Of a stretch of DNA of 64,000 nt, positions 1-64,000 are shown in pieces. Every line of letters starts with the position of its first letter. Positions within the stretch are counted from its first letter, which is position 1. The notes under the pieces were generated by a model that did no database searches, was not told the origin of the DNA, and worked only from the letters and a program-made list of their open reading frames with translations. The position numbers and the translations under genes are program-made. This DNA comes from Candidatus Freyarchaeum deiterrae. GTDB taxonomy: Archaea > Asgardarchaeota > Jordiarchaeia > Jordiarchaeales > Jordiarchaeaceae. The stretch is from positions 480,001 through 544,000 of the forward strand of contig CP147778.1 in the NCBI GenBank assembly GCA_037305845.1, written 5' to 3'.

Positions 1-36
1 GCTTAGGGCTATTTTCTTTTTGTTGGTTTTGACCAT
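1..36 (-). CDS. 5' end of a gene running off the window (MVKTNKKKIALS..., signal-peptide-like)
   Basis: ATG at 36 on minus strand preceded by GAGGA; basic then hydrophobic N-terminus; truncated by window edge. Confidence 0.5.
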   Translation of the reverse strand, partial: MVKTNKKKIALS

Positions 37-365
37 TTTGTATTCCTCTTGTAAAGAAAGGCGGATAACCACGATTTTTGGTAATCGTTTCCCTCCTTTC
101 TTTTCCTAGACCCTTTTTTGGTGTAGTTTTAGTCTTTTTCCCAAAATTTTAGGTTTTTAGAAGTATATTTAGTTGATTTAGGGCGAAAGTGATATTTATC
201 CTTTTTCTTTTAAAAGAAGATTGCGAATCGGCTATTTTTGGATTAGTGGCTTTGGAATTTAGTCCGATAGAGTATAGAAATGATGCGTTCTTCCCTTTAG
301 TTTTGGGGTTTTATTTTTCCCGTTTTTTAGTGTCCGGTTATTTTTCTCTGTTAGGTTTTTGGGTT

Positions 366-3071
366 TTAGATTGGGAAGGCTGTTTTTATTTCTTCGTAGA
401 GTTCTGGGAAGCTGTTCAGCCATTCTTTTCTTTCTTTTTTGAGTTGTTGGACCATTTTTTCGACTTGTTCGGTGCTGTAGTATTTTTCTAGTTTGAACTT
501 GTCCATGTCGACGCCTTCGACTTCTTTGGGTGCGAGTGTTCCGAAGTGGGGTTCGGGTATCCATTCTATGTTGTTTCGAGCTATGCCTCTTATTATGGAG
601 GCCATTTCTTTTATTTGGATGCGGTCCACTTTTCTTTTGACTATGCTTACGCCTTCCTCGTTTGTTTCTCTTAGTTCTCCTATTCCTCCGGTGTTTACCA
701 GGTAGCAGTGTACTTTGTCGCCGAATTCTTTTATCATGTCGTAGAACTTGTTTCCTTCTAGTCCTTTGTTGCCTACTATGAAGGGGTTGGTTCCCACTTC
801 TCTTACTGATTGTCCGGCTCTTTTGGGGTCGCTTCCCGAGGTTTCTATTGATTCTCCCAGCATGAATGCTGCTGCGGCTTGTTCGATTGTGAGTTTGGAT
901 GCTACGGGTACCACGGTGTTTCTTCTGGTTATTATGAGGAGTATTAGTCCGTCGACTTCGTTTAATGGGGGTAAGTTGACTGTAGGGCTTTTGTATTTTC
1001 CGAAGTCGTCTCTCTGCATTATTCCGCGGCCGTTGCCGGTCAGTATGTCGCTTTCGAATAGTACGTTTCCTTTGTAGTCCACCATCACGTTTTCGAGTAT
1101 AGCGTCGGGTTTGGTTATGGCGTTGTAGATTAGTGGCTGTATTTCCGGGTTTACACCTTCTGTCTTTAGGTAGAATCCTCGCTCAGTGCCTATGGCTGAT
1201 CCGTCGGGTCGTAGTGCGACGAAGTCGTCCTGTACTATTTCTATGCCTTCTCCGTCTGCTTCGTTCAAGTCGTGGGTGTGGCAGCTATGGGTGGTTTTTC
1301 CGGTTGCAGTGAGTCCGAAGATTAGTGTGCTGTAGGTTTTTATTTCGCCAGTTTGGGCGTCTCTGGCTCTGATTTTTTTAGCGCCGGCGTGCAGCCCGAG
1401 CATACCCTGCTGCTTCGCAAACCACATCGCCATTCTCAGGAAGCCTTTCTTAGCTTCACCATAATAATCAGACCCAAGGACGAAGGTTACTCCTATTTCG
1501 GGGAGTACTATTATTTGCCTGTCTTTTTCCTGCCACTCTGGAATATATACTATGAATAGGTGGGGACCATTATAGTCGTCTAGGGGGTCGAAGAGGGTTT
1601 GGTTAACCATGTGAGCTAGCCTAATCATTTCTCCTCTGTGGACAGAGACTAGGAGGGTGCATTTCGGTGTGAAGTCGGGGTTGCCTCCCATAGTGCGTTC
1701 GGTGCATATGAAGGGTGCGCTTTTAATATACTGGAGTATATCTTTCATTGTTTCAGGTAGGTCTTTCATGAGTTCTTTCTGTTTGGGGCTCATTTCGTAC
1801 TGAATCACTTCGGGGCTGCCCGCGGTTATGGTTAAGCCCGCGCTCCTGTTTTTAACTGTGGAGACGAAATTGTAGTTGTTGAAGATTGTTTTAGTCCCGT
1901 ATGCTTCCGCCATCTTTCGGATTTTTTCGTGGGTAAGATGTTTGACGTTGGTTCTCTCGTGGAGATTCTCTACTTCCTGTCTTATCTCTTCCATGTTTAG
2001 CTGGGCGATAATCTCATCAATTTCGGCTTTCGCTCTCTGCTTTTCTTCCTGTAGTGGTTCGAGGTACTCTTTGGAGGTAATTATCCGCCTGACTTCTTTT
2101 TGCATATCTAAAAGAGGGTAGGCTACGTTCAGGTAGTAAACGGCTGCGAATTTGAAAATGTTTTTGTAAAAATCAATCTGGAGTTTTTCACGCTTTTCGC
2201 TACGTATAAGTAGGTAGGGGTTGAAGAAGGGTTGCGGAGAATGGGTGAGTATATCTATAGCTTCTTGTGGATTCAGGCGTTTAGCTATCCTCGCCTCCTT
2301 GCGATTATTCACAAGCAGGAAAATGAGTTTGATACGTGTGGTGTCAAGATACCTTTCATTTCCGCCTATCCACCAAGGATCAAGCATAAAGTGGTTGTCT
2401 TCTTTTTTGCTCTTCTCGTAGAGCGGTTGGAGTCGGGCATAGATTTTTATGAGGTCTCTTTTAAGATAGAATTTTCTCTCGGAGACGGATGTGGATATGC
2501 GTCCTTTCTCTCCTCCGAGCTGTTCGACGTATATTATATCGTCGGAGTGTATTCGCGCACGCTCCAGCTCTAGGAGTAGAAACGCGTTGGTGCTGACGCC
2601 TCTTCCTGTTTCTCCCATTATGGCTATTCCTTCCCCGTTGATGTCCACTAGGCTTCCCCTGATAAAATTTAAACGCTCCTGCTCCTCACTGACATCAGCC
2701 ACGATGCCCAGAGCTAGGGCTCGTACAAATTCGTAATTGTCAACATTAAAAAGTATACCAGTTTTGGTTTCAGAGTTATAGTATATTCCGGGGTTTTCAT
2801 CGTAAACTCCCGTGGCTGCGTATATCACCCCGTGGGGGCGCAGATTTCGTTCTATAGACGCGGGAAACCAGTTCTCTCTCCAAAAATCATCCAGATGGCT
2901 TTCATTAGTTCTCAGCTGTATAATGTAGCCGTTTATGTTAGCGTTCCAAACATAGAGAGAATCATATCCCAGATATCTCTCCGCCTTTTGAACCAAGTCT
3001 TCCCTTGTTTCCCGAGAGATTCCTACGTCTATATTGCCTTCCTTTTTCGGAATCTTTTCTAATTCGCCCAT
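366..3071 (-). CDS. pckA: ATP-dependent phosphoenolpyruvate carboxykinase with an extra N-terminal PEPCK/HPrK-like P-loop domain
   Basis: C-terminal part has YYGEAKKG, LGLHAG, FGLTATGKTT, IVQDD, NGRG, LVNTG motifs of PEPCK-ATP; first ~340 aa repeat the fold with degenerate GETGRGVST/IHSDD. Confidence 0.8.
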   Translation of the reverse strand: MGELEKIPKKEGNIDVGISRETREDLVQKAERYLGYDSLYVWNANINGYIIQLRTNESHLDDFWRENWFPASIERNLRPHGVIYAATGVYDENPGIYYNSETKTGILFNVDNYEFVRALALGIVADVSEEQERLNFIRGSLVDINGEGIAIMGETGRGVSTNAFLLLELERARIHSDDIIYVEQLGGEKGRISTSVSERKFYLKRDLIKIYARLQPLYEKSKKEDNHFMLDPWWIGGNERYLDTTRIKLIFLLVNNRKEARIAKRLNPQEAIDILTHSPQPFFNPYLLIRSEKREKLQIDFYKNIFKFAAVYYLNVAYPLLDMQKEVRRIITSKEYLEPLQEEKQRAKAEIDEIIAQLNMEEIRQEVENLHERTNVKHLTHEKIRKMAEAYGTKTIFNNYNFVSTVKNRSAGLTITAGSPEVIQYEMSPKQKELMKDLPETMKDILQYIKSAPFICTERTMGGNPDFTPKCTLLVSVHRGEMIRLAHMVNQTLFDPLDDYNGPHLFIVYIPEWQEKDRQIIVLPEIGVTFVLGSDYYGEAKKGFLRMAMWFAKQQGMLGLHAGAKKIRARDAQTGEIKTYSTLIFGLTATGKTTHSCHTHDLNEADGEGIEIVQDDFVALRPDGSAIGTERGFYLKTEGVNPEIQPLIYNAITKPDAILENVMVDYKGNVLFESDILTGNGRGIMQRDDFGKYKSPTVNLPPLNEVDGLILLIITRRNTVVPVASKLTIEQAAAAFMLGESIETSGSDPKRAGQSVREVGTNPFIVGNKGLEGNKFYDMIKEFGDKVHCYLVNTGGIGELRETNEEGVSIVKRKVDRIQIKEMASIIRGIARNNIEWIPEPHFGTLAPKEVEGVDMDKFKLEKYYSTEQVEKMVQQLKKERKEWLNSFPELYEEIKTAFPI

Positions 3072-3300
3072 TCTCCTTTCACCAAATTATGTCAAGTCCA
3101 ACCCGTTCGAAATCTACGAGATTTTTTTTAGAAATTAACTAGTTTACTCCTTTTTATACGTTTTCATTAACTCTATTTACTCATAGAACGCCCTTTGACA
3201 GTCTTGCATAAAAAAATGCTTTTCCCATCGATTTCATTCAATTATAAAGGCTTTTCATCCGAGAGAGGAAATTTATAACGCTTAATGCGCATTTAATACT

Positions 3301-3389
3301 AGTCCTTGCAAAAATTTATCCAGTGACCTTTTGGGGATGATGCTGGAAGAGCCGTATGACCGCTTTCGGGATGATTTGCAAAAAGGACT
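3301..3389 (+). ncRNA. box C/D-type guide sRNA with permuted box order (D-C-guide-D'-C')
   Basis: TTTATAA at 3272; terminal stem AGTCCTT-GCAAA/TTTGC-AAGGACT; two kink-turn modules GTGA-cct/ggg-GATGATG and ATGA-ccg/cgg-GATGATT; guide GGAAGAGCCG 3345-3354. Confidence 0.75.
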
Positions 3390-3411
3390 CCTCACATAGA
3401 GGGTTTCTTTT
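3390..3411 (+). terminator. short hairpin plus U-tract after the sRNA
   Basis: CCTC-acata-GAGG followed by GTTTCTTTT. Confidence 0.4.
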
Positions 3412-3481
3412 ATCAAAAGTTCTTAAGGGTACATAATGATTATTAATTAATAACTCAACCTAATCCATTTTTAAAGACCTT

Positions 3482-3934
3482 CTATTCCGGATCTTTTTTC
3501 AATTCATAAATAGTGTCACAGAAAGAATCCCCTTCCGCAAGAGTCTTAATTATATTCAATTTAATCTTATCAGTTACAGCTGCACGGAAATATTCATGAT
3601 CGATTTCCATTACTGCTTCGCATAGTTCCCTTGATGTGTTTTCTAGGCCAAAGGGACATTTTGTACCCTGGATTTGAAATTTGTCATCAGAGATTTTAAT
3701 TACTTTAACTTGGTTTGGATCAAAACTTTCGGAAAAGGCTTTCGCAACAGTTGATAATTTGTTGTTTGGCAGTTTTTTCCTAATTTTTAAACCGAGAGCT
3801 CGACCTTGTTTCGTACATATATCTTTAATAATGGGCAAAGTCTCTTTTCCCACCATTTCATAAAAGGCTTTAATTAGCATTCCCTGAGCTTCTATCGGAT
3901 TCTTCGGTAATTTTTCAGAATTTTTATCATCCAT
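3482..3934 (-). CDS. V4R/ATC-hydrolase/MetOD-like small ligand-binding protein
   Basis: GTKCPFG, ELCEAVM, LAEGDSFCD Cys pattern. Confidence 0.6.
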   Translation of the reverse strand: MDDKNSEKLPKNPIEAQGMLIKAFYEMVGKETLPIIKDICTKQGRALGLKIRKKLPNNKLSTVAKAFSESFDPNQVKVIKISDDKFQIQGTKCPFGLENTSRELCEAVMEIDHEYFRAAVTDKIKLNIIKTLAEGDSFCDTIYELKKDPE

Positions 3935-4071
3935 GGTATTCCCTCGGAATCAAATGACTTTATTTTAAAATTAAAGAATGCTTTTCCTATTTTTTACAAA
4001 TTTCTTGTGGCATTCTTCAAGGAATTTCAAATTTATATTCATAGGCCTTATTCCTTCTAAATATCTGATTA

Positions 4072-5199
4072 CTATTCCGAAGAATTTTTTTGGTATAATC
4101 TTTCTGAAATGTGTTTCGAGAGTTTATCCAAGTTTTTTCCTGTTTTTGCCGAGATGGGAATTATTCGGTTCCCATTGTCTGAGTCAAATACAGACTTGGT
4201 TACGTCTAGTATTTCCTCCAAATTTTCTTCGTCTATTTTGTCTATTTTGTTTAGTACTACAGTGATTTTCTGCTTTTGAACGGGGATGGTTTCCAGCACT
4301 TTTAGTCCTTCGCTTAGCTTTAGTGCTACTATGTCTGGAGGCTCATTTGCGGGAACTAGGAATACCAGGAGGTCGGCGTATTGGAAGTCTATTAGGTTTA
4401 TTTGAAACGCGGTCAGTAGTCGGGGGTCTAGGTCGATTACGAAACCTATGGTGTCCACAAATAGGACGTTCTCGTTTTCCAGCCACTTTTTGTACTTTGC
4501 GGATAGGGTTGTGAAGGGTTTTCCGGTCACTAGTTGGTCTGCTCCAGTAAGCCTGTTGAAGAGAGTTGTTTTCCCAGAGGTGTAGTAGCCGCCTATGGTG
4601 ACTATTTTGGCTCCTTCCTCCTTTCTCTTCATTACCTGCATTTTTTTCTCCTCAAGCATTTTGTTTATCTCCTTCTTTATGGAAGCCTCCCTCTTTGTGT
4701 TGGCTTTTAGGGTGCTGTGCATTGCGTATTCTCCGCCGCCCATCAGAGAAGCGTGTTCCTCTTTATACCTTTTCGAAGCTAACAGCTTACGTAGGGGAGC
4801 CTCCTTGTTCATTCTAGCCAATTTAATTTGGAGAACCGATAAACTGTCTGTGGCGTTAGCTTCAAAGATCTCAAGGGTTAGGTCGTATCTGTCTATTATG
4901 TTTGCTTCCAGCTCTCGGGAGAGATTCAGGAATTGCATAGAGGATAGCCTATTGTAAACAATGAAATTATCAATCTCCTGCGATTGCATAAGCTCCTTTA
5001 GTTCCTGCACCTTCCCCCTTCCGAAGAGGAGATAGTTAGTAGGGTTTCTAACCTGTACTACTTCGTCTACTACATCATATCCCACGTTCTTGGCGAGTTC
5101 GGTTATCTCATCCAGCTTCACACGGAACAAAAATTGGTCACGAGCGTCGTCCTTCAAAATTCCGACCAAGGCACGTTTATTGAATGTTCTTTTTTCCAA
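4072..5199 (-). CDS. hflX: HflX GTPase (archaeal short form)
   Basis: FGRGKVQE, IIDRYDLTLEIF, G1 GYYTSGKTT, G2 FTTL, G3 DTIGF, G4 NKID, G5 SAK. Confidence 0.85.
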   Translation of the reverse strand: MEKRTFNKRALVGILKDDARDQFLFRVKLDEITELAKNVGYDVVDEVVQVRNPTNYLLFGRGKVQELKELMQSQEIDNFIVYNRLSSMQFLNLSRELEANIIDRYDLTLEIFEANATDSLSVLQIKLARMNKEAPLRKLLASKRYKEEHASLMGGGEYAMHSTLKANTKREASIKKEINKMLEEKKMQVMKRKEEGAKIVTIGGYYTSGKTTLFNRLTGADQLVTGKPFTTLSAKYKKWLENENVLFVDTIGFVIDLDPRLLTAFQINLIDFQYADLLVFLVPANEPPDIVALKLSEGLKVLETIPVQKQKITVVLNKIDKIDEENLEEILDVTKSVFDSDNGNRIIPISAKTGKNLDKLSKHISERLYQKNSSE

Positions 5200-5339
5200 T
5201 TATTCGCCCTCTTTGAGTTTTTTATACACGATTAGGGAAAAGCAAAAATATGCGTTCACCGCCTAATAGAAAGTAAGAAGGTTTAATCAATCTTCCCTAA
5301 GCCCATATTTTAGCATGGGAGGAGTGGAGTGGATTAGCT

Positions 5340-6140
5340 ATGGCTTTTGTTAGAACCAACGATGATATGTTAAGGCTTTTTGAAAGGTTTAAGGGTGGAA
5401 TCAAGTTTTACGACGCGGAGATGCTCATTGCAATATTTCTCACAACGCCTGAGTTTTTAAGAAAGATTCTACCCCCACCACTAGAGCCACCCCAAATTCC
5501 CTTGGGCCTAGTCTATGTAGCTAATTTTCCCAAAACAAGTATGATTCAGTCCTACCGTGAGGCGGCGATATTTCTGGACGCCCAGTTCGAGGGGAAGCCT
5601 GGAAATTACTGCTTAGCCATGCCCGTGGACAATGACATGGCGATGGTTCAGGGAAGAGAGCTGGCGGGTTTCCCAAAAAAGATGGCTGAAATCTCCCTTG
5701 AAAAAAGAGGAAAAAGAATAGTGGGATTAGTCACCCGGAGGGGAGTGGAGATCCTAAAAATTAAGGCCTCACTCACCGAGCAGGAATTAACACGCGATCA
5801 GGTTTACCAGTTGTTCGCAGCGGACAAGGACGAGCGGGGTATGCCCATTTTCACTTATCTCGTCAGGGGATTCCCTTCCCTTAAACCTGAGGGCGAATCT
5901 AAGCCTCAACTAATTTATTATGAAACCCGCCTACTTCCCAAAAAGGTGGAAGTGATAACCCAGATTGAATTAACTTTCGGAAAATCAGAGATAGATCCGT
6001 ACCATGAAATAGAGATAATGGAGGTAGAAGGTGGAATATACGGAACTTTCGAAAACACTATGGTAGGCGGAACAAAAGTATTAGAATTCGAGAGCCCTCA
6101 AAACCTAGCACCCTACCTATTCTACAGATATGATCTCTAG
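5340..6140 (+). CDS. acetoacetate decarboxylase-like (Adc) family protein
   Basis: LPPPLEP, YREAA, GRELAGFPKK Schiff-base Lys motif. Confidence 0.8.
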   Translation: MAFVRTNDDMLRLFERFKGGIKFYDAEMLIAIFLTTPEFLRKILPPPLEPPQIPLGLVYVANFPKTSMIQSYREAAIFLDAQFEGKPGNYCLAMPVDNDMAMVQGRELAGFPKKMAEISLEKRGKRIVGLVTRRGVEILKIKASLTEQELTRDQVYQLFAADKDERGMPIFTYLVRGFPSLKPEGESKPQLIYYETRLLPKKVEVITQIELTFGKSEIDPYHEIEIMEVEGGIYGTFENTMVGGTKVLEFESPQNLAPYLFYRYDL

Positions 6141-6243
6141 AAGAGGAACAAAAAAGGTTAAAAAAATGTAATATATGACCACACGAATGTTTTGAAACTA
6201 ATTACGTCATTTTCCTGATTAACTTGAAGGTAAGGGACAAATT

Positions 6244-7761
6244 TCATGCCGCTGGTTGGAACAGCGAGATTATTCTTTGGATGTCTAATCCCCAGCCGAA
6301 AAGATGTGAAAATCCCAGCAGTAGAAATATTCCGACAGCGAGGCTAGCAAGGGTGATGGGCACTCCTATTTTCAGAAATTGTCTCCAGGAGACATGGTGT
6401 CCCTCCTTTTCTAAGGAGGAAATTCCGATTAGGTTTGGGAGACCTCCTAACGGGGTTAGGCTGGCTCCTAGGTTCGCTCCGTATATTAGTGACCATATTA
6501 TAAGGTTCTGATTTATAAAAGCGGACGCGGATAGGCTGGGTGTAACAAAGAGTAAAGCTGTTGTCACAGAAATGTTATCGAGCACACCTGATAGTCCTCC
6601 ACAGAATAAAGTTACCACAGAGGCTGTCGCCGGAACGTTAGCGAATAAGATTGTTCCAAGGCTGTTACCCATGAGTTCTAGGACATTGGTTCTGTTAACG
6701 CCGCCTATTATTATGAATATTCCGATGAAGAAGAATATGAGGCTCCAGTCCACCGCTCGTAGGGTTTTCTCTGGGTCTTCTCCGCTTACAAAGAGAAATG
6801 CAAAAGCAAACACAAGTGATACAACATAAAATGGTATGCCCAATAAACCTGCTATAACGAATCCTGCTATGGTTACTGCGAGCAGTATGCTTAATCGTCG
6901 GAAAATTTTTGGGTTTTTTATTACAGAGCGCTCATCGAGGGAGAGTAGTTCCTCTCTCTTTTTCAGGTATTCCTTATTTTCTTTAGGAATATGGAATGCA
7001 TCCCTGTAGTGGCGGAATATGAAGAACAGAGCGATCACCGTACCAAGCCCCGCGACTGGCAATCCTAACACGAGAAAAGTAGGGTAGGAGAGATAACGTG
7101 TCGGATCCAGATTATAGTGGCCGGTAACCAGAACGTTCACGAAGTTACCTATAATTGTGGACGACCCCGCCGCGTTGACTACAAACACCGTGCCGAGTAT
7201 GTAGGGTACCGGGTTGAGGTCTAATATTTTGGCTATCTGATAAGTTAGGACGCTTACTATAATGAAGGTGGGATCGGAGTTTAAAACCATTGTTAGAAGA
7301 AATGCTAGTATCCACATGTAAATGAAAAGTCTTTTAACATCCCCACCACTTAGTTTGGCGACTTTAATAACAATGTACGCAAACACTCCTGAACGAGTGG
7401 CAACAGTCGTTATAATAACAACTGAAATAATAATGAGCAAGGTTGACCAGTCGATAAATTCCTTGTAAACATCAGTGTAAGAGAACAACAGCTCATGGCT
7501 TAGGCTTGGACCATAGACAACGGATGTAAAAGGGGGAACCCAGGAATAAACATAGGAGAAGTATCCTCCAGCAATGAGTGTTGCCACAGCTCCTCCTAGA
7601 GCTGCCACCGTTTTGTGAAGACGCTCAGTTGCTATAAGCCCAAAGGTAACAATAATAATAGCAACAAAAACTATTTGGGCTGAAAGAGGTGGCTGAATCA
7701 AATAAGGAGCCAATTCGGAAATAAGGGGATCAACCATGTACTTCAACCCAGATTTATTCAC
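6244..7761 (-). CDS. ArsB/NhaD (SLC13-like) ion transporter
   Basis: many TM segments; VDWSLIFFFIGIF, LSGVLDNI, GANLGASLTPLGGLPN. Confidence 0.8.
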   Translation of the reverse strand: MNKSGLKYMVDPLISELAPYLIQPPLSAQIVFVAIIIVTFGLIATERLHKTVAALGGAVATLIAGGYFSYVYSWVPPFTSVVYGPSLSHELLFSYTDVYKEFIDWSTLLIIISVVIITTVATRSGVFAYIVIKVAKLSGGDVKRLFIYMWILAFLLTMVLNSDPTFIIVSVLTYQIAKILDLNPVPYILGTVFVVNAAGSSTIIGNFVNVLVTGHYNLDPTRYLSYPTFLVLGLPVAGLGTVIALFFIFRHYRDAFHIPKENKEYLKKREELLSLDERSVIKNPKIFRRLSILLAVTIAGFVIAGLLGIPFYVVSLVFAFAFLFVSGEDPEKTLRAVDWSLIFFFIGIFIIIGGVNRTNVLELMGNSLGTILFANVPATASVVTLFCGGLSGVLDNISVTTALLFVTPSLSASAFINQNLIIWSLIYGANLGASLTPLGGLPNLIGISSLEKEGHHVSWRQFLKIGVPITLASLAVGIFLLLGFSHLFGWGLDIQRIISLFQPAA

Positions 7762-7954
7762 TAATATTTACTGAGGAGAGGAGCGAATACTTGCTTGAAA
7801 ATCCAGATTAGGGGTTTAAAAACTTATCTTGCTAATAAAGACAGATTTCTATGAACTGCCCCCTAAATATATTTTGGAACTGCTGCAAAACGGGGGCTAA
7901 TCTAATCTCTACTAGTGGAAGCTTTGGCGGAGCTAATTTTTAGAGAGTTATGTT

Positions 7955-8221
7955 CTATTTGTCTTTGAGTAGCTTGGATTTTATCTGACGTAGCCGCTCC
8001 AGGCTTATAGATCCAGCTTGATAGGCTTGAACAGCGACCATTAACTCTTCTATGATTTCGCGGTTTTTCAATATAAGCTCTGGAAGAATGTTGGGATCCC
8101 TCTCCTTTACTGATAACTCCTTCCAACAATCGTTAAAATGATCATTAATACTATTATTGAACACCTCGGCATCTATATCAGCCACTATTTTCTTCAAGCA
8201 ATCAAGAACGATCTCTACCAT
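7955..8221 (-). CDS. hypothetical helical protein
   Basis: clean 88-aa ORF in an otherwise empty gap, purine-rich sequence before ATG. Confidence 0.55.
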   Translation of the reverse strand: MVEIVLDCLKKIVADIDAEVFNNSINDHFNDCWKELSVKERDPNILPELILKNREIIEELMVAVQAYQAGSISLERLRQIKSKLLKDK

Positions 8222-8697
8222 CCCTTAAACCCCCTTACCCGGAGATACCGCCATCAAATTTTCAGAGATCGAACTAAAGATCCTAATTAAGCTCCACCTA
8301 GGTTTCAGGAAGGTCTCGTATCGTCCACGCATGGATATAACATTGCGCCCATATACAACTTTGATAAACGAGTATTCTTCGACGCGGTACTGCCTCGGTA
8401 ACACCGAATTTTGAGCCTTACTCTCTATCTTTGTGAGGACTTTATTAATAAATTTATTTTATCATAAAAATGGTAAAAAAGTTAATATTATATAAAAAAT
8501 TGGAAAAAAATTTTTTATATTTTCAGTATTTTATAACATAGTTTATCTAAGAATCATACTTCTAAATGTTTAAACGTTAATAGCGTGATAAAGAGCAAAA
8601 GCTACGACCTTTGGGTACTCATCCTTAAAACTCAGTTCCGCTCTATCAAAGCGAAGTTCTAAAAAAAATTCTACGAAGACGGGTTGTGATATAATTT

Positions 8698-9891
8698 TTA
8701 GAACCAGTCTCCGGTTGAGAGTTTTTGAGGCAAGTAGGTTTCGGTTAAGTATTCGAATCCATGACTACTTAGTGCTTGAATCTCCGCCTTCCTTTTTAAC
8801 TCTATCATAAGTTGGAGGTCCTTAGTCCACTTTACATTCTTTTGAACAAAGGGCTCCTTAAGCATCTCCTTAGCACGCTTAATGTCCTTATCCGTCATCT
8901 TAAGCCAGCACTCTTTAGGAATATTATAATCGTCAAGGTCCTTGCTCAAGACTCCTAGGAGCTTCAATTCCGGTGTTGCAAGGAAGGGTGATTCATAGCT
9001 GAGGCGTTTACTGCCCCTGAGATAAACACTGTATATGTACATACCGTAGGGATCACTATCCATCAGTGCGAAGGCTGGAATTTTGAGTGCCTTTACCATT
9101 TTTCTGAGGAAGCTTCTCGTGGCTATGTCTGCTGATCCCTTTCCAGTTATTATGATACAGGGGACTTTGTTCCACCACTTGGCTTCGCTCAGCCGAATGA
9201 GTGCTGCGTCCTTTTCAACGACGAGTATGAACTCTGCATCGCTTTCTACTATTTTGATTTGGTCTAGGAAGGGTGTAATCGACCAGCCGCCGCTTCCTAG
9301 TTTTGTGAGGTCTATGTTGTCCCCGCTATCTCTTATGATGAGTCTACCTATGGCCATTCCCTTGGCACTCGCCACTACGTGTGTGGAGTCACGAGTGGTA
9401 CTGAGAAGAGGGGGAATGTCGTCTATTATTTTATCGCTGTAGAGCTGGTCTTTGAAGAGGTTAACATCATTGTAGAAGATTTCACGCTTCGTAGCGTGAA
9501 TGTCTCTCTCAACCAGGGTGTGTATGATTTCCATTACTCTCATGGTTCTCGCAACATCTGATGAGGTGGCTAGGCTTAGAAGAGCTCTTCCGCTCTTACC
9601 CTGTCCGAGGAGCAGTAGGTCACTATCCTCATCATATATTATATTGTCTCCTCCTCTCTGCGGTATCTCTATTACTGGTGGCTTTTTTTTCTCGACCTGT
9701 GATAGGAGTTCGCGCGATAGCTCGTGAATTTTTTTGTGAACTTCTTCTGAGGGTAATTCCTCAACAATCGCCGCACCGCTTGGTAGCTTGAACTTTGATT
9801 TCCTTTTTTCATTCATTTTTTCCTTAAGTTCCCTCACTTTATCAAGAGTGAGTTCAGATTTCACTACTCTTTCAGTCTTAGCCTTTGGCAA
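8698..9891 (-). CDS. top6A: DNA topoisomerase VI subunit A
   Basis: TKREIFY catalytic Tyr, TOPRIM VVEKDA, GKG, DSDPYG, KAEIQAL; adjacent to subunit B. Confidence 0.95.
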   Translation of the reverse strand: MPKAKTERVVKSELTLDKVRELKEKMNEKRKSKFKLPSGAAIVEELPSEEVHKKIHELSRELLSQVEKKKPPVIEIPQRGGDNIIYDEDSDLLLLGQGKSGRALLSLATSSDVARTMRVMEIIHTLVERDIHATKREIFYNDVNLFKDQLYSDKIIDDIPPLLSTTRDSTHVVASAKGMAIGRLIIRDSGDNIDLTKLGSGGWSITPFLDQIKIVESDAEFILVVEKDAALIRLSEAKWWNKVPCIIITGKGSADIATRSFLRKMVKALKIPAFALMDSDPYGMYIYSVYLRGSKRLSYESPFLATPELKLLGVLSKDLDDYNIPKECWLKMTDKDIKRAKEMLKEPFVQKNVKWTKDLQLMIELKRKAEIQALSSHGFEYLTETYLPQKLSTGDWF

Positions 9892-9906
9892 TTGTTATTC
9901 GCTCTC

Positions 9907-11886
9907 CTATTGACTCATTTTAGCTGCTTCGGTTAATCCCTCGGTACGGACTTTTTGATGAACATGAATGTTTTTGGGTGCGGTTGAGGTTGTGGGTGAG
10001 GGTGCGGATTCGGTTTCAGGTTTAGGTGTGGTTCTGGTTTTTGTTTTGGCCTTTGTTTGTGTTGTTAGTGTCTGTTGGGACTCCCTTTTCTCTTGTCGCG
10101 ATATTTTTCTTTCGGTTGAGTTTACCATTGCTTCAATGTTTTTGTACACTTCTTCATAGGTGGGTTTGACCTCTAATTCTGGATCGGATTGCTCTACCGC
10201 AACCAGGGACCTGGCAAACACTGCCGCGTGTTCTAGTAGCATCTTTGCTCTCTCCATTTTTCTGCTTTCGACTTCTCCCTTTGTTATATGTGACTTGAGC
10301 TTTCTACCCAGCTCCTCGAGAGCGAGTTTAACCTCTCTAACTAGTATATCGTCCGCAGCCAGAGCTTGTTTGCTTTGGGCTTTGAACATAACGTGTACAA
10401 ACGGACCACTGACATTGACAAAGAGCTTCACTGGTCCGCGGGGCAGTCCGTTTTCACCCCTGTCAATCTTGTAGTTTTTCCAGTTTACGCTCGCCGCAGC
10501 CTTCCATATTGCGCAGTCCGAGTTGTCCCTAAGTTTTGGGGTGCGGTTTGTGAATCGGTTTAGAACCATGTTACCAAAATCGTTTGAATTGTTATTCGTA
10601 TCGTAGGCAATTGCTGCCTCCACGACAAAGGCTAACCCTTTGCTGCTTGTAGGGGGGCGGGTAACAGCTTCTACGAACTCCGCATTGATGTTCTTCTTTA
10701 TAACTTCCTGAAGTACCTCTTTTCCAACAGGTACAACAGTGTCTACGGGAGGCGAAGGATACTTCATGCTTATGAAAGATCTATAGAGTGCGTTTATCTG
10801 ATCGTCGCTCAGCTTCTTGACTTGTGAGTTGGGCGTCAGTTTAGACCGAAGTCCAACGTTCGCGTTTTCAATTATATCCTTGGCTCTTTTGCTCCCTATT
10901 CTGCAGAAGGAGGTAGTAAGATAATCAACCACCCTCGAAGTCTTTGTGTTCCTAATTAACTCCTGAAAATCACCTATACTTGTGGACTCAGGGTGGGGTT
11001 CCGTGTAAACGGGTTCCACGGGGAACATCGAAACACGTCTTGGATAGATTGCCACCTCTCCAATAGGATCTACAAAGATAAGTGTTATGTGACTATTTAG
11101 GAGGGAGGTTTGGCGGATGTATTCATCAGCATAACCTCTAACATATTTAACGTTTAGATACCAGAGTTGCACGTATGTTCCGTGCTTGAAGGGAACAACA
11201 ACTCCCGTGGGTTCAATGGTGTACTTTTTCTTATTCTCACCGGTTGTGTAGAAAACCGAGAGTTCTCCCTTCTTTTCTTTTATATGTTTACTAATTACAG
11301 TAATGGGCCTTCCTGTGGTGTTTTGAGCGTCGCTGAAAGCGCTGGGCGCTCCAAAACCTTGGCTTCCCCTTGTTTGTCTTAACTTTTCCGCTTTACTTGA
11401 GGCCAAGTATATTCCATACTTCTCAAGGTCTACGGGACGTATACCGGAGCCGTTGTCGAAGGCCTCAAAAGAATACATCTCAATATCGGAGCCCTGAATA
11501 TCGTCGGGCAGTATCTCGGGCTTCTCAACTTTATGAATCATGATGAGAGCGATGGGCTCATCGTTTATTATATCTTTAAGAGGTTCAAGAATCTCTTTTA
11601 ATCTAGCAGAGATTGTGGCAGCCTTGAGTTTTCCCCCGTTTCCTTCCCAGGGGAAGGATGGGTACTCTATGATAGGGCTCTCGGAGCTCAGGTCCTTGAA
11701 GAGTTTATGCTTCCAATGAGCTGCTTCAATAGCGTCAAGGGAGTTATCTAGGAATTCTGCGGCGTACTGTGTGTGTTTGTGACGCTCTATTGAGAACCCC
11801 ACCAGCTGGGTTCTCTTTCTCATAAATTGAGCTATGTTTCCTTCTTTGATTTCGCCTTTGGAACCGGATTCCGACATTCTAATCAT
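9907..11886 (-). CDS. top6B: DNA topoisomerase VI subunit B
   Basis: GHKL motifs EFLDNSLDA, DNGSGI, QTRGSQGFG, HGT; PHP, WKNY, KQAL transducer; start may be 11877. Confidence 0.95.
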   Translation of the reverse strand: MIRMSESGSKGEIKEGNIAQFMRKRTQLVGFSIERHKHTQYAAEFLDNSLDAIEAAHWKHKLFKDLSSESPIIEYPSFPWEGNGGKLKAATISARLKEILEPLKDIINDEPIALIMIHKVEKPEILPDDIQGSDIEMYSFEAFDNGSGIRPVDLEKYGIYLASSKAEKLRQTRGSQGFGAPSAFSDAQNTTGRPITVISKHIKEKKGELSVFYTTGENKKKYTIEPTGVVVPFKHGTYVQLWYLNVKYVRGYADEYIRQTSLLNSHITLIFVDPIGEVAIYPRRVSMFPVEPVYTEPHPESTSIGDFQELIRNTKTSRVVDYLTTSFCRIGSKRAKDIIENANVGLRSKLTPNSQVKKLSDDQINALYRSFISMKYPSPPVDTVVPVGKEVLQEVIKKNINAEFVEAVTRPPTSSKGLAFVVEAAIAYDTNNNSNDFGNMVLNRFTNRTPKLRDNSDCAIWKAAASVNWKNYKIDRGENGLPRGPVKLFVNVSGPFVHVMFKAQSKQALAADDILVREVKLALEELGRKLKSHITKGEVESRKMERAKMLLEHAAVFARSLVAVEQSDPELEVKPTYEEVYKNIEAMVNSTERKISRQEKRESQQTLTTQTKAKTKTRTTPKPETESAPSPTTSTAPKNIHVHQKVRTEGLTEAAKMSQ

Positions 11887-12370
11887 CTCTCATGCTTTTC
11901 TTCATATTGGTAGCAAACACGGAATTATTAACACTTATAATCTCGACAATTCGATATAAAAAGTGTTTGTACCATGCGAAATTTACAATAGTTTCACATA
12001 ATATGGTAGATTTCCCAAATTTTAAACCTTTTTACAAGAAACAAGTTGAAATAAGAATATTTTTTTCCAATTATTTTAAGTTAATCATAAATACATATAT
12101 AATTCCAGATGCACATCTTAGCAATTAATATAAATACTTTCATTATATACATATAATTCTAAAGATATTAAATACGATTAATTAAATAATATGTTACAAA
12201 AAGTATTCAAAGTTAAAAATAATTACTTAACTAAAAATTTTTCTCACCTGCATGAAAACAGATAGACAAACTCACTTTCCTATCTAATACACGTAGATAA
12301 TGTTGGAGGGTAGTTGTCCTTTCTCTCAGTCTCAATTACTTATTTAATTTAGGAGTGCTTTTTATCTCTG

Positions 12371-13588
12371 TTAAATATTGAACAAGTCCACTATATCCAA
12401 AACTGCTATATTCTCTTTTTCAGCTATTGAAAGTAGATTGTTTTCACAGAAGGGGCAAACAGTTACTATGTAATCCGCTCCAACTTCCTTTGCATCTTCC
12501 ACTCTTACTCTAGCTATTTCTGAAGCGAGATCCGGAAACGCAGATTTTACTCCTCCACCCGCTCCACAGCACCAGGCGGCTGTTCGGTTGCGTTTCATTT
12601 CCACAAAGTCTATACCTGGAACCTGTTTTATTATTTCGCGTGGAGGGTCAAAGAAATCGCAGTGGCGTCCCAAATGGCAAGGATCATGATAGGTTAATCT
12701 CTTCCCCTTGAAATCATTTCTGAGGCTCAGCTTTCCTTCTTTTAGTAGCCGCTCTAGTATCTCGGTTACGTGAACCACCTTGAAGGGTAATTCTTTTCCG
12801 TAGATTTCGGGGTAGTCTTTTTTGAGTGTTCTGTAGCATCCTGCGCAGTGTACCACCACTTCTTTGGCTTCGGCGTCCTGTAGTGCTTGAATGTTGTGTA
12901 AAACTAGTTTTTCTCCCAGCTCGCGCATACCCGTTCGCAGTGCCACTGAGCCGCAGCAATACTCTTCAGGATGTATCACAGCCGGTGTAACTCCCCCTGA
13001 AATCAGCAGTTTTATAGTTTTTTGGATGAGTTCGGGTTGCCTGTAGGGTTCGGTGCACCCCATAAAGAGTACTAGGTCGCCTTTGGATGGCAGTTCTACT
13101 CCTTCGGGTATCCAATCAATTCGTTTCTCGTGGGGTTCCATGTAGGGATTGTGCTGTTTTTCGCACCATTCCAGAACTTCCCTTTGTCGGGGCATTGGTC
13201 CGTAGCCTGCATCTACTAGGTCTGCTCGTAGTGCCTCGTAAATCTTTACGTGGTCGAGGTATCGGCCTATGTTGAGGCTGATGTTGGGGTCCATGGATTG
13301 GTGGCATGTTGCGTGGCAGTCGCCGCATGTGGTGCACTGGTATATGGCGTTGGCTAGCTCCTGGCTGGGCTTCAGTTTTCCCTCCAAGAGTCCGCGTATT
13401 ATCTGCATTTTTCCCCGCGCAAAGAAGGGCTCGAACCCCGGGGTTTGCTCCAGCACCGGGCAGACCTTGTATCTGCCTACCGTGTATCTGACTGCTGTGC
13501 GGCAGTCTCCGCAGGCGATGCATCCTATCGCTATGTCTCCGAGTTTTTTGAGGTGCCTCAGTTTCTCCACTTGTTGGGTTTTAGTCAT
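12371..13588 (-). CDS. HdrD/GlcF/GlpC-like Fe-S oxidoreductase (2x4Fe-4S + 2 CCG domains)
   Basis: CIACGDC, CTTCGDC, YCCG, CAGC, YHDPCHLGR, WCCGAGGG, CPFC. Confidence 0.9.
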   Translation of the reverse strand: MTKTQQVEKLRHLKKLGDIAIGCIACGDCRTAVRYTVGRYKVCPVLEQTPGFEPFFARGKMQIIRGLLEGKLKPSQELANAIYQCTTCGDCHATCHQSMDPNISLNIGRYLDHVKIYEALRADLVDAGYGPMPRQREVLEWCEKQHNPYMEPHEKRIDWIPEGVELPSKGDLVLFMGCTEPYRQPELIQKTIKLLISGGVTPAVIHPEEYCCGSVALRTGMRELGEKLVLHNIQALQDAEAKEVVVHCAGCYRTLKKDYPEIYGKELPFKVVHVTEILERLLKEGKLSLRNDFKGKRLTYHDPCHLGRHCDFFDPPREIIKQVPGIDFVEMKRNRTAAWCCGAGGGVKSAFPDLASEIARVRVEDAKEVGADYIVTVCPFCENNLLSIAEKENIAVLDIVDLFNI

Positions 13589-15092
13589 TCTTGTCTTCCT
13601 CCGGACTGTAGAAGTGGAACTTGCCTGGGCTTAGCAGAAAGTTGGGATCCACTGTTCTCTTCGTGTCTTTGAAGAACTTGGTGAACTGTGGTTGGAAGGC
13701 GTTGGCTTCCATTATGGCTTGGCTTATGACCTCGCCCAGCCAGTAGTGCACTCCTCCGTATTCTACTTGGAAGTGTAGTCTATCCTTCCATAACTTCAGG
13801 TTGGTTTCTCTCATCTCGGGCTTGTTCCATGCGCTCATGCCTCCAACGATTACGCACTCCCCTCTTGGCATTACGTAAACTACTGCTGCTGTAGCTGGAG
13901 CCGCCATAGCGTTTGAATATTCCTGCGCCTTTTGAAGCGTGTACATATCTGAAACTTTAAAAACCTGTGGCATCTGGTCGATGGGAACCTTGTGACAGGT
14001 GGTGCAGCTGAAGTGACCCGGCATAACGCCGAAAACCCCGTGGAAGTACTGCCACTGACCCTGCTTTTTACCCACCCATTCTGCAATATTCCCCTCCTTG
14101 AGTGAAGGACCGAGTTCAACCACGTCAGGTTTCTTGAATTCCTCGTGAACAGTATCTCTCGCAATCTCAAACATCTTCTCGTTATCCGCTTCTATCCCAA
14201 CCATCATTATGGGTTTTGCGAGCATAAGGTCTTTCCAAGGCTTAACGACCTCGCTAAGCGAATAAATCATAACCACCGACGATGGCGTAATAGTTATATC
14301 CGAAACTCCCCAGCTGCACCTACGCTGAAGCGCGTGGCTAACTTTAGCCATGAATTCGTAGTCATCCGGGACAACGAAGGTGTATCCTTCTCTATACTCG
14401 GGCAGCGGGTAAATCTTCATAACCGCCTTGGTTTTGATGCCCATAGTTCCCACATCACCCATAAAGAGACCTGTAAAATCCGGACACATTCCCCATCTGG
14501 TGAAGGGTTTCTTAACGTACCTACTTGCACCGGAACCAGTGTTGATAATGTCTCCCTCAGGATTGGGAAGAACTACTTCTACTCCTATACAGTTATCAGA
14601 AACGGGGCCATACTTTGTGGAGCCGAAACCGATGGTGTTGTTTGAGAGCCCCCCGCCGATGGTGGCGCTCATACCGGAGCCCGGTCCCTCAACCCCGGTG
14701 GTGTAGCCCTTTTTGTGGAGAAACTCTATCAGTTCGCCCCACGTGATGCCGCACTCTACTACAACATTTCCCACGTCCTCGTTAAGTTCAACAACCCTGT
14801 TCATTCGCGTGAGATCAATGACAATTCCTCCCTCCACTATGGGTTTCGAGCCTCCCACGAGGTCTGCTCCGCCACCCCTCGGAACCATGGAAATCTTGTA
14901 CTTGTTCGCCACCCTGACAATGTGCGAAACCTCTTCTGCGGTTCCTGGGCGAACCACAATATCTGGCCATCTATCGGGCAGCGCGGGATCCACGTTTCGG
15001 GAATAAGCTTGCCTTACAAAATCCTTATCGGAAATGTAATCCGCTCCCAACGCATCCTCTATTTCCTTATACACTTTTTCCGTAACTAACAA
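13581..15092 (-). CDS. FAD-binding oxidoreductase, VAO/GlcD family
   Basis: PRGGG, IDLTRMN, ATIGG, GTMGIKT, DPNFLLSPGK; start reassigned to TTG at 15092 after GAGGTG. Confidence 0.85.
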   Translation of the reverse strand: MLVTEKVYKEIEDALGADYISDKDFVRQAYSRNVDPALPDRWPDIVVRPGTAEEVSHIVRVANKYKISMVPRGGGADLVGGSKPIVEGGIVIDLTRMNRVVELNEDVGNVVVECGITWGELIEFLHKKGYTTGVEGPGSGMSATIGGGLSNNTIGFGSTKYGPVSDNCIGVEVVLPNPEGDIINTGSGASRYVKKPFTRWGMCPDFTGLFMGDVGTMGIKTKAVMKIYPLPEYREGYTFVVPDDYEFMAKVSHALQRRCSWGVSDITITPSSVVMIYSLSEVVKPWKDLMLAKPIMMVGIEADNEKMFEIARDTVHEEFKKPDVVELGPSLKEGNIAEWVGKKQGQWQYFHGVFGVMPGHFSCTTCHKVPIDQMPQVFKVSDMYTLQKAQEYSNAMAAPATAAVVYVMPRGECVIVGGMSAWNKPEMRETNLKLWKDRLHFQVEYGGVHYWLGEVISQAIMEANAFQPQFTKFFKDTKRTVDPNFLLSPGKFHFYSPEEDKND

Positions 15093-15114
15093 AAAATTCA
15101 CCTCAAATTTGAGC

Positions 15115-15873
15115 CTAGTAACTTCGATTGTACACGAAAGGCAGATATTTCTCGGTATCCTCCCCAACCACTCTAAGAAGAACGGTTCCTTTAGACATTT
15201 TGGGCGTTCCTAGAGTGTAAATCATACCCATGTTCGTTACTGGTTCTATTTCGTAGAGGGGGTCTTTCTCCGATTTTTCAAAACTAATGGTTCCCGTTGC
15301 AGTGTGTACTTCCTTGGGTTCTGTGGTGATGTCGATTGCAAGAATTTCTGCCAAGCTTAGACCCTCCACGTCCGGGCTTGGAAACACCCTGAGGGAGAAT
15401 GTTGGTCCGAAACTCATGGTGCCCTCCATACTGCCTGTCAGAGTGCCCTTCATATCAACTATTTTGATGCCTTCCCTCTCTAATGTTCCCTTAACCTTGT
15501 CTCCATCCCTTTTCAGTTCTATTTTGGCTATCTTCTTGGGAAGCCCGTAAATCTCTCTCCCCCCGATCATAGCCGCGTCATTGTCAACATACATACAGGG
15601 GCAATATACTCCGTCAATGTTCCCCTGTTCTCCCGGGAAACTGGCTTGAACAAACATCGCAGACTCATTATACTTTACACCGAAGTTCGACTCGGGATAC
15701 TTTGCAATGAATACAAGTACTATTCCTTCCTTTCCAGCCTCTAGTGGCGGAGGAAGAATCTTCTGAATGGTTTCACGTTTCGAAAGGTAAATGGAGGCTA
15801 GAATCTGTGCGTTAGGCCATATATAGGGCGGCTTGGGTATGATTTCCTCGAAATCTTCTCGATAAAAACTCAA
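15115..15873 (-). CDS. acetoacetate decarboxylase-like (Adc) family protein
   Basis: LPPPLE, YNES, GGREIYGLPKK; paralogue of 5340..6140; first gene of a three-gene operon. Confidence 0.8.
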   Translation of the reverse strand: MSFYREDFEEIIPKPPYIWPNAQILASIYLSKRETIQKILPPPLEAGKEGIVLVFIAKYPESNFGVKYNESAMFVQASFPGEQGNIDGVYCPCMYVDNDAAMIGGREIYGLPKKIAKIELKRDGDKVKGTLEREGIKIVDMKGTLTGSMEGTMSFGPTFSLRVFPSPDVEGLSLAEILAIDITTEPKEVHTATGTISFEKSEKDPLYEIEPVTNMGMIYTLGTPKMSKGTVLLRVVGEDTEKYLPFVYNRSY

Positions 15874-16027
15874 AACTACCTCACCTCTACCAAGAAATAC
15901 TAAACATTATAAAATTGAATTATTTGATAGTTTATTATTATACTCTAGTTATACGAAATAAAAAGGTTTATGACGAAAAACAAATTTTGACTGGTTAAAA
16001 TTTGGATCGGATAACCTGAACTTCTAC

Positions 16028-16246
16028 TTATCGCTTCTTATGCAATTTGTCGTAGCGTTTGTTAACTTGGTAGCATCCTCTGTTCTCCTCGTTTGCGAAT
16101 ACGCAAAGCTGCCCAGGGTGCTCGATGCTGTAATTGTAGCAGAAATGGCACATCGACTTTCCGGCTCCTAATTTTTTACTGGCGTTTTCCAGACGTATTT
16201 CTTCGCATAATCTGAGGGCAATATCTTTGGGTATTGCATCTTTCAC
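16028..16246 (-). CDS. small Cys-rich hypothetical protein
   Basis: 72 aa, five Cys incl. CHFC; GGAG upstream of GTG. Confidence 0.6.
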   Translation of the reverse strand: MKDAIPKDIALRLCEEIRLENASKKLGAGKSMCHFCYNYSIEHPGQLCVFANEENRGCYQVNKRYDKLHKKR

Positions 16247-16403
16247 TCTTCATTACTCCTTTCACTTATTATTTGGTAGTTATTTATGAAAAGCAAAATT
16301 CTTGGAAGTAAATACTAATATTACAATTTTCAAAAATGGAAATATAGTTTAGAAAAGGCATTCTATTTAATTATTTTTGCTATTCCCTTTTGGTTGGGTG
16401 CTT

Positions 16404-16967
16404 CTATCCTGACAGATGTTTGTCGTAGACTGCCTGAATTCTTTGCATCAGCTCCGCGACATCTTCTGGGTTCATATCGGCCATTATTGCCTCTGTGAGT
16501 TCCCTGATATCTTCCATTTTTTCTCGGGATTCCTGCGATATGTTTATGATAGTTTGTGTGTTTCCGGAGCCGCCCATCATTTGTTGCATCATCTTGTTCA
16601 TGAGGTCCATGCCTTCGCCGGTCATCATCTGCTCCATTATTTTTCCAATCAATCCCATTCCTGCACCCATAATCTGACTAATGTCTTCTGGTGGTCCTCC
16701 TCCCTTAAACATGTCCTGCATATTTTGCAATTTCGCCATATCCTCTGGTGATAGTGAAGAGAACACCTTGTCCATCATTTTTTGCATGTTTTCCATGTTT
16801 TCTCCGCTGAATAGATTATCCATCATCTGTGGGGAGGCTGACATCATAGCATGCTTATCTTCCTCAGGGAGCTCCGAGAGTATTTGATCGATTCTATTCT
16901 CTAGATATGCCATCTTTTCTTCTTTGGACATTTTTTTGATTTTCTTAATTTCGTCGTCAGTAACCAA
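16404..16967 (-). CDS. methionine-rich helical hypothetical protein
   Basis: about 29 Met in 187 aa; GAGGTGA before TTG. Confidence 0.7.
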   Translation of the reverse strand: MVTDDEIKKIKKMSKEEKMAYLENRIDQILSELPEEDKHAMMSASPQMMDNLFSGENMENMQKMMDKVFSSLSPEDMAKLQNMQDMFKGGGPPEDISQIMGAGMGLIGKIMEQMMTGEGMDLMNKMMQQMMGGSGNTQTIINISQESREKMEDIRELTEAIMADMNPEDVAELMQRIQAVYDKHLSG

Positions 16968-17276
16968 AACTTTTCACCTCAGACAATATTTTCATAGTCT
17001 AATGGGGGTAATAACTCTTTTTAGTCTATTTTATTATAGCTTATCCACAGAAACAGTGTAGAAATCTCTTGCTCCTAGGGGGGATTGGAAAGGTATTTGT
17101 CGAAAGCTCTTTAATAGAGAGGAAAAAACTCACTTAACTTTCTGCATTTGTCTTTGGTGGGAAACCTTTTTCGTACTCAAAATTTATACTAAAAGGGAAG
17201 AATGAAAATTAAATATTTAAATAATAATGTAAAAGTTCTTAAGATAAACGTAGAATGAGTATTTGAGGTTGTCAAA

Positions 17277-18209
17277 TTGAGTGAAGGCTTCTTTGAGCGG
17301 AATAGGTTTCTGATTTATCTTATCATACTTGTTTTCAGCTGGGGCGCTATAACCTTTCTTTTAGACCCACTCTTGGATGAGTTATACACCTTCGTTCCAG
17401 TTCCCATATCCGAGTACTACCCCCTATCTGGGTTCACGGCTTACCTCTCCGTAGGAAGAATCTGGAGTTTCCTACTTTTGGGAGGCGTAGGCACCGTAAT
17501 GTTTTACTTAATTTTTAGAGAAATACTCGCTCAGCCTCCGGAGACCGAGAGAACCAAAAGGACTCAAATCTTGGTTGAGATTATTTTCATGGTTTTCATA
17601 TTCATATTCGTCGGCGGACTGGGCATGCACTACGTAGCAAATGAACTCCACGTTTACACTTCTCTCTTCTCTCTAGTATTGCCCTATACACCATTCACGA
17701 TAGACCCCCTAACGTTTACTAATAACCTAAATTATTTGGTGTACTTTTTCGATGAAGTTTTAGGACATAAACTCATATTCCTAGGAATATTTGGTTTCAT
17801 AGTTATGGGAACCATTCTTCAAACAAAGCACAAATATCAAAGAATTTTCACTCGCAGGGACTACTTTATATACGGGTTCCTAGGCCTACTTTTCGGCTTG
17901 GGAATGGGAGTGAGCACTGTTGAAGGACAAGCAGCATTCGAAACAATAATCTTCTCCGCCTCCATCATAATTATAATGTTAATATTACTAGCAACAAAGA
18001 AAGTACGACTGGCCGAAACAAATGGAAAAACTGTAAAATCAACCCCCTTCTACCCATTCTCCCTCCTATTCTTCGTTGGCATCGTAATCGCCATAATAGG
18101 TTGCGCCCTTTATTTCGGAACCATGCCAGCATACCCCTTTTTCATTCAACCCTCCCAGAAGGCGTTAATAAACACAGAAATACTACAATACATCCTCTCA
18201 ACCCTTTAA
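17277..18209 (+). CDS. multi-pass membrane protein
   Basis: about 7-8 hydrophobic segments; intramembrane polar motifs GMHYVAN, FFDEVLGH, TVEGQ suggest a metal site. Confidence 0.7.
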   Translation: MSEGFFERNRFLIYLIILVFSWGAITFLLDPLLDELYTFVPVPISEYYPLSGFTAYLSVGRIWSFLLLGGVGTVMFYLIFREILAQPPETERTKRTQILVEIIFMVFIFIFVGGLGMHYVANELHVYTSLFSLVLPYTPFTIDPLTFTNNLNYLVYFFDEVLGHKLIFLGIFGFIVMGTILQTKHKYQRIFTRRDYFIYGFLGLLFGLGMGVSTVEGQAAFETIIFSASIIIIMLILLATKKVRLAETNGKTVKSTPFYPFSLLFFVGIVIAIIGCALYFGTMPAYPFFIQPSQKALINTEILQYILSTL

Positions 18210-18515
18210 GCAGAAAAAAACAATAAGCAGAGGAATATTCTCTCTGCCCTTTTTTAAAGAAAAATCAGGATGAATTACTTGGAGTTTTTAGATGAAACTC
18301 AATGAACCAGTTTCTACTCTTCAAAATTGAAGCGTATATTAATATTTTATATTTAATAAATAATAAATATAGAAACATATTAATAGACCCTAAACAATCA
18401 TTAGATTAGTGAGTGTTAGAAAGGGAAAGAGTAATCATTATCGAAAACTTAGCTGAACCGACTTCCCAATTTTGTTAAGCTTACGCCTGAAAAATGAAAG
18501 AGGTGTATTGAAAGA

Positions 18516-18986
18516 ATGCCACAAATAAATTCTTTCTACAATGCCGTAATTTTCGGCACATTACTCAGCGCCGCAGATAAAATAGGAATGAAACCCATGA
18601 TACTCGGAAGACAAGCATCCAAAATATTAAAACCCCTAATAGGAACTCTCGCCCAAAAGGCTATTGGTAAAGATCCACCATCAAACATGGAGGAGCTTAT
18701 TGAAGCTATAAAAGAGATTGCAAAGAATAGCGGATTAACAGAGTCAAATAACTTGGAAATGAATTTCTCTGGAAACTGTCTCAGCGTAAAAGGAACTGAC
18801 TGCATGTACTCAGAGATGGCTGAGTATGGAAAGTCCATAGGATACGATGCTTGCCCTGTGTGCGTTACGGGTGTTGTTTTAATGAGCATCATCGGTGCCC
18901 TAGGTTTCGGTGAAGTTATAGATTTAAAAATAGAAAACAGTGGAAAAACTTGCTTGAGCAAAATGGTATTAGATCAAAGCAAATGA
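18516..18986 (+). CDS. V4R-like small-molecule-binding protein
   Basis: TDCMY, ACPVC, KTC Cys pattern; GAGGTG SD. Confidence 0.55.
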   Translation: MPQINSFYNAVIFGTLLSAADKIGMKPMILGRQASKILKPLIGTLAQKAIGKDPPSNMEELIEAIKEIAKNSGLTESNNLEMNFSGNCLSVKGTDCMYSEMAEYGKSIGYDACPVCVTGVVLMSIIGALGFGEVIDLKIENSGKTCLSKMVLDQSK

Positions 18987-19059
18987 AAAGCCCGTGTGAA
19001 CGGTTCCAGTTTTTGCAGGGGTTTTCTTATTTCTGCTTCAGGTGTCTAGAATAAAATTA

Positions 19060-19428
19060 TTATTTCTTATTCGATATTGGAATTACACATAGAAAAGTGA
19101 ATGTTTCTTTACCCTGATTTTCGTATCCGTGTTTCTCGTTTGGGGGAACGAACAAAACATCTCCGGGACCCGCTATGGTTTCAAAGCCTTTATCGTTGAA
19201 GATTCGAGCTTTCCCTGACAAGACGTAAATCTCATGTTCTTCTGGATGATTGTGCAAGCCTATGTTGCCACCAGGTTTGATCTCAAAGCGGCGCATTGCA
19301 TACTTCAGAGCCCCGTCCTTCTCGGTTATGAGCCAGCGTATTGTAGTTTTGGTAGAACCCGCAGTAGTAACCTTTTCTTCCGCAACATCACTATAATTCT
19401 TCTTAAGCATATCAACCACGAACCACAA
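19060..19428 (-). CDS. cupin domain protein
   Basis: HNHPEEHEIYVLSG and GDVLFVPPNEKH. Confidence 0.9.
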   Translation of the reverse strand: MWFVVDMLKKNYSDVAEEKVTTAGSTKTTIRWLITEKDGALKYAMRRFEIKPGGNIGLHNHPEEHEIYVLSGKARIFNDKGFETIAGPGDVLFVPPNEKHGYENQGKETFTFLCVIPISNKK

Positions 19429-19531
19429 TTGATATATGAGGCATATATCCTTAACCCTTGAATTAAAAGGTGAACAGCGTTAACTCTTAAGATGCTAAAA
19501 GAATAGTTTCAAAACAAATTTCTCAAAAAAA

Positions 19532-20341
19532 TTAGAACATAAAACTGCAATCTATACCATTACACTCTTTCAAGATTCTTGTTTTAAATTGCTGATAATA
19601 ACTCTCCGGGTTTTCCATAACTTCAATAAATTCATCCATAATCTTTGGTTCAAATTTCTCCAACGTTGCTATAATAGGTTTCCAGTTCCCACACTTTATA
19701 TTCAGTGTATCAAAAAGCAAGTATCCAGCATTACCTCTCTCAGCGCTTTCCAAAATACCCTCCACATTTCTCTCAGTTATCAAGGGAATTACTGGCGCAA
19801 CAAAAACATATGTTTTGATCCCGTTTTTTCCAAGGGTTTCTAACGCGTCAAATCTTCTTTCAACACTGGGTGCCCCTGGCTCAATAAATCCTCTAAAACT
19901 CTCATCAAAATGAGAAACGGAAAACCCCACTTCAATGTTCTTCACTTTCTTAATAACATCCAAATCTCTAACTATCAAGTCAGACTTTGTTAAAATATCA
20001 ACCCTAAAATCATTATGCTTTGCTAGTTCCTCCAAAATTTTCCTAGTAAGCTCGTATCTCTTTTCCAGCTCCTGATAAGAATCACAAACACTGCTCAAAA
20101 GAACAGTGCCCGGTTTTTTCCTCTTAATTTCTTTCGCCAGTACAGTTGGGGCGTTAATTTTGGCATGAACAAAATTTCCCCAAGGTTGCTTAGTCTTCGC
20201 ATACCTCATCATGAAACGAGCGTAACAATAAACACACCCATGAGAGCAACCAACGTAGGGATTTATTGAATAATCTACCCCGCCTATTCCACTTTGACTC
20301 AAAATGCTTTTACAAAAAATTTCTTTTACTTCTTCTATCAC
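19532..20341 (-). CDS. radical SAM protein, SplB-like archaeal DNA-repair family
   Basis: INPYVGCSHGCVYCYA, ILTKS, EPGAPS. Confidence 0.85.
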   Translation of the reverse strand: MIEEVKEIFCKSILSQSGIGGVDYSINPYVGCSHGCVYCYARFMMRYAKTKQPWGNFVHAKINAPTVLAKEIKRKKPGTVLLSSVCDSYQELEKRYELTRKILEELAKHNDFRVDILTKSDLIVRDLDVIKKVKNIEVGFSVSHFDESFRGFIEPGAPSVERRFDALETLGKNGIKTYVFVAPVIPLITERNVEGILESAERGNAGYLLFDTLNIKCGNWKPIIATLEKFEPKIMDEFIEVMENPESYYQQFKTRILKECNGIDCSFMF

Positions 20342-20343
20342 GG

Positions 20344-21714
20344 TTAAGACCCTAAAAATTCAGTCATTAAACGTTGTTTTCTTATTTCGGATAATACGCC
20401 ACTTACCTGAAGCCAATACTTCATACCTATACGCATACGTGTTTTTATATGCTCCAAAGCGTTCTCCATTGTTTGGAACTTCATCGGCTCATTTCTTAAA
20501 GCATCCCTAACGCATTCTCGTACCAACCAAACTCCCAGAGGCATAAGGTTGCCCGGCAGTGTTTCCCTGAATATGACTACCGCTGCTTGCCTTCTCTCCC
20601 CAAGAAGGTGTTCCGTAACTGCAAGCCTAGCCGCATAGTAACAACCACCTATGCTCGCGTAAGTGGTTCTACCTTTGTACGGTTCCCAATCTGACGCTAT
20701 ACCAATGTTGTTACGATCCGGATTCCATAACGTTCCCGGAAACCAAGCCTCTATCAACTCATAGCTCCAGGGTCGGGGAATCATAAGGACGATAAAACGG
20801 TTCTCAAGATAATTACTCTCGTAAACCAAATAATCATTTATTAAGGGGAAATCTTTAACATCCTCTCTCAGAGTTTGGGAAATGTTGCTGTCAACCGCGG
20901 TGATGCTCCACCTTGTGGGTACCAGTTTTCTGTTGTTCTTAATCCCCATAGCGCCGACACTCAGAATTCTCTGTATTCGTGTTACCGGAAGTTTATTTTC
21001 GTACAGCATCAAGATTCCTTCAATCGCCTTAAGATCCGTGTCGAAATACACTTTATCTACTAACTTGGGTATTTTAAAAGTGCCAATGTTAATTTTTTCG
21101 AGAGGTGCGGAAGGCCCCATTGGCTGTACTTCGCTGGATAACAAGAGACGATGTTTCGGCTTTTTCTTCAAGATTATCTCAGAGTCAACAGGATTGCCCG
21201 CAAGAGCAAGTTCACGGGTGTCCGTCAGTAATTTGTTTTCGGTGTCAACCTTCCTAACGTCTGTGAGAAACATACCCCTGACAAGTTTGTACCTATAACC
21301 TATTATTTCCTCAACATCTTTTCCAAACCAGAGTTCAGGAATATCGAAAATACTTGTATCGCCCCTCTCCGGTGGAACCATCGGCCCCGCATAAACATAA
21401 GGATACCCCTTCCTACCAATAAAAGCACTAGGCGGAGAATCCCCACTTAGTTGAGTCCCATCAAAACTTTTTGACATCTTAACATAGTTGTAAAAACGCT
21501 CAAGTAAGGGGCACTTATTTTTTCCACACAGCATCTTTGTGCCCCTGCATAGAAGGCAGGTTGATTGTTGGGGGGCCGTGTAATCTATGAGTTCTGGATT
21601 GAACTCTAATGCGGTGGAATAGTCCTCTATCAAGTGGTCTATCCAGGGGATTCTTTTTTTGACCTTTTTTACAAACTTGCCTGAAACTAGGGTGTCCAAA
21701 TAGATTACTCCCAT
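20344..21714 (-). CDS. nreA: Nre family DNA repair protein
   Basis: CLLCRG..LCG..CP Zn motif, SPPSAFIG, LVPTRWSITAVD, GGCYYAARLA, C-terminal PIP-like QRLMTEF. Confidence 0.9.
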   Translation of the reverse strand: MGVIYLDTLVSGKFVKKVKKRIPWIDHLIEDYSTALEFNPELIDYTAPQQSTCLLCRGTKMLCGKNKCPLLERFYNYVKMSKSFDGTQLSGDSPPSAFIGRKGYPYVYAGPMVPPERGDTSIFDIPELWFGKDVEEIIGYRYKLVRGMFLTDVRKVDTENKLLTDTRELALAGNPVDSEIILKKKPKHRLLLSSEVQPMGPSAPLEKINIGTFKIPKLVDKVYFDTDLKAIEGILMLYENKLPVTRIQRILSVGAMGIKNNRKLVPTRWSITAVDSNISQTLREDVKDFPLINDYLVYESNYLENRFIVLMIPRPWSYELIEAWFPGTLWNPDRNNIGIASDWEPYKGRTTYASIGGCYYAARLAVTEHLLGERRQAAVVIFRETLPGNLMPLGVWLVRECVRDALRNEPMKFQTMENALEHIKTRMRIGMKYWLQVSGVLSEIRKQRLMTEFLGS

Positions 21715-21974
21715 TAATACAACAATTAACTCACTTTAAAAAATCATCCCTCTTGGGGATTTGCCTTCTGGCTTTGTTTTTCGGTTTTTAAAATTCGAGT
21801 TTTTGTCTCAAATAAGTAGGAACTCGAATCGATTCATCTAGTTCTAATTCCCTAAACGGTAAAATTAGAATGTAACTTAATCCATTATGAGAATCGGATT
21901 AGACTGAGAATCTATGTAACAATTTGCATTCATCTTTTCTTCCCGTTTATGAAATTGCAAGCTTTTTAGATTTC

Positions 21975-22105
21975 AGTTTTTATTATAAGCAGCCTAATCG
22001 ACATAATTGGCATTACTACGATTGCCGCCGTTATCGGCTTCGGACTTATATTCGTAGCATTCATTCTCTGGGCCGCAGTTTTTTTATTCCTCGAGAAACA
22101 TGTAA
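21975..22105 (+). pseudogene. remnant of the 3' end of a membrane-protein gene
   Basis: startless frame reads VFIISSLIDIIGITTIAAVIGFGLIFVAFILWAAVF. Confidence 0.4.
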
Positions 22106-22280
22106 TCGATAGAAAAGATAGTAAACAAACCCACATTTTTTATTTATCATCAAATTCTTGACTATTATTAACATTTTAAGAATTGATTCTGTTTCAAGTC
22201 TGATTAGTGTATATATATGTTTCTAATTCTGTCTGATATGATACTAAAATAAAAAAAGTTGAGGTTTCTCTGGAAACCCT

Positions 22281-25157
22281 CTATATGTATTCTGCTATAT
22301 AATTAGCTGCATCAAGACAGAAATCTGGATTGGACCAGGTATTATGACCAACGAAAGACCAATCACGATACAACTCAGAAGTTCTATTATTCACCAAAGA
22401 CTTACTGCTATTTAGGGAATCATATGCTATATCATTATAAAGTATATCTCCGTTAGTCAAAGGTATTACTAGATCGTCCCAATTGTGGACTACGTAGAAG
22501 GCCAAGTTATGAGGAATACTGTCGCAGTGATCATTATTATTCATCCAGGCTGTAGTTGTATTTTCACCAGAATTTACTGGGCTGAGGCTTTGCGCTTCAG
22601 AAAGGGCTTGCGTATTATTGTTAATCCAATCAACAAGTAGCTGCTGCCCGGGTTGGTTACTAAGTATATATTGCGCTGCATCATACAGATTGGCCGGCCC
22701 GTCTCCTTCAACAACTACCTTAAGACTGCTTTGATATCCTTGAAGATACCCTAAGTCGGTGCAGGCAGCCATTGTTACTACGTAGGATCCTAAGCTATGT
22801 CCAACTAAGCCTATCCTGCTTCCGTCGAGCACACCGTTAGTGCCGCCATAACTCTGATTCGCTGTGTTAATTACTGCGTAAAGGTCCTTCATTAGGTATG
22901 AAAAGCTAGTAATATTATCATTAACCGTTGAAGCACCTGGCCTTTGAGTATATGTTACCACTGTGAAATTATTGGCTAGAAGATCTTTAGTCATATTAAT
23001 AAAGGTGGTTTCCCATACACTAAGGTCGCTCCCCAAACCGTGAACTAGTACTACCAGAGGTTGACGCGTACCTGCATTATTTGTGAAGAATTTCGCGGGT
23101 AACACATACAATCCGTCAAATGATGTAACATTAAACGACCATATTGCGGTTCCTTGTCCCCAAGTCACATTTACTCGTCTGGTTGCGGTTCCATTTAATC
23201 CCGCACTATCAATGACTGTGACTGTGACACCGAACACACCTGCTTCTATACCCTGGGAAGAAATAGGCTTGAAGCTGAAGGCACCGGTTTCGCCGTAAGG
23301 AGGCCCTGAAATCGGAGCCACAAGAGTGAACCGCGAATCGTTAATGAATATACTGTAAACTTGACTTCCGGTACCGTTGTAGGTTCCGTTAATCCAGACA
23401 CCGCTGCCGTAGGGCAATGGGGCATTATCAGTGGGGGGGATTGTAATTACTGCTATTGGGGGGCTCTTATCCACTATTACGTGTCTGGTTGCGGTTCCAT
23501 TTAATCCCGCACCGTCAATAACTGTGACCGTTACACCGAGCTCACCTGCTTGAATACCCTGGGAAGCATTGAGCTTGAAGCTGAAGGCACCGGTTTCGCC
23601 GTAAGGAGGCCCTGAAATCGGAGCCACAAGAGTGAACCGTGAATCGTTAATGAATATGCTGTAAACTTGACTTCCGGTACCGTTATAGGTTCCATTAATC
23701 CAGACATTGTTGTAAGGCAATATGGCATTATCAGTGGGGGGGCTTGTAATGTTTACTATTGGTGGGGTCGTATCCACTATTATTACTTGTCTGGTTGCGG
23801 TTCCATTTAATCCCGCCTCGTCTTGGACTGTGACTGTGACACCGAGCTCGCCTGCTTCTATACCCTGGGAAGCATTGAGCTTGAAGCTGAAGGCACCGGT
23901 TTCGCCGTAAGGAGGCCCTGAAATCGGAGCCACAAGAGTGAACCGTGAATCGTTAATGAATATGCTGTAAACTTGACTTCCGGTACCGTTATAGGTTCCA
24001 TTAATCCAGACATTGCTGCCATAGGGCAATATGGCATTATCAGTGGGGGGGCTTGTAATGTTTACTATTGGTTGACTCTTATCCACTATTATTAAGTGTC
24101 TGGTTGCGGTTCCAACAAACCCCGCACCGTCAATAACTGTGACCGTTACACCGAGCTCACCTGCTTCTATATTTTGGGAAGCATTGAGCTTGAAGCTGAA
24201 GGTACCGGTTTCGCCGTAAGGAGGCCCTGAAATCGGAGCCACAAGAGTGAACCGTGAATCGTTAATGAATATGCTGTAAACTTGACTTCCGGTACCGTTA
24301 TAGGTTCCGTTAATCCAGACATTGTTGTAGAGCAATGGGGTATTATCAGTGGGGGGGATTGTAATTGCTGCTATTGGGGGGCTCTTATCCACTATTACGT
24401 GTCTGGTTGCGGTTCCATTTAATCCGGTCCCGTCTTGGACTGTGACATTTACGTCAAAGTTACTTGTGGGTATGCCTGAGGCTTCGAAGCTGAAGGTACC
24501 AGTGCAACCGTAGGGTGTTGAACCCGAGGGATTCACGAGGGTGAACCGATTATCGCTTATGTTTATGAGGGTAATCTGACTTGGGAAGTCATTGTAGGTT
24601 CCGTTAATCCAGACACCGCCAGTGATAATCGTTTCGTCGTTAACGGGGGCTGTGATTGTAGCGTGTGGACTGTGTAGTTGGTCAACATTGAAAGTGATGT
24701 TGATTGTCACTGTTGTGGGTGATTGTATCCAGTAATAGTTAATCATGTTTGGATCTTGGTATGATACCAGTGTTCCGCTTGAAGTTGAATTAAAATTCCA
24801 TCCGTTCAAGTGGCCTACCAGTAAATAATCGACAGTGCTGTTTTGAAGGGTGTGTGTAACGCGTGTCTGAATCGTTCCATTAAGGTATTGGTATTGCCAA
24901 GACTCGCTGTAGTTGTAGTATGTTCCACTGACCTTTTCGATTACTGGGATTGTCCCAATTCCTGGTTGCCAGCCTGTGGGGTAATATCCAGCATTCGAGT
25001 TGCTGTTTAGAAGGGAATAGAGAAGGAGTGGGGTGTAATTGGCAGAGTTTTGGGAAAGGGTAAGCTCTGATATGTATAGTGACCCGCTGAAAACTGAGAG
25101 TATTACTAATGCGATTAGTGCATATCTGTATTTATTAAAAAGGTTTTTTTGACTCAT
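22281..25157 (-). CDS. secreted/surface alpha-beta hydrolase (esterase/lipase-like) with tandem Ig-like repeats
   Basis: signal peptide; five ~102-aa beta-rich repeats; LVHGLG, GHSLG nucleophile, WDDLVIP Asp, VGHN His; many N-x-S/T sequons. Confidence 0.8.
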   Translation of the reverse strand: MSQKNLFNKYRYALIALVILSVFSGSLYISELTLSQNSANYTPLLLYSLLNSNSNAGYYPTGWQPGIGTIPVIEKVSGTYYNYSESWQYQYLNGTIQTRVTHTLQNSTVDYLLVGHLNGWNFNSTSSGTLVSYQDPNMINYYWIQSPTTVTINITFNVDQLHSPHATITAPVNDETIITGGVWINGTYNDFPSQITLINISDNRFTLVNPSGSTPYGCTGTFSFEASGIPTSNFDVNVTVQDGTGLNGTATRHVIVDKSPPIAAITIPPTDNTPLLYNNVWINGTYNGTGSQVYSIFINDSRFTLVAPISGPPYGETGTFSFKLNASQNIEAGELGVTVTVIDGAGFVGTATRHLIIVDKSQPIVNITSPPTDNAILPYGSNVWINGTYNGTGSQVYSIFINDSRFTLVAPISGPPYGETGAFSFKLNASQGIEAGELGVTVTVQDEAGLNGTATRQVIIVDTTPPIVNITSPPTDNAILPYNNVWINGTYNGTGSQVYSIFINDSRFTLVAPISGPPYGETGAFSFKLNASQGIQAGELGVTVTVIDGAGLNGTATRHVIVDKSPPIAVITIPPTDNAPLPYGSGVWINGTYNGTGSQVYSIFINDSRFTLVAPISGPPYGETGAFSFKPISSQGIEAGVFGVTVTVIDSAGLNGTATRRVNVTWGQGTAIWSFNVTSFDGLYVLPAKFFTNNAGTRQPLVVLVHGLGSDLSVWETTFINMTKDLLANNFTVVTYTQRPGASTVNDNITSFSYLMKDLYAVINTANQSYGGTNGVLDGSRIGLVGHSLGSYVVTMAACTDLGYLQGYQSSLKVVVEGDGPANLYDAAQYILSNQPGQQLLVDWINNNTQALSEAQSLSPVNSGENTTTAWMNNNDHCDSIPHNLAFYVVHNWDDLVIPLTNGDILYNDIAYDSLNSSKSLVNNRTSELYRDWSFVGHNTWSNPDFCLDAANYIAEYI
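23177..24660 (-). repeat. intragenic tandem repeat, four near-identical ~306-bp units plus one diverged unit
   Basis: GTCTGGTTGCGGTTCCA recurs at 23177, 23483, 23789, 24098, 24401 (periods 306, 306, 309, 303). Confidence 0.95.
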
Positions 25158-25610
25158 TTTTCCGTATTCCAGAATTTTGGGTATTTAATTTGTCATTGCG
25201 CCCCTCCTCGGCGCTACTCTCGGAGCTTTTTGGAGAGGTCGACCTCACGGCGATGTATTCTCCGTGCAGCCATGTCCCCATCATCATTTTTTGTGAATCA
25301 TTATGTAGTTCGTTTTTCAAGTAGCACTTCCAATCGTCTACTTCGTTTAATTGAACATGTATATTAAATTTTCTTAAATTGTTTTTAAAATTGAAGTACT
25401 TTTTTCGAAAATAAATAAAATTACATATATAAATTACTTATAAAAGTTATATAAGGCACATAAAAATTATTAGACCATCATAATTTTTATCCTTCTACAT
25501 AATCAAGTCTGTTGAAATCATTTCATTTACAAGCCACATCATGTTCAGATCCTATGCAGCTTTTAATATAGAAATCGAGTGTACGAAGAAACAGTGGTAA
25601 GGATAAAGAG

Positions 25611-25835
25611 TTGGGTTATGTAGACTCGAATCTTATAAAAGAACATTTTCAAATAGGGTCAATGAGGGTTAAGAGAGCAAACTTAAAACAATTCTTTAAA
25701 GAGTTCCCGATAAATGAGGGTGAAAAGAAGACCGTTCAACTAGTGTTAAAAGAGAAAATCTCAACGGTTCTAGCCTATGAGAGGAAAACCAGAATCGCAG
25801 CACAGATACTAGCAATTAACACTTGTATACAATAG
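25611..25835 (+). pseudogene. degraded PIN-domain (DUF3368-like) toxin remnant
   Basis: GEKKTVQLVLKEKISTVLAYERKTRIAAQILAI resembles GExEAIALA...LxDERKAR..A..LG; catalytic acidic residues lost, truncated. Confidence 0.55.
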
Positions 25836-26045
25836 GAGCCCTCTTTCGCAAAGGCCCTTTCCTCGTAGTCTACAACCTTGAAGGTGTGCGTAACTCCCAA
25901 ATAGTTGACGCTACATACATACTTATAATCCTCGAAGGGACTGCATGTTCTGGTGCAATTTCTGAGGTTGTCTTTGCGGATTTGGGAAAAAAAGAGTATT
26001 TTAAATGAATTGGGTTAACAAATTAACTGAAAAGGAGGCAAGACT

Positions 26046-26789
26046 ATGGGTATGGAATGGAAAGATTATGCTGATAAAATAAGTGAGCTTCTTGGGCTTG
26101 AAGGAAATCCAGTAGCTATTACTTACTCTATGAAGCCGCCGTTGAAGTCTTCAGGTAAAAGGCATCGGGTATGCGACGCGTTCCTGAATACGAGGGACGG
26201 CGAGATTGTTGACCTTACCGCTCAGACATGCTCCTGTGTTGGTGGAACTTGGCATCTGGGCCTTGTTGGACCTCCGACGGGGGAGGCTTATAAAGCGTTT
26301 CAGGAATTTCTGGTTAATGGAGAGAAACTTTTCTGCTCCATAGTGGCTCTCTATCGGTCAGGAGCACTGAGCACAGCGCCGCCCTTTGGTCTAGCGGAGC
26401 ACGTTATTTTGTCGCCCATGAATGAGGCGGAACTCCGTCCAGACCTAGTTCTATTCGTATGCAACGCTGAGCAAGCCTGCCGACTCGTCACACTAGATAC
26501 CTATGATACCGGCATTCCTCCAAAAATTGAGATGGCGGGGTCAACGTGCCATCAGGCGGTAGCTTATCCCATAGTTAGCGGTGAGCTAAACGTCAGCTTA
26601 ATGGATTACACTAGTCGGCGTATTCGTGGCTATAAATCAGGAGACCTGATAGTTTCAATACCGTATCACCGTTTTCACGGAGTGATGCGAAGCATAGAGC
26701 ACTGCACAGCTGGACGAGCCAAAATGGAGGTTCCCGAATCATTCCGCCGTCTTTCACGCGCCCAAGAATCACTCGGTCCAGAAGATTAG
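26046..26789 (+). CDS. DUF169 family protein
   Basis: LGLEGNPVAI, CSCVGG..LGL, PDLVLF, STCHQ pattern. Confidence 0.8.
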   Translation: MGMEWKDYADKISELLGLEGNPVAITYSMKPPLKSSGKRHRVCDAFLNTRDGEIVDLTAQTCSCVGGTWHLGLVGPPTGEAYKAFQEFLVNGEKLFCSIVALYRSGALSTAPPFGLAEHVILSPMNEAELRPDLVLFVCNAEQACRLVTLDTYDTGIPPKIEMAGSTCHQAVAYPIVSGELNVSLMDYTSRRIRGYKSGDLIVSIPYHRFHGVMRSIEHCTAGRAKMEVPESFRRLSRAQESLGPED

Positions 26790-26924
26790 CTCAGAAGTTG
26801 AATGCTCAAAAATACTCTTAGGAGTTAATAGAACAGGTTTACTATTCTTGGAACACTCGCTGAGCGGGTTAAGAATAAAAGTTATTAATTGCAAAACAAT
26901 TTCAAACAGTATGGAGAGGTGATT

Positions 26925-27500
26925 TTGTTGTCATCTAAGAAAGATTTGAAACCGACTATTGCGTTATACCCGAACCCTGTGGTTTTGGCTACTTCGGTTG
27001 ATGAGAGAGGAAAGCCTAATGTTTGTACTCTGGCCTGGGCGGGAGTGCTGTGCTCGGAGCCTCCTCAGATAGGGATTTCTATTAGACCCTCACGTTATTC
27101 CCACGAGTTGATAAGCAAGACTAGGGAGTACGTTGTCAATTTACCCACTGTCGACATTGTGGAAGAAACAGATTACTGCGGCATAGTAACTGGGAAAAAA
27201 GTGGACAAGTTCAAAGAAACCAAACTCACACCGGTGAAAGCCAAAAAGGTCAAACCACCATTAATCAAGGAATGTCCAGTGAACTTGGAGTGCAAGGTTA
27301 AAGATATAATCAAGCTCGGGTCTCATGACCTGTTCATCGGGGAAATCGTAAATGTTAATGCAGACGCGGATTTGATGGATTCTCCCACTAGTATTAATTT
27401 TGGGAAACTAAAAGCTATAACTTGGAATCCCATCTCAAGAGAATACTATGGTCTCGGAGAATCCTTAGGAGAGTACGGTTTCTCACAAAAAAAGAAATAA
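26925..27500 (+). CDS. flavin reductase family protein
   Basis: YPNPVVL, EPP, PPLIKECPVNLEC, GSHDLFIGEI; start set at TTG after GAGGTG. Confidence 0.9.
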   Translation: MLSSKKDLKPTIALYPNPVVLATSVDERGKPNVCTLAWAGVLCSEPPQIGISIRPSRYSHELISKTREYVVNLPTVDIVEETDYCGIVTGKKVDKFKETKLTPVKAKKVKPPLIKECPVNLECKVKDIIKLGSHDLFIGEIVNVNADADLMDSPTSINFGKLKAITWNPISREYYGLGESLGEYGFSQKKK

Positions 27501-27634
27501 AGTAAAGGTAAAAATCTGAAAAGCATAGGATTAAAATACACTTGCACAGAAAATATCTTTGTTCTTGGAGAAACAAAAGAAAAGTAGTCGGGGCCTGTTT
27601 AAACCCAGCCCCAAATTAGAATTTTTATTTTATT

Positions 27635-28573
27635 TTATTTAATTCCGAGTATTCTCTGTGCGTTGCCTCCGAGCATGAGGTCAACTTCTTCTTGGGTGAA
27701 TTTGAAACCCTCTTCTGTGGCCTTTGTGGGTAGGTCTTTTACTAGTTGAATGTAGTCTTTGCCGGGCATTGCGGCTTCCAGATAGGGTCCATCTGTTCCC
27801 CACAAGACTCTGTCTTCTGAGAATTCGTCGAGGCATTCGCGGAGCGAAGCGCAGAACTCGTGATAACTATTTTGGGCTATTAGCTGCCATCCCGAGAAGT
27901 CTACTGTCAGATTTGTTTTGCATGAGCCCATGTGAAATAATTCGTAGCGCCAGCCGAACCCCATGTGTGCGGCTTGTATCGTAAGGTCGGTGAAGTCTAA
28001 ACAAACATCGTCGAGAAACATTGGGTCGCAGTACTTGGATCTCAGGGGTTGGACTATTTGTCCGGTGTGGAAGAGAACCGGCTTCTTAAACTCTCTTGCA
28101 ATGTCTAAAAGCTTGTAGGCCTCTTTGCTGTTGGGGTAGAATCCGGTAGACGGGTGGAGCTTCAAGCCGCTCATTTTCCACTCCTCGAAGCATCTCCTGA
28201 TGAGCTTGTCTGCGTTTGGTCTTCTTGGGTCTACACTTGCAAAAGCTAGGATTTTTTTGGGATACTTCTTTTGGATGCCGGCAAAAATCTGGTTCTGCTC
28301 TTCGATGGACACTTTGGGGTCACCCAAAAGAAGACCGTAATCCTGTACGCATGCGACGGTCATGTCAATTCCGAAGTTTTTCATCTGAGCAATTAGTTTC
28401 TCACCCGTGGGGTCGAAAAAGTTGGGGAGAAGCTGATCAATTATCTGCTGGGGCGTCATATCCATGCCGAGAAGTTTTTTTACGGGTTTAACGTAGACTT
28501 TGGCTAACTCGTTCCACCAAGTTGTAGGATACCAATCTTTATCCACAATGTGAGAGTGTGCATCAATAATCAA
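27635..28573 (-). CDS. amidohydrolase-2 family protein
   Basis: IIDAHSH, GLKLHP, LFHTG, AHMG, WGTDGP. Confidence 0.9.
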   Translation of the reverse strand: MIIDAHSHIVDKDWYPTTWWNELAKVYVKPVKKLLGMDMTPQQIIDQLLPNFFDPTGEKLIAQMKNFGIDMTVACVQDYGLLLGDPKVSIEEQNQIFAGIQKKYPKKILAFASVDPRRPNADKLIRRCFEEWKMSGLKLHPSTGFYPNSKEAYKLLDIAREFKKPVLFHTGQIVQPLRSKYCDPMFLDDVCLDFTDLTIQAAHMGFGWRYELFHMGSCKTNLTVDFSGWQLIAQNSYHEFCASLRECLDEFSEDRVLWGTDGPYLEAAMPGKDYIQLVKDLPTKATEEGFKFTQEEVDLMLGGNAQRILGIK

Positions 28574-28728
28574 CTCATACTCCCTCCAAAAATAGTTATT
28601 ACATATTTTCTTCAATTTAGTATTTAAGACTATATACCTCTCAACGGTTGGATTTTATTTTTATGGCTGAGATTCTTTAATAAAGGAAAGGTCAATTTAA
28701 CAAGGAAGGTTAAAAAAAGAGGAGATTT

Positions 28729-29883
28729 TTAGAAATCTATGGTTTTTCCCTCGTATGCGTATTGGAAGATTTTTCTGAGATCTTCTTCGCTTGGTCTTCG
28801 TGGGTTGAAAAACAAGTTTACATCTGTCTTGGCGAAATTCACTACCTTTTCAAAGTTTTGTTTCCAGTCCTTTTCAGATATTCCGAGTCCTTTTATGGTG
28901 AATGGAGCGTCCATTTTTTTTAATAATTCTTTGACCATTGAGGATAATTTCGCCGTGGGATCCTTTACGCCGGTAACGTTGAGACTCTCAAGGATTTCAG
29001 TATACACTTCTTTACATTCGGGTTTATTGTACTCAATGTTATAGGGCAACATTAAACCAACGGTGGAACCGTGTGAAAAATGAAAAACTCCTCCTAGCGC
29101 GTGTCCGCAAGCATGGCCGAGGCCATTGCCGGCAGTCCCATAAGCGATTCCTATCATTGACGCAGCGTAATGAATTTTTTTGCGAGCATTAGTGTCATTA
29201 GCACCCTCTTTGACGGCTATTGGTAAATATTTGAAGAGGATTTTAATTGCGTACAGATTGTAAGCTTGAAGAAAATCAGTAATCAGTTTGCTGGATGCAC
29301 TCTCAATTGCCTGAGCTAACGCATCAAGCCCAGATGAAAGAGTAAGTTCTCGTGGCATGTTTAATACTAAGGTGGGATCAAGAATCACAGCTGAAGGAAC
29401 CAATTCATATGAAACTAACGCGGTCTTCTGTCCTGTTTGTGAGTTCGTGAACACTAATCCTGGACTATTTTCGGAACCGGTTCCGCTAGTAGTTGGAACA
29501 AGAACCAATTTAGATTTTTCTTTTAAATTATATTCCTTGGTTAAATTTATGTCAGATAGTTTCAGAGATGGTTGTCCATAAAGGAAATAACACGCTTTAG
29601 CTATATCCATTGCTGAGCCGCCGCCGATTCCAATGATTAGCTCCGGTTTAAATTCGCGGGCGACATCGCCACCTTTTATCATAATGGTGTCTGTTGGATT
29701 GGGTTCGGCTTCATCAAAAATTTTAACTTCTCTCCCCTTGAAAAGGTCTAAGAGTTTGTCTCCAACCATTTGTCGAGTGGTTTTGCCGGTTACAATCAAA
29801 ATTCTATTTTCTTTGAAATTCTTTAATTGTTCTAATGATCTCTTACCATGGTAAATAACGGGTATTCTAATTGGTAATGACAT
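28729..29883 (-). CDS. iron-containing alcohol dehydrogenase
   Basis: EPNP, GGGSAMDIAK, PTTSGTGSE, DALAQ, HACGH, HG. Confidence 0.9.
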   Translation of the reverse strand: MSLPIRIPVIYHGKRSLEQLKNFKENRILIVTGKTTRQMVGDKLLDLFKGREVKIFDEAEPNPTDTIMIKGGDVAREFKPELIIGIGGGSAMDIAKACYFLYGQPSLKLSDINLTKEYNLKEKSKLVLVPTTSGTGSENSPGLVFTNSQTGQKTALVSYELVPSAVILDPTLVLNMPRELTLSSGLDALAQAIESASSKLITDFLQAYNLYAIKILFKYLPIAVKEGANDTNARKKIHYAASMIGIAYGTAGNGLGHACGHALGGVFHFSHGSTVGLMLPYNIEYNKPECKEVYTEILESLNVTGVKDPTAKLSSMVKELLKKMDAPFTIKGLGISEKDWKQNFEKVVNFAKTDVNLFFNPRRPSEEDLRKIFQYAYEGKTIDF

Positions 29884-30380
29884 GATTAGCCCTCCATACA
29901 ATGTGTACCATAAAAAGATTTTATTTTCGAAATAATTAATTCATTGTGAGTTTTTTATGGGTGGATAGTTATATAAATTTTTTACCACAAAGGGAGTGGT
30001 ATATTATGGTTAGATTCCATTCAAGTAGCCAGGGTTTTTGATTAAATTAGAATCGAATTAGGTAAGTTTATCGATATTAAACTAGGATACTGCGAGGAGT
30101 AAGTAGGTAAGGTTTTGAGACTTGTGAAAGAACAATATGAGTGAGGAATATATCTCCGCCTTCTTAGGGTAGGATAAAAAAATAGAAATGATAAAAAAAA
30201 AGCACCTGAGGGAGGCATCATTTCATACAATTTTTCACTCTAATTAGTTTGGGGATTAAGCCTCACTTCGACAGGATTGTGAATCTCTGCCTCCCAAGGG
30301 TTTCATATGAATTTGAAAATTAAATGATATGTATATTTGGTGCTCACTTTATTTTATGGTCTCGTAGTCTTCGTTATTAT

Positions 30381-31541
30381 TTAGAGTGGCGCTATTCTGA
30401 TTGTTTCGTTCATTCCTCTTCCGTTGGTCAATTTCACTGTTTTTCCGTCTTTATAGACGAATTCTCCTGTGAGTGTGATAGGCGCATCGTAGAAGTTTAC
30501 ATTCCAAGCGTAAATGCCTTGCATACGCAAGTTGTCAAGCTTCACCTTCTGAATGAATTGTGGATACAATGCAAGAGCTGCATTCATGTTTAATACTCCC
30601 TTATCGGTTTCCACTTTAACCTTGTACTGTGTAGGTATAAACCGATGGCATTCCTCTACAAACACCCAAGTATCAGGAACAACCTCAATCTCCTTCGCAC
30701 TCAGATAATCATCCTCAGATATCATGTAAACAGTTCCGGTTACATGGTGATTAGGACGACCATCACTCAAAACGGACTCCACTGGACAGAAGAATGTGTA
30801 CATCTGATCAAAATTCAAATAAATCCAGTCCACTTGCCGGATTGCAAAGAAGTCCAATTTGTTAAACCATACGTGCTCGAATAGACCCTTACCCTCGACC
30901 TCAAGTTCTTCTCCGTCGACAATTATTTTTCCCTGCACATCACTTAAATCTTCAAGTCCATCGACTTCGGTTCCTTCAGTTATGCGGCTAGTTGCGTTTC
31001 TCGCACCACCCCAAAAAAGCGGAGGCCCTCGAGGTTTAAAGGTTAATTCGCAGCCCAGTTTTTCATTCTTTGAAATCACTTTCTGTTCTTCCTTACTGCA
31101 GAAGACGGTTAAATCATCCATTTCTATTACTGCTCCCTCATCGTCCTCCCTGTACTTGAAGGCATCTTTTGATGACGGTGGAATAGCCATATCTATGGTA
31201 TCACTAGGCTTTTTTAAAACCTGTATGTCGTTATCCTTTTCTAGGGATAATGGGCCAGTAGCATAGTTAAAGGAATCAAACTGGCCTAGTAGTGTTCCTT
31301 CGGTAATAGAGAATTTTGCTAGACGTTCTTTTCCTTCGTGTGAAAAGTGCATTGTGAAGTACCAATCGTTAAATCGCAACGGTTGATCCTGATTTTTCAC
31401 TCTTAGGTCGTCTAATTCTACACCTTCGGCTCGCGAAACCTTTTCCTTTACAGAGACCCTACTGATTGTCTTTCCAGTAGCTTTGCTTACTTCTTTTCCG
31501 CTTGATTTAGATTTTTTGGCTCCCTTTTTTTCTAATTCCAT
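30381..31541 (-). CDS. hypothetical beta-rich protein, possibly AttH/tocopherol-cyclase-like fold
   Basis: DWYF, GKGLFEHVW, DWIY motifs; Lys/Ser-rich N-terminal tail. Confidence 0.5.
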   Translation of the reverse strand: MELEKKGAKKSKSSGKEVSKATGKTISRVSVKEKVSRAEGVELDDLRVKNQDQPLRFNDWYFTMHFSHEGKERLAKFSITEGTLLGQFDSFNYATGPLSLEKDNDIQVLKKPSDTIDMAIPPSSKDAFKYREDDEGAVIEMDDLTVFCSKEEQKVISKNEKLGCELTFKPRGPPLFWGGARNATSRITEGTEVDGLEDLSDVQGKIIVDGEELEVEGKGLFEHVWFNKLDFFAIRQVDWIYLNFDQMYTFFCPVESVLSDGRPNHHVTGTVYMISEDDYLSAKEIEVVPDTWVFVEECHRFIPTQYKVKVETDKGVLNMNAALALYPQFIQKVKLDNLRMQGIYAWNVNFYDAPITLTGEFVYKDGKTVKLTNGRGMNETIRIAPL

Positions 31542-31707
31542 TTAGTATTCCTCCAACACTAACTAATAATATTATTATATAACATCTTTATAAATTTTTA
31601 TATAATAATTTCTATCAATTAAAAAAACGATTTATGCTTTTCAATTATAAAAAAGTTATGGAAACTGTAAAGCTAGAACTTTGCGGCTCTAAGCAAGTGT
31701 AGTGTTT

Positions 31708-32865
31708 TTAAGGGGATTTTTTTTCTCCTAACCAGGCATCCACTTTAGGCATCCATTCGCTTATTGATATTTTCTGTGGGCATTTCTCCTCGCATGTTTT
31801 GCATGCAATGCATATGTTCGCGCGTTCTTTTACTGGGAATAGCGTTCTATACCAGTAGCGAGACGGTTTCGGATCATCGTATATAAAGCTGTCATTATAT
31901 AATTCGAAGTTTCTTGGTATGTTCACTCCGTTGGGGCATGGCATACAGTAACTGCATTTCGTGCAGGGGATAGTGGTTCTTTTTTTGTATTCCTTCTGGA
32001 TGCGTTTAATGAGTTGTAAGTCTCCTTTTCCGAGGAAATTTACACGTGATATGTCTGCTGAATGAATATTTTCTTCGACTTGTTTCATGGTGCTCATTCC
32101 GCTCAGCACGACGGATACTTCTGGTTGATTCCATAGCCATTGTAGAGCCCAATCGGCTGGCGTACGTTTTTTTCCACCGTAACTATCTAATATTTCTTGA
32201 ACCGGTTTTGGGGGATTCGCTAGTACTCCGCCTCTTATAGGTTCCATTACGACAACAGCCAATCCCTTTGACGCTGCGTATTTTAACCCTTTGGTTCCGG
32301 CTTGATTATCTGCATCCATGTAGTTGTACTGTATTTGGCAAAAACTCCATTCTTTACATGCACCAATTATTTCTTTGAAAAGATCATACTTATCGTGGAA
32401 AGAGAATCCTAATTTTCGAATCCTACCGTCCTCAAGGGCGGATTCCGCTTTTTCCAATAAGTTGAGGTCAAGGACAGTCTTCCACCTCTGTTCATTCAAA
32501 CCGTGAAAGAGATAAAAATCAATATGATCGGTTTGCAACTTTTTTAGTTGATCGTTTAGAATTTTATCAAAATCTTCTTCCTTCTGTATTATAATAACGG
32601 GGGATTTTGTCGCTAGTTTGACCTTCTCCCTGTATCCGTCTTCCAAAGCTTTTCCCACAACAGTTTCGCCATTCAGGGCATGATACACATATGCTGTGTC
32701 AATGTAATTGACCCCCTGGTCAATCGCATAGCGAATCATTGCTATCGCTTCTTTTTCGTTTATGTTTGGACCGTTCGGGATTCCATCGTTCGTCGGCAAA
32801 CGCATGCACCCGAATCCTAGTGCGGAAACCTCCCAGTCAAGTTTTCCAAATCTTCTAAATTGCAT
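31708..32865 (-). CDS. aldo/keto reductase with C-terminal 4Fe-4S dicluster
   Basis: LGFGCMRLP, DTAYVY, GFSFH, MEP, CTKCSYCMPCP, CIACKTCEEKCPQ. Confidence 0.92.
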   Translation of the reverse strand: MQFRRFGKLDWEVSALGFGCMRLPTNDGIPNGPNINEKEAIAMIRYAIDQGVNYIDTAYVYHALNGETVVGKALEDGYREKVKLATKSPVIIIQKEEDFDKILNDQLKKLQTDHIDFYLFHGLNEQRWKTVLDLNLLEKAESALEDGRIRKLGFSFHDKYDLFKEIIGACKEWSFCQIQYNYMDADNQAGTKGLKYAASKGLAVVVMEPIRGGVLANPPKPVQEILDSYGGKKRTPADWALQWLWNQPEVSVVLSGMSTMKQVEENIHSADISRVNFLGKGDLQLIKRIQKEYKKRTTIPCTKCSYCMPCPNGVNIPRNFELYNDSFIYDDPKPSRYWYRTLFPVKERANICIACKTCEEKCPQKISISEWMPKVDAWLGEKKSP

Positions 32866-33276
32866 TTTTCCCTACTCCTTTTAGTTAATAACCACATCGA
32901 TTCCAAAAAGTTTTGCTTACATTAAGCTTATCAGAATAAGAGTCTACAGCACATTCCTAATATTGTTAGAATAAACGTAGTACTCACTACTTTTAAAATT
33001 ATCATTACTTCAAAAGGCAACTACAACTCCTCTAATGAAATAATTTGCTTATTTATTGAGGATTAGCAAGAAAAACAGTCTAATAGTCTTCTTATTTATC
33101 TTCCAATGGTGTTCTGTGTTCTCATTCATGTTTCCTTTCTTCAAAAATTCATTTTAAAACAGTTTATCCCATTCTTTCTGGAATAAGCAGCTTTCAAGTA
33201 AAATATATTGTATTTCGTTCTGCTTAAAAAAAGGCTAAAAAAAGAAAAAAGGGAAAAAAGAGGATAGGGAATATGA

Positions 33277-35076
33277 TTACTTCTTCTTCTTCTTCGCAGC
33301 GTCCTGTTCTCTGAGTACTCTTTTTAGGACTTTGCCCGTGTTGGTCTTGGGAAGAGAGTCCACGAACTCCACGTACCTGGGATACTTGTAGGCTGCCATG
33401 TTTTTCTTGCACCACTCTATTATATCATTTTCGGTTGTTTTGCCCTTGTACTCCGGTCTGAGCACTATGTATGCCTTGATGTTCTCACCGGCCTCAGGAT
33501 CAGGTATACCGATAACTCCAACATCTAGCACCGCGGGATTCGTAAAGAGGACTTCCTCGATTTCCCGAGGATAAACGCTGTGTCCTTTGTATTTTACTAT
33601 GTCTTTGGTGCGGTCCATTATAAAGAAGTATCCGTCCTTGTCCATCGTGCAAAGGTCTCCTGTTTTCAGCCACTTCAGCCCTCCGGCTTCGAAGAAGACC
33701 TTCTTGGTTTCCTCCGGTCTGTTATAGTAGCCCAGCATAACCTGGGGACCGCTGATCACCATCTCACCCAGCTCACCAATCGGTAGGAACTTGTTGCTCT
33801 CCGGGTTCACTACGCCGACCAGTGTATCGGGAATGGGTGGACCGACGCTGCCTGCTCTTTCACCGAACAGCTCGACGGGCCGAGTGTGAGTGACTGGGCT
33901 GGCTTCAGTTAAACCGAAGCCTTCACTGATAGGGTTTCCTGAGATTTTCTTCCACTGTTGTACAACCGCCTCTGGGGTTGATGCTCCTCCCATGCTCATG
34001 TATTTGAGACTGCTGAAATCCGTATCCTTAGTCTTGGGGTTGTTCATCAGTCCAATGAGCATGGCTGCAACGCCTAAGAGCATCCATGGTTTATACTTGT
34101 TAATGGCGTCACAAATAGCTGCAACGTCGAAGGTTGGGAAAAGCACGTATTGTCCATCAACTATCTGGGCAGTCACGACCTCGCAGGTCTGGCCGTATAT
34201 GTGATACCATGGCATTACGCTGATGGCTTTAATATAGGGTTGCTTCCATCTTTTCCGTAGTGCGTCAGTGGGAACTGAAATCTCGTAAGCATTTGATATG
34301 AGGTTGTTGTGTGTGAGCATGGCGCCCTTGGGTAGACCGGTTGTGCCTCCGGTGTATTGAATTACTGCGACGTCTTTCATGGGGTCTATTTTTACTTTTG
34401 TTACTTTGGGTTCGGTGTCTTTTATCAGGTTGGCCATGTGGTAGATTCCTTTTGCCTTATCTTCTGGCACAGGGATTGGCTGTCCCGCTAGGTTGACTAA
34501 GATGATGTTTTTGAGTTTAACCTCTTTTTGTATTGCTTCATAGTTTTTCCAGAACGCGTCTATAAGTATAAGGGTTTGGGCTCCGCTGTCATTTATCTGG
34601 TACGCGACTTCTCTGGGTACGAAGAGCGGGCTTATGCAGGTCAATGTTGCTCCGGCCTTCAGTGCACCAAAGTACGCTATTTGGAACTGGGGGCTGTTGA
34701 GTAGATATATTGCTACCTTGTCGCCTTTCTTGATTCCCAGTTTTTGCTGGAAGGCTGTGGCGAGCCTGTCGACTTGATCCTTAAGGTATTTTCGTGGTAT
34801 TTCTCTTCCAAAGAATATTAGGCTTACAAAGTCTGGATTCTTTGCTACGGCTTCATCGAACATGTCGACTAACGACTTGTCGTTAGGTATAGTAACTTCG
34901 TGGGCTACGTCTTTGGGATAAGACTTTAGCCAGATTTTGTTCTTTACGTAGTCGGGTAACTCTCCTTCCTTTGGTTTACCAGCTTCTTTTGCTGGTTTAC
35001 CAGCTTCTTTTGCTGGTTTACCAGCTTCTTTTGCTGGTTTCTCCACTTTAGCTTTTACTTCTTTTTTCTTACTCAT
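33277..35076 (-). CDS. long-chain fatty acid--CoA ligase
   Basis: YTGGTTGLPKG, EGFGLTE, TGD, DRTKD, GKVLKR. Confidence 0.92.
   Translation of the reverse strand: MSKKKEVKAKVEKPAKEAGKPAKEAGKPAKEAGKPKEGELPDYVKNKIWLKSYPKDVAHEVTIPNDKSLVDMFDEAVAKNPDFVSLIFFGREIPRKYLKDQVDRLATAFQQKLGIKKGDKVAIYLLNSPQFQIAYFGALKAGATLTCISPLFVPREVAYQINDSGAQTLILIDAFWKNYEAIQKEVKLKNIILVNLAGQPIPVPEDKAKGIYHMANLIKDTEPKVTKVKIDPMKDVAVIQYTGGTTGLPKGAMLTHNNLISNAYEISVPTDALRKRWKQPYIKAISVMPWYHIYGQTCEVVTAQIVDGQYVLFPTFDVAAICDAINKYKPWMLLGVAAMLIGLMNNPKTKDTDFSSLKYMSMGGASTPEAVVQQWKKISGNPISEGFGLTEASPVTHTRPVELFGERAGSVGPPIPDTLVGVVNPESNKFLPIGELGEMVISGPQVMLGYYNRPEETKKVFFEAGGLKWLKTGDLCTMDKDGYFFIMDRTKDIVKYKGHSVYPREIEEVLFTNPAVLDVGVIGIPDPEAGENIKAYIVLRPEYKGKTTENDIIEWCKKNMAAYKYPRYVEFVDSLPKTNTGKVLKRVLREQDAAKKKKK
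34972..35040 (-). repeat. perfect 21-bp coding tandem repeat x3.3 (KPAKEAG)
   Basis: TGGTTTACCAGCTTCTTTTGC at 34972, 34993, 35014 plus partial. Confidence 0.95.
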
Positions 35077-35422
35077 TTGTAAATAGTCCTCCTATGCTCT
35101 TTCAGGAAAATGATTTCTCTTCTCCTTTGAAAAAGTCTATATTACTCTTTCTCATCTTTTATATAAAATTAATTGAAAAACATCATGATACCTAAAAAAA
35201 ATAGACATATATATGTTAAAAATTCAGTAACAATACCCATTCCAGATTATACCCTTTTAAACACCAACTGCAACTGCAACCCCTAAAGGCGCGAAGTATG
35301 CCAGTTTCCTAGGTTGTGGTTCTTTTTCCCTTATTTTTTAGAGTGTAGACCAAACGAAATTTTCTTTTTTTAACCCAGAATCTGAGATTATTTTTTATAG
35401 GTTCATATCGGAAGTATTTCTC

Positions 35423-35689
35423 ATGAATAATCGCTCAATGGGAAAAGTGATAGCGGAAGTGATTGAGGAGTACAACAAGTATAGGCTGCCTGAAGCTACG
35501 GCTAAGTTAGTTTCAATGGATGCAAAATTCTTGAAAATAGAATTCACTGGACCATATTGTACTACTTGTGGTTTCTACGAGTATTTTGAGGATTTTGTAT
35601 ATGTCCTTGAAGATTTTGGAATTAAAAGCCAGATTGATGAAGTGGAGGAAACGGAAAAGGGAGCAATCGTTGCTTTTTTAATGAAATAG
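35423..35689 (+). CDS. small hypothetical protein with CxxC (NifU-C/DUF59-like)
   Basis: IEFTGPYCTTCG. Confidence 0.65.
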   Translation: MNNRSMGKVIAEVIEEYNKYRLPEATAKLVSMDAKFLKIEFTGPYCTTCGFYEYFEDFVYVLEDFGIKSQIDEVEETEKGAIVAFLMK

Positions 35690-35703
35690 TGAAGAAAGAT
35701 TCA

Positions 35704-36387
35704 TTATTTTTCATTATTCTTTGGAGTTATGATTTCTTTCAGTTGATTGATTATGTTTTTTGCTCTAACAACTGCTCTTACTGCATACCATTCATGTTCA
35801 CCCAGACTCTGTTCTTTTTCTAGGAAAGCCTCGACTTCTATATAAATTTGTTTAAATTGGCGGATTCTCGACTCATCGTTGGGTTTCTCACCCTGGAGCT
35901 TTTGTCTTCCCTCCCAGAATCCCTCAGCGAAGTACCAATCCTTAAACCAGGTAAACCCCAGCTTGAACAGCTTGTAGCCGAGGCGGCTTACTGGTGGCGG
36001 CAATCCTGCTCCGAGCTGTCTTCTGGTTTCCTCATCTTCGAAGTATTCAATAAATATGCTTGCTCCCGGCTTAATGGCCTGTGAAAAAATTGACAACAAG
36101 TTATCCTCAAAAATAGAATCAAAATACTCGATAGTTTTTCCTCCTAGATTAACGAGACTACTAATATCTGATAACTCCACCCAGGGAGTGTGATAGGGAA
36201 GCCTACCATAGAAGATCTTAATGACTAAAAGGCGGGTTTCCAGCTCATCTTCTTTCAAGTACACATCCAGGTTTACTTCTTCTCGGAATCTTCCCCTCGA
36301 AACTGTTTTTGCATAAACTGTGAAATTGCCGACCACAACTCCACTGGTCAATTTTTCAACAGCAGTTTCTAACACTCTACCAACCAC
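35704..36387 (-). CDS. DUF1122 family protein
   Basis: GRFREE, PWVEL, SRLG, GFTWFKDWYFAEGFWEG..KLQGEKP. Confidence 0.8.
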   Translation of the reverse strand: MVGRVLETAVEKLTSGVVVGNFTVYAKTVSRGRFREEVNLDVYLKEDELETRLLVIKIFYGRLPYHTPWVELSDISSLVNLGGKTIEYFDSIFEDNLLSIFSQAIKPGASIFIEYFEDEETRRQLGAGLPPPVSRLGYKLFKLGFTWFKDWYFAEGFWEGRQKLQGEKPNDESRIRQFKQIYIEVEAFLEKEQSLGEHEWYAVRAVVRAKNIINQLKEIITPKNNEK

Positions 36388-36475
36388 TCAGCAGTATCTC
36401 GTTGAAAAATAGTTCACACAATTTGAATTATGGAATAAGAATTTCTAAAAAATATTTTGAAGAAGGTTTTTAGAC

Positions 36476-37078
36476 TTATTCAGAACAGAAATGCTTTTGA
36501 AAAACGCTGTAAATGTCTTCAGGTTTCTCCAGTACAAATACGCCGTCTATTTTAGAGAGCATCCTGACGTGCTCCGCGTCTTCCTTTCTTACTCTCAATT
36601 TTAAGTCCCGCCCGTCGGGAATCTTTGTAACCACAAATCCCTCTTCATAATCGGAGGGCATTATGTAAATCGGAACAAATGCTTTCAAACCCATGATTGC
36701 CGCATTAGAGAGCAAACTATCCGCTAATCCCATAGCAATCTTAGCCACGGTATTCGACGTTGCCGGAGCGATCAACAAAAACTCGAACTTCCCCGCTTGC
36801 ATCTGACCAGCAAGAAAAGGCGCATTCGCATTGGTCTCAACCCAAACCTTGTCAAAAATTTCCACCAAATCTTGGCTCAGCTTGTAGTATTTCAAAACCT
36901 GATCTCCAGCTTTGGAGACGTAAACCCTAATATCCACTAAGTCCTCATAATCCTCTCTTATTTTTTTCATAACATCAAACGTTTGTTGCAGCCTATCTCC
37001 ACTGCCCGTAATTCCCCATGCAATCTTCTTTAGCTTTTTCTTTTCTTCTTTTTTCTCAGTCAGCTTGTTCCCCTCCAT
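36476..37078 (-). CDS. afpA: archaeoflavoprotein AfpA
   Basis: IAWGITGSG, ANAPFLAG, APATSNTVAKI, PSD. Confidence 0.85.
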   Translation of the reverse strand: MEGNKLTEKKEEKKKLKKIAWGITGSGDRLQQTFDVMKKIREDYEDLVDIRVYVSKAGDQVLKYYKLSQDLVEIFDKVWVETNANAPFLAGQMQAGKFEFLLIAPATSNTVAKIAMGLADSLLSNAAIMGLKAFVPIYIMPSDYEEGFVVTKIPDGRDLKLRVRKEDAEHVRMLSKIDGVFVLEKPEDIYSVFQKHFCSE

Positions 37079-37107
37079 TAAAAACTCGATAAACATATTT
37101 AAGATGC

Positions 37108-37713
37108 CTAGCTTTTATCTTTAATCTCAAATTTCTGCAAAAACTTGGCAAACTTTTTAACAGTCTTACTCAAACTCCTGAAACCCTCCTCATCTTCCTT
37201 TACGCCTTTCAGAGTATCCTTTGACCAAAACGTTGCCCCCAAATTTGCTCCAAAGGAACCGCCACTAATCGGTATAATTCCATTCAGCACGTAAAAGGTT
37301 ATGATTTGCTGTACCGCCAGTTCCTGCCCACCCATTCTGTCCCCGCCAACAGCGATTGCCATACCTGCTTTATACTGGAAAACTTTGGGGTCTGCTGCGA
37401 GCAAAGCCCGGCATCTATCCATAATGGCTTTGGTTTGCGAACTGAGGGCTCCATTGTAGACCGGTGTAGCGAAGATTATTCCCTGAGCGCCCTTAAGCAG
37501 AGGGTAGATCTCGTACATGTCGTCTTTAAATTTGCACTCCTTGTTCTTTAAGCAGTAATCGCAGTGCGTGCATGGTCCTATGTTTTTACCTCTAACGCTG
37601 AAAAACTGTGTTTCAAACCCTTGCTCTTCCAGCATTCTCAAAGCCTCTATCAATACATATTCTGTTGCCTTTTTCCTCGGACTTCCACAAATGCCAAGTA
37701 TCAAGTTAATCAC
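37108..37713 (-). CDS. iron-sulfur flavoprotein (Isf/flavodoxin-like)
   Basis: GSPRK, CTHCDYC....C..KDD, TPVY, GGQE. Confidence 0.9.
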   Translation of the reverse strand: MINLILGICGSPRKKATEYVLIEALRMLEEQGFETQFFSVRGKNIGPCTHCDYCLKNKECKFKDDMYEIYPLLKGAQGIIFATPVYNGALSSQTKAIMDRCRALLAADPKVFQYKAGMAIAVGGDRMGGQELAVQQIITFYVLNGIIPISGGSFGANLGATFWSKDTLKGVKEDEEGFRSLSKTVKKFAKFLQKFEIKDKS

Positions 37714-37868
37714 TTATATCCTATAATTTGAAAAAGATTTATTAATATTCTTACCAAATTTTCATCTTCAAAATACTAGAAGTGCTTCTTCAGGCTAATA
37801 ATAGCGGAGCGACTCGACAATAAAAAATAGATATGTGAGGATCACATCTTTTAGGGCACTACGTTTTT

Positions 37869-38021
37869 TTAGATTTGTTGAAGACTACTGTCCAGAGTAT
37901 GAAAGCCACTAATATCAGTAGCAAATGAAATACTCAATAAGCTCCATATTACCCCAACAATACCCATGATGGCTCCTATTATTCCACCATTAGTGCCCGC
38001 TAAAAGTGCTCTTCTACTCAT
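37869..38021 (-). pseudogene. truncated 5' fragment of a membrane-protein gene
   Basis: MSRRALLAGTNGGIIGAIMGIVGVIWSLL after GGGTGA, stops after one TM helix. Confidence 0.4.
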
Positions 38022-38295
38022 TATCACCCATCTCCCTTTTTCATTATTTGTGAACTCTTTCATATTCTGGGTATATTAGATTTACTTTTCGTGCAGATTT
38101 CAACCATGTTCTAATCATTTGTAATTTCTTTCTCAGAAACGTTTATATTGTTATTCAAAAAGACTGAAACCGTATAGCCTTATTTTAAATTAGTTTTAAA
38201 TACTACTTTTTTTAAAGTAAAATATACTTGAACAAGACTTGAAATACATCAACACTTGTGCTTTCTCTAAATTTTTATATATGGAGGGAATATGG

Positions 38296-39729
38296 TTGCA
38301 TGAAAAAGAACTTGTCAATCCCAGCCATTCCAGTATTCTCAAATCTCTTGAGAGAATAGTAGGGAAAAAATTTGTAAAAGATAGGATGGAGGAACGCTAC
38401 TACTATTCCAGCGATGCCAGCGCAGAGGAGCCAGGCATCCCAGAGTTTGTGGTTATGCCTGAGACTGTTGAGGAGATTCAGGAAATCCTACGGCTAGCCA
38501 ACCGTGAAAAAATATCGGTCACCCCACGAACAGGTGGTCTCACTCTTTCCGGACTTGCGATACCTTATGGAGGAGGTATCTTATTAGATTTGAAGAGGAT
38601 GGACAAAATAATCGAAGTGAACCCAGATTCTATGTTTGCGGTGGTTGAGTGCGGCGTAACCACTGGTCAGCTCAAAACCTTCCTTGAGAGTAATTATCCT
38701 AACCTGTGGTTTTGCCAGCCTCATGCCCCGCAGTCGGTGGGTGTAATCTCTAACGCAATAATATACGGGGCGGGACAGGTTTCCCTAGGTCAAGGTGTGA
38801 ACTCGGACATGGTAAACGGCTTAGAGGTTGTTCTACCCACGGGAGAGATTCTCAGGACTGGATCCTGCGCTCTGGGCAAGTCTTGGCTTACCAAGTATTG
38901 TCTTCCCGATTTTATGGGGCTCTTTCTGGGCTGGTTCGGAGCCACAGGCATCATAACGAAAGCCTCCATTCAACTCTGGCCTAAACCGAGTATTAGAGAC
39001 GCCATGTTTTACAAAATCGATAAGGTGGAGGATACTGTTGAAATTCTCTTGAAACTAACCAAGAGCGAGGCCTGCGAAGATATATACATTAACAGTTGGA
39101 CTGGTACCAGTACAAAGCGATTCTACATGCCAGAGAAACCTGAAGACATGCCGGAGATTACCATGGATATTATTTTGAGCGGGAAATCGCAGGAGGAATT
39201 CGACCTAAAGAAACGGAAGGTGGGAGAAATAATAGAAAAAGCCATGGAAGATGGTGTTAAAGTTGAAGAATTCGAAGCCTCCTTGCTGCTAAAAATGGGG
39301 ATACTGATGGTTCCTCAATACATAGGGTTTATGGACTTGATGCTTGGTGGAGGAGCGGAATATTTAGGATGTTATATTCCCACAGAAGCGATGGGAACTG
39401 CCTACAAGAAGGGAATGGAAATAGCGAAAAGGTATGGATTCCAGTATATGCACGTGGCTAGACCCTTCAGAACAGGACACATCACCGGCATAATGTACGC
39501 CTTCCCCTTCGATAAGAAAAATCCGGAGATGGTTGAAAAACTTCTAAATGTCTTGGTGGAAATATGTGATATGGCCATAAATCTTGGTGGCGTGCCTTGG
39601 AAACCTTCCCCAACTGTTCAAAAGGTTGTTTTAGAACACGCAGACCCCGAATTCGTTAACTTTATGAAAAAGATAAAAACGCTACTGGACCCCAACGGGA
39701 TAATGTCTCCCGGAGAGTGGGCTCTATAG
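38296..39729 (+). CDS. FAD-binding oxidoreductase, VAO/GlcD family
   Basis: PRTGG, LDLKRMD, GLEVVLPTGE, GATGIITK, LLDPNGIMSPG; TTG start after GGAGG. Confidence 0.85.
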   Translation: MHEKELVNPSHSSILKSLERIVGKKFVKDRMEERYYYSSDASAEEPGIPEFVVMPETVEEIQEILRLANREKISVTPRTGGLTLSGLAIPYGGGILLDLKRMDKIIEVNPDSMFAVVECGVTTGQLKTFLESNYPNLWFCQPHAPQSVGVISNAIIYGAGQVSLGQGVNSDMVNGLEVVLPTGEILRTGSCALGKSWLTKYCLPDFMGLFLGWFGATGIITKASIQLWPKPSIRDAMFYKIDKVEDTVEILLKLTKSEACEDIYINSWTGTSTKRFYMPEKPEDMPEITMDIILSGKSQEEFDLKKRKVGEIIEKAMEDGVKVEEFEASLLLKMGILMVPQYIGFMDLMLGGGAEYLGCYIPTEAMGTAYKKGMEIAKRYGFQYMHVARPFRTGHITGIMYAFPFDKKNPEMVEKLLNVLVEICDMAINLGGVPWKPSPTVQKVVLEHADPEFVNFMKKIKTLLDPNGIMSPGEWAL

Positions 39730-39732
39730 GAG

Positions 39733-40926
39733 ATGATGACTATGGCTTTAGAGAAACATAAGGATATAATGAACAGATGCTACAAATGCCAGTACTGCAG
39801 AACGACTGGACCCAATCTATTCTACCCAGGATGCCCCTCGTACACCAAATTTAAATTCGAAACCTTCACAGGTGGCGGCAGAATGTGGATGGCTAAAGGG
39901 GTATCAGAAGAAGCGTTTAGTCTTGATGAGGATATAGTAGACATACTTTTTGCTTGTCAAACCTGTGGAAACTGCTCCACTCAGTGCATCTACCCGATAA
40001 AGGACAGTATACTTAAAATAATTGAGGCAACCAGAGCCGAAGCTGTTAATGCCGGAGTCACACTTCCCGGCCATCAGAAAGACTTCGGGGTACACCTCGG
40101 CAAGGAGCACAATCCCTACCTTGAACCACACAGCAAAAGATGGGAGTGGCTACCCAAAGACACGAATCTTCCAGAAAAGTCAGAAATGGTTTACTTTGTG
40201 GGCTGCACCTCAGCCTACAGGCAAAAGGTTCTGGCACAAGACACCGTTGAGGTTTTCAAAAAAGCTGGCGTAGATTTCACCATTATGAAAGATGAGTGGT
40301 GTTGTGCCTCGCCCCTGCTGAGGACAGGGCAGTGGGAAACGGACTATGTCTCTGCGCCAGAGATAGCCCAACACAACATCGAAGAGGCTAAAAAAACTGG
40401 TGCCAAAAAAATAGTAACAACATGTTCAGGGTGCTTTAGAGCGTGGAAAAAAGACTATCTGGAGGAGTACGATTGGCTCCTCAACTCCAAGCATGACTTT
40501 GAGGTCATACACACTACTCAACTCTTAGAAAAAATGATAAAAAACGGAGAAATAGAACTCCCTAACGAGGTCAACATAAAGGTGACCTATCATGATCCCT
40601 GCCACTTGGGGAGACACATGTGGGTGTATGATTCACCAAGGAATGTGCTAAAAGCAATACCGGGGGTAGAACTTGTTGAAATGCCTCGGATTAGAGAGAA
40701 CTCTTGGTGCTGTGGATCAGGAGGAGGAGTCAAATCGGGTTATGGTGAATGGTCAGTTGAGGTTGCTAACGAGAGGATAAAGGAAGCCGAAAAGTTGGGG
40801 GTAGAGGCAATAGTATCTGCCTGTCCATTCTGCTGGCGTAACCTCGACGACGCAATAAACAATTACAACTCTAATTTGAAAATGTACGATGTTATACAAC
40901 TAGTTAGAAAATCGATGGGCGTCTAA
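39733..40926 (+). CDS. HdrD/GlcF-like Fe-S oxidoreductase
   Basis: CYKCQYC, CQTCGNC, WCC, CSGC, YHDPCHLGR, WCCGSGGG, CPFC. Confidence 0.9.
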   Translation: MMTMALEKHKDIMNRCYKCQYCRTTGPNLFYPGCPSYTKFKFETFTGGGRMWMAKGVSEEAFSLDEDIVDILFACQTCGNCSTQCIYPIKDSILKIIEATRAEAVNAGVTLPGHQKDFGVHLGKEHNPYLEPHSKRWEWLPKDTNLPEKSEMVYFVGCTSAYRQKVLAQDTVEVFKKAGVDFTIMKDEWCCASPLLRTGQWETDYVSAPEIAQHNIEEAKKTGAKKIVTTCSGCFRAWKKDYLEEYDWLLNSKHDFEVIHTTQLLEKMIKNGEIELPNEVNIKVTYHDPCHLGRHMWVYDSPRNVLKAIPGVELVEMPRIRENSWCCGSGGGVKSGYGEWSVEVANERIKEAEKLGVEAIVSACPFCWRNLDDAINNYNSNLKMYDVIQLVRKSMGV

Positions 40927-41097
40927 AGGTTTCACACATCAAAAACACCTCCCCATCCCTCTTCTTTCCCAAAAAAATTTTTTAGAAATTACTTCTATAT
41001 ACACACAAGGTTATAAAGTCCATTCTTGTTTGACTCACCATCTAGGTAGAATATCCACATAAAATTGTAAGAGTTTTCACAATTCTAATGGAGAAGG

Positions 41098-42543
41098 TTG
41101 AATTTGTCTAAAATGAAATTTACTGGAGAACGCCATTCTCGTATCCTAGATTCTCTGGAAAGAATCGTAGGGAAAAGTTTTGCCACTGATAGGATAGAGG
41201 AAATCTACTATTATTCCAGTGACGCCAGCGCTGAGGAACCATGCATCCCAGCGTTTGTGGTCATGCCTGGAACGGTTGGGGAAGTTCAAGAGATTATAAG
41301 GTTAGCCAACCACGAAAAAATTCCTGTTACTCCAAGAACGGGAGGCCTAACACTTTCCGGCTTGGCGATACCTTACGGGGGAGGCATCCTGCTGGATTTG
41401 AAAAGAATGGACAAAATAATCGAAGTGAACCCAGATTCAATGTATGCAGTGGTTGAGTGCGGCGTAACCACCGGCCAACTCAAAACCTACTTGGAGGAAA
41501 ACCACTCAGATCTTTGGTTCTGTATGCCTCACGCTCCACAGTCGGTCGGAGTGGTCTCTAATGCCATGATTTATGGGGCGGGGCAGGTTTCTCTGGGCTA
41601 CGGTGTTAGCTCGGATATGGTGAACGGATTGGAGGTAGTCCTACCGACCGGGGAGATTTTTAGGACGGGGAGTTGTGCTCTAGGTAAGTCATGGCTTACC
41701 AAGTACTACCTACCAGACTTCATCGGTCTTTTTTTAGGCTGGTTCGGAAGCACGGGCATCATCACTAAGGTTTCTATTCAACTCTGGCCAAAGCCGAATT
41801 TTCGGGAAGCCCTATTTTATAAATTATACAATGTTGATGACCTCGTTGAACTTCTTTTGAAATTAACTAAAAGCGGGGCCTGCGAAGACATTTGCGTATA
41901 TAGCTGGACAGGTACTATCAGTAAAGAACGTTTTCATTTGCCAGAGAAACCTGAGAATGTTCCAGAAATTGCTATAGATGTCATCATGAGTGGAAAGTTT
42001 CAAGAAGAGCTGGAATCAAAAAAGCAGACTGTGAGAGAGATTGCTGAGGGATTACTGAAAAATGGTTTTAGTATTGAAGAATATAGCCGTCCTCCAGAGA
42101 TAACTAAAGGCGTTTTAATGGTTCCAAGAATCTTTCCCTTTATGGACTTGACCCAGGGTGGAGGAGCGGATTACTTAGGGTGCTATATCCCCACGGAAGC
42201 GACAGTAATTGCGTATAGGAAGGGAGTGGAAATTGCTAAAAAACACGGATTCCAATACCTGCACTTCATTAGACCGCTGAAAACAGGACACCTCCTTGCT
42301 ATCATGTATATCTTTCCTTTCGACAAAAGTGACCCAAGGCAAGCAAAAGAATTGCTGAGTGCCTTGGCGGAAATTTCTCAAACATGCATGAGTCTTGGTG
42401 GTGTTGTTTGGAAACCCAGTCCCACGATTCAGGAGATTGTTTTAAAGTACGCTGATTCAGGATATATCAATCTTATAAAAAAAATAAAAACGCTACTAGA
42501 CCCAAATAAGATAATGGCTCCGAGAAAATGGGTTCAAAAATAG
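41098..42543 (+). CDS. FAD-binding oxidoreductase, close paralogue of 38296..39729
   Basis: long identical stretches such as TPRTGGLTLSGLAIPYGGGILLDLKRMDKIIEVNPDSM. Confidence 0.85.
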   Translation: MNLSKMKFTGERHSRILDSLERIVGKSFATDRIEEIYYYSSDASAEEPCIPAFVVMPGTVGEVQEIIRLANHEKIPVTPRTGGLTLSGLAIPYGGGILLDLKRMDKIIEVNPDSMYAVVECGVTTGQLKTYLEENHSDLWFCMPHAPQSVGVVSNAMIYGAGQVSLGYGVSSDMVNGLEVVLPTGEIFRTGSCALGKSWLTKYYLPDFIGLFLGWFGSTGIITKVSIQLWPKPNFREALFYKLYNVDDLVELLLKLTKSGACEDICVYSWTGTISKERFHLPEKPENVPEIAIDVIMSGKFQEELESKKQTVREIAEGLLKNGFSIEEYSRPPEITKGVLMVPRIFPFMDLTQGGGADYLGCYIPTEATVIAYRKGVEIAKKHGFQYLHFIRPLKTGHLLAIMYIFPFDKSDPRQAKELLSALAEISQTCMSLGGVVWKPSPTIQEIVLKYADSGYINLIKKIKTLLDPNKIMAPRKWVQK

Positions 42544-42614
42544 AAATGAGAGAGATGGAGTTTTTTTAGATTTTTATGAATTAAATTTTTTTAGCAGTTT
42601 GACATATGTTATGT

Positions 42615-43658
42615 CTAATCGAATTTCTTGCCTGCTCCCCCCACGGTGAGTTCTTCACCCAGAGCTAGGCGTACGAGGTTGCTTAGGATGTAGGGTTCTA
42701 AGTCTTGGGCTTTTGCTCTGCTCCTTAGGCTGAGGACACATAGTGGACATAGGAAAACCATCGCCTCGGCTCCATGCTCCTTACCGTCCATGAGGTTCTT
42801 CATTCGCCACTTTTCTACTTCTTCTTTTGTTACGTTAACCATTCCTCCTTGGGCACCGCTGCAGCAAAGGGCATACATTTTGTCATATTTTCTTTCCACC
42901 CTCTCAACGCCTATGAGTTTGAAGAGTTCGTCAAGCATTTTGTCTTTTTCGAATGTGTATCTTGAGGCACAAGGCTGCTGGTAGGCTATTTTCATGTTAA
43001 GTTTCTTTACTTGGTTCTTGTGCTTCTTAACATAATCCCGTAGATACTCTATCATGTGAACTGGTTTGAATGGCACTTTTATTCCATATTCCTTAACCTT
43101 GCTGGTCAACGTAGTGTAGCAGTCATCATGAAAACATATTACTTCCTTGGCCCCAACCTCTTTAACCACTTTTGCTAGATTGTCCACAAATTTTTGTGCG
43201 TTTTCCTTAAGCATACTAGGTTTTCCCAAATGTATCCAACCGAGGTAGCAGAAGTAGTCTCCACCCTTGGTAAGGGTTAATCCATCAAAGAGTTGCCCTT
43301 CAACAACTCCAGGCAAGAAATCTCCGACGGTGCAAAGATTCATGACCGGCTTTCCGGGCTCACCCTTTACGACCGCATATGGCAATTGTGAGGCCATGTT
43401 CATCATGCCGAGCGATTGATCAGTGACTTTAAATGTTCCGGTTTCTTCCTGCCTTTGGTTAATTAAGTCGAATGGATTGGCTCCTTCAGGACAGTACATA
43501 TTACAGGCGGCACATGTGATACACTCAGCGGTTACTGAGGTGGGTTCACTATCAATTAATTTTTTAAATTCTGCCTTAGCCTTTTCCTCGGGGTAAGCTA
43601 AATAGGCACATTTCATCAGACACTCTCCACAAAGAGTGCATTTTTCTTCATCAAACAT
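42615..43658 (-). CDS. Fe-S binding protein with ferredoxin and CCG domains
   Basis: CTLCGEC, CITCAACNMYCP, YQQPC, LCCSG, CPLC. Confidence 0.85.
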   Translation of the reverse strand: MFDEEKCTLCGECLMKCAYLAYPEEKAKAEFKKLIDSEPTSVTAECITCAACNMYCPEGANPFDLINQRQEETGTFKVTDQSLGMMNMASQLPYAVVKGEPGKPVMNLCTVGDFLPGVVEGQLFDGLTLTKGGDYFCYLGWIHLGKPSMLKENAQKFVDNLAKVVKEVGAKEVICFHDDCYTTLTSKVKEYGIKVPFKPVHMIEYLRDYVKKHKNQVKKLNMKIAYQQPCASRYTFEKDKMLDELFKLIGVERVERKYDKMYALCCSGAQGGMVNVTKEEVEKWRMKNLMDGKEHGAEAMVFLCPLCVLSLRSRAKAQDLEPYILSNLVRLALGEELTVGGAGKKFD

Positions 43659-43830
43659 TATTGTTCATCCTCTTCAGGTTCAAGATATAATTATCGTTAA
43701 GTTACATTTCTTTAAATACCTTTTTAAATTTTACAAAAGGGTAGAAGTTAAAAGTTGTAGAACACTTTGAATTGCTTCATACTTCAAGGCTAACAAAAAA
43801 TGAATTTATGGGATTAAAATTTTAAGAGCT

Positions 43831-44703
43831 CTAAATGTCTTTCGAATCTCCTTCTAGAGCAGAAGCTAGGGCTTCACTATAATTTATTCGTCTAATAGCC
43901 TCTTTTAGTGGTTGGTCATAAAATTTTTTAGCCTCAGTTAGACTTCTCCTACCGAACCATGATTCGGCTTTAACATTAGGGTCGAGCTTAGCTACTAATA
44001 TGTGCTCCTTATCTAGAGGGGCTTCAGCGATGTTTTCTCCTAAAGGTGAGAAAATGGTACTATGGCCGGGTAGTTTTCCAACTTTTGGGTGATACGCGAT
44101 GGGGTTGATCTGGACTATGAAGAAGCAGTTTTCTATGGCTCTAACCCAGGCGAATTCATGGAACATCTGGAGTGATCTTTCATTAGCCAGTGTTGGGTGG
44201 AAAATAATCTCTGCGTCTCTGAACTTGAGCATTCTCGGGATTTCGGCTAGCATAATGTCTCCACAGATTATACACCCAATTCTCCCCATTTCGGTCTGCA
44301 CGACTGGATACTTCCCCTCAAGTTCATAATGTCCAGGGTAATACCAAGCCCGACTGAAGTCGACAACCTCACCTCCGGGCGAGGCAATTATTCCCGCGTT
44401 GTAAATCTTGTCGCCCTTCCTTGCTGGGATACTACCGGCAACAAGCCACACCTTCAACTCTTCAGCCTTCTCAATAACTCTCTGATAGGTAGGGCCGTTC
44501 AGTGGTTCAACAACATCCACTGGCATCTTGTTCTCAAGCCAGGAGCCCACATTGAAAAACTCGGGCAGACCGACAATTTCGGCTCCCATATCCACTGCTT
44601 TCTCAACCATTTCCAAGGCATGGGAAACATTCTCATCCACATCAGACCTAGTGAATGCATCTTTAAGCTTCATCTGTACCGCGGCAACAGTGACCTCTCT
44701 CAT
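43831..44703 (-). CDS. carbon-nitrogen hydrolase (nitrilase superfamily)
   Basis: VAAVQ, GLPEFF, IYN, IICGD, RAIEN, GHSTIFSPLG. Confidence 0.85.
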   Translation of the reverse strand: MREVTVAAVQMKLKDAFTRSDVDENVSHALEMVEKAVDMGAEIVGLPEFFNVGSWLENKMPVDVVEPLNGPTYQRVIEKAEELKVWLVAGSIPARKGDKIYNAGIIASPGGEVVDFSRAWYYPGHYELEGKYPVVQTEMGRIGCIICGDIMLAEIPRMLKFRDAEIIFHPTLANERSLQMFHEFAWVRAIENCFFIVQINPIAYHPKVGKLPGHSTIFSPLGENIAEAPLDKEHILVAKLDPNVKAESWFGRRSLTEAKKFYDQPLKEAIRRINYSEALASALEGDSKDI

Positions 44704-44816
44704 ACGGACACCTTCTATTAACTAAAAACGAATCCATCGAAAGAATATAATTTTTGCGAAAAGAACATATATTTGTAAATCAAGATTCTATGAAAAAGGT
44801 GTTGGAGAGGGATAAA

Positions 44817-45536
44817 ATGATTTCTATCAGAAAACCTGAGAGCATTTACCAGTCTAAAGGAGACATCGAGAATGGAACTTTCCGTGGTCGCTGGCATTTT
44901 TCCTTTGACCAATACTATGATCCCAAATTTGTACATTTTGGCACCCTGCGAGTCTTTAATGACGACACCCTCTCACCCGGTGCCGTCTGGCCCCTACACC
45001 CTCATCGCGACAATGAAGTAGTGACTTACTGTGCTGAGGGTGAGTTCCGCCACGCCGATGAACACGGAAAGGGTGGCATTCTTAAAAAGGGCTGGGTTCA
45101 GCACACAACAGTTGGAAAAGGCATGTGGCACTCGGAGATCAACAATCTACCGGATTCGCCCATGAGATTCATTCAGATGTGGTTCATTCCCTCATTTAGG
45201 GGCCTAGAGCCTTCTGTTGAGCAGAAGAAAGTGTTGAAAGAGGAGCGAACCAACAAGCTTCTGCCCCTAGTTTCTAACAATTATCCAGAAGCTCTCAAAA
45301 TAAAATCCGATGCTGAAGTATATTCCTGCTTCTTAGAGACTGGGAAAACAGTGAGCCACACGATTAAACCCGGCAGAGGTTGCTACCTTTATATCCTTGA
45401 AGAGGGATCGGTGAAAGTTAATGATAATAAGGTTCCCACCCTTGGTGCGGCAATGATTACCGATGAGGCGTCTTTCAATGTTACAGCGGATAGGGATGCT
45501 GAGTTTCTCTTGGTGGATGTTCTGCTTGTTAAATAA
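44817..45536 (+). CDS. pirin family protein
   Basis: HFSF..YYDP, LRVFNDD, HPHRDNE, GMWHSE, QMW. Confidence 0.9.
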   Translation: MISIRKPESIYQSKGDIENGTFRGRWHFSFDQYYDPKFVHFGTLRVFNDDTLSPGAVWPLHPHRDNEVVTYCAEGEFRHADEHGKGGILKKGWVQHTTVGKGMWHSEINNLPDSPMRFIQMWFIPSFRGLEPSVEQKKVLKEERTNKLLPLVSNNYPEALKIKSDAEVYSCFLETGKTVSHTIKPGRGCYLYILEEGSVKVNDNKVPTLGAAMITDEASFNVTADRDAEFLLVDVLLVK

Positions 45537-45642
45537 ACAATGCTAAACTAAATTTTAAAGTAAGGAAAGATGAGAGTATAGTACTAATTTATATATTTAT
45601 GAACCAAATAACATTTTTTTAAAGGTTTTAGGAGAGAGTGTT

Positions 45643-46518
45643 GTGGGTCATAAAATCGAGGTTGGAAAAATTCTTAATGACACTTACCAAATTGATGGAT
45701 ACTATTTTAACAATCCTCAGCTTATGTCGCTATATGTGGTGAAAGGAAATAAAACCGCTCTAATTGATAGTGGAACCAGCCAGTCTGTGGGAAAGGTCGT
45801 CGAATCACTGAAACAGCTAGGCCTATTGCCTATTGACTACATAATAATAACGCATGAGCACGCGGATCACATTCAGGGAGCTGCCCCTCTCGTTAAGGTC
45901 TTGGGAAAAAAGGTTAAGGTCTGCGCATCGAAGGCAGCTCAACCCATGATTGAGGATCCGAGCAAAATCGGGTTCGACTTCGGAATGGGGCCGATAGAGC
46001 CGGTGAAAAACGTCACGCCCCTTGATGAGGGTGATGCTGTGGACCTTGGCGGGGTTGAGCTTGAGGTAATGAGCATTCCTGGCCACAGTCCTGGCCACAT
46101 AGCTCTGTATGATAAATCGAACAGAAATATTTTCGTAGGGGACTCCATAGGGTACAAAATTGATGAAAACACGTTTCTAGCTCCCATTATTCCACCTTGG
46201 TTTAACAAGGAGCAATTCTACGCGTCTCTGGACAAACTAAAGAAGGTAAAATTCGACAGCATATGTGTGGGTCACTACGGCCTCTGGGATGGTTCCGATG
46301 CAAAGAAAATACTAGACGAAGCAAAAACGGTGTTCGACAATTATTGGAACTTCTTCGAGGAGAATATAGACAAGCTGGATGATGTCGGCTATCTAAGTAA
46401 GTCGATAATCCAAAAATATCTATCCAAATCGAAGGAAAGGGAGAGACCTGGAAAATCCCTCATCATGCTACTAGTCGGGATGCGAGAAGGCTTCAAATAC
46501 GCTAACAAACTTAAATAA
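45643..46518 (+). CDS. MBL-fold metallo-hydrolase
   Basis: THEHADH, PGHSPGH, FVGD, GH. Confidence 0.9.
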   Translation: MGHKIEVGKILNDTYQIDGYYFNNPQLMSLYVVKGNKTALIDSGTSQSVGKVVESLKQLGLLPIDYIIITHEHADHIQGAAPLVKVLGKKVKVCASKAAQPMIEDPSKIGFDFGMGPIEPVKNVTPLDEGDAVDLGGVELEVMSIPGHSPGHIALYDKSNRNIFVGDSIGYKIDENTFLAPIIPPWFNKEQFYASLDKLKKVKFDSICVGHYGLWDGSDAKKILDEAKTVFDNYWNFFEENIDKLDDVGYLSKSIIQKYLSKSKERERPGKSLIMLLVGMREGFKYANKLK

Positions 46519-46674
46519 TTGAAAGACACCACACCAACTTCCACAACACTTTTTTCCCTATTAGTTTCACTATAAACTGACACTGTCTGGCATAAGTTCC
46601 TTCATGTGGAAAACGTGGAGGCAGGAGTAATGCTTGTCGGGAGTGGGCGGTTATGTTTGGCTTAAAATGTTGAG

Positions 46675-47094
46675 GTGGTTCAATTGTCTGAAGAGAATGT
46701 AAAAGATATGGACTCTTACCTGAAGGAGGTTAACGCAGCTCCTTTCGCCAAGTTTATGGGTTTTAGGATTGTTGAAATGTCTGAAGGCTATGTGAGAGGA
46801 GAGATGGTGACTAGTAAGAATATGGTTAACCAGGTGGGTGGGGTTCATGGGGGGGCTATAATGGCTTTTGCCGACTATTTATTCGGAGTTGTTGCGAACA
46901 TGTTTGAAAAACCCGCGGTTGCGGTAGACATAGGTATAAGCTTCTTCGCTCCCGTAACTCTTGGTGTGAAACTCCTCGGGGTGGGAAAAGTTTTGCGTAA
47001 GGGAAGGCGCATAGTAAATGTGGAGTTAACTGTAGAAGATGAAAAGAATAGAACTGTTGCAAAGGCACTAGCGACAGCTCTGGTCGTAGAATAA
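46675..47094 (+). CDS. PaaI family hotdog thioesterase
   Basis: N..GGVHGGAIMAFAD. Confidence 0.9.
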   Translation: MVQLSEENVKDMDSYLKEVNAAPFAKFMGFRIVEMSEGYVRGEMVTSKNMVNQVGGVHGGAIMAFADYLFGVVANMFEKPAVAVDIGISFFAPVTLGVKLLGVGKVLRKGRRIVNVELTVEDEKNRTVAKALATALVVE

Positions 47095-47430
47095 AATAGG
47101 GATTCAGCGAAGCAACCAGTGAATTTTTGAGCTCTACCTTTTGTTATCGTTTAGTTTGATATTGACTTGGATTTTACAAGTTGGGGAACCCTTTTATTAA
47201 ATTATTGCGCGACTTCCATTACTTCGTATAATTTATAGTAGAATTTGTTTAAAAAATAATAAAATATATCAATTAATTTTATTAAATAATTAGGTAGTAA
47301 TTATAATAGTGGAAAGCTAAGAAAAAATAGTAGTGGGGCTTTTTAAGCAAACCGGACAACAATTGGTAGATTATACGGTTGAAAACTTATGGGTTTCCGA
47401 AATTGAACCATCTATTCTGGAGGCAGTAAA

Positions 47431-47937
47431 ATGGTACGTCAGCAACTGGTCGAAAAATTGATGGATGATGTTGAAAGAAACAAGGGTAAATGGGACTCTA
47501 ATGGATTAGCAATTATTAATATTGAAAACGCAGTAATGGGGATAAGGGGTAAAGTACCAGACGAATACATAGAATACTATACGAAATTTCCAATATCTCA
47601 GATGCATGAAGGGGACAGCATAAACAATGGGAACAGTTTCCTCATGAGGATCACAGAAAAAACAGCGGTGATAGTAGTATTAAAGGAAGAACACATAGCT
47701 AGACTGTCTGCAATAAATCTGCGGGGGAGAATAGCCGCCCTCAATGACTTTTATCTGTTAGACCTAGACGAGAAGCATAGTGAAAAAATACTCGCAGAAA
47801 ACAACATGGATCAGTCTTGCTCAATTCTGGACGACGTAATTAACAAAATCAGAACCTGTGAAATAGCAGCAGATGTGGCGATAAACCAGTGGCTGAACGG
47901 CTTCATAAGCAAAGTCAGAACCAACAACCAACTATAG
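47431..47937 (+). CDS. hypothetical protein, possible roadblock/profilin-like N-terminal fold
   Basis: GGAGG SD; helix-strand-strand-helix-strands-helix hydrophobic pattern. Confidence 0.55.
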   Translation: MVRQQLVEKLMDDVERNKGKWDSNGLAIINIENAVMGIRGKVPDEYIEYYTKFPISQMHEGDSINNGNSFLMRITEKTAVIVVLKEEHIARLSAINLRGRIAALNDFYLLDLDEKHSEKILAENNMDQSCSILDDVINKIRTCEIAADVAINQWLNGFISKVRTNNQL

Positions 47938-47990
47938 GCGCCGCAACTCTAGAACTTTTAATGAATCTACTCTCTTTTTGTTTTGCGCTT

Positions 47991-48605
47991 TCATCCTATA
48001 AATAATCCCTCAATACGGACTACTTTTCCGTCCTTAGTATTGTTAATGAAGTTTATCAAACCCGAATGTCTCCACTGCAGCATACATCTATGGGGTAAGA
48101 ACCAATATCTCATACCTATTTTGAGTTCAGTTCTCGCATCAAAAACAATACCTTCATAAGCTTCAGCCATATAATAACCCAAATCTTTAAAGCCCTTTGA
48201 TCTCGGGCCAAGCGGTCCGGTTACGCACCAAACAATCACTCCGGTTTTTTTATCAACATCCTTCACAATCCCGCAATGAGTTATGGGACACCCGCAGGAC
48301 ATCCCGAGTGGTCTACCTATCAGTATGTCATCCTTTTCTATTTCCAATTCTCTCGTTAGCATAGGATTATGAGGGAGAATGGTTTCCCTTGGCCCTTGGT
48401 CGCCTTTTAATACGTCAAGAATAAAGTCGTATTCTCGGCCTAAGGTGTCTTTCCATGTGCCTCCCTCATAGGTTGTACGACTTGCGTTTTGTAAATGGAT
48501 ACATCTTTTAATTTCATCTGGATTTTCTTCTATCTCCTCTTGAAAAGCTGCACAACTCTTACATCCACAATCACCACAGTTCAATCCCGGCAATTGAGTA
48601 TTCAT
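47991..48605 (-). CDS. (Fe-S)-binding protein with N-terminal RnfB-like FeS domain
   Basis: LPGLNCGDCGCKSC...C; GCPITHC; RCMLQWRHSG. Confidence 0.8.
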   Translation of the reverse strand: MNTQLPGLNCGDCGCKSCAAFQEEIEENPDEIKRCIHLQNASRTTYEGGTWKDTLGREYDFILDVLKGDQGPRETILPHNPMLTRELEIEKDDILIGRPLGMSCGCPITHCGIVKDVDKKTGVIVWCVTGPLGPRSKGFKDLGYYMAEAYEGIVFDARTELKIGMRYWFLPHRCMLQWRHSGLINFINNTKDGKVVRIEGLFIG

Positions 48606-48609
48606 CTAT

Positions 48610-49311
48610 TTATTCACCTCTATAAAATAGGTCGTTTTCTAACGGCCTTACTACGCCAAAATGTTCTTTCCACCCAATCTCCTTTTTCCCCACACAAATT
48701 GTGCAGGTCCCTACGGGTGGATTACCACGAAGATATAGTGGGAAGGATATATCTTTAGCTTCTTTTATTTTTTTAACAAGTCCACCCAAGCCTATGCCAT
48801 GCAAAGCGTCGGTTTCTATTATCACAACTTGCTTGGTTACACTCATTATTCTTGCCCTGAAAACCTCTCTTTCCGCCTGAGAGACTAGGTCGATTTTTGT
48901 GACAACAGCCACATCGGCTAGTGATAGCATAGGGCCGATTTTTCGGGGTAGATTCATTCCGCTGGTTTCTTCCAAAACTATTATGCCTAAACATCCATCT
49001 ACATAGGGGGAACATCTAAGGCACAGTCCAGCCGTCTCAACTATCAAGTAATTAACACTCTCTTTTTGTGCCCACTCTATTGCATCCCCCAGAACCATAA
49101 CGTTGCAATGGTCAGGGCATAGCTCTCCTGAGTACACTTTTTTTGTGGGTATTCCAAATTCTTTTTTGAATAGCTCGTCTTCCTCAGCGTATTGTACATC
49201 TATCTTAACATACGCCATCGTTTTCCCGGCATCGAGTAATTGCCTAATAACCTGCTTCAGGACAGTAGTCTTACCACTGGTAGGTGGACCGGCACATATT
49301 ATTAGCTTCGT
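48610..49311 (-). CDS. HypB/UreG-like (G3E) GTP-binding protein; true start appears to be ACG at 49311
   Basis: frame extends 31 codons upstream of the listed ATG and contains the P-loop KLIICAGPPTSGKTT; CPDH, ETAGLCLRC, TKID. Confidence 0.8.
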   Translation of the reverse strand, partial: TKLIICAGPPTSGKTTVLKQVIRQLLDAGKTMAYVKIDVQYAEEDELFKKEFGIPTKKVYSGELCPDHCNVMVLGDAIEWAQKESVNYLIVETAGLCLRCSPYVDGCLGIIVLEETSGMNLPRKIGPMLSLADVAVVTKIDLVSQAEREVFRARIMSVTKQVVIIETDALHGIGLGGLVKKIKEAKDISFPLYLRGNPPVGTCTICVGKKEIGWKEHFGVVRPLENDLFYRGE

Positions 49312-50103
49312 CTAAATACCTCCATTGAGTATTATGTCTTTTTCTGATATGACTTCTCCCAATCTTATCTTTCTCCTGCATTCGGCGTAAATATCATCTA
49401 ATTTCTTAATTTTTTCAGCAGCCTTTTTTTCCTCATCATCAGTGTAGATCACTTTCTGCATCGCCCCACCTTTCATCACAATCCTGAAATCTGACAGTAA
49501 TGCTATCCGTGGGTCGTGAGTTACAAACACGAATAGCTTACGATATTTTCTCAGTAATTCCAGAGCTTTCGTTCGATGTATTCCCGCATTTTCAATTTCA
49601 TCTAATAGGACAATTGGGGCGTTCCCGATTATTACTGCGTCTGCAATTAGTAATGCTCTGGTCTGTCCACCCGATAATTCGGTCATAGCAGAGCTTTGTA
49701 TGACAGGTTCACCGGTCAATAGGTTTGCAAATTCGAGAGTTTCTTGGATCACTTTTTCGATATCATCGCCGCTCTGCCTTATTGTAGCGTGGGTATTTAA
49801 AAATTCATCAACTGGTAAATCTGATAGAAAATTAGTGTGCTGAGTAATCAGTGCGATTGGATTTTTTGATGGGTCGAAAATTCCATCATCAGACTGAGTT
49901 TCGCCGTCTATAAGAATTTTTCTTCGTGATGGAGTGTTTAGGTTAGCGAACATTTCAATATCTTTAATTAAGGTTGTTTTACCGCATCCTGTGGGACCAA
50001 CGATACTAACAATGTTCCCCATTTTAAGTTCGACTCGGTCAACATTTTCCTTGGTACCATCACGACCAAATCCACCGATAATCGTTATACTATTCCCGTT
50101 CAT
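49312..50103 (-). CDS. stand-alone ABC-type ATPase
   Basis: GPTGCGKTT, LSGGQ, LLDE, VTHD; no permease nearby. Confidence 0.85.
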   Translation of the reverse strand: MNGNSITIIGGFGRDGTKENVDRVELKMGNIVSIVGPTGCGKTTLIKDIEMFANLNTPSRRKILIDGETQSDDGIFDPSKNPIALITQHTNFLSDLPVDEFLNTHATIRQSGDDIEKVIQETLEFANLLTGEPVIQSSAMTELSGGQTRALLIADAVIIGNAPIVLLDEIENAGIHRTKALELLRKYRKLFVFVTHDPRIALLSDFRIVMKGGAMQKVIYTDDEEKKAAEKIKKLDDIYAECRRKIRLGEVISEKDIILNGGI

Positions 50104-50180
50104 AGTAATCAGCACTTGTGAATTAATAACTACGATAATCGCCTAGCAATTTTTCAAAATTAACAAAAATATTTCCTACC

Positions 50181-50326
50181 AACGCCTTTGGCGATGTTTC
50201 CCAAGCCTGCGGTAGGCCATCGTTGATTTTTAGAGCGGTGAGTTCGTTTGCTTGTTTTTGGAGCCTTACTTTTTCGTGTTCCGCTATTTCCTGGTTTACG
50301 AATTTTCCACTGTGAGGCTTCTGCAT
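50181..50326 (-). pseudogene. sat: frameshifted 5' remnant of sulfate adenylyltransferase
   Basis: MQKPHSGKFVN matches the Sat N-terminus (PHGGKLVN); a shifted frame continues LGNIAKGV (cf. LENIAxG), then similarity ends. Confidence 0.6.
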
Positions 50327-50359
50327 ATTTAAAATCGTCTCTTGGTAGTTGTGTCTTGC

Positions 50360-50587
50360 TCAGCCTAGGTATCCTAGGGCTCTGAGTCTTTGTTTCACTC
50401 TCTCCTCGTCTTCTTTGCTGAAAGGCTCTCCCTCTTCCTGGTCTTCTTCCGCTACAACTTCGCGGAGCACGTATGTGACGTAGCTTGAGACCGAGGTGAA
50501 GCCGGTGTCTTTGATTCTCTCCTGTACCTTTTTGAACAGCGGTGTGGGTATGGAAACCGTTGTGAACTTTTTATCCTTTTCAGACAT
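50360..50587 (-). CDS. CopG/ribbon-helix-helix protein
   Basis: TTVSIP..L, GFTSVSSYVTYVLRE, C-terminal RLRALGYL. Confidence 0.85.
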   Translation of the reverse strand: MSEKDKKFTTVSIPTPLFKKVQERIKDTGFTSVSSYVTYVLREVVAEEDQEEGEPFSKEDEERVKQRLRALGYLG

Positions 50588-50796
50588 TTAAATCACCGTT
50601 AATTACCCGTAATTACCTGTAATTATCTATAATTAGCTTAGCAACTTATAAATTTTTCATCCAAAAACTATAAACATGATTAAAAAATATGGATTATTTA
50701 AAGGAGAATATAAAATTTTATTTAATGAAATTAGAAAGAATCTTGCTTTATATAGTAGAAGCTTTATGATTTAGAGTGTTTGAGGTGAGAACCTTT

Positions 50797-51309
50797 ATGG
50801 AAAAGTCGAAGGAAAACCTCTCGAATAAGGCTTTTGAACTAGGTCAAAAGTACGAAAAAGAATATACTGGATGCGCCCAAACCGTAATTGCAGCAATCTT
50901 CGATACTTTGGGCATTTGGAATGAAGATGTGTTTAAAGCTGCGAGCGGCCTGGCTGACGGGTTGGGGTTAACAGGGGATGGGGCTTGCGGGTCTCTTGTA
51001 GGGGCGTCTATGGTGATAAGTTACCTATTCCCTAGGGAAAAGAAGGACTTCAAAGATATGCGCAAACCGATGAAAGCCTACAGCCTGGTCAAGAAGCTAC
51101 ACGACCAGTTCGTGGAAAACTATGGCTCCTGTCGGTGTTACGACGTCCAAAAGAAACTCATGGGTAGAACCTACAATATGTGGGATCAGAAAGAGTTTCA
51201 AGAAGCCGCTTCATCTGGCATGATGGAGCATTGCTCAAAAGTTGTAGGAAACGCAGCTAGACTCGCAACAAAAATCATCCTAGAAGCGAAAGAGAAAGAA
51301 AAAAAATAG
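50797..51309 (+). CDS. C-GCAxxG-C-C family putative redox protein
   Basis: GCAQ, GACGSLVG, SCRC, HC. Confidence 0.85.
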   Translation: MEKSKENLSNKAFELGQKYEKEYTGCAQTVIAAIFDTLGIWNEDVFKAASGLADGLGLTGDGACGSLVGASMVISYLFPREKKDFKDMRKPMKAYSLVKKLHDQFVENYGSCRCYDVQKKLMGRTYNMWDQKEFQEAASSGMMEHCSKVVGNAARLATKIILEAKEKEKK

Positions 51310-51372
51310 TCCAAGCATCAGATAAAACAACTATTAGTGGTGGTAGTGACAAGGAATAATGCTGCCTAATTG

Positions 51373-51930
51373 TTAATAGTAAACTTTGTTCATTTTAATT
51401 TTTTTAGAGTTAATGAAATTGATTCCTTCCATTTCTAGGAGCTTTTTCTTCATCATTACTCCTCCTCGGTAACCCCCGAGCTCACCATTTTCTCTTACGG
51501 CTCTATGGCATGGAATTATAACAGGAAATGGATTTGTAGCTAAAGCTCTCCCAACAGCTCTAGCCACTTGAGGGTTACCTATGTGCTTAGCTATCCTGCC
51601 ATATGTAGAGACCCAGCCACGGGGTATTCCGTATTCTGCAATGAGAACCTTTCTTTGAAACTCTGAACATAAATCTAAATCAATAATACCTAGGTTGAAT
51701 TGCTTGTCTTCGCCTTTAAAAAATTCTGCGATATCATTAGCTAATTTCTCGATTTCGTTATTAGCGGAGTATTTCGCTTTTGGATACTTGTTATCAAAAG
51801 TCTCTTTATTGGCGGGAAGCAAGATATGTTTCACTTTGATTTTGGGCATTTCCTGCCAGACAACGGTAATTTCTCCAAAGACAGTATTTCTGATTAAATA
51901 ATGGAGGTTTTCTGATTTCTTGTTTTTCAT
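51373..51930 (-). CDS. ogt: methylated-DNA--protein-cysteine methyltransferase
   Basis: FQRKV, TYG, ARAVG, NP...IIPCHR, LGGY. Confidence 0.92.
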   Translation of the reverse strand: MKNKKSENLHYLIRNTVFGEITVVWQEMPKIKVKHILLPANKETFDNKYPKAKYSANNEIEKLANDIAEFFKGEDKQFNLGIIDLDLCSEFQRKVLIAEYGIPRGWVSTYGRIAKHIGNPQVARAVGRALATNPFPVIIPCHRAVRENGELGGYRGGVMMKKKLLEMEGINFINSKKIKMNKVYY

Positions 51931-52264
51931 TCTAAATTTGTTCTTTGAATAGCGGTATTAATTTTTTTCGCAGATTCCTGCAATATATTTAACTAAATAA
52001 AGTGAAAGTACAAAAATTATAGGAATATTATTATAAATTAGGGATTTTTTGATGGAATTAAGCGGTGTGCATTAAGAAAGGTTTTTATTCATAGATTCTA
52101 TAAACAAGAAGTAATGGGAATACTGGCCTATGGAGAGCCGTATCCCTATCTACTCAGAGCGATATGAATAAACAACGGATTGTGAAGAGTGAGCTAGAAA
52201 AAATAATGAGGGACTAATAAGAAAAATTATTTATTTTCTCCATAAAAAGGGAGTTGATAAAAAA

Positions 52265-52336
52265 ATGCAGCCAAAGCCAGCAAAAGGCAAACCGAAGAAA
52301 GCAAAAGGAGCACCCGCTACCAAACCTGGTTGTTAA
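52265..52336 (+). CDS. 23-aa Lys/Pro-rich peptide MQPKPAKGKPKKAKGAPATKPGC (not in ORF track)
   Basis: AAGGGAG upstream, GC-richer than flanks, followed by hairpin GGTGGGAG/CTCCCTACC and T-run. Confidence 0.5.
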   Translation: MQPKPAKGKPKKAKGAPATKPGC

Positions 52337-52438
52337 ATTAGTTAAAAAGATTGATGGTATTTGAAAGGTGGGAGTTATCCTCCCTACCCACTTTTTTTAA
52401 TTACTGAATTTTTTATTAAGGTAAAGAGAATTTTGCAG

Positions 52439-53332
52439 CTAGGGATTCTTTTTTAGAAATTTTTGGATGATTTTAACTATTTTTTCTGGAGCATCTTCTT
52501 GAAGAAAATGACTCGCCTCAGGTAACTCGTGAACTTCGGTTCCGGGGTAGATTTTGAGCCACGCATCTATAAACATTCTTGGAAAAACTGGGTCTTGTAG
52601 GCCCCAAATAAGTATCTTGGGTTTATTGCGTAGAAGGTCTAGTTTCTTACGAATGCCCATCATCACAGCTGCACTGGGGTGGTTCATTCCAACAGGGATA
52701 TCGCGTGGAAACGCTTTTGCGCCTATACATGATTCTTTGTCAGGAAATGGGGCTGTGTAAGCCCGAATCATGGTATCGGTAACTTTGGTATTCTTACCAA
52801 CTCCGCCTCCCTTTATTAAGGTGGGAAGTGTTTCTCGGAGATTGTCAAAAAAGCTATCATACCTGCCTTGCTCTTCCAAGTTACTTACCCAAGTAGGAGA
52901 ACCTTCAGGATAAATACCCACGCCAGTATTCATTATTACTAGTCGTTTAACTCTTTCAGTATTGTTTACCGCGAAGCCGAACATTATTGGCCCGCCCCAA
53001 TCTTGTACCACTAGGGTTATGTCTTTTAGATCTAATTCTAGAAGGAGTTTTGTTAGGTTGTCTATGTGTTGGGCTAGCGTGTAGGGTTTGTCTTGTGGTG
53101 CGTCGCTTTTACCGAATCCCATGTGGTCGGGTACGATTACCCGATTTGTTTTGGATAGTGGCGGGACGAATTTACGGTACAGGTAGCCCCACATGGGTTC
53201 TCCGTGTACGCAGACGATGGGTTCTCCTTTTCCCTCATCAACATAGTGCATTCTAAAACCGTTGATCGTTTTGAAATGAGGCTCAAAGGGGAATGTTCCA
53301 TCGAATGTTTCATGTAAAATATCTTCCTTCAA
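52439..53332 (-). CDS. haloalkane dehalogenase family alpha/beta hydrolase
   Basis: MHYVDEG, HGEPMWG, PDHMGFGKSD, QDWGG (Asp nucleophile + Trp), SHFLQED. Confidence 0.85.
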   Translation of the reverse strand: MKEDILHETFDGTFPFEPHFKTINGFRMHYVDEGKGEPIVCVHGEPMWGYLYRKFVPPLSKTNRVIVPDHMGFGKSDAPQDKPYTLAQHIDNLTKLLLELDLKDITLVVQDWGGPIMFGFAVNNTERVKRLVIMNTGVGIYPEGSPTWVSNLEEQGRYDSFFDNLRETLPTLIKGGGVGKNTKVTDTMIRAYTAPFPDKESCIGAKAFPRDIPVGMNHPSAAVMMGIRKKLDLLRNKPKILIWGLQDPVFPRMFIDAWLKIYPGTEVHELPEASHFLQEDAPEKIVKIIQKFLKKNP

Positions 53333-53398
53333 AGTGTATACCTCAAATATTATTTCAGAAAGCCTAATCCGGTAAAGGAATCTGCTCTAATTAAATAT

Positions 53399-54901
53399 TT
53401 AGGATCTGGTCACTATTATTGTGGAAATGGAGTGTGCGGGGAGCTTGTACTCTATTTTGTCTGGTAGTTGTGTGAATTCTTTCTGGCTTATGGTGATTTC
53501 GCTTTTTTGGTAATCGTTTGTTGTGTATATGTCTGGAGCGTTTATTTCTTTTATTAGCAGTTTTTCGTATGATCTCAGTTTAGGTATTTCTATTTCGGTT
53601 ATCATGTCTTTTTTGGGGTGAAAGTTTACTATGAAAACAGTGATTGTTTTGCTGTCCGAGCTCTTGGTTGCGGAGCAATCTATGTAGGGTATATCGGTTC
53701 TTTCTTTTAGGATGCCCAATGGTTCGAAGTCGAATTTTTGTGCGTATACTTCTGCGCTGATGGCGTATTTCTGGGTGTGTTCCCGGTAGAGTTTCAACAC
53801 TTCGTAGGAGGCTGTTTTTAAGACGTCCCCTCCGTTTGTTTGAAGGATTCCTGTGGCGTTTACCAGTTGAGCTATGTTAGCCATCTTTATTATGCTTGCC
53901 ATTTTGTGTATCTTGTTCAGCACGGAGGCTACCCACAACCCGTCTCTCATATTGTAGTTCGTGTGTATAAGCTGGTTGGAGTCCCACCAGAGATTCCACT
54001 CATCGAATGCGATTTTAATCCCATGGTTTTTGCCCATAACGGATTCTATGGTGTTCTTCACCCACTCGAGTATATCCTGAAACTTGAAGGATGAGGCTAT
54101 GATTCGCTTGTAGGTTTTAGGATCCTCCTTTATCTCCGAGCCCCCTTCCTCAGGGAGAGTCCCTGGGAAAAATAGGTGAATAGATAGATAGTTAATATAT
54201 TTGCCAGCTTTTTCAAGAACTGTTTTCGTCCAGTCGGGGAAACGCTGGTCCGAACCCACCGCCACCAGTTCTATTTTGGGGTCAACTTCCTTTACGGCAT
54301 CATGATATTCGATAAACTTTTCAGCATAATCTCCCGCAGACATATGACCGGTCTCCCAAGGTCCGTACAGCTCGTTTCCTACTCCCCAGTACTTGACTTT
54401 GTGGGGATTTGGGTTTCCATATTTTGTCCTTAGGGAGCCGAATTCACTGGATTCATCACCGTTACAGTATTCTACCCAGTTCGCCGCCTCCTCTGGAGTT
54501 CCCGAACCCACGTTCAGGTTAATGTAGGGCTCTGCCCCCACTCTCCTACAGAACATTATGAATTCATCTGTGCCGAACCGGTTACTCTCTTTTGGCCCAA
54601 ACTCCGGTCCCAGTTGACTCCAGGGTATGTTATCTCTCAACGGTCTCTCTTTAACTGGTCCAATTCCGTCCATCCAGTGATAATTATCAGAGAAGCGCCC
54701 TCCAGGCCATCGTATCACCGGTGGCTGCAAATCTCTAATGCTCTTTATTACCTCCTCGTTGAGAGCATCCTTTTCACTGTCCCAAATTCCCCCGTAGATG
54801 CATTTACCCAAGTGTTCTATGAAATGACCGTAAATACGCGGGTCGATTTCGCCCCAAACCTTTACTGGAAAAATTGAAACCGAAGCCTTATACAAATCCA
54901 A
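53399..54901 (-). CDS. alpha-L-arabinofuranosidase (GH51)
   Basis: YGHFIEHLG, RWPGG, FGTDEF, WGVGNE, FDEWN, AQLVN. Confidence 0.92.
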   Translation of the reverse strand: MDLYKASVSIFPVKVWGEIDPRIYGHFIEHLGKCIYGGIWDSEKDALNEEVIKSIRDLQPPVIRWPGGRFSDNYHWMDGIGPVKERPLRDNIPWSQLGPEFGPKESNRFGTDEFIMFCRRVGAEPYINLNVGSGTPEEAANWVEYCNGDESSEFGSLRTKYGNPNPHKVKYWGVGNELYGPWETGHMSAGDYAEKFIEYHDAVKEVDPKIELVAVGSDQRFPDWTKTVLEKAGKYINYLSIHLFFPGTLPEEGGSEIKEDPKTYKRIIASSFKFQDILEWVKNTIESVMGKNHGIKIAFDEWNLWWDSNQLIHTNYNMRDGLWVASVLNKIHKMASIIKMANIAQLVNATGILQTNGGDVLKTASYEVLKLYREHTQKYAISAEVYAQKFDFEPLGILKERTDIPYIDCSATKSSDSKTITVFIVNFHPKKDMITEIEIPKLRSYEKLLIKEINAPDIYTTNDYQKSEITISQKEFTQLPDKIEYKLPAHSISTIIVTRS

Positions 54902-54920
54902 GCCTCCAACAAAAACACCC

Positions 54921-54969
54921 GAGTGTAAAAAACACTATTTTCGACTCATTATAAAAGCATTACCTACAA
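54921..54969. repeat. ~48-bp imperfect direct repeat, copy 1 (promoter region of GH51 gene)
   Basis: GAGTGTAAAAAACACTATTTTCGACTCATTATAAAAGCATTACCTACAA; minus strand contains TTTTATAA. Confidence 0.85.
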
Positions 54970-55140
54970 TCCAGTAAACTCCCCAAAAGAATATCAAGAA
55001 ACAAGCCTCAAACGGCGAGATGAAATTAAAAAAAGGGTCTTATAAAGAATCGGAAACCTTGGGGGACGCTTTGAATCGGAGCCATTTACCGCAACTGTAA
55101 AATTTAAATAAGTGATATCTAGATAAGTACGTTAAAGGGT

Positions 55141-55208
55141 TTTAATGATGAAGGGAACAGGAGATTCGACTACTCTTACTAAACGGGTGTTTATCGCGTT
55201 CTGATTAA
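55141..55208 (+). ncRNA. candidate box C/D sRNA
   Basis: ATGATGA 55145-55151 and CTGA 55201-55204, TTAA flanks, TTTAAATA about 30 nt upstream; internal boxes weak. Confidence 0.4.
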
Positions 55209-55294
55209 CAGAAGGTATATCAAGGATGTTAAAGCAACGCGATGAGTCTTCGTTACTAAAATCTAAGAAGAACCAAAAGGGGTTGGAGTAGAGT

Positions 55295-56527
55295 ATGGAG
55301 AAAGGTTACAGTCTTATTCGCATAATGGTTTTAGCAGCCTTTTCTGCTGGTCTGGTTATCTACCTCTTGGGTTTAGTTGTAGGATTCCTTCAGGCTTTTA
55401 CCGTTTATATGTTCTACTCGTTTACTTCAAACAGTTACACTTTAATTCCTGTTTTCCAGTTTGAGGTTTATCCGACGTTCGTCTCAATAATCTCTCCTCT
55501 TCCTCTATCTTTTGAGAGACTGTCACCCTTAACTCTAATGTTTCTTGCTTTCGCTGTTTTGAGTGTTGTTTCCACCTACCTGAAGAAGTTTAGAATCGCC
55601 TTGTTATCATCGATCTTAACTTTTATACCTGCTGTTATGCAATTCACAGTTTTAACGACCCTAGTGGGAAGTGAGCCCACCGGACTTTCAGTTATGTTTC
55701 TACTAGCTTCCCCTATTTTCAATCCTATCACCTTGCTTATGGTGTTCTCCTCGAAAAACCTAGTCCTAATTATTCTACCAGCCTTCATCTTCGGAACTGG
55801 AATAATTGCCCTATTTGCCATATTTATGAAAGAGAAAGTAGTTCTGGTCGCAGCAACCCCTGTAAGAGGAGAGAACTTCAATGCTCTCAGATCAATCTTA
55901 ACCCAGCGAGCGATTGTATTTATTCCTTTTTTGGTATTAGGATATTTAGGTTTCCTACCGGGTTCAATGTTGCTTCTAACCGAGTTTCCACACTACCCTC
56001 TTTTAGCCTACTCCAGCTCCATAAGTAACTCCAATTTCTTCTTTGAATTCTTTATGGTTTACTCTGTTATGTATTATCTCACATATTTCCTGACGATTGG
56101 AATCTACAACCGTGCGATAAACCGCTTGGTTGAGGCTTGCATCCCCCTTCTGGCTAAAAAGCTGGATAAACAGAAACCAGTAATTTCTCTTTGGGAAGTT
56201 AAGGAAAAGCTTGGGCTTAAGTCCGCAAATAAAAGATTCTTTAAAACGGTGCTCAAGAGTGCCGCCCCAAAAGGTGACAAAGAGGGTTCGGTATACTTTG
56301 GATTGGCGGGAGACTATCTGTACCTTAAGGATCAATTATCTCTTATAGTGAGAGAGAGAATTAAGAACCAGGGAAAGGCGGATATTTATGAAATCGCCTC
56401 AGAAATCCAAGTAGACCCGAAGCTGCTTAGGACTATTTACTATAGGCTCAGAAGGGAAATGCTCTTTGAAGACTTAATGATCTCGAGAAATATTGTAACA
56501 CCTTTAAGGAGTGAAGAATACCCCTAA
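55295..56527 (+). CDS. multi-pass membrane protein with basic C-terminal (winged-helix-like) domain
   Basis: about 7 TM segments then soluble ~140 aa incl. ADIYEIASEIQVDPKLLRTIY. Confidence 0.65.
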   Translation: MEKGYSLIRIMVLAAFSAGLVIYLLGLVVGFLQAFTVYMFYSFTSNSYTLIPVFQFEVYPTFVSIISPLPLSFERLSPLTLMFLAFAVLSVVSTYLKKFRIALLSSILTFIPAVMQFTVLTTLVGSEPTGLSVMFLLASPIFNPITLLMVFSSKNLVLIILPAFIFGTGIIALFAIFMKEKVVLVAATPVRGENFNALRSILTQRAIVFIPFLVLGYLGFLPGSMLLLTEFPHYPLLAYSSSISNSNFFFEFFMVYSVMYYLTYFLTIGIYNRAINRLVEACIPLLAKKLDKQKPVISLWEVKEKLGLKSANKRFFKTVLKSAAPKGDKEGSVYFGLAGDYLYLKDQLSLIVRERIKNQGKADIYEIASEIQVDPKLLRTIYYRLRREMLFEDLMISRNIVTPLRSEEYP

Positions 56528-56546
56528 ATTTTTATGGCTTCTCCAT

Positions 56547-56593
56547 GGGTGCAAAAACACTATTTTGACTCACTATAAAGGCATTACCCACAA
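56547..56593. repeat. ~48-bp imperfect direct repeat, copy 2
   Basis: GGGTGCAAAAACACTATTTTGACTCACTATAAAGGCATTACCCACAA. Confidence 0.85.
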
Positions 56594-56912
56594 GACGACA
56601 ATCTTTCAAGGAGGATAGAATCTAGATGGAATATTAGGGTACTTGGGTGAGACCCACTCGAGCTTAACGATATTCAGTGATGTAAGAAGGGATTTTAGTG
56701 GGAGCTGGATAGGGGACTAGTAAAAAAACCAAAAAAAGGATGATTGTTTGATTGATTACTTCTAGGGAATTAGTTCTTTGTAGAAATAAAGAGGATGGTT
56801 GAATCAAAGTTTATTTCTAGATGGTTTTTATGCAGTCGTAATTTTCTTCTGGGGATTTATGGTGGTGAACAGTCTAAGAGAAAGTAAATCTGGTAGGTTG
56901 AGTTTGAGATCT

Positions 56913-58634
56913 CTAGGATGCTTCGCCTTTTTCCTTTTGTTTCTTTATTTCCTCTTCCCGTAACTTTCTCTTGAATATCTTCTCGGTAGCGGTTAGTGGT
57001 AAGTCGTCCCTGAACTCAATGAACTTGGGTATAGCGTAGGGTGGAAGGTGTTGCTTACAGTAGTTTATGATTTCCTCTTCCAATTGTTTGCTGGGCTCGT
57101 ATCCATCTTTGAGCTTGATGAATGCTTTTATTCTTTCGCTGCCTGGGCGCTTAGGGTCAGGAATTCCTATTGCTGCTGCTCTGGAAACTGCTGGATGCTC
57201 GTATATAACGTCGTCGACTACGCGTCCGTACACTTTGTAGCCTGAAATGTTTATCATGTCTTTGATACGGTCGACTACGTAGAAGTAGCCGTCTTCGTCC
57301 ATCTTGCAGATGTCCCCGGTGTATATCCATCCTTCCTTTAAACCATTGCCGGGAGTGGGCCAGTATCCTTTCATAACTTGTGGTCCACGGATGATCATTT
57401 CTCCTGGTTCTCCAACTGGCAGATCTTGGGTTCCGGTTTCAAGGTCGACGATTCTCACATCTGTTTCGGGTACGGGTATACCTATGGATCCGATCTTAAG
57501 TGGCAGGTCAATACTAACGCCGACTCCCTTAAGTATAGTCACAAAATTTGAGTGAGTGACCGGACTTGTCTCGGATAACCCGTAACCCTCACTCACGAGT
57601 ATATCCGCCTTCTTTTCATAGGTTTTGGAGACCTCAGGAGGGAGAGCCGCTGAGCCGCTGAAGGGAATAGACCCCATTAGTTCTTTCAGGTCAACACCCT
57701 TAGCCTCTGCCAACCGCATGAATTGAGTGGGGACCGCTGGTGCAAATAGTGGTTTATATTTTTTCAAGAGTTCGTAAATCAGCGCATCATTCCTAGGGTC
57801 TGGAACTAAAAGCAAAGTCCCCGCCCAGTTTAGGGCTAAGTTCATGGAGCAAGTCAATCCATAGATGTGGGAAAACGGGATGGCTCCAAGTACAGAGAAT
57901 TCGCCACTGTAGACATCCAGTATTATGCCTGCGGTTGGACCGAAGGTCTGTAAAACGTTTGTCGACAAGTTGTGGTGGGTGAGCATTACCCCCTTGGGTA
58001 GGCCCGTCGTGCCGCCCGTAAAGATTAAAACTGCTACATCCTCCATTGGTTCGATTTCAACTTTGGGAGGATTTGGTTCGGCTGAACTTATCAAATTCCT
58101 TAGTTGCAGGGTGCCTTCTATCTCATTAATTTCTGGTTCTTCTTCGGCCGAATAGTCATTGACGGATGTACATATTACCTGCTCAAGCTTTGTTTCTCCC
58201 TTTATTGAGGCTATATCTTTTAACTTCTCGTCCAGCGTGATTATCGCTTTCGCCCCAGACATTTTAAGCAGGTAAGTAAGATCGGCAAGCGGTAGCAAGG
58301 GGTTGAACAATCCGACGGTTGCTCCCGCTTTTAGGCTGCCGTAAACGCTGATGATGAACTGGGGTGAGTTCCAACATTGCACGCCTATGACGTCGCCTTT
58401 ATTAACCCCCAACTCAGAGAGAGCCGATGCAAGTTTATCCACATGGGATTTGAGCTCGGTATAAGTGTATTCTCTCCCCAAGTATATAGCCGCCTTGCTA
58501 TTTGGAAATTTTCTTGCAGACCTATCTATTATCTCAAACAAAGGAATTTCTGGGTACTCAAAAGTACTCTCAAGTCCTAATTGAGTGTATATCTTCATCC
58601 AAGGTTTGTCGGCATATGTGATATTCTCAGTCAT
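56913..58634 (-). CDS. long-chain fatty acid--CoA ligase
   Basis: FTGGTTGLPKG, EGYGLSE, YTGD, DRIKD. Confidence 0.92.
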   Translation of the reverse strand: MTENITYADKPWMKIYTQLGLESTFEYPEIPLFEIIDRSARKFPNSKAAIYLGREYTYTELKSHVDKLASALSELGVNKGDVIGVQCWNSPQFIISVYGSLKAGATVGLFNPLLPLADLTYLLKMSGAKAIITLDEKLKDIASIKGETKLEQVICTSVNDYSAEEEPEINEIEGTLQLRNLISSAEPNPPKVEIEPMEDVAVLIFTGGTTGLPKGVMLTHHNLSTNVLQTFGPTAGIILDVYSGEFSVLGAIPFSHIYGLTCSMNLALNWAGTLLLVPDPRNDALIYELLKKYKPLFAPAVPTQFMRLAEAKGVDLKELMGSIPFSGSAALPPEVSKTYEKKADILVSEGYGLSETSPVTHSNFVTILKGVGVSIDLPLKIGSIGIPVPETDVRIVDLETGTQDLPVGEPGEMIIRGPQVMKGYWPTPGNGLKEGWIYTGDICKMDEDGYFYVVDRIKDMINISGYKVYGRVVDDVIYEHPAVSRAAAIGIPDPKRPGSERIKAFIKLKDGYEPSKQLEEEIINYCKQHLPPYAIPKFIEFRDDLPLTATEKIFKRKLREEEIKKQKEKGEAS

Positions 58635-58744
58635 CTTTTACTTGCCTCCAATTGTTCATTAAACTTTAAAACCTCCATTTTTGAAGTACAGCTATCTCCT
58701 CCCTTAGTTCTCCAACCCCTATCTCATCTCAACAATAACAAAAG

Positions 58745-58815
58745 GTATTTTTAACATCAATTCCTCATTTAACTTCAAACATTTTTTCTTCTTTACTCTT
58801 CGACTCTCCCTCACA
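58745..58815 (-). pseudogene. decayed 5' fragment of an SCP2-type gene
   Basis: minus strand GAAGAGTAAAGAAGAAAAAATGTTTGAAGTTAAATGAGGAATTGATGTTAAAAATACC aligns by eye to GAAGAGCATGACAGAACAAATGTTGAAGATGTCGGATGACGATTTGATGAAAAATTTGCC at 63530. Confidence 0.5.
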
Positions 58816-58840
58816 AAATTTACTCTATCTTAAATACCAC

Positions 58841-59102
58841 GCCTCCTCGATTTTGAGGGAAACTCTCCGACTCCTAATTTTCAAATTCCTAGGTCAGTGA
58901 ATGTTTTTTCGGCTTTGATAACATTCGACAGCGCTGTGATTTATGATTGGTTCTTTCCTTTAGCTACTAGTTTTCTTTTGCTCCTCTCTTTTTCTCTTCT
59001 CCGGGGTTCTCCAACTAATTGAGGAGATAAAGCCCACACATATTTTTTTAATACCGTATTTTTACGGCATAGATACCATATTTTTTTGGTATAATATATA
59101 AA
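58841..59102 (-). promoter_or_regulatory. conserved promoter/operator/leader element, copy A
   Basis: TTTATATA, two 20-bp palindromes (59051-59070, 59073-59092), block 1 58983-59050, block 2 58841-58891. Confidence 0.85.
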
Positions 59103-59380
59103 TTTTACTCCCACCATGGCATGGGTAACGGAGATTTGTTCAGATTCTCTTTTTCAGGAGAATTGTTTTTGATATTCTTTTTCAATTTCAAGCATTTTTG
59201 CAACTCGAACTACTCTCGCTGCTCGTGTTCCAAGGCTGACATTTTTAATATTTTATTTCGTCGAATGATGTAATAAAGCATCTTTCTCCATATCTATAAC
59301 AGGAACAATCTGCATCATTCAAAGGTGGGCAGGAGATAAAGAACAAATAATTAAAAAAAGCATAATAGTTCGTAGAAAAA

Positions 59381-60070
59381 TTACTTGTTAGTGAGCTTAA
59401 AATTTGTGATGTCCATATAGGTGTAACCATTTCTGGGAACTTTTTGGGTTTCAAGTATTTTGATTCTTTTCTTGAATATTGGGCCGTCGTAAACGAATGT
59501 GTGATACTCGCCCAGCTCGCCTAGGATGTCAACCTCATGGTCTTTCTTAACTTCGAGCAGTTCATTAAGAAAGTCTTGGTCCAGTTTGCGCCCCAGCCAC
59601 TCGTCTCCCAAGAATTCCTTTTTAACCATAATAACGATTGCTTTGAAGCCCAAGCTGATAAGCTCTCTGAAAACATTCTCGGGATCATCGCCGAAAAGAG
59701 GTGATAGTGCTTTTATTCCCAGCTCTTTGCATACCCGCTCATTCCATTCTCGGTGTTCTGTAATTTCTTCCACATCCCCGAAGATACATCCTTCTATTCC
59801 TTTGGGCTTCAGCGCGTTAACCTGTTCCTTGAATCCCTGCTCGTAAGTCTCCCAAGTAACCTCCTTCATGACTATTGGAATTTCTAAGGCTTCGGATTGA
59901 GTCTTCAAAAGTTTAACGTTGAGTGCGTGCGCCATGGACCTGCCGCTGCTTGACACAAAACTCATCAGATAGGGAACCTTAACACCCTGATGGAGAGCCC
60001 TGTAAAGAGAAAGCGTGCTATCCTTGCCGCCACTCCAAGAAATAACAAATTTGGACAAAATAATCACCAA
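59381..60070 (-). CDS. diphthine--ammonia ligase (Dph6/ATP_bind_4) family PP-loop ATPase
   Basis: SWSGGKDS, FGD, LGR, GELGEYHTFVYDGPIF. Confidence 0.85.
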   Translation of the reverse strand: MVIILSKFVISWSGGKDSTLSLYRALHQGVKVPYLMSFVSSSGRSMAHALNVKLLKTQSEALEIPIVMKEVTWETYEQGFKEQVNALKPKGIEGCIFGDVEEITEHREWNERVCKELGIKALSPLFGDDPENVFRELISLGFKAIVIMVKKEFLGDEWLGRKLDQDFLNELLEVKKDHEVDILGELGEYHTFVYDGPIFKKRIKILETQKVPRNGYTYMDITNFKLTNK

Positions 60071-60319
60071 CCAAAAACAATCAGAACACAGAGCACTTCT
60101 AACAGTTATAAAAACTTTGCCTTCAGATTGGTTAAATCATAATTAGCTTGTTAATCATGGAATTCTCGCTACAACGTATAGAATTTAATGGGAGAATCTG
60201 ATAAAATTGTAATAAGGAGCATAACATGAGTACACCTTATGGATGTTTAAACAGAAAGATTCAATATCATTTTTTGGGTGTAACCTGCATAATAACGAGT
60301 TTGAGGATTAATTATTCTG

Positions 60320-61936
60320 GTGGTGGTGTTTTCCTTGCCGGATGGGGTTCCAATTGTTTTAACCGCGGATAGAACGTTGATGAGCAATTATATTGGCGGT
60401 ATGTTTCTGGGCTTCAGCTCATGTGTTCCCGCAGGCTTTATATCTCCCTACTTATACTTCAAAATTTTCTGTCCTCCAGTTCAAACCAGCAGAGAAGGAG
60501 CCGCGGTGTTGGCACCCTATGGAACGAGAAAGATTGAAGCCGCACTACTCAACTGTGGATTTGACGAGAAAGATGTAATGGTTGTTAGCCCCGAACAGCT
60601 TTCGAGGGCCGTTGGCCCCGACACAAAAGTTCTGGGTATAACCGAAACTGACCCTCTGGGAATCGGGCCCGCAACCACAACCTTCAGAGGCTTGTTCGGC
60701 GGTTATCCCCAAATGGCTTGGATGTTTCTCCAGATTCTACTAAAAACCCGTTTAAACAAATTCAAACCAAAAATAATTGTGGGAGGCCCGGGAGCTTGGC
60801 AGCTCGAAGAAGAGTACAATAGAAGAGTATTAGGTATAGACAGCGTAGTGATTGGTGAGGGCGAAATTGTTGTGCCTCCTCTCTTCGAAAAAGCAGTAAA
60901 GGGAGAAAGCATCCCAGGAGTTGTGTATAGCGATCCGGTACCCGAGGAGGAGATACCTCTTATAAGGAGACCTAGTGTTTGTGGGCTGGTGGAGATTGCC
61001 AGGGGATGTGGAAGAGGATGCAAATTCTGCACACCTACTCTCAAAAGTTTCCGGTGTCAACCAGTTGACTATATTCTCAAGGAGGTAGAGGTGAACGTCA
61101 AGGCGGGAAACTTCTCCATACTTCTCCACGCGGAAGATGTGTTAAGATATAAAGCAAACGGTTTACGCATAAATAGCGAAGCGGTTTCAAGTCTCTTCAA
61201 GACTGTTAAGAAATATCCGGGGGTGGGATCAGTGGAAATAAGTCACTTCGCTCTAAGCTCTGCGGCCGCTGCTCCACACCTCGTTGAGAGCATCTCCGAC
61301 ATCCTTGAGCTTGATTCTAAAAACTGGTTGAGTGGGCAGACCGGTATAGAGACCGGTAGCCCGAGAATGATCAAAAACCACATGCTGGGAAAGTGCAAAC
61401 CGTTCAAACCGGAGGAATGGTCGGAGACCGTTGTTCAGGCTTTCGAGATGTTAAGTGAAAATTATTGGGTTCCAGTCTCTACTCTAATTTTGGGACTGCC
61501 TGAAGAAACGGAGGAAGATATTTTTGACACTTTACATCTCATTAGAGAGTTGAGGAGTTTTAAGAGCATGATTGTGCCCCTGTTCTTCGTAGCCATGGGA
61601 ACTCTGGAAAAGGAAAAATCTTTCACACTAAACGATATGAAAGCTGCACACACCGAACTCCTTCTTGAATGCTGGGAGCACAACCTCAACTGGTTGCCAG
61701 AGCTCGTTAATGAGTATCGGGGAATAAACAGTCTAGTCAGAAGAAAGGTTATATCTCTTATAACTGGGTTTGCTTCTATTTTTGCGAGGCAAATATTTCA
61801 GATATGCCGAGAAGATTATGAAAACGATATCCAAAGTTTTATCAATGACTACAATGCGGGCAAAGTCCGCAGAGGTTTTCTAAGATTAACCAAATTAGTT
61901 GACCACTTCCAAAAACTCCGTACAGAAAGCAAATAA
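60320..61936 (+). CDS. B12-binding radical SAM protein, GDGT ring synthase (Grs)/GMGT synthase-like
   Basis: IVLTADRTLMS, FLGF..C.P, APYGTRKIEAAL, GGPGAWQ, EIARGCGRGCKFC, GIETGS. Confidence 0.7.
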   Translation: MVVFSLPDGVPIVLTADRTLMSNYIGGMFLGFSSCVPAGFISPYLYFKIFCPPVQTSREGAAVLAPYGTRKIEAALLNCGFDEKDVMVVSPEQLSRAVGPDTKVLGITETDPLGIGPATTTFRGLFGGYPQMAWMFLQILLKTRLNKFKPKIIVGGPGAWQLEEEYNRRVLGIDSVVIGEGEIVVPPLFEKAVKGESIPGVVYSDPVPEEEIPLIRRPSVCGLVEIARGCGRGCKFCTPTLKSFRCQPVDYILKEVEVNVKAGNFSILLHAEDVLRYKANGLRINSEAVSSLFKTVKKYPGVGSVEISHFALSSAAAAPHLVESISDILELDSKNWLSGQTGIETGSPRMIKNHMLGKCKPFKPEEWSETVVQAFEMLSENYWVPVSTLILGLPEETEEDIFDTLHLIRELRSFKSMIVPLFFVAMGTLEKEKSFTLNDMKAAHTELLLECWEHNLNWLPELVNEYRGINSLVRRKVISLITGFASIFARQIFQICREDYENDIQSFINDYNAGKVRRGFLRLTKLVDHFQKLRTESK

Positions 61937-62225
61937 GTACCACAGTCTTAAAGCCTTACCTCGCCCTTAAATAACTTAAAATATTCGAGCCTAAAAGGGA
62001 AAAGCCAGTTTAGTTCCAAAAATTTTGATAATTAATGTAATGTCCAGAATCAATCTGCTCTAATCAGGAAAAGGAAAGAGGCTATTATCCAGTATAGGAA
62101 AAAATAACTATCTGCAACCTAATTGTGGGAGAGGTAGGTTCCACTGCATGTACATTTTTCTTTTCTAACCACTTCCAGAAATCTACACGATTGAAAAAGG
62201 GGATCTCTTCGCTATTTCTGAAAGA

Positions 62226-62470
62226 TTTATATAGGTGCAGTTTCAAAAAACATGGAATAATAAAACAATCAGTGGATTTTCCTCAATAGTTAGAGAACTC
62301 TCCGGAATAAGCTAAGGGTGTTGGAATGAAATCTGAAGAGAGGCTATTAACGATAAGGCGCAGTCCACTTTGTTTACGCCAAACGGAAAAGCATGTTGTT
62401 AATCCTGAGAGCGATTGGGACACGTTAGGAGTCTTGAGAGTTCGCCTTAATGAATAAGATTAAGGAGGTT
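62226..62470 (+). promoter_or_regulatory. conserved promoter/leader element, diverged copy C
   Basis: TTTATATA 62226; GTGG..TCCTCAATAGTTAGAGAACTCTCCGGA 62272-62306; TTAGGAGTCTTGAGAGTTC 62425-62443; AAGGAGGT SD. Confidence 0.7.
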
Positions 62471-62475
62471 TTGTA

Positions 62476-62994
62476 ATGAATAATGCTGGAGAAGAAATAA
62501 TAAATCTGACTAAAAATATAAGAGGCCAGTATGCGGGCCTTTTAGAATTGAGACCAGACCTACCGCGGGAGTTAATCAAGGCTCTAGAGGAGAGCGACGT
62601 TAAGAAGAGCAGTATCGAGTCCCCTCAAGTATCGGATGCATTTACGGAGCTTCTGTGGGGAGTGATAGGCGCATTGGTTGAAAGAAAACCAGAACTGAAA
62701 AAAATAGTGACGGACGCAGGGAATATCAAAATCACCTACGAAGCTACAGACAGCCCTATGAAGGGACATTATGAGTTAAGCGCCGGAAAGATCACAGGCG
62801 GAGCGGGGGCGACAAAGCCCTACGACCTCAGGGTAACAGGCCCCACAGATGTTCTAACAAAACTAACCACAGGAGCCATCGATTCAACACAAGCGTTTAT
62901 GACCGGCCAGTACAAGCTAGAGGGAAACTTGGCTATTGGGATGAAACTGACACCAGTAAGCAAGAAAATAGCCGAAGTTCTTAGAGGCAAATAG
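62476..62994 (+). CDS. SCP2 sterol/lipid-binding domain protein
   Basis: DLRVTG, L.KLTTGAIDSTQAFMTGQYKLEGNL...MKL. Confidence 0.85.
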   Translation: MNNAGEEIINLTKNIRGQYAGLLELRPDLPRELIKALEESDVKKSSIESPQVSDAFTELLWGVIGALVERKPELKKIVTDAGNIKITYEATDSPMKGHYELSAGKITGGAGATKPYDLRVTGPTDVLTKLTTGAIDSTQAFMTGQYKLEGNLAIGMKLTPVSKKIAEVLRGK

Positions 62995-63236
62995 AGTTTA
63001 AAATATTCTTGATAAATTTCTCTTTTTTTTGTCCATTTTTCCATTACATACTCCACACCGTTTGCAAGTCTTAAAACTCAATTAAAGCCTTGAGAAATGG
63101 AAAAAGGTTAGTGTCCCGAATAGAAAGCAAAAACCTCTCAAATCTAATTTTTGGGATAATTTCGAACTTATTTTTCATTTTAGGAATAAAATAAGGAACC
63201 CTGACATTTATAAGGTTCTTCATCATAAACACAAAA

Positions 63237-63505
63237 TTTATATACATATGCCGTAAAAATACGGTATTAAAAAAATATGTGTGGGCTTTATCTCCTCAAT
63301 TAGTTGGAGAACCCCGGAGAAGAAAGAGAGGCGCAACAGAAAATAACAGCAAAGAGAACACAACAAATTACAAAACGCAGCAGACATGAATGCTTCAGCA
63401 TAACCAACAAAGTAAGTATCCATCAAGCCAGGAATTAGAAAAGTAGGAGACGGAGAGTTTCCCTCAAAATAGAGGAGGTGCAGCCTTTTAGGATAGAGGA
63501 GGTAG
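63237..63505 (+). promoter_or_regulatory. conserved promoter/operator/leader element, copy B
   Basis: TTTATATA 63237; palindrome ATGCCGTAAAAATACGGTAT 63248-63267; block 1 to 63331; block 2 63430-63479. Confidence 0.85.
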
Positions 63506-63509
63506 TTTG

Positions 63510-64000
63510 ATGTCAAATGTAGAAGAATTGAAGAGCATGACAGAACAAATGTTGAAGATGTCGGATGACGATTTGATGAAAAATTTGCCGACTTTGGGCC
63601 CCAAGATAATAGGTCATGTTGCAGAGATAATGGAAGAGATGCCAGATGTAACTACGAGAATAGTTCAAAGGATGGATAAGGCCGATGTTAAGAAAATGGC
63701 TAGCCAAGCACCTGCAGCGGTTGATGCATTCACAAAGATTCTGTGGGAAGGAGTCGGCTTAGTGGCTGAAAAAAATGCAGAATTCAACAAGGCGTTAAAG
63801 AATGTGGGAAATATAAAACTCAACTATGAAGCCGACGACAGCCCTATGGCGGGACACGAGGAAATAAATAATGCTAAGGTCACGGGTGGACCTGGTAAGC
63901 TAAATAACGTCGACATTACCGTGCAAGGCCACACAGCCATTCTAATAAAGTTGGTCACAGGCGGATTGGACCCCATGAAAGGTTTGATGATGCGCCAGTT
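63510..64000 (+). CDS. SCP2 domain protein, paralogue of 62476..62994 (3' truncated by window; not in ORF track)
   Basis: GAGGAGGT SD; MSNVEELKSM...DAFTKILWEGV...GNIKLNYEADDSPMAGH...KLVTGGLDPMKG. Confidence 0.85.
   Translation, partial: MSNVEELKSMTEQMLKMSDDDLMKNLPTLGPKIIGHVAEIMEEMPDVTTRIVQRMDKADVKKMASQAPAAVDAFTKILWEGVGLVAEKNAEFNKALKNVGNIKLNYEADDSPMAGHEEINNAKVTGGPGKLNNVDITVQGHTAILIKLVTGGLDPMKGLMMRQ

What the first reader, a model, noticed from the sequence alone, without database searches (positions are those of the whole stretch)
3301..3389. Circularly permuted box C/D guide RNA aimed at the 23S peptidyl-transferase centre
Seen: own TATA box, terminal stem, and two K-turn modules in the order D(GTGA 3323)-hairpin-C(ATGATG 3337)-guide-D'(ATGA 3356)-hairpin-C'(GATGATT 3370). 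The RNA ends therefore fall inside the second guide rather than outside C and D. Knowledge (from memory): archaeal/eukaryotic LSU rRNA contains GAUGUCGGCUCUUCC, to which GGAAGAGCCG is a perfect 10-nt complement. The +5 rule gives the C equivalent to E. coli C2510, which I recall as the site guided by eukaryotic U49/SNORD49. Inference: an unusual-topology archaeal counterpart of a eukaryotic snoRNA that standard C/D scanners would miss.
Basis: partly seen in the sequence, partly recalled or inferred. Interest (0 to 1): 0.8.

Follow-up and report, generated by a model that had tools for sequence, protein, structure and literature searches.

The report
Rearranged guide RNA with splice-site frame
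In one genus of Asgard archaea, a small RNA that aims a sugar methylation at the ribosome's catalytic centre is encoded with its parts in rotated order inside what looks like a tRNA splice site, so it is probably cut out and closed into a ring; I found no published guide RNA gene built this way.

Summary
Real. Window 3301-3402 is a stand-alone box C/D guide RNA gene of an Asgard archaeon, with a TATA box, a covarying closing stem and a terminator-like hairpin. It is conserved in seven relatives' sequences. Its intact guide pairs 10/10, uniquely, with the host's 23S; the +5 rule gives C2510.

The box order D-C-D'-C', with the RNA ends inside the second spacer, is confirmed and restricted to this genus among 379 genomes. 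Elsewhere the same guide sits in ordinary sRNAs (other Asgard, Nitrososphaeria, published M. kandleri MKAsR7), so the target is not new.

Cutting by the host's two-subunit tRNA endonuclease and ligation by RtcB would give a 65-68 nt circle with near-canonical 12 and 12-14 nt spacers, like the permuted SRP RNA of Thermoproteus (about 55%). The central helix prefers 5-6 bp, and no RNA data were found. The second spacer has no conserved target.

The scan earlier noted splice-framed C/D RNAs on other DNA, and a reader of an overlapping window proposed this same mechanism (unchecked notes).

The parts
3265..3278 (+). BRE (purine run) and TATA box TTTATAA; predicts a start at about A3301, the first base of the stem
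   Evidence: Sequence; TTTAT is invariant at the same spacing in 5 genomes. Start site inferred from archaeal promoter spacing.
3301..3307 (+). Outer helix h, 5' strand (pairs with 3383-3389)
   Evidence: 7 bp in 7/7 full-length homologues, compensatory changes at 2 pairs
3308..3311 (+). Central 4-bp helix H, 5' strand GCAA (pairs with 3376-3379)
   Evidence: Invariant in 7/7; pairing probability 0.78-1.0
3312..3314 (+). 5' bulge/loop; predicted cut between 3313 and 3314
   Evidence: AAA in 3 homologues, AAU in 4; cut site inferred from the EndA rule (after the 2nd bulge base)
3314..3322 (+). 3' half of the split second spacer; no conserved target; can pair with the 5' half of the intact guide or with the C' region
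   Evidence: Variable in length and sequence; no rRNA target; pairing with the guide -6.1 to -9.2 kcal/mol against about -20 for the target
3323..3342 (+). K-loop 1: D-type box GTGA 3323-3326, short C-G hairpin, C-type box GATGATG 3336-3342
   Evidence: GTGA, the C-G stem and ATGAT invariant in 8/8; L7Ae binding inferred
3344..3355 (+). Intact 12-nt guide; 3345-3354 pair with 23S (G000:1839445-1839454); G3351 marks C2510
   Evidence: invariant in 8/8 except the unpaired -1 base
3356..3377 (+). K-loop 2: D-type box ATGA 3356-3359, CCG/CGG hairpin, C-type box GATGATTT 3370-3377
   Evidence: Boxes and CC/GG invariant in 8/8; third pair G-C versus A-U
3376..3382 (+). Central helix 3' strand TTGC and invariant 3-nt bulge AAA; predicted cut between 3381 and 3382. 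TTGCAA becomes the 5' half of the rejoined spacer.
   Evidence: Invariant in 8/8
3383..3389 (+). Outer helix h, 3' strand
3390..3413 (+). Conserved hairpin CCTC/GAGG followed by a T-rich run; likely terminator. 3376-3402 also resembles the genus CRISPR repeat.
3314..3381 (+). Predicted mature 68-nt circular RNA (65-68 nt in homologues)
   Evidence: Computed from the splice rule; not observed

Best explanation
A stand-alone, circularly permuted box C/D sRNA gene. (1) Transcribed from its own promoter as a precursor of about 105-110 nt (inferred). (2) Its ends fold into an hBH splice motif: 7-bp outer helix, AAA bulge, 4-bp central helix, then a loop (fold shown computationally, conserved). (3) The host's two-subunit tRNA splicing endonuclease cuts both sides and RtcB closes 3314-3381 into a 68-nt ring, joining the halves of the second spacer and freeing the C' box from the central helix (inferred). 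(4) The ring carries two K-loops joined by spacers of 12 and 12-14 nt, binds L7Ae, Nop5 and fibrillarin, and directs 2'-O-methylation of 23S C2510 by the +5 rule (pairing shown, methylation inferred). The second spacer is an orphan that keeps the RNP geometry. The guide function alone I put at about 0.9; the confidence given is for the whole chain including splicing.
For: Unique 10/10 pairing over positions -2 to -11. Conservation and covariation. AAA bulge invariant in 8/8 and GCAA/TTGC in 7/7 while the outer helix varies. In shuffled sequence, 14 of 2552 closing stems, or 14 of 103 bulged ones, have this 3-nt 3'-strand bulge followed by 4 bp. The predicted join restores a 12-14 nt spacer, close to the 12 nt of the intact one. 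The host encodes two EndA subunits, RtcB, L7Ae-family proteins, Nop5 and fibrillarin. Asgard EndA is two-subunit with the loop that allows relaxed motifs (PMC5829648), and hBH counts as a canonical class (bioRxiv 10.64898/2026.10.13.758758). Host tRNA introns use bulges such as AAA, GGA, UAA and ACA (read). The Pab1020-type ligase that circularises ordinary sRNAs was not found in this single-contig genome. Precedent: the permuted SRP RNA of Thermoproteus (PMC4731332).
Against: In the free RNA the central helix prefers 5-6 bp: the outer U-A pair takes the 4-bp register about 20% of the time, and a fifth A-U pair forms 54-86% of the time. The inner helix starts with a mismatch in all homologues, so there is no full BHB. 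The 5' A-run varies in length. The central helix is invariant, so it gives no covariation. The eight sequences are close kin (79% identity). The rejoined spacer has no target, so nothing shows that joining is needed. Published C/D sRNA ends usually lack a BHB (PMC7994747).
Confidence: 0.55

Rival explanations
1. Permuted but unspliced. The linear RNA works as it is: the bulged stem only holds the ends together, and the 9-12 unpaired bases before GTGA act as the second spacer. Same target, no circle.
For: The 5-6 bp register dominates. The 5' strand is long enough to bridge C' to D without ligation. The second spacer is an orphan. About 14% of bulged stems look like this by chance.
Against: The bulge length is invariant in 8/8. 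The helix starts at the C' box's own 3' bases, which should crowd protein assembly (inference). The host carries many intron-interrupted RNAs.
Confidence: 0.3
2. Nested single-guide hairpin. Box 3337 pairs with box 3356 around the guide as a loop, and box 3323 pairs with box 3371 as an outer K-turn; there is no real permutation.
For: CC and GG can pair in either combination. The outer K-turn would have invariant U-G, U-A and G-C pairs. Some minimum-energy folds are nested. Minimal one-guide snoRNAs work in Drosophila (cited in PMC7994747).
Against: The third pair of hairpin 2 changes G-C to A-U locally. The two loops are not consistently complementary. A 13-nt loop is tight for a 10-bp duplex. 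The consensus fold gives two local hairpins.
Confidence: 0.08
3. Not a methylation guide in effect: an antisense or chaperone RNA, or a self-inhibited relic, because the 5' strand pairs with the guide up to the -5 base.
For: The 5' strand pairs with the guide over up to 9 bp in 8/8 sequences. Boxes are non-consensus (GTGA, ATGA).
Against: Target pairing is about -20 against -6 to -9 kcal/mol. The D-to-guide register is identical to that in canonical homologues and MKAsR7. No other guide of this form for the site was seen in the genome.
Confidence: 0.07

Closest known systems
M. kandleri MKAsR7 (Dennis 2015, PMC4644070 supplement) and canonical Asgard/Nitrososphaeria sRNAs with the same guide
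   Same: Same guide core and D-box register for 23S C2510
   Different: Those run C-D'-C'-D, often with a short terminal stem, and have an intact second guide (for G2446 in MKAsR7 and several Asgard families). Here the order is rotated, the ends lie inside the spacer, and the second guide is an orphan.
Permuted SRP RNA of Thermoproteus tenax (Plagens 2015, PMC4731332)
   Same: Own promoter, rotated gene, leader and trailer forming a splice motif, two-subunit EndA plus RtcB proposed to close the ring
   Different: Different RNA class. Cleavage and circles were shown experimentally there; here they are only predicted, and it is not shown that joining is needed.
Box C/D RNA in the euryarchaeal pre-tRNA-Trp intron (sR50; reviewed in PMC7994747; circles in PMC9014305)
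   Same: A C/D guide released and circularised by EndA and RtcB
   Different: That one lies inside a tRNA and targets tRNA. Here there is no tRNA, and the junction falls inside a spacer (intron box order outside the junction is from my memory).
Circular C/D sRNAs made by the ATP-dependent ligase Rnl (PMC9014305)
   Same: Circular mature form of 60-70 nt
   Different: Canonical genes, variable junctions at the termini, no splice motif. The Pab1020-type ligase was not found here.
Pyrobaculum sR56/sR57 'circular permutation' (Lui 2018, PMC6009581)
   Same: Rotation of a C/D sRNA, proposed to arise by circularisation and re-insertion
   Different: There the D and D' guides swap places, and both families were catalogued as ordinary C/D sRNAs; no break inside a guide is described.
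Human SNORD49A/B (28S Cm4456, PMC9941101)
   Same: Equivalent target nucleotide (equivalence from my own knowledge of numbering)
   Different: No hit with Rfam RF00277; homology not shown

Membership tests
Archaeal box C/D sRNA | Two C-type and two D-type boxes able to form K-turn/K-loops | tested here: met
   Four boxes with C-G stems conserved in 8/8; the D boxes are variants GTGA and ATGA
Archaeal box C/D sRNA | Linear order C-D'-C'-D with ends outside C and D | tested here: not met
   Order is D-C-D'-C'; canonical geometry arises only in the predicted circle
Archaeal box C/D sRNA | About 12-nt spacer with about 10-nt antisense match obeying the +5 rule | tested here: met
   12-nt spacer, 10/10 unique match, C2510
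Archaeal box C/D sRNA | Second functional guide | tested here: not met
   No conserved rRNA match, split or rejoined; the +5 base varies among A, G and U. tRNA targets were not searched systematically because the tRNA set is intron-rich and incomplete. Orphan guides are common (28% in Pyrobaculum).
Archaeal box C/D sRNA | Host encodes L7Ae, Nop5 and fibrillarin | tested here: met
Archaeal box C/D sRNA | Expression, L7Ae binding, methylation of the target | not testable with these tools
   No RNA holder listed; bench work needed
EndA substrate (BHB class) | hBH: outer helix, 3-nt bulge, 4-bp central helix | tested here: met
   7/7 full-length homologues; the 4-bp register is a minor conformer, about 20% for the outer pair
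EndA substrate (BHB class) | Strict hBHBh' with an inner helix right after the second bulge | tested here: not met
   The first inner pair is a U-U or C-U mismatch in all, followed by 2 to 6 pairs (read)
EndA substrate (BHB class) | Host enzyme of the relaxed, two-subunit type, and RtcB | tested here: met
   Two paralogues and RtcB; relaxed specificity taken from PMC5829648; I did not check the specific loop by alignment
EndA substrate (BHB class) | Actual cleavage and a fixed circular junction | not testable with these tools
   Needs an in vitro assay or small-RNA-seq
SNORD49 (RF00277) | Match to the family model | tested here: not met
   0 matches at E up to 10
CRISPR repeat-derived RNA | Repeat copy with the ATTGAAAG handle flanking a spacer | tested here: not met
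   3376-3402 matches 22/28 to a relative's repeat and 19/28 to the host's own, but there is no handle and the upstream copy is only 9-10 nt

The most novel reading that the evidence does not exclude
[quoted passage not shown] It may be a fixed trace of a circular sRNA re-entering the genome, with a frame possibly borrowed from a CRISPR repeat.
Probability: 0.45. Interest if true: 0.72.

Novelty: new variant of a known kind. Interest (0 to 1): 0.58.

Why it matters
How archaeal C/D sRNAs are circularised and how their genes move are open questions (PMC7994747, PMC6009581). This gene would be a case of defined, splicing-dependent circularisation with the junction inside a spacer. It would add C/D sRNAs to tRNA, SRP RNA and rRNA as RNAs found in permuted form, and tie rRNA modification to the tRNA splicing machinery in an Asgard lineage. 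Even unspliced, it would show that the archaeal methylation RNP tolerates two closed K-loops and a helix in one spacer, a design testable in vitro. It also shows a class of gene that C-to-D scanners miss. Limits: one locus in one genus, and the target site is already known.

Tried and rejected
Rfam: no family at gathering or useful E-value; the weak sR41 and sR23 hits are chance.

Sequencing runs: no RNA holder listed, and nothing was laid from 4 runs. This is not evidence either way.

Target for the second spacer, split or rejoined: best matches are weak and differ between species. A 6-nt remnant of the G2446 guide is possible in this genome but is not conserved.

More permuted sRNAs: none in this genome, none in the sister family by covariance model, and none in 379 genomes with a strict guide-free pattern. 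That pattern needs G/C stems and a 12-nt spacer, so looser forms could be missed.

Absence in G003: the neighbouring PEPCK gene was also not found there, so this is probably an assembly gap.

A separate G2446 guide in the order: not found.

One search used a mis-indexed structure and is void; one search replaces it.

Literature searches found no permuted or split-guide C/D sRNA. Searches were weak, because 'C/D' cannot be searched as a term and the library is incomplete.

Origin from a CRISPR spacer insertion was considered: the flanks do not fit a repeat-spacer-repeat unit, so it is kept only as an aside.

Full report
Setting. The element lies in a non-coding gap between a divergent PEPCK gene (366-3071, minus) and a convergent small gene followed by an HflX-like GTPase. 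The genome is one contig of 3,576,204 bases with 40.7% GC. It is an Asgard archaeon: a same-phylum genome gave the same hit, on a contig of the same length, as a record titled Helarchaeota. From memory the size fits Ca. Freyarchaeum deiterrae; I did not verify this.

Observation. The host 23S contains the target once. The guide pairs at positions -2 to -11, against a next best score of 6 in 23S and 8 in 16S. The +5 base is the equivalent of E. coli C2510. The bare box order is not rare by itself: 0.5 per shuffled genome against 1 observed. The element is, however, conserved in 4 of 5 other genomes of the genus and in 2 further full and 1 partial metagenome sequences. The PEPCK or HflX neighbour is kept, while the genes directly downstream vary. 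The fifth genome also lacks the PEPCK neighbour. TATA spacing, all four boxes, the guide and the C-G stems of both hairpins are conserved. The closing stem is fully paired with compensatory changes (100% of 93 cells; 2 of 500 shuffles as high, though kin inflate this). A hairpin and T-run follow, so the transcript is probably about 105-110 nt.

The permutation is real and local. The same guide sits in ordinary C-D'-C'-D RNAs in at least five other Asgard families and in Nitrososphaeria, sometimes as the D guide and sometimes as the D' guide. It also occurs in the published, expressed M. kandleri MKAsR7. In MKAsR7 and several Asgard families its partner guide aims at G2446. None of these has the rotated order. 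A guide-free pattern for two consecutive K-loops found only this locus in 379 genomes, with one control hit. Other sRNA candidates in this genome are canonical. So an archaeal guide for the SNORD49 site is known, and the layout is what is new. SNORD49 guides Cm4456; the equivalence to C2510 is from my knowledge, and the family model does not hit.

The closing stem reads as a 7-bp outer helix, an AAA bulge on the 3' strand and a 4-bp central helix (GCAA/UUGC), followed on the 5' strand by AAA or AAU. This is the hBH form of the archaeal splice motif, counted as canonical in a recent census of Asgard tRNA introns. The bulge and central helix are invariant while the outer helix varies. Among shuffled closing stems, 0.5% have this shape, or 14% of those with any bulge followed by 4 bp. 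Cutting after the second base of each bulge and ligating gives a 68-nt ring (65-68 nt in homologues). In the ring the broken spacer becomes 12-14 nt, beside the 12 nt of the intact one. The central helix uses the last bases of the C' box, so splicing would also free that K-loop (inference). The host has both EndA subunits, RtcB, L7Ae-family proteins, Nop5 and fibrillarin. Asgard EndA is reported to be of the relaxed type. The ligase known to circularise ordinary sRNAs was not found. The closest precedent is the permuted SRP RNA of Thermoproteus.

Evidence against splicing. The A-runs let the central helix grow to 5-6 bp, and the 4-bp register is a minor form. The inner helix begins with a mismatch. 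The sequences are close kin. The second spacer has no conserved target, so nothing proves that it must be joined. I put splicing at about 0.55, a working linear RNA at 0.3, a nested single-guide fold at 0.08 and no methylation at 0.07.

The second spacer. Its conserved part (UCCAG plus pyrimidines) can pair with the 5' half of the intact guide at -6 to -9 kcal/mol, well short of the -20 of the target duplex. It probably extends K-loop 1 and shields the guide until the target arrives (inference). In this genome it contains UUAUCC, which matches the core of the G2446 guide seen in relatives, and no separate G2446 guide was found in the order. This fits descent from an MKAsR7-like dual guide that was circularised, reopened inside the G2446 guide and fixed in the genome. 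That history is weakly supported; under it the boxes should be renamed D', C', D, C.

An unexplained resemblance. The covariance model rang weakly on CRISPR arrays. Bases 3376-3402 match a relative's repeat at 22 of 28; outside arrays only two sites in this genome score 22 (one is this element) and one scores 25. The match to the host's own repeat is 19 of 28, which about 140 sites reach. The comparison was made after the fact and the repeat handle is absent. It may reflect origin from a repeat, or convergence on a palindromic TTGCAA unit followed by a hairpin.

Earlier notes. I reached the splice reading before consulting the scan's notes. A reader of an overlapping window proposed the same for this stretch, and two follow-ups on other DNA describe splice-framed stand-alone C/D RNAs. 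These are unchecked AI notes, not independent support.

Verdict. A genuine guide RNA gene with a layout I could not find described, probably matured by tRNA-type splicing. New variant of a known kind; interest 0.58.

Noticed in passing
window 3376-3402: Resembles the genus CRISPR repeat (22/28 to a relative's repeat, 19/28 to the host's). The repeat's own 5' TTGCAAAA unit is palindromic, so neighbouring repeats could form a similar bulged helix. Two Cas6 genes are present.
   Followed up: partly
G000:C1:1244690-1244750 (-): Canonical C-D'-C'-D sRNA candidate with two 16S matches (scores 10 and 8), apparently on both strands of helix 34
   Followed up: partly
G000:C1:1804895-1806540: The 16S gene carries two short inserts, one in the 5' domain and one near the 3' end, that look like BHB-type introns
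   Followed up: no
L023-L040, L046, L050: Other Asgard families carry a canonical dual-guide sRNA for 23S G2446 and C2510, like M. kandleri MKAsR7
   Followed up: partly
L061, L089, L092, L105, L127, L131, L144, L149, L158: Nitrososphaeria (and one Thermoproteota MAG) have a conserved canonical sRNA with the C2510 guide in the D' position and a second guide of unknown target
   Followed up: no
L184, L191, L199: Metagenome sRNAs with the C2510 guide and a long GC-rich terminal stem, but only GAGA where a D box is expected
   Followed up: no
window 366-3071 (-): 901-aa PEPCK whose first 430 or so residues have no Pfam match; in two sister-family genomes the best match to this part is a separate protein of about 325 aa
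   Followed up: no
G000 tRNA genes, e.g. C1:1729295-1729446: Most tRNA genes are interrupted, some by several introns; only 9 are found without intron search
   Followed up: no

Follow-up and report, generated by a model that had tools for sequence, protein, structure and literature searches.

The window analyzed here, a stretch of 64,000 nucleotides from Candidatus Freyarchaeum deiterrae, contains three homologous copies of a bipartite control region: copy A (58841-59102, minus strand), copy C (62226-62470, plus strand), and copy B (63237-63505, plus strand). Each consists of a promoter-proximal block 1, a spacer, and a block 2. The genes located 3' of the copies encode two SCP2 proteins (PF02036) and an AMP-binding acyl-CoA ligase-like protein (Table 1). 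A sequence-only reading had drawn attention to this arrangement. Its positions, strands, and downstream genes agree with the blastn, profile, and domain searches, in which copies A and B match far above chance (E 2e-48), and no reading frame is common to all three copies, as that reading held. The spacer, which it put at 95-115 nt, measures ~120-125 nt. The host is a soil Asgard archaeon of the Freyarchaeia.

Copies A, B, and C are paralogous promoter-plus-leader regions of the SCP2 family. A profile built from them found no fourth copy in the 3,576,204-bp genome (next match, E 0.16), whereas the collection of homologs yielded ~20 leaders, all in the genus or in close metagenomic relatives. 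A single-leader query against 300 Asgard genomes matched G000 and G002 only, the exact block 1 pattern had no match in metagenome contigs, and neither the sister family nor genome G001 has such a leader at its SCP2 genes. Two block 2 look-alikes, one of 24 nt at genome position 2561903 and one of 20 nt in G008, were rejected as parts of coding genes. The SCP2 (lipid carrier) family with its duplicated control region is lineage-specific to Freyarchaeia.

Table 1. Features of the three copies and their genes, in window coordinates.
Feature	Position	Strand	Remarks
Copy A TATA box	59095..59102	-	A-rich BRE just upstream; position matches all homologous leaders
Copy A second, tandem operator palindrome	59073..59092	-	Absent from B and C; also tandem in G002 SCP2-1
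Copy A 20-bp palindromic operator	59051..59070	-	0.25 changes/column vs 1.49 at fourfold-degenerate sites
Copy A block 1 anti-SD 11-mer (P1 5' arm)	59018..59028	-	
Copy A block 1 P2 5' arm	59003..59013	-	
Copy A block 2	58841..58876	-	P2 3' arm 58856-58866; SD-like copy 58842-58851
Copy A SCP2 5' fragment, decayed, frameshifted relic	58691..58807	-	nhmmer and colinear alignment
Acyl-CoA ligase-like gene (AMP-binding, 573 aa)	56913..58634	-	SD-like run of its own, 58645-58649
Copy C TATA box	62226..62233	+	Operator behind it degenerate
Copy C block 1	62277..62301	+	Anti-SD-like part and P2 5' arm
Copy C block 2	62426..62468	+	P2 3' arm 62437-62447; local hairpin 62445-62465 overlaps single SD
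Copy C gene, SCP2-domain, 172 aa	62476..62994	+	Groups with SCP2-3 paralogs
Copy B TATA box	63237..63244	+	
Copy B 20-bp palindromic operator	63248..63267	+	Between TATA box and expected start site
Copy B block 1 anti-SD 11-mer (P1 5' arm)	63290..63300	+	0.45 changes/column, P 1e-4 vs fourfold sites
Copy B block 1 P2 5' arm	63305..63315	+	
Copy B block 2	63444..63478	+	P2 3' arm 63454-63464; upstream SD copy SD1 63469-63478
Copy B SD2	63493..63502	+	Correctly spaced to SCP2-1 start codon
SCP2-1 gene (copy B)	63510..64000	+	189 aa from that ATG; extends beyond window; third SCP2 next

Promoter, operator, and lipid regulon

Each copy opens with ~35 nt of DNA signals, namely a BRE/TATA promoter and an operator that is degenerate in C. 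The sequence-only reading had counted the operator as part of a ~240-nt RNA leader. A long leader stands, but its first ~35 nt belong to the DNA, so the transcribed part would span ~220-240 nt in B and C. Promoter geometry fits a putative position of the leaders in the 5' UTR, downstream of a predicted start site; in A, the adjoining open reading frame is a relic.

In 10 promoters, a fixed distance of 10-12 nt separates the operator from the first T of the TATA box, and the operator is conserved beyond the neutral level of fourfold-degenerate sites. An independent TATA-plus-operator site, without block 1 or block 2, occurs at genome position 3013606 ahead of an operon with SCP2, acetoacetate decarboxylase-like (ADC), FAD oxidase, and CCG genes; a reversed-pattern control for the operator search gave no matches. 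The operator is the clearest regulon signal and likely serves as the binding site of a putative repressor in copies A and B. This promoter-plus-operator layer is well supported. Also supported is the shared lipid regulon that the sequence-only reading had anticipated, in which the four promoters would form a small co-regulated set.

A β-oxidation cluster with a TetR gene is found 8-15 kb beyond the window. This TetR was considered as the operator binder and set aside: the dyads upstream of its own gene differ, and that region lacks the operator. Moreover, the sole TetR_N match of G000 had no counterpart in G002 with that query, although G002 is 99% complete and carries the operator. Hence, this TetR is probably not the binder. 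The winged-helix tail of a 410-aa neighboring protein received no usable assignment.

A dyad operator at archaeal lipid genes is shared with FadR(Sa) of Sulfolobus acidocaldarius, the regulator of a fatty-acid gene cluster. Its 16-bp motif lies mostly more than 130 bp from promoters (PMC6449355), whereas the Freyarchaeia operator is 20 bp long and lies directly next to the TATA box.

Constraint, gene conversion, and the relic of copy A

The contrast between conserved blocks and a divergent spacer, on which the sequence-only reading relied, holds among A, B, and C. It is partly a product of gene conversion, however, and is much weaker among orthologs, where the values are 0.70 in block 1, 0.64 in the spacer, and 0.63 in the P2 arm of block 2, against 0.61 at fourfold sites. 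From operator to block 1, copies A and B are identical at 76 of 76 positions, compared with 66 of 73 for the ortholog L040, a pattern that reflects gene conversion. The ligase and SCP2-1 promoters are also swapped between G000 and G002.

Constraint is evident at a finer scale. The anti-SD arm shows 0.45, SD1 0.33, and SD2 0.36 changes per column versus 1.49 at fourfold sites (P 1e-4 for the anti-SD arm and 2e-4 for SD1, over seven lineages), and the 4-nt loop between the arms 2.5, all rates coming from seven orthologs only and from regions partly picked after the alignment was viewed. SD1 is conserved as strongly as the real SD, although no start codon lies at a suitable distance from it. The SDs of the leader match the 3' tail of the 16S rRNA. 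Three orthologs have a spacer ~60-80 nt shorter, with both arms kept.

In copy A, a duplicated SCP2 leader precedes a decayed SCP2 5' fragment (nhmmer E 0.007 genome-wide). Block 2 of this copy stops ~207 nt short of the ligase start and adjoins no intact start codon. Despite the decayed SD and reading frame, the anti-SD 11-mer and the SD copy of block 2 are constrained here too. Block 2 of copy A is identical to L040 at 34 of 35 positions, with flanks at 76/118 and 19/32, and matches L040 better than it does paralog B. Gene conversion at an early date could mimic such constraint.

Pairing between the blocks

Complementarity between block 1 and block 2 exceeds that of shuffled controls in all three copies (z -3.7 in B, -2.7 in A, and -2.8 in C) and in 9 of 10 leaders. 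For seven of the eight SCP2-1-type leaders scored, the duplex ranks within the top 0.3-2% of 693 genomic upstream regions; in the downstream paralogs, the score is at background level. The SD complementarity proposed in the sequence-only reading is borne out in B, but its target in A, the purine run at 58693-58701, consists of Glu-Glu codons of the SCP2 relic. The best pairing is nested, with the anti-SD segment opposite the GAGGAGG copy that follows the P2 arm, and L039 has a 10-bp outer helix. The earlier pseudoknot through TAGGAG was rejected, as this nested partner is the better one and the TAGGAG segment evolves almost neutrally (1.25 versus 1.49 changes per column). A local block 1 hairpin, also proposed, lacks compensation and has a predicted probability of 0.39 in B and ≤0.04 elsewhere.

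The MAFFT alignment contains no two-sided changes in 21 pairs, and one after correction of the G2_1 register, in covariation tests whose power is low with 10 sequences. A-U, G-U, and G-C all occur in one P2 column, and several substitutions disrupt P1 and P2 and go uncompensated. Pairing is no better between cognate than between non-cognate arms (p 0.26). The MFE z-scores of the whole leader are 0.6 in B, -0.3 in A, and -1.0 in C; no common fold was found among the leaders, and the folds predicted at 20 and at 37 °C are much alike. The anti-SD helix P1 has an ensemble probability of ≤0.15 in A, B, and C and of 0.6-0.9 in three homologs only, with 0.9 for the G002 SCP2-1 leader and 0.8 for L036_1. 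Alternative pairings with SD1 and SD2 exist, and their probabilities range from 0 to 0.9 among homologs. An alternative helix and a k-turn candidate in the downstream paralogs were set aside, with 79% and 84% of cells paired, not above shuffles. Rfam 15 gave nothing at the gathering score or in a search by E-value (best E 0.84, within a coding region).

Candidate mechanisms of control

The best reading, which we hold tentatively and somewhat short of an even chance, combines a repressed promoter with an SD-sequestering leader. In a first layer, a dimeric repressor bound to the palindromic operator, directly behind the BRE/TATA promoter, would block initiation. In a second, the 5'-proximal anti-SD segment of a ~230-nt transcript leader would pair over a long range with the SD region. 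Two targets are available to it in SCP2-1 leaders: pairing with the upstream decoy copy would leave the real SD free, and pairing with the real SD would mask it. In this way, the leader would fix or tune translation. Co-transcriptional folding or a protein is more likely than a bound metabolite to tip the balance.

Anti-SD attenuators and translational riboswitch expression platforms combine, within a long 5' leader, a pyrimidine-rich, SD-complementary segment and a second sequence with which it can pair instead. The Freyarchaeia leader resembles them in its conserved segment complementary to the SD and in a candidate alternative partner; it differs in the distance bridged by the pairing (60-150 nt), in the absence of covariation, and in that neither an aptamer nor a trigger was found. 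Nor is a long leader as unusual in archaea as the sequence-only reading supposed, since ~20% of the mRNAs of T. kodakarensis have 5' UTRs of 50-300 nt (PMC4247193). Such Thermococcus and Methanosarcina leaders likewise carry an SD and are suspected of a regulatory role (PMC4247193), whereas the present leader is multicopy and genus-restricted, with a constrained anti-SD/decoy-SD pair. With L7Ae/k-turn translational repression in archaeal 5' UTRs (PMC5539422), the present leader has in common a proposed masking of the SD by structure, and GA-rich strands flank P2. However, k-turn-like matches are frequent by chance and have no conserved place in SCP2-1-type leaders, and the recurrent candidate in the downstream paralogs lacks covariation.

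It is possible, though doubtful, that block 1 is constrained independently of block 2, as a second DNA-binding site or an initially transcribed element (either at ~+15 to +55), or as an RNA site for a protein, with the complementarity left over from an old inverted duplication of an SD unit. The ligase leader L058, which keeps promoter, operator, and block 1 and has lost block 2, speaks for this view. So do the absence of covariation, an imperfect dyad symmetry within block 1, a few unpaired, conserved or invariant purine motifs 3' of P2, and the readiness with which SD units duplicate (two tandem copies in SCP2-1 leaders). Yet the block 1 matrix, unlike the operator, has no other convincing genomic site, and the conservation of a non-functional SD1, copy A included, would be left unexplained. 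The variant in which both blocks are repeats of one binding site was rejected, as the block 1 matrix scores block 2 weakly.

We consider it unlikely that the region is ordinary paralogous upstream DNA, in which promoter, operator, and SD alone function and the blocks reflect duplication and patchy gene conversion. The A/B identity, the promoter swap, and the small excess of block 1 over fourfold sites fit such a history, as does the absence or deletion of the leader before several SCP2 genes, including the third SCP2 gene of the genome, which has lost most of it. Conversion within a genome, however, cannot account for an anti-SD arm and an SD1 that hardly vary among seven lineages, and block 2 of copy A resembles L040 more than paralog B.

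A true riboswitch, binding CoA, acyl-CoA, or another cofactor and toggling between SD-free and SD-masked folds, is improbable. Its position ahead of lipid genes, the two alternative SD targets, and the purine motifs after P2 are compatible with one. Against it stand the lack of any Rfam family, covariation, or common fold, the failure to find the leader outside the genus with a single-sequence query of 300 Asgard genomes, and an operator that already accounts for co-regulation. Moreover, the middle third is deleted in three orthologs, so no aptamer core is evident. Just as improbable is a two-state switch in SCP2-1-type leaders, with the anti-SD toggling between decoy and true SD on a directly RNA-sensed lipid or acyl-CoA, which would be a new archaeal riboswitch class. 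Of the translational switch suggested earlier, a constrained anti-SD able to pair with the SD region is supported; the riboswitch or pseudoknot part is not, and nothing found shows the leader to be a metabolite-sensing RNA switch.

Control by an upstream open reading frame, in which translation of a short peptide through block 1 from a start codon ~12 nt past the expected start site removes the anti-SD, appears very unlikely. Most leaders have an ATG or GTG at the 5' edge of block 1, with A/G exchange at its first base (GTG with 25, 21, and 5 codons in A, B, and C), but it is missing in L039, L041, and L058. Neither the frame nor the peptide nor its length (4 to ~55 codons) is preserved among the leaders, no SD precedes the start codon, and the segment is near-neutral in SCP2-1 leaders. 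A decayed miniature transposon or a BHB-spliced leader intron is scarcely credible: the blocks, separated by a variable spacer, form an imperfect inverted repeat of ~35 nt, and tRNA introns are very abundant in the genome (PMC11291895), but a genome search found no dispersed copies in unrelated contexts of the kind expected of a MITE, the 3' arm is the SD itself, and no conserved BHB motif lies at the arm junction.

Neither cis-regulatory leaders nor operators of Freyarchaeia are described in the literature searched. The present analysis supplies an operator motif and a four-promoter lipid regulon for this lineage, and the leader offers natural experiments in the form of a dead-ORF copy with block 2 kept, orthologs with a shortened spacer, and a copy lacking block 2. 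If the pairing is not functional, the locus amounts to a duplicated promoter region of the ordinary kind and shows clearly how gene conversion creates falsely conserved blocks. If the anti-SD/decoy pairing is functional, it would represent a rare instance of archaeal RNA-level control, undescribed in Asgard archaea within the literature searched.

Paralogous leaders in a single genus

The genome of this organism (G000) is a single contig of 3,576,204 bp with 40.7% GC. The three leader copies, A, C and B, lie where the sequence-only reading placed them, with SCP2-domain proteins encoded behind C and B and an AMP-binding ligase behind A. A third SCP2 gene follows just beyond the window, and a beta-oxidation cluster 8-15 kb further on. 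Copies A and B are 77% identical across 270 nt (E 2e-48), and searching the genome with a profile built from A, B and C gave no further copies. In each copy, a spacer of ~120-125 nt separates block 1 (an anti-SD 11-mer and the 5' arm of helix P2) from block 2 (the P2 3' arm and, in SCP2-1-type leaders, an upstream SD copy, SD1).

Protein-anchored look-ups recovered ~20 homologous leaders. Four belong to a relative's genome, G002, where they precede three SCP2 genes and the ligase; the remainder come from metagenome contigs. One type, that of SCP2-1, comprises A, B, L036_1, L038_1, L039, L040, L041 and two leaders of G002; the second precedes downstream paralogues, and C is intermediate. A single-sequence query of 300 Asgard genomes did not find the element outside the genus, and no such leader precedes SCP2 genes of the sister family. 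This distribution indicates paralogues that spread as their genes were duplicated in tandem, rather than by independent insertion.

Behind its block 2, copy A holds what remains of the 5' end of SCP2-1, a frameshifted relic that was the sole match besides the three SCP2 genes in a genome-wide search. The purine run near 58693, earlier taken for an SD, corresponds to Glu-Glu codons of this relic; the ligase, which has its own SD-like run, starts ~207 nt away from block 2. Across the stretch between operator and block 1, A equals B at 76/76 aligned bases while L040, the orthologue of B, differs at 7/73, which marks recent gene conversion. Moreover, a double-operator promoter precedes SCP2-1 and a single-operator promoter the ligase in G002, whereas G000 shows the reverse, a further sign that the copies have recombined. 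Some of the block pattern that drew attention to these copies is therefore homogenisation.

Coordinates of leaders, related loci and side observations (window positions unless prefixed)
Feature	Location	Strand	Remark
Leader A	58841-59102	minus	before ligase
Leader C	62226-62470		before SCP2 gene
Leader B	63237-63505		before SCP2 gene
SCP2-1 5'-end relic	58691-58807	minus	E 0.007 genome-wide
Ligase SD-like run	58645-58649	minus	
Third SCP2 gene of G000, leader	L002:4080-4187		
Fourth promoter, TATA and operator	G000 3013606		locus L003:5586-9698; G000 3013585 onward
Operator-like palindrome	G000 3043566		
TetR gene	L002:11300-12140		G000 551459-552136
Ligase-SCP2 fusion	L058:1168-3573		802 aa; PF00501, PF13193, PF02036
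Membrane protein	55295-56527		410 aa
Small ORF	50360-50587		75 aa
16S rRNA gene	G000 1804896-1806517		insertion at L001:3070-3100

Two features of the RNA genes were also recorded. The 16S rRNA gene is 1622 nt long where the model has 1478 positions, and an insertion of ~31 nt, possibly an rRNA intron, sits in the loop of the terminal helix 45. With intron mode off, ARAGORN detected only 9 tRNAs genome-wide, in agreement with the high tRNA intron content reported (PMC11291895).

Promoter and operator

The first 35 nt of each copy are DNA signals. In every SCP2-1-type copy the TATA box is accompanied by an A-rich BRE and by a 20-bp palindrome that lies 10-12 nt from the first T of the box. Since archaeal transcription starts ~23 bp past the TATA box (PMC4247193), the palindrome falls in the gap that separates this box from the expected start, a position at which a putative repressor would block initiation. 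The operator is doubled in tandem in A and in the SCP2-1 promoter of G002, and degenerate in C and in downstream paralogues. TATA box and operator recur at a fourth promoter, which has a short leader lacking both blocks and stands ahead of genes for another SCP2, an acetoacetate decarboxylase-like protein, a FAD-linked oxidase and CCG/4Fe-4S proteins. Another operator-like palindrome, ahead of a ~500-aa protein with a signal-like N-terminus, scores 19.9 of 26.6, inside the range of shuffled-matrix maxima, and has no adjoining TATA match.

The nearby TetR protein, the only TetR_N match of the genome, was rejected as operator binder: other dyads lie upstream of its gene, and it was not found in G002. 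Those dyads, several of TGAC/GTCA type, suggest an operator of its own. A search of 10 relatives did not recover this TetR. Its neighbours encode a 3-hydroxyacyl-CoA dehydrogenase, two enoyl-CoA hydratases and an acyl-CoA dehydrogenase. Separately, the small ORF resembles a ribbon-helix-helix regulator by eye, with 0 Pfam matches at E 0.001. The membrane protein, whose gene adjoins the ligase in L058 too, has a predicted C-terminal tandem winged-helix-like region (low-confidence model; TM ~0.55 to SelB and UFL1 winged helices).

Constraint and possible pairing within the leader

Changes were counted on a tree built from seven SCP2-1 orthologues (7 sequences, 37 reference sites), with some regions delimited after the alignment was viewed and the anti-SD already singled out by the sequence-only reading. 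The operator palindrome is the most constrained part, with 0.25 changes per column, compared with 1.49 for fourfold-degenerate positions in the SCP2 genes. Values are 0.33 for SD1 (P 2e-4), 0.36 for the true SD and 0.45 for the anti-SD 11-mer (P 1e-4), whose next four bases reach 2.5. The P2 arms (5' 0.9, P 0.03; 3' 1.07), the spacer (1.2) and the TAGGAG segment (1.25) vary more. Although no start codon stands at the proper distance from SD1, this copy is fixed as strongly as the true SD. Block 2 of A persists, SD1 included (34/35 to L040), and the true SD and ORF have decayed (19/32).

Blocks 1 and 2 are complementary over a long range, in nested rather than pseudoknot order: P1, in which the anti-SD meets an SD, is the outer helix, and an internal loop separates it from the inner P2. 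The duplex is better than with shuffled block 1 in 9/10 leaders, and among 693 genomic upstream regions it ranks in the top 0.3-2% for most SCP2-1-type leaders; C (10%) and the downstream paralogues fall outside that range. Evidence of selection maintaining base pairs is missing. The automatic alignment yields 0 two-sided changes, register correction yields one column (A-U, G-U, G-C), several arm mismatches stand without repair, and cognate arms have no pairing advantage over swapped arms (p 0.26). Compared with shuffles, whole leaders show no gain in folding, and they have no fold in common. In B, the predicted probability of P1 is 0.02 with one SD copy and 0.15 with the other; it is 0 in both A and C but reaches 0.6-0.9 in three homologues. 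In downstream paralogues, neither a different helix nor a k-turn candidate exceeds controls. Complementarity alone is weak evidence, because purine-rich leaders offer several partners to any pyrimidine tract.

Alternatives and a tentative model

The main rival, in which block 1 functions independently of block 2, is unlikely but deserves weight: the L058 ligase leader keeps promoter, operator and block 1 without block 2, so block 1 can persist alone. In the same contig, the orthologue of the window's acyl-CoA ligase carries an SCP2 domain joined in frame at its C-terminus, and at the junction the SD and start of an SCP2 paralogue survive in decayed form. Neutral paralogy with conversion, which the homogenisation of A and B recalls, is improbable beside the constraint on SD1 and the anti-SD. 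A riboswitch has become a poor prospect, with zero Rfam matches for the leader, no two-sided changes on the automatic alignment and no common fold. Three orthologues have spacers shorter by 60-80 nt with both arms kept, a pattern that fits long-range pairing and argues against an aptamer in the spacer. The third SCP2 gene of G000 has lost most of its leader, ~170 nt by comparison with its orthologues, keeping a promoter-like start and the SD region. An upstream ORF is very doubtful, and a transposon or intron scarcely credible.

Some archaea have many long leaders (PMC4247193), and L7Ae provides a known case in which leader structure masks the SD (PMC5539422). The arrangement resembles an anti-SD attenuator leader placed behind a promoter-proximal operator; co-occurrence did not assign it to a FadR(Sa)-type regulon. 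We tentatively favour a two-level control. An operator-bound repressor would hold down transcription, the anti-SD arm of the long leader would have two possible partners, the decoy SD1 and the true SD, and the choice between them, switched by some trigger, would tune translation. Homology, operator, constraint, complementarity, relic and conversion are observed here; the start site, the repressor, helix formation and switching with its trigger are inferences. The control region itself is real, genus-restricted and, in the literature searched, undescribed.
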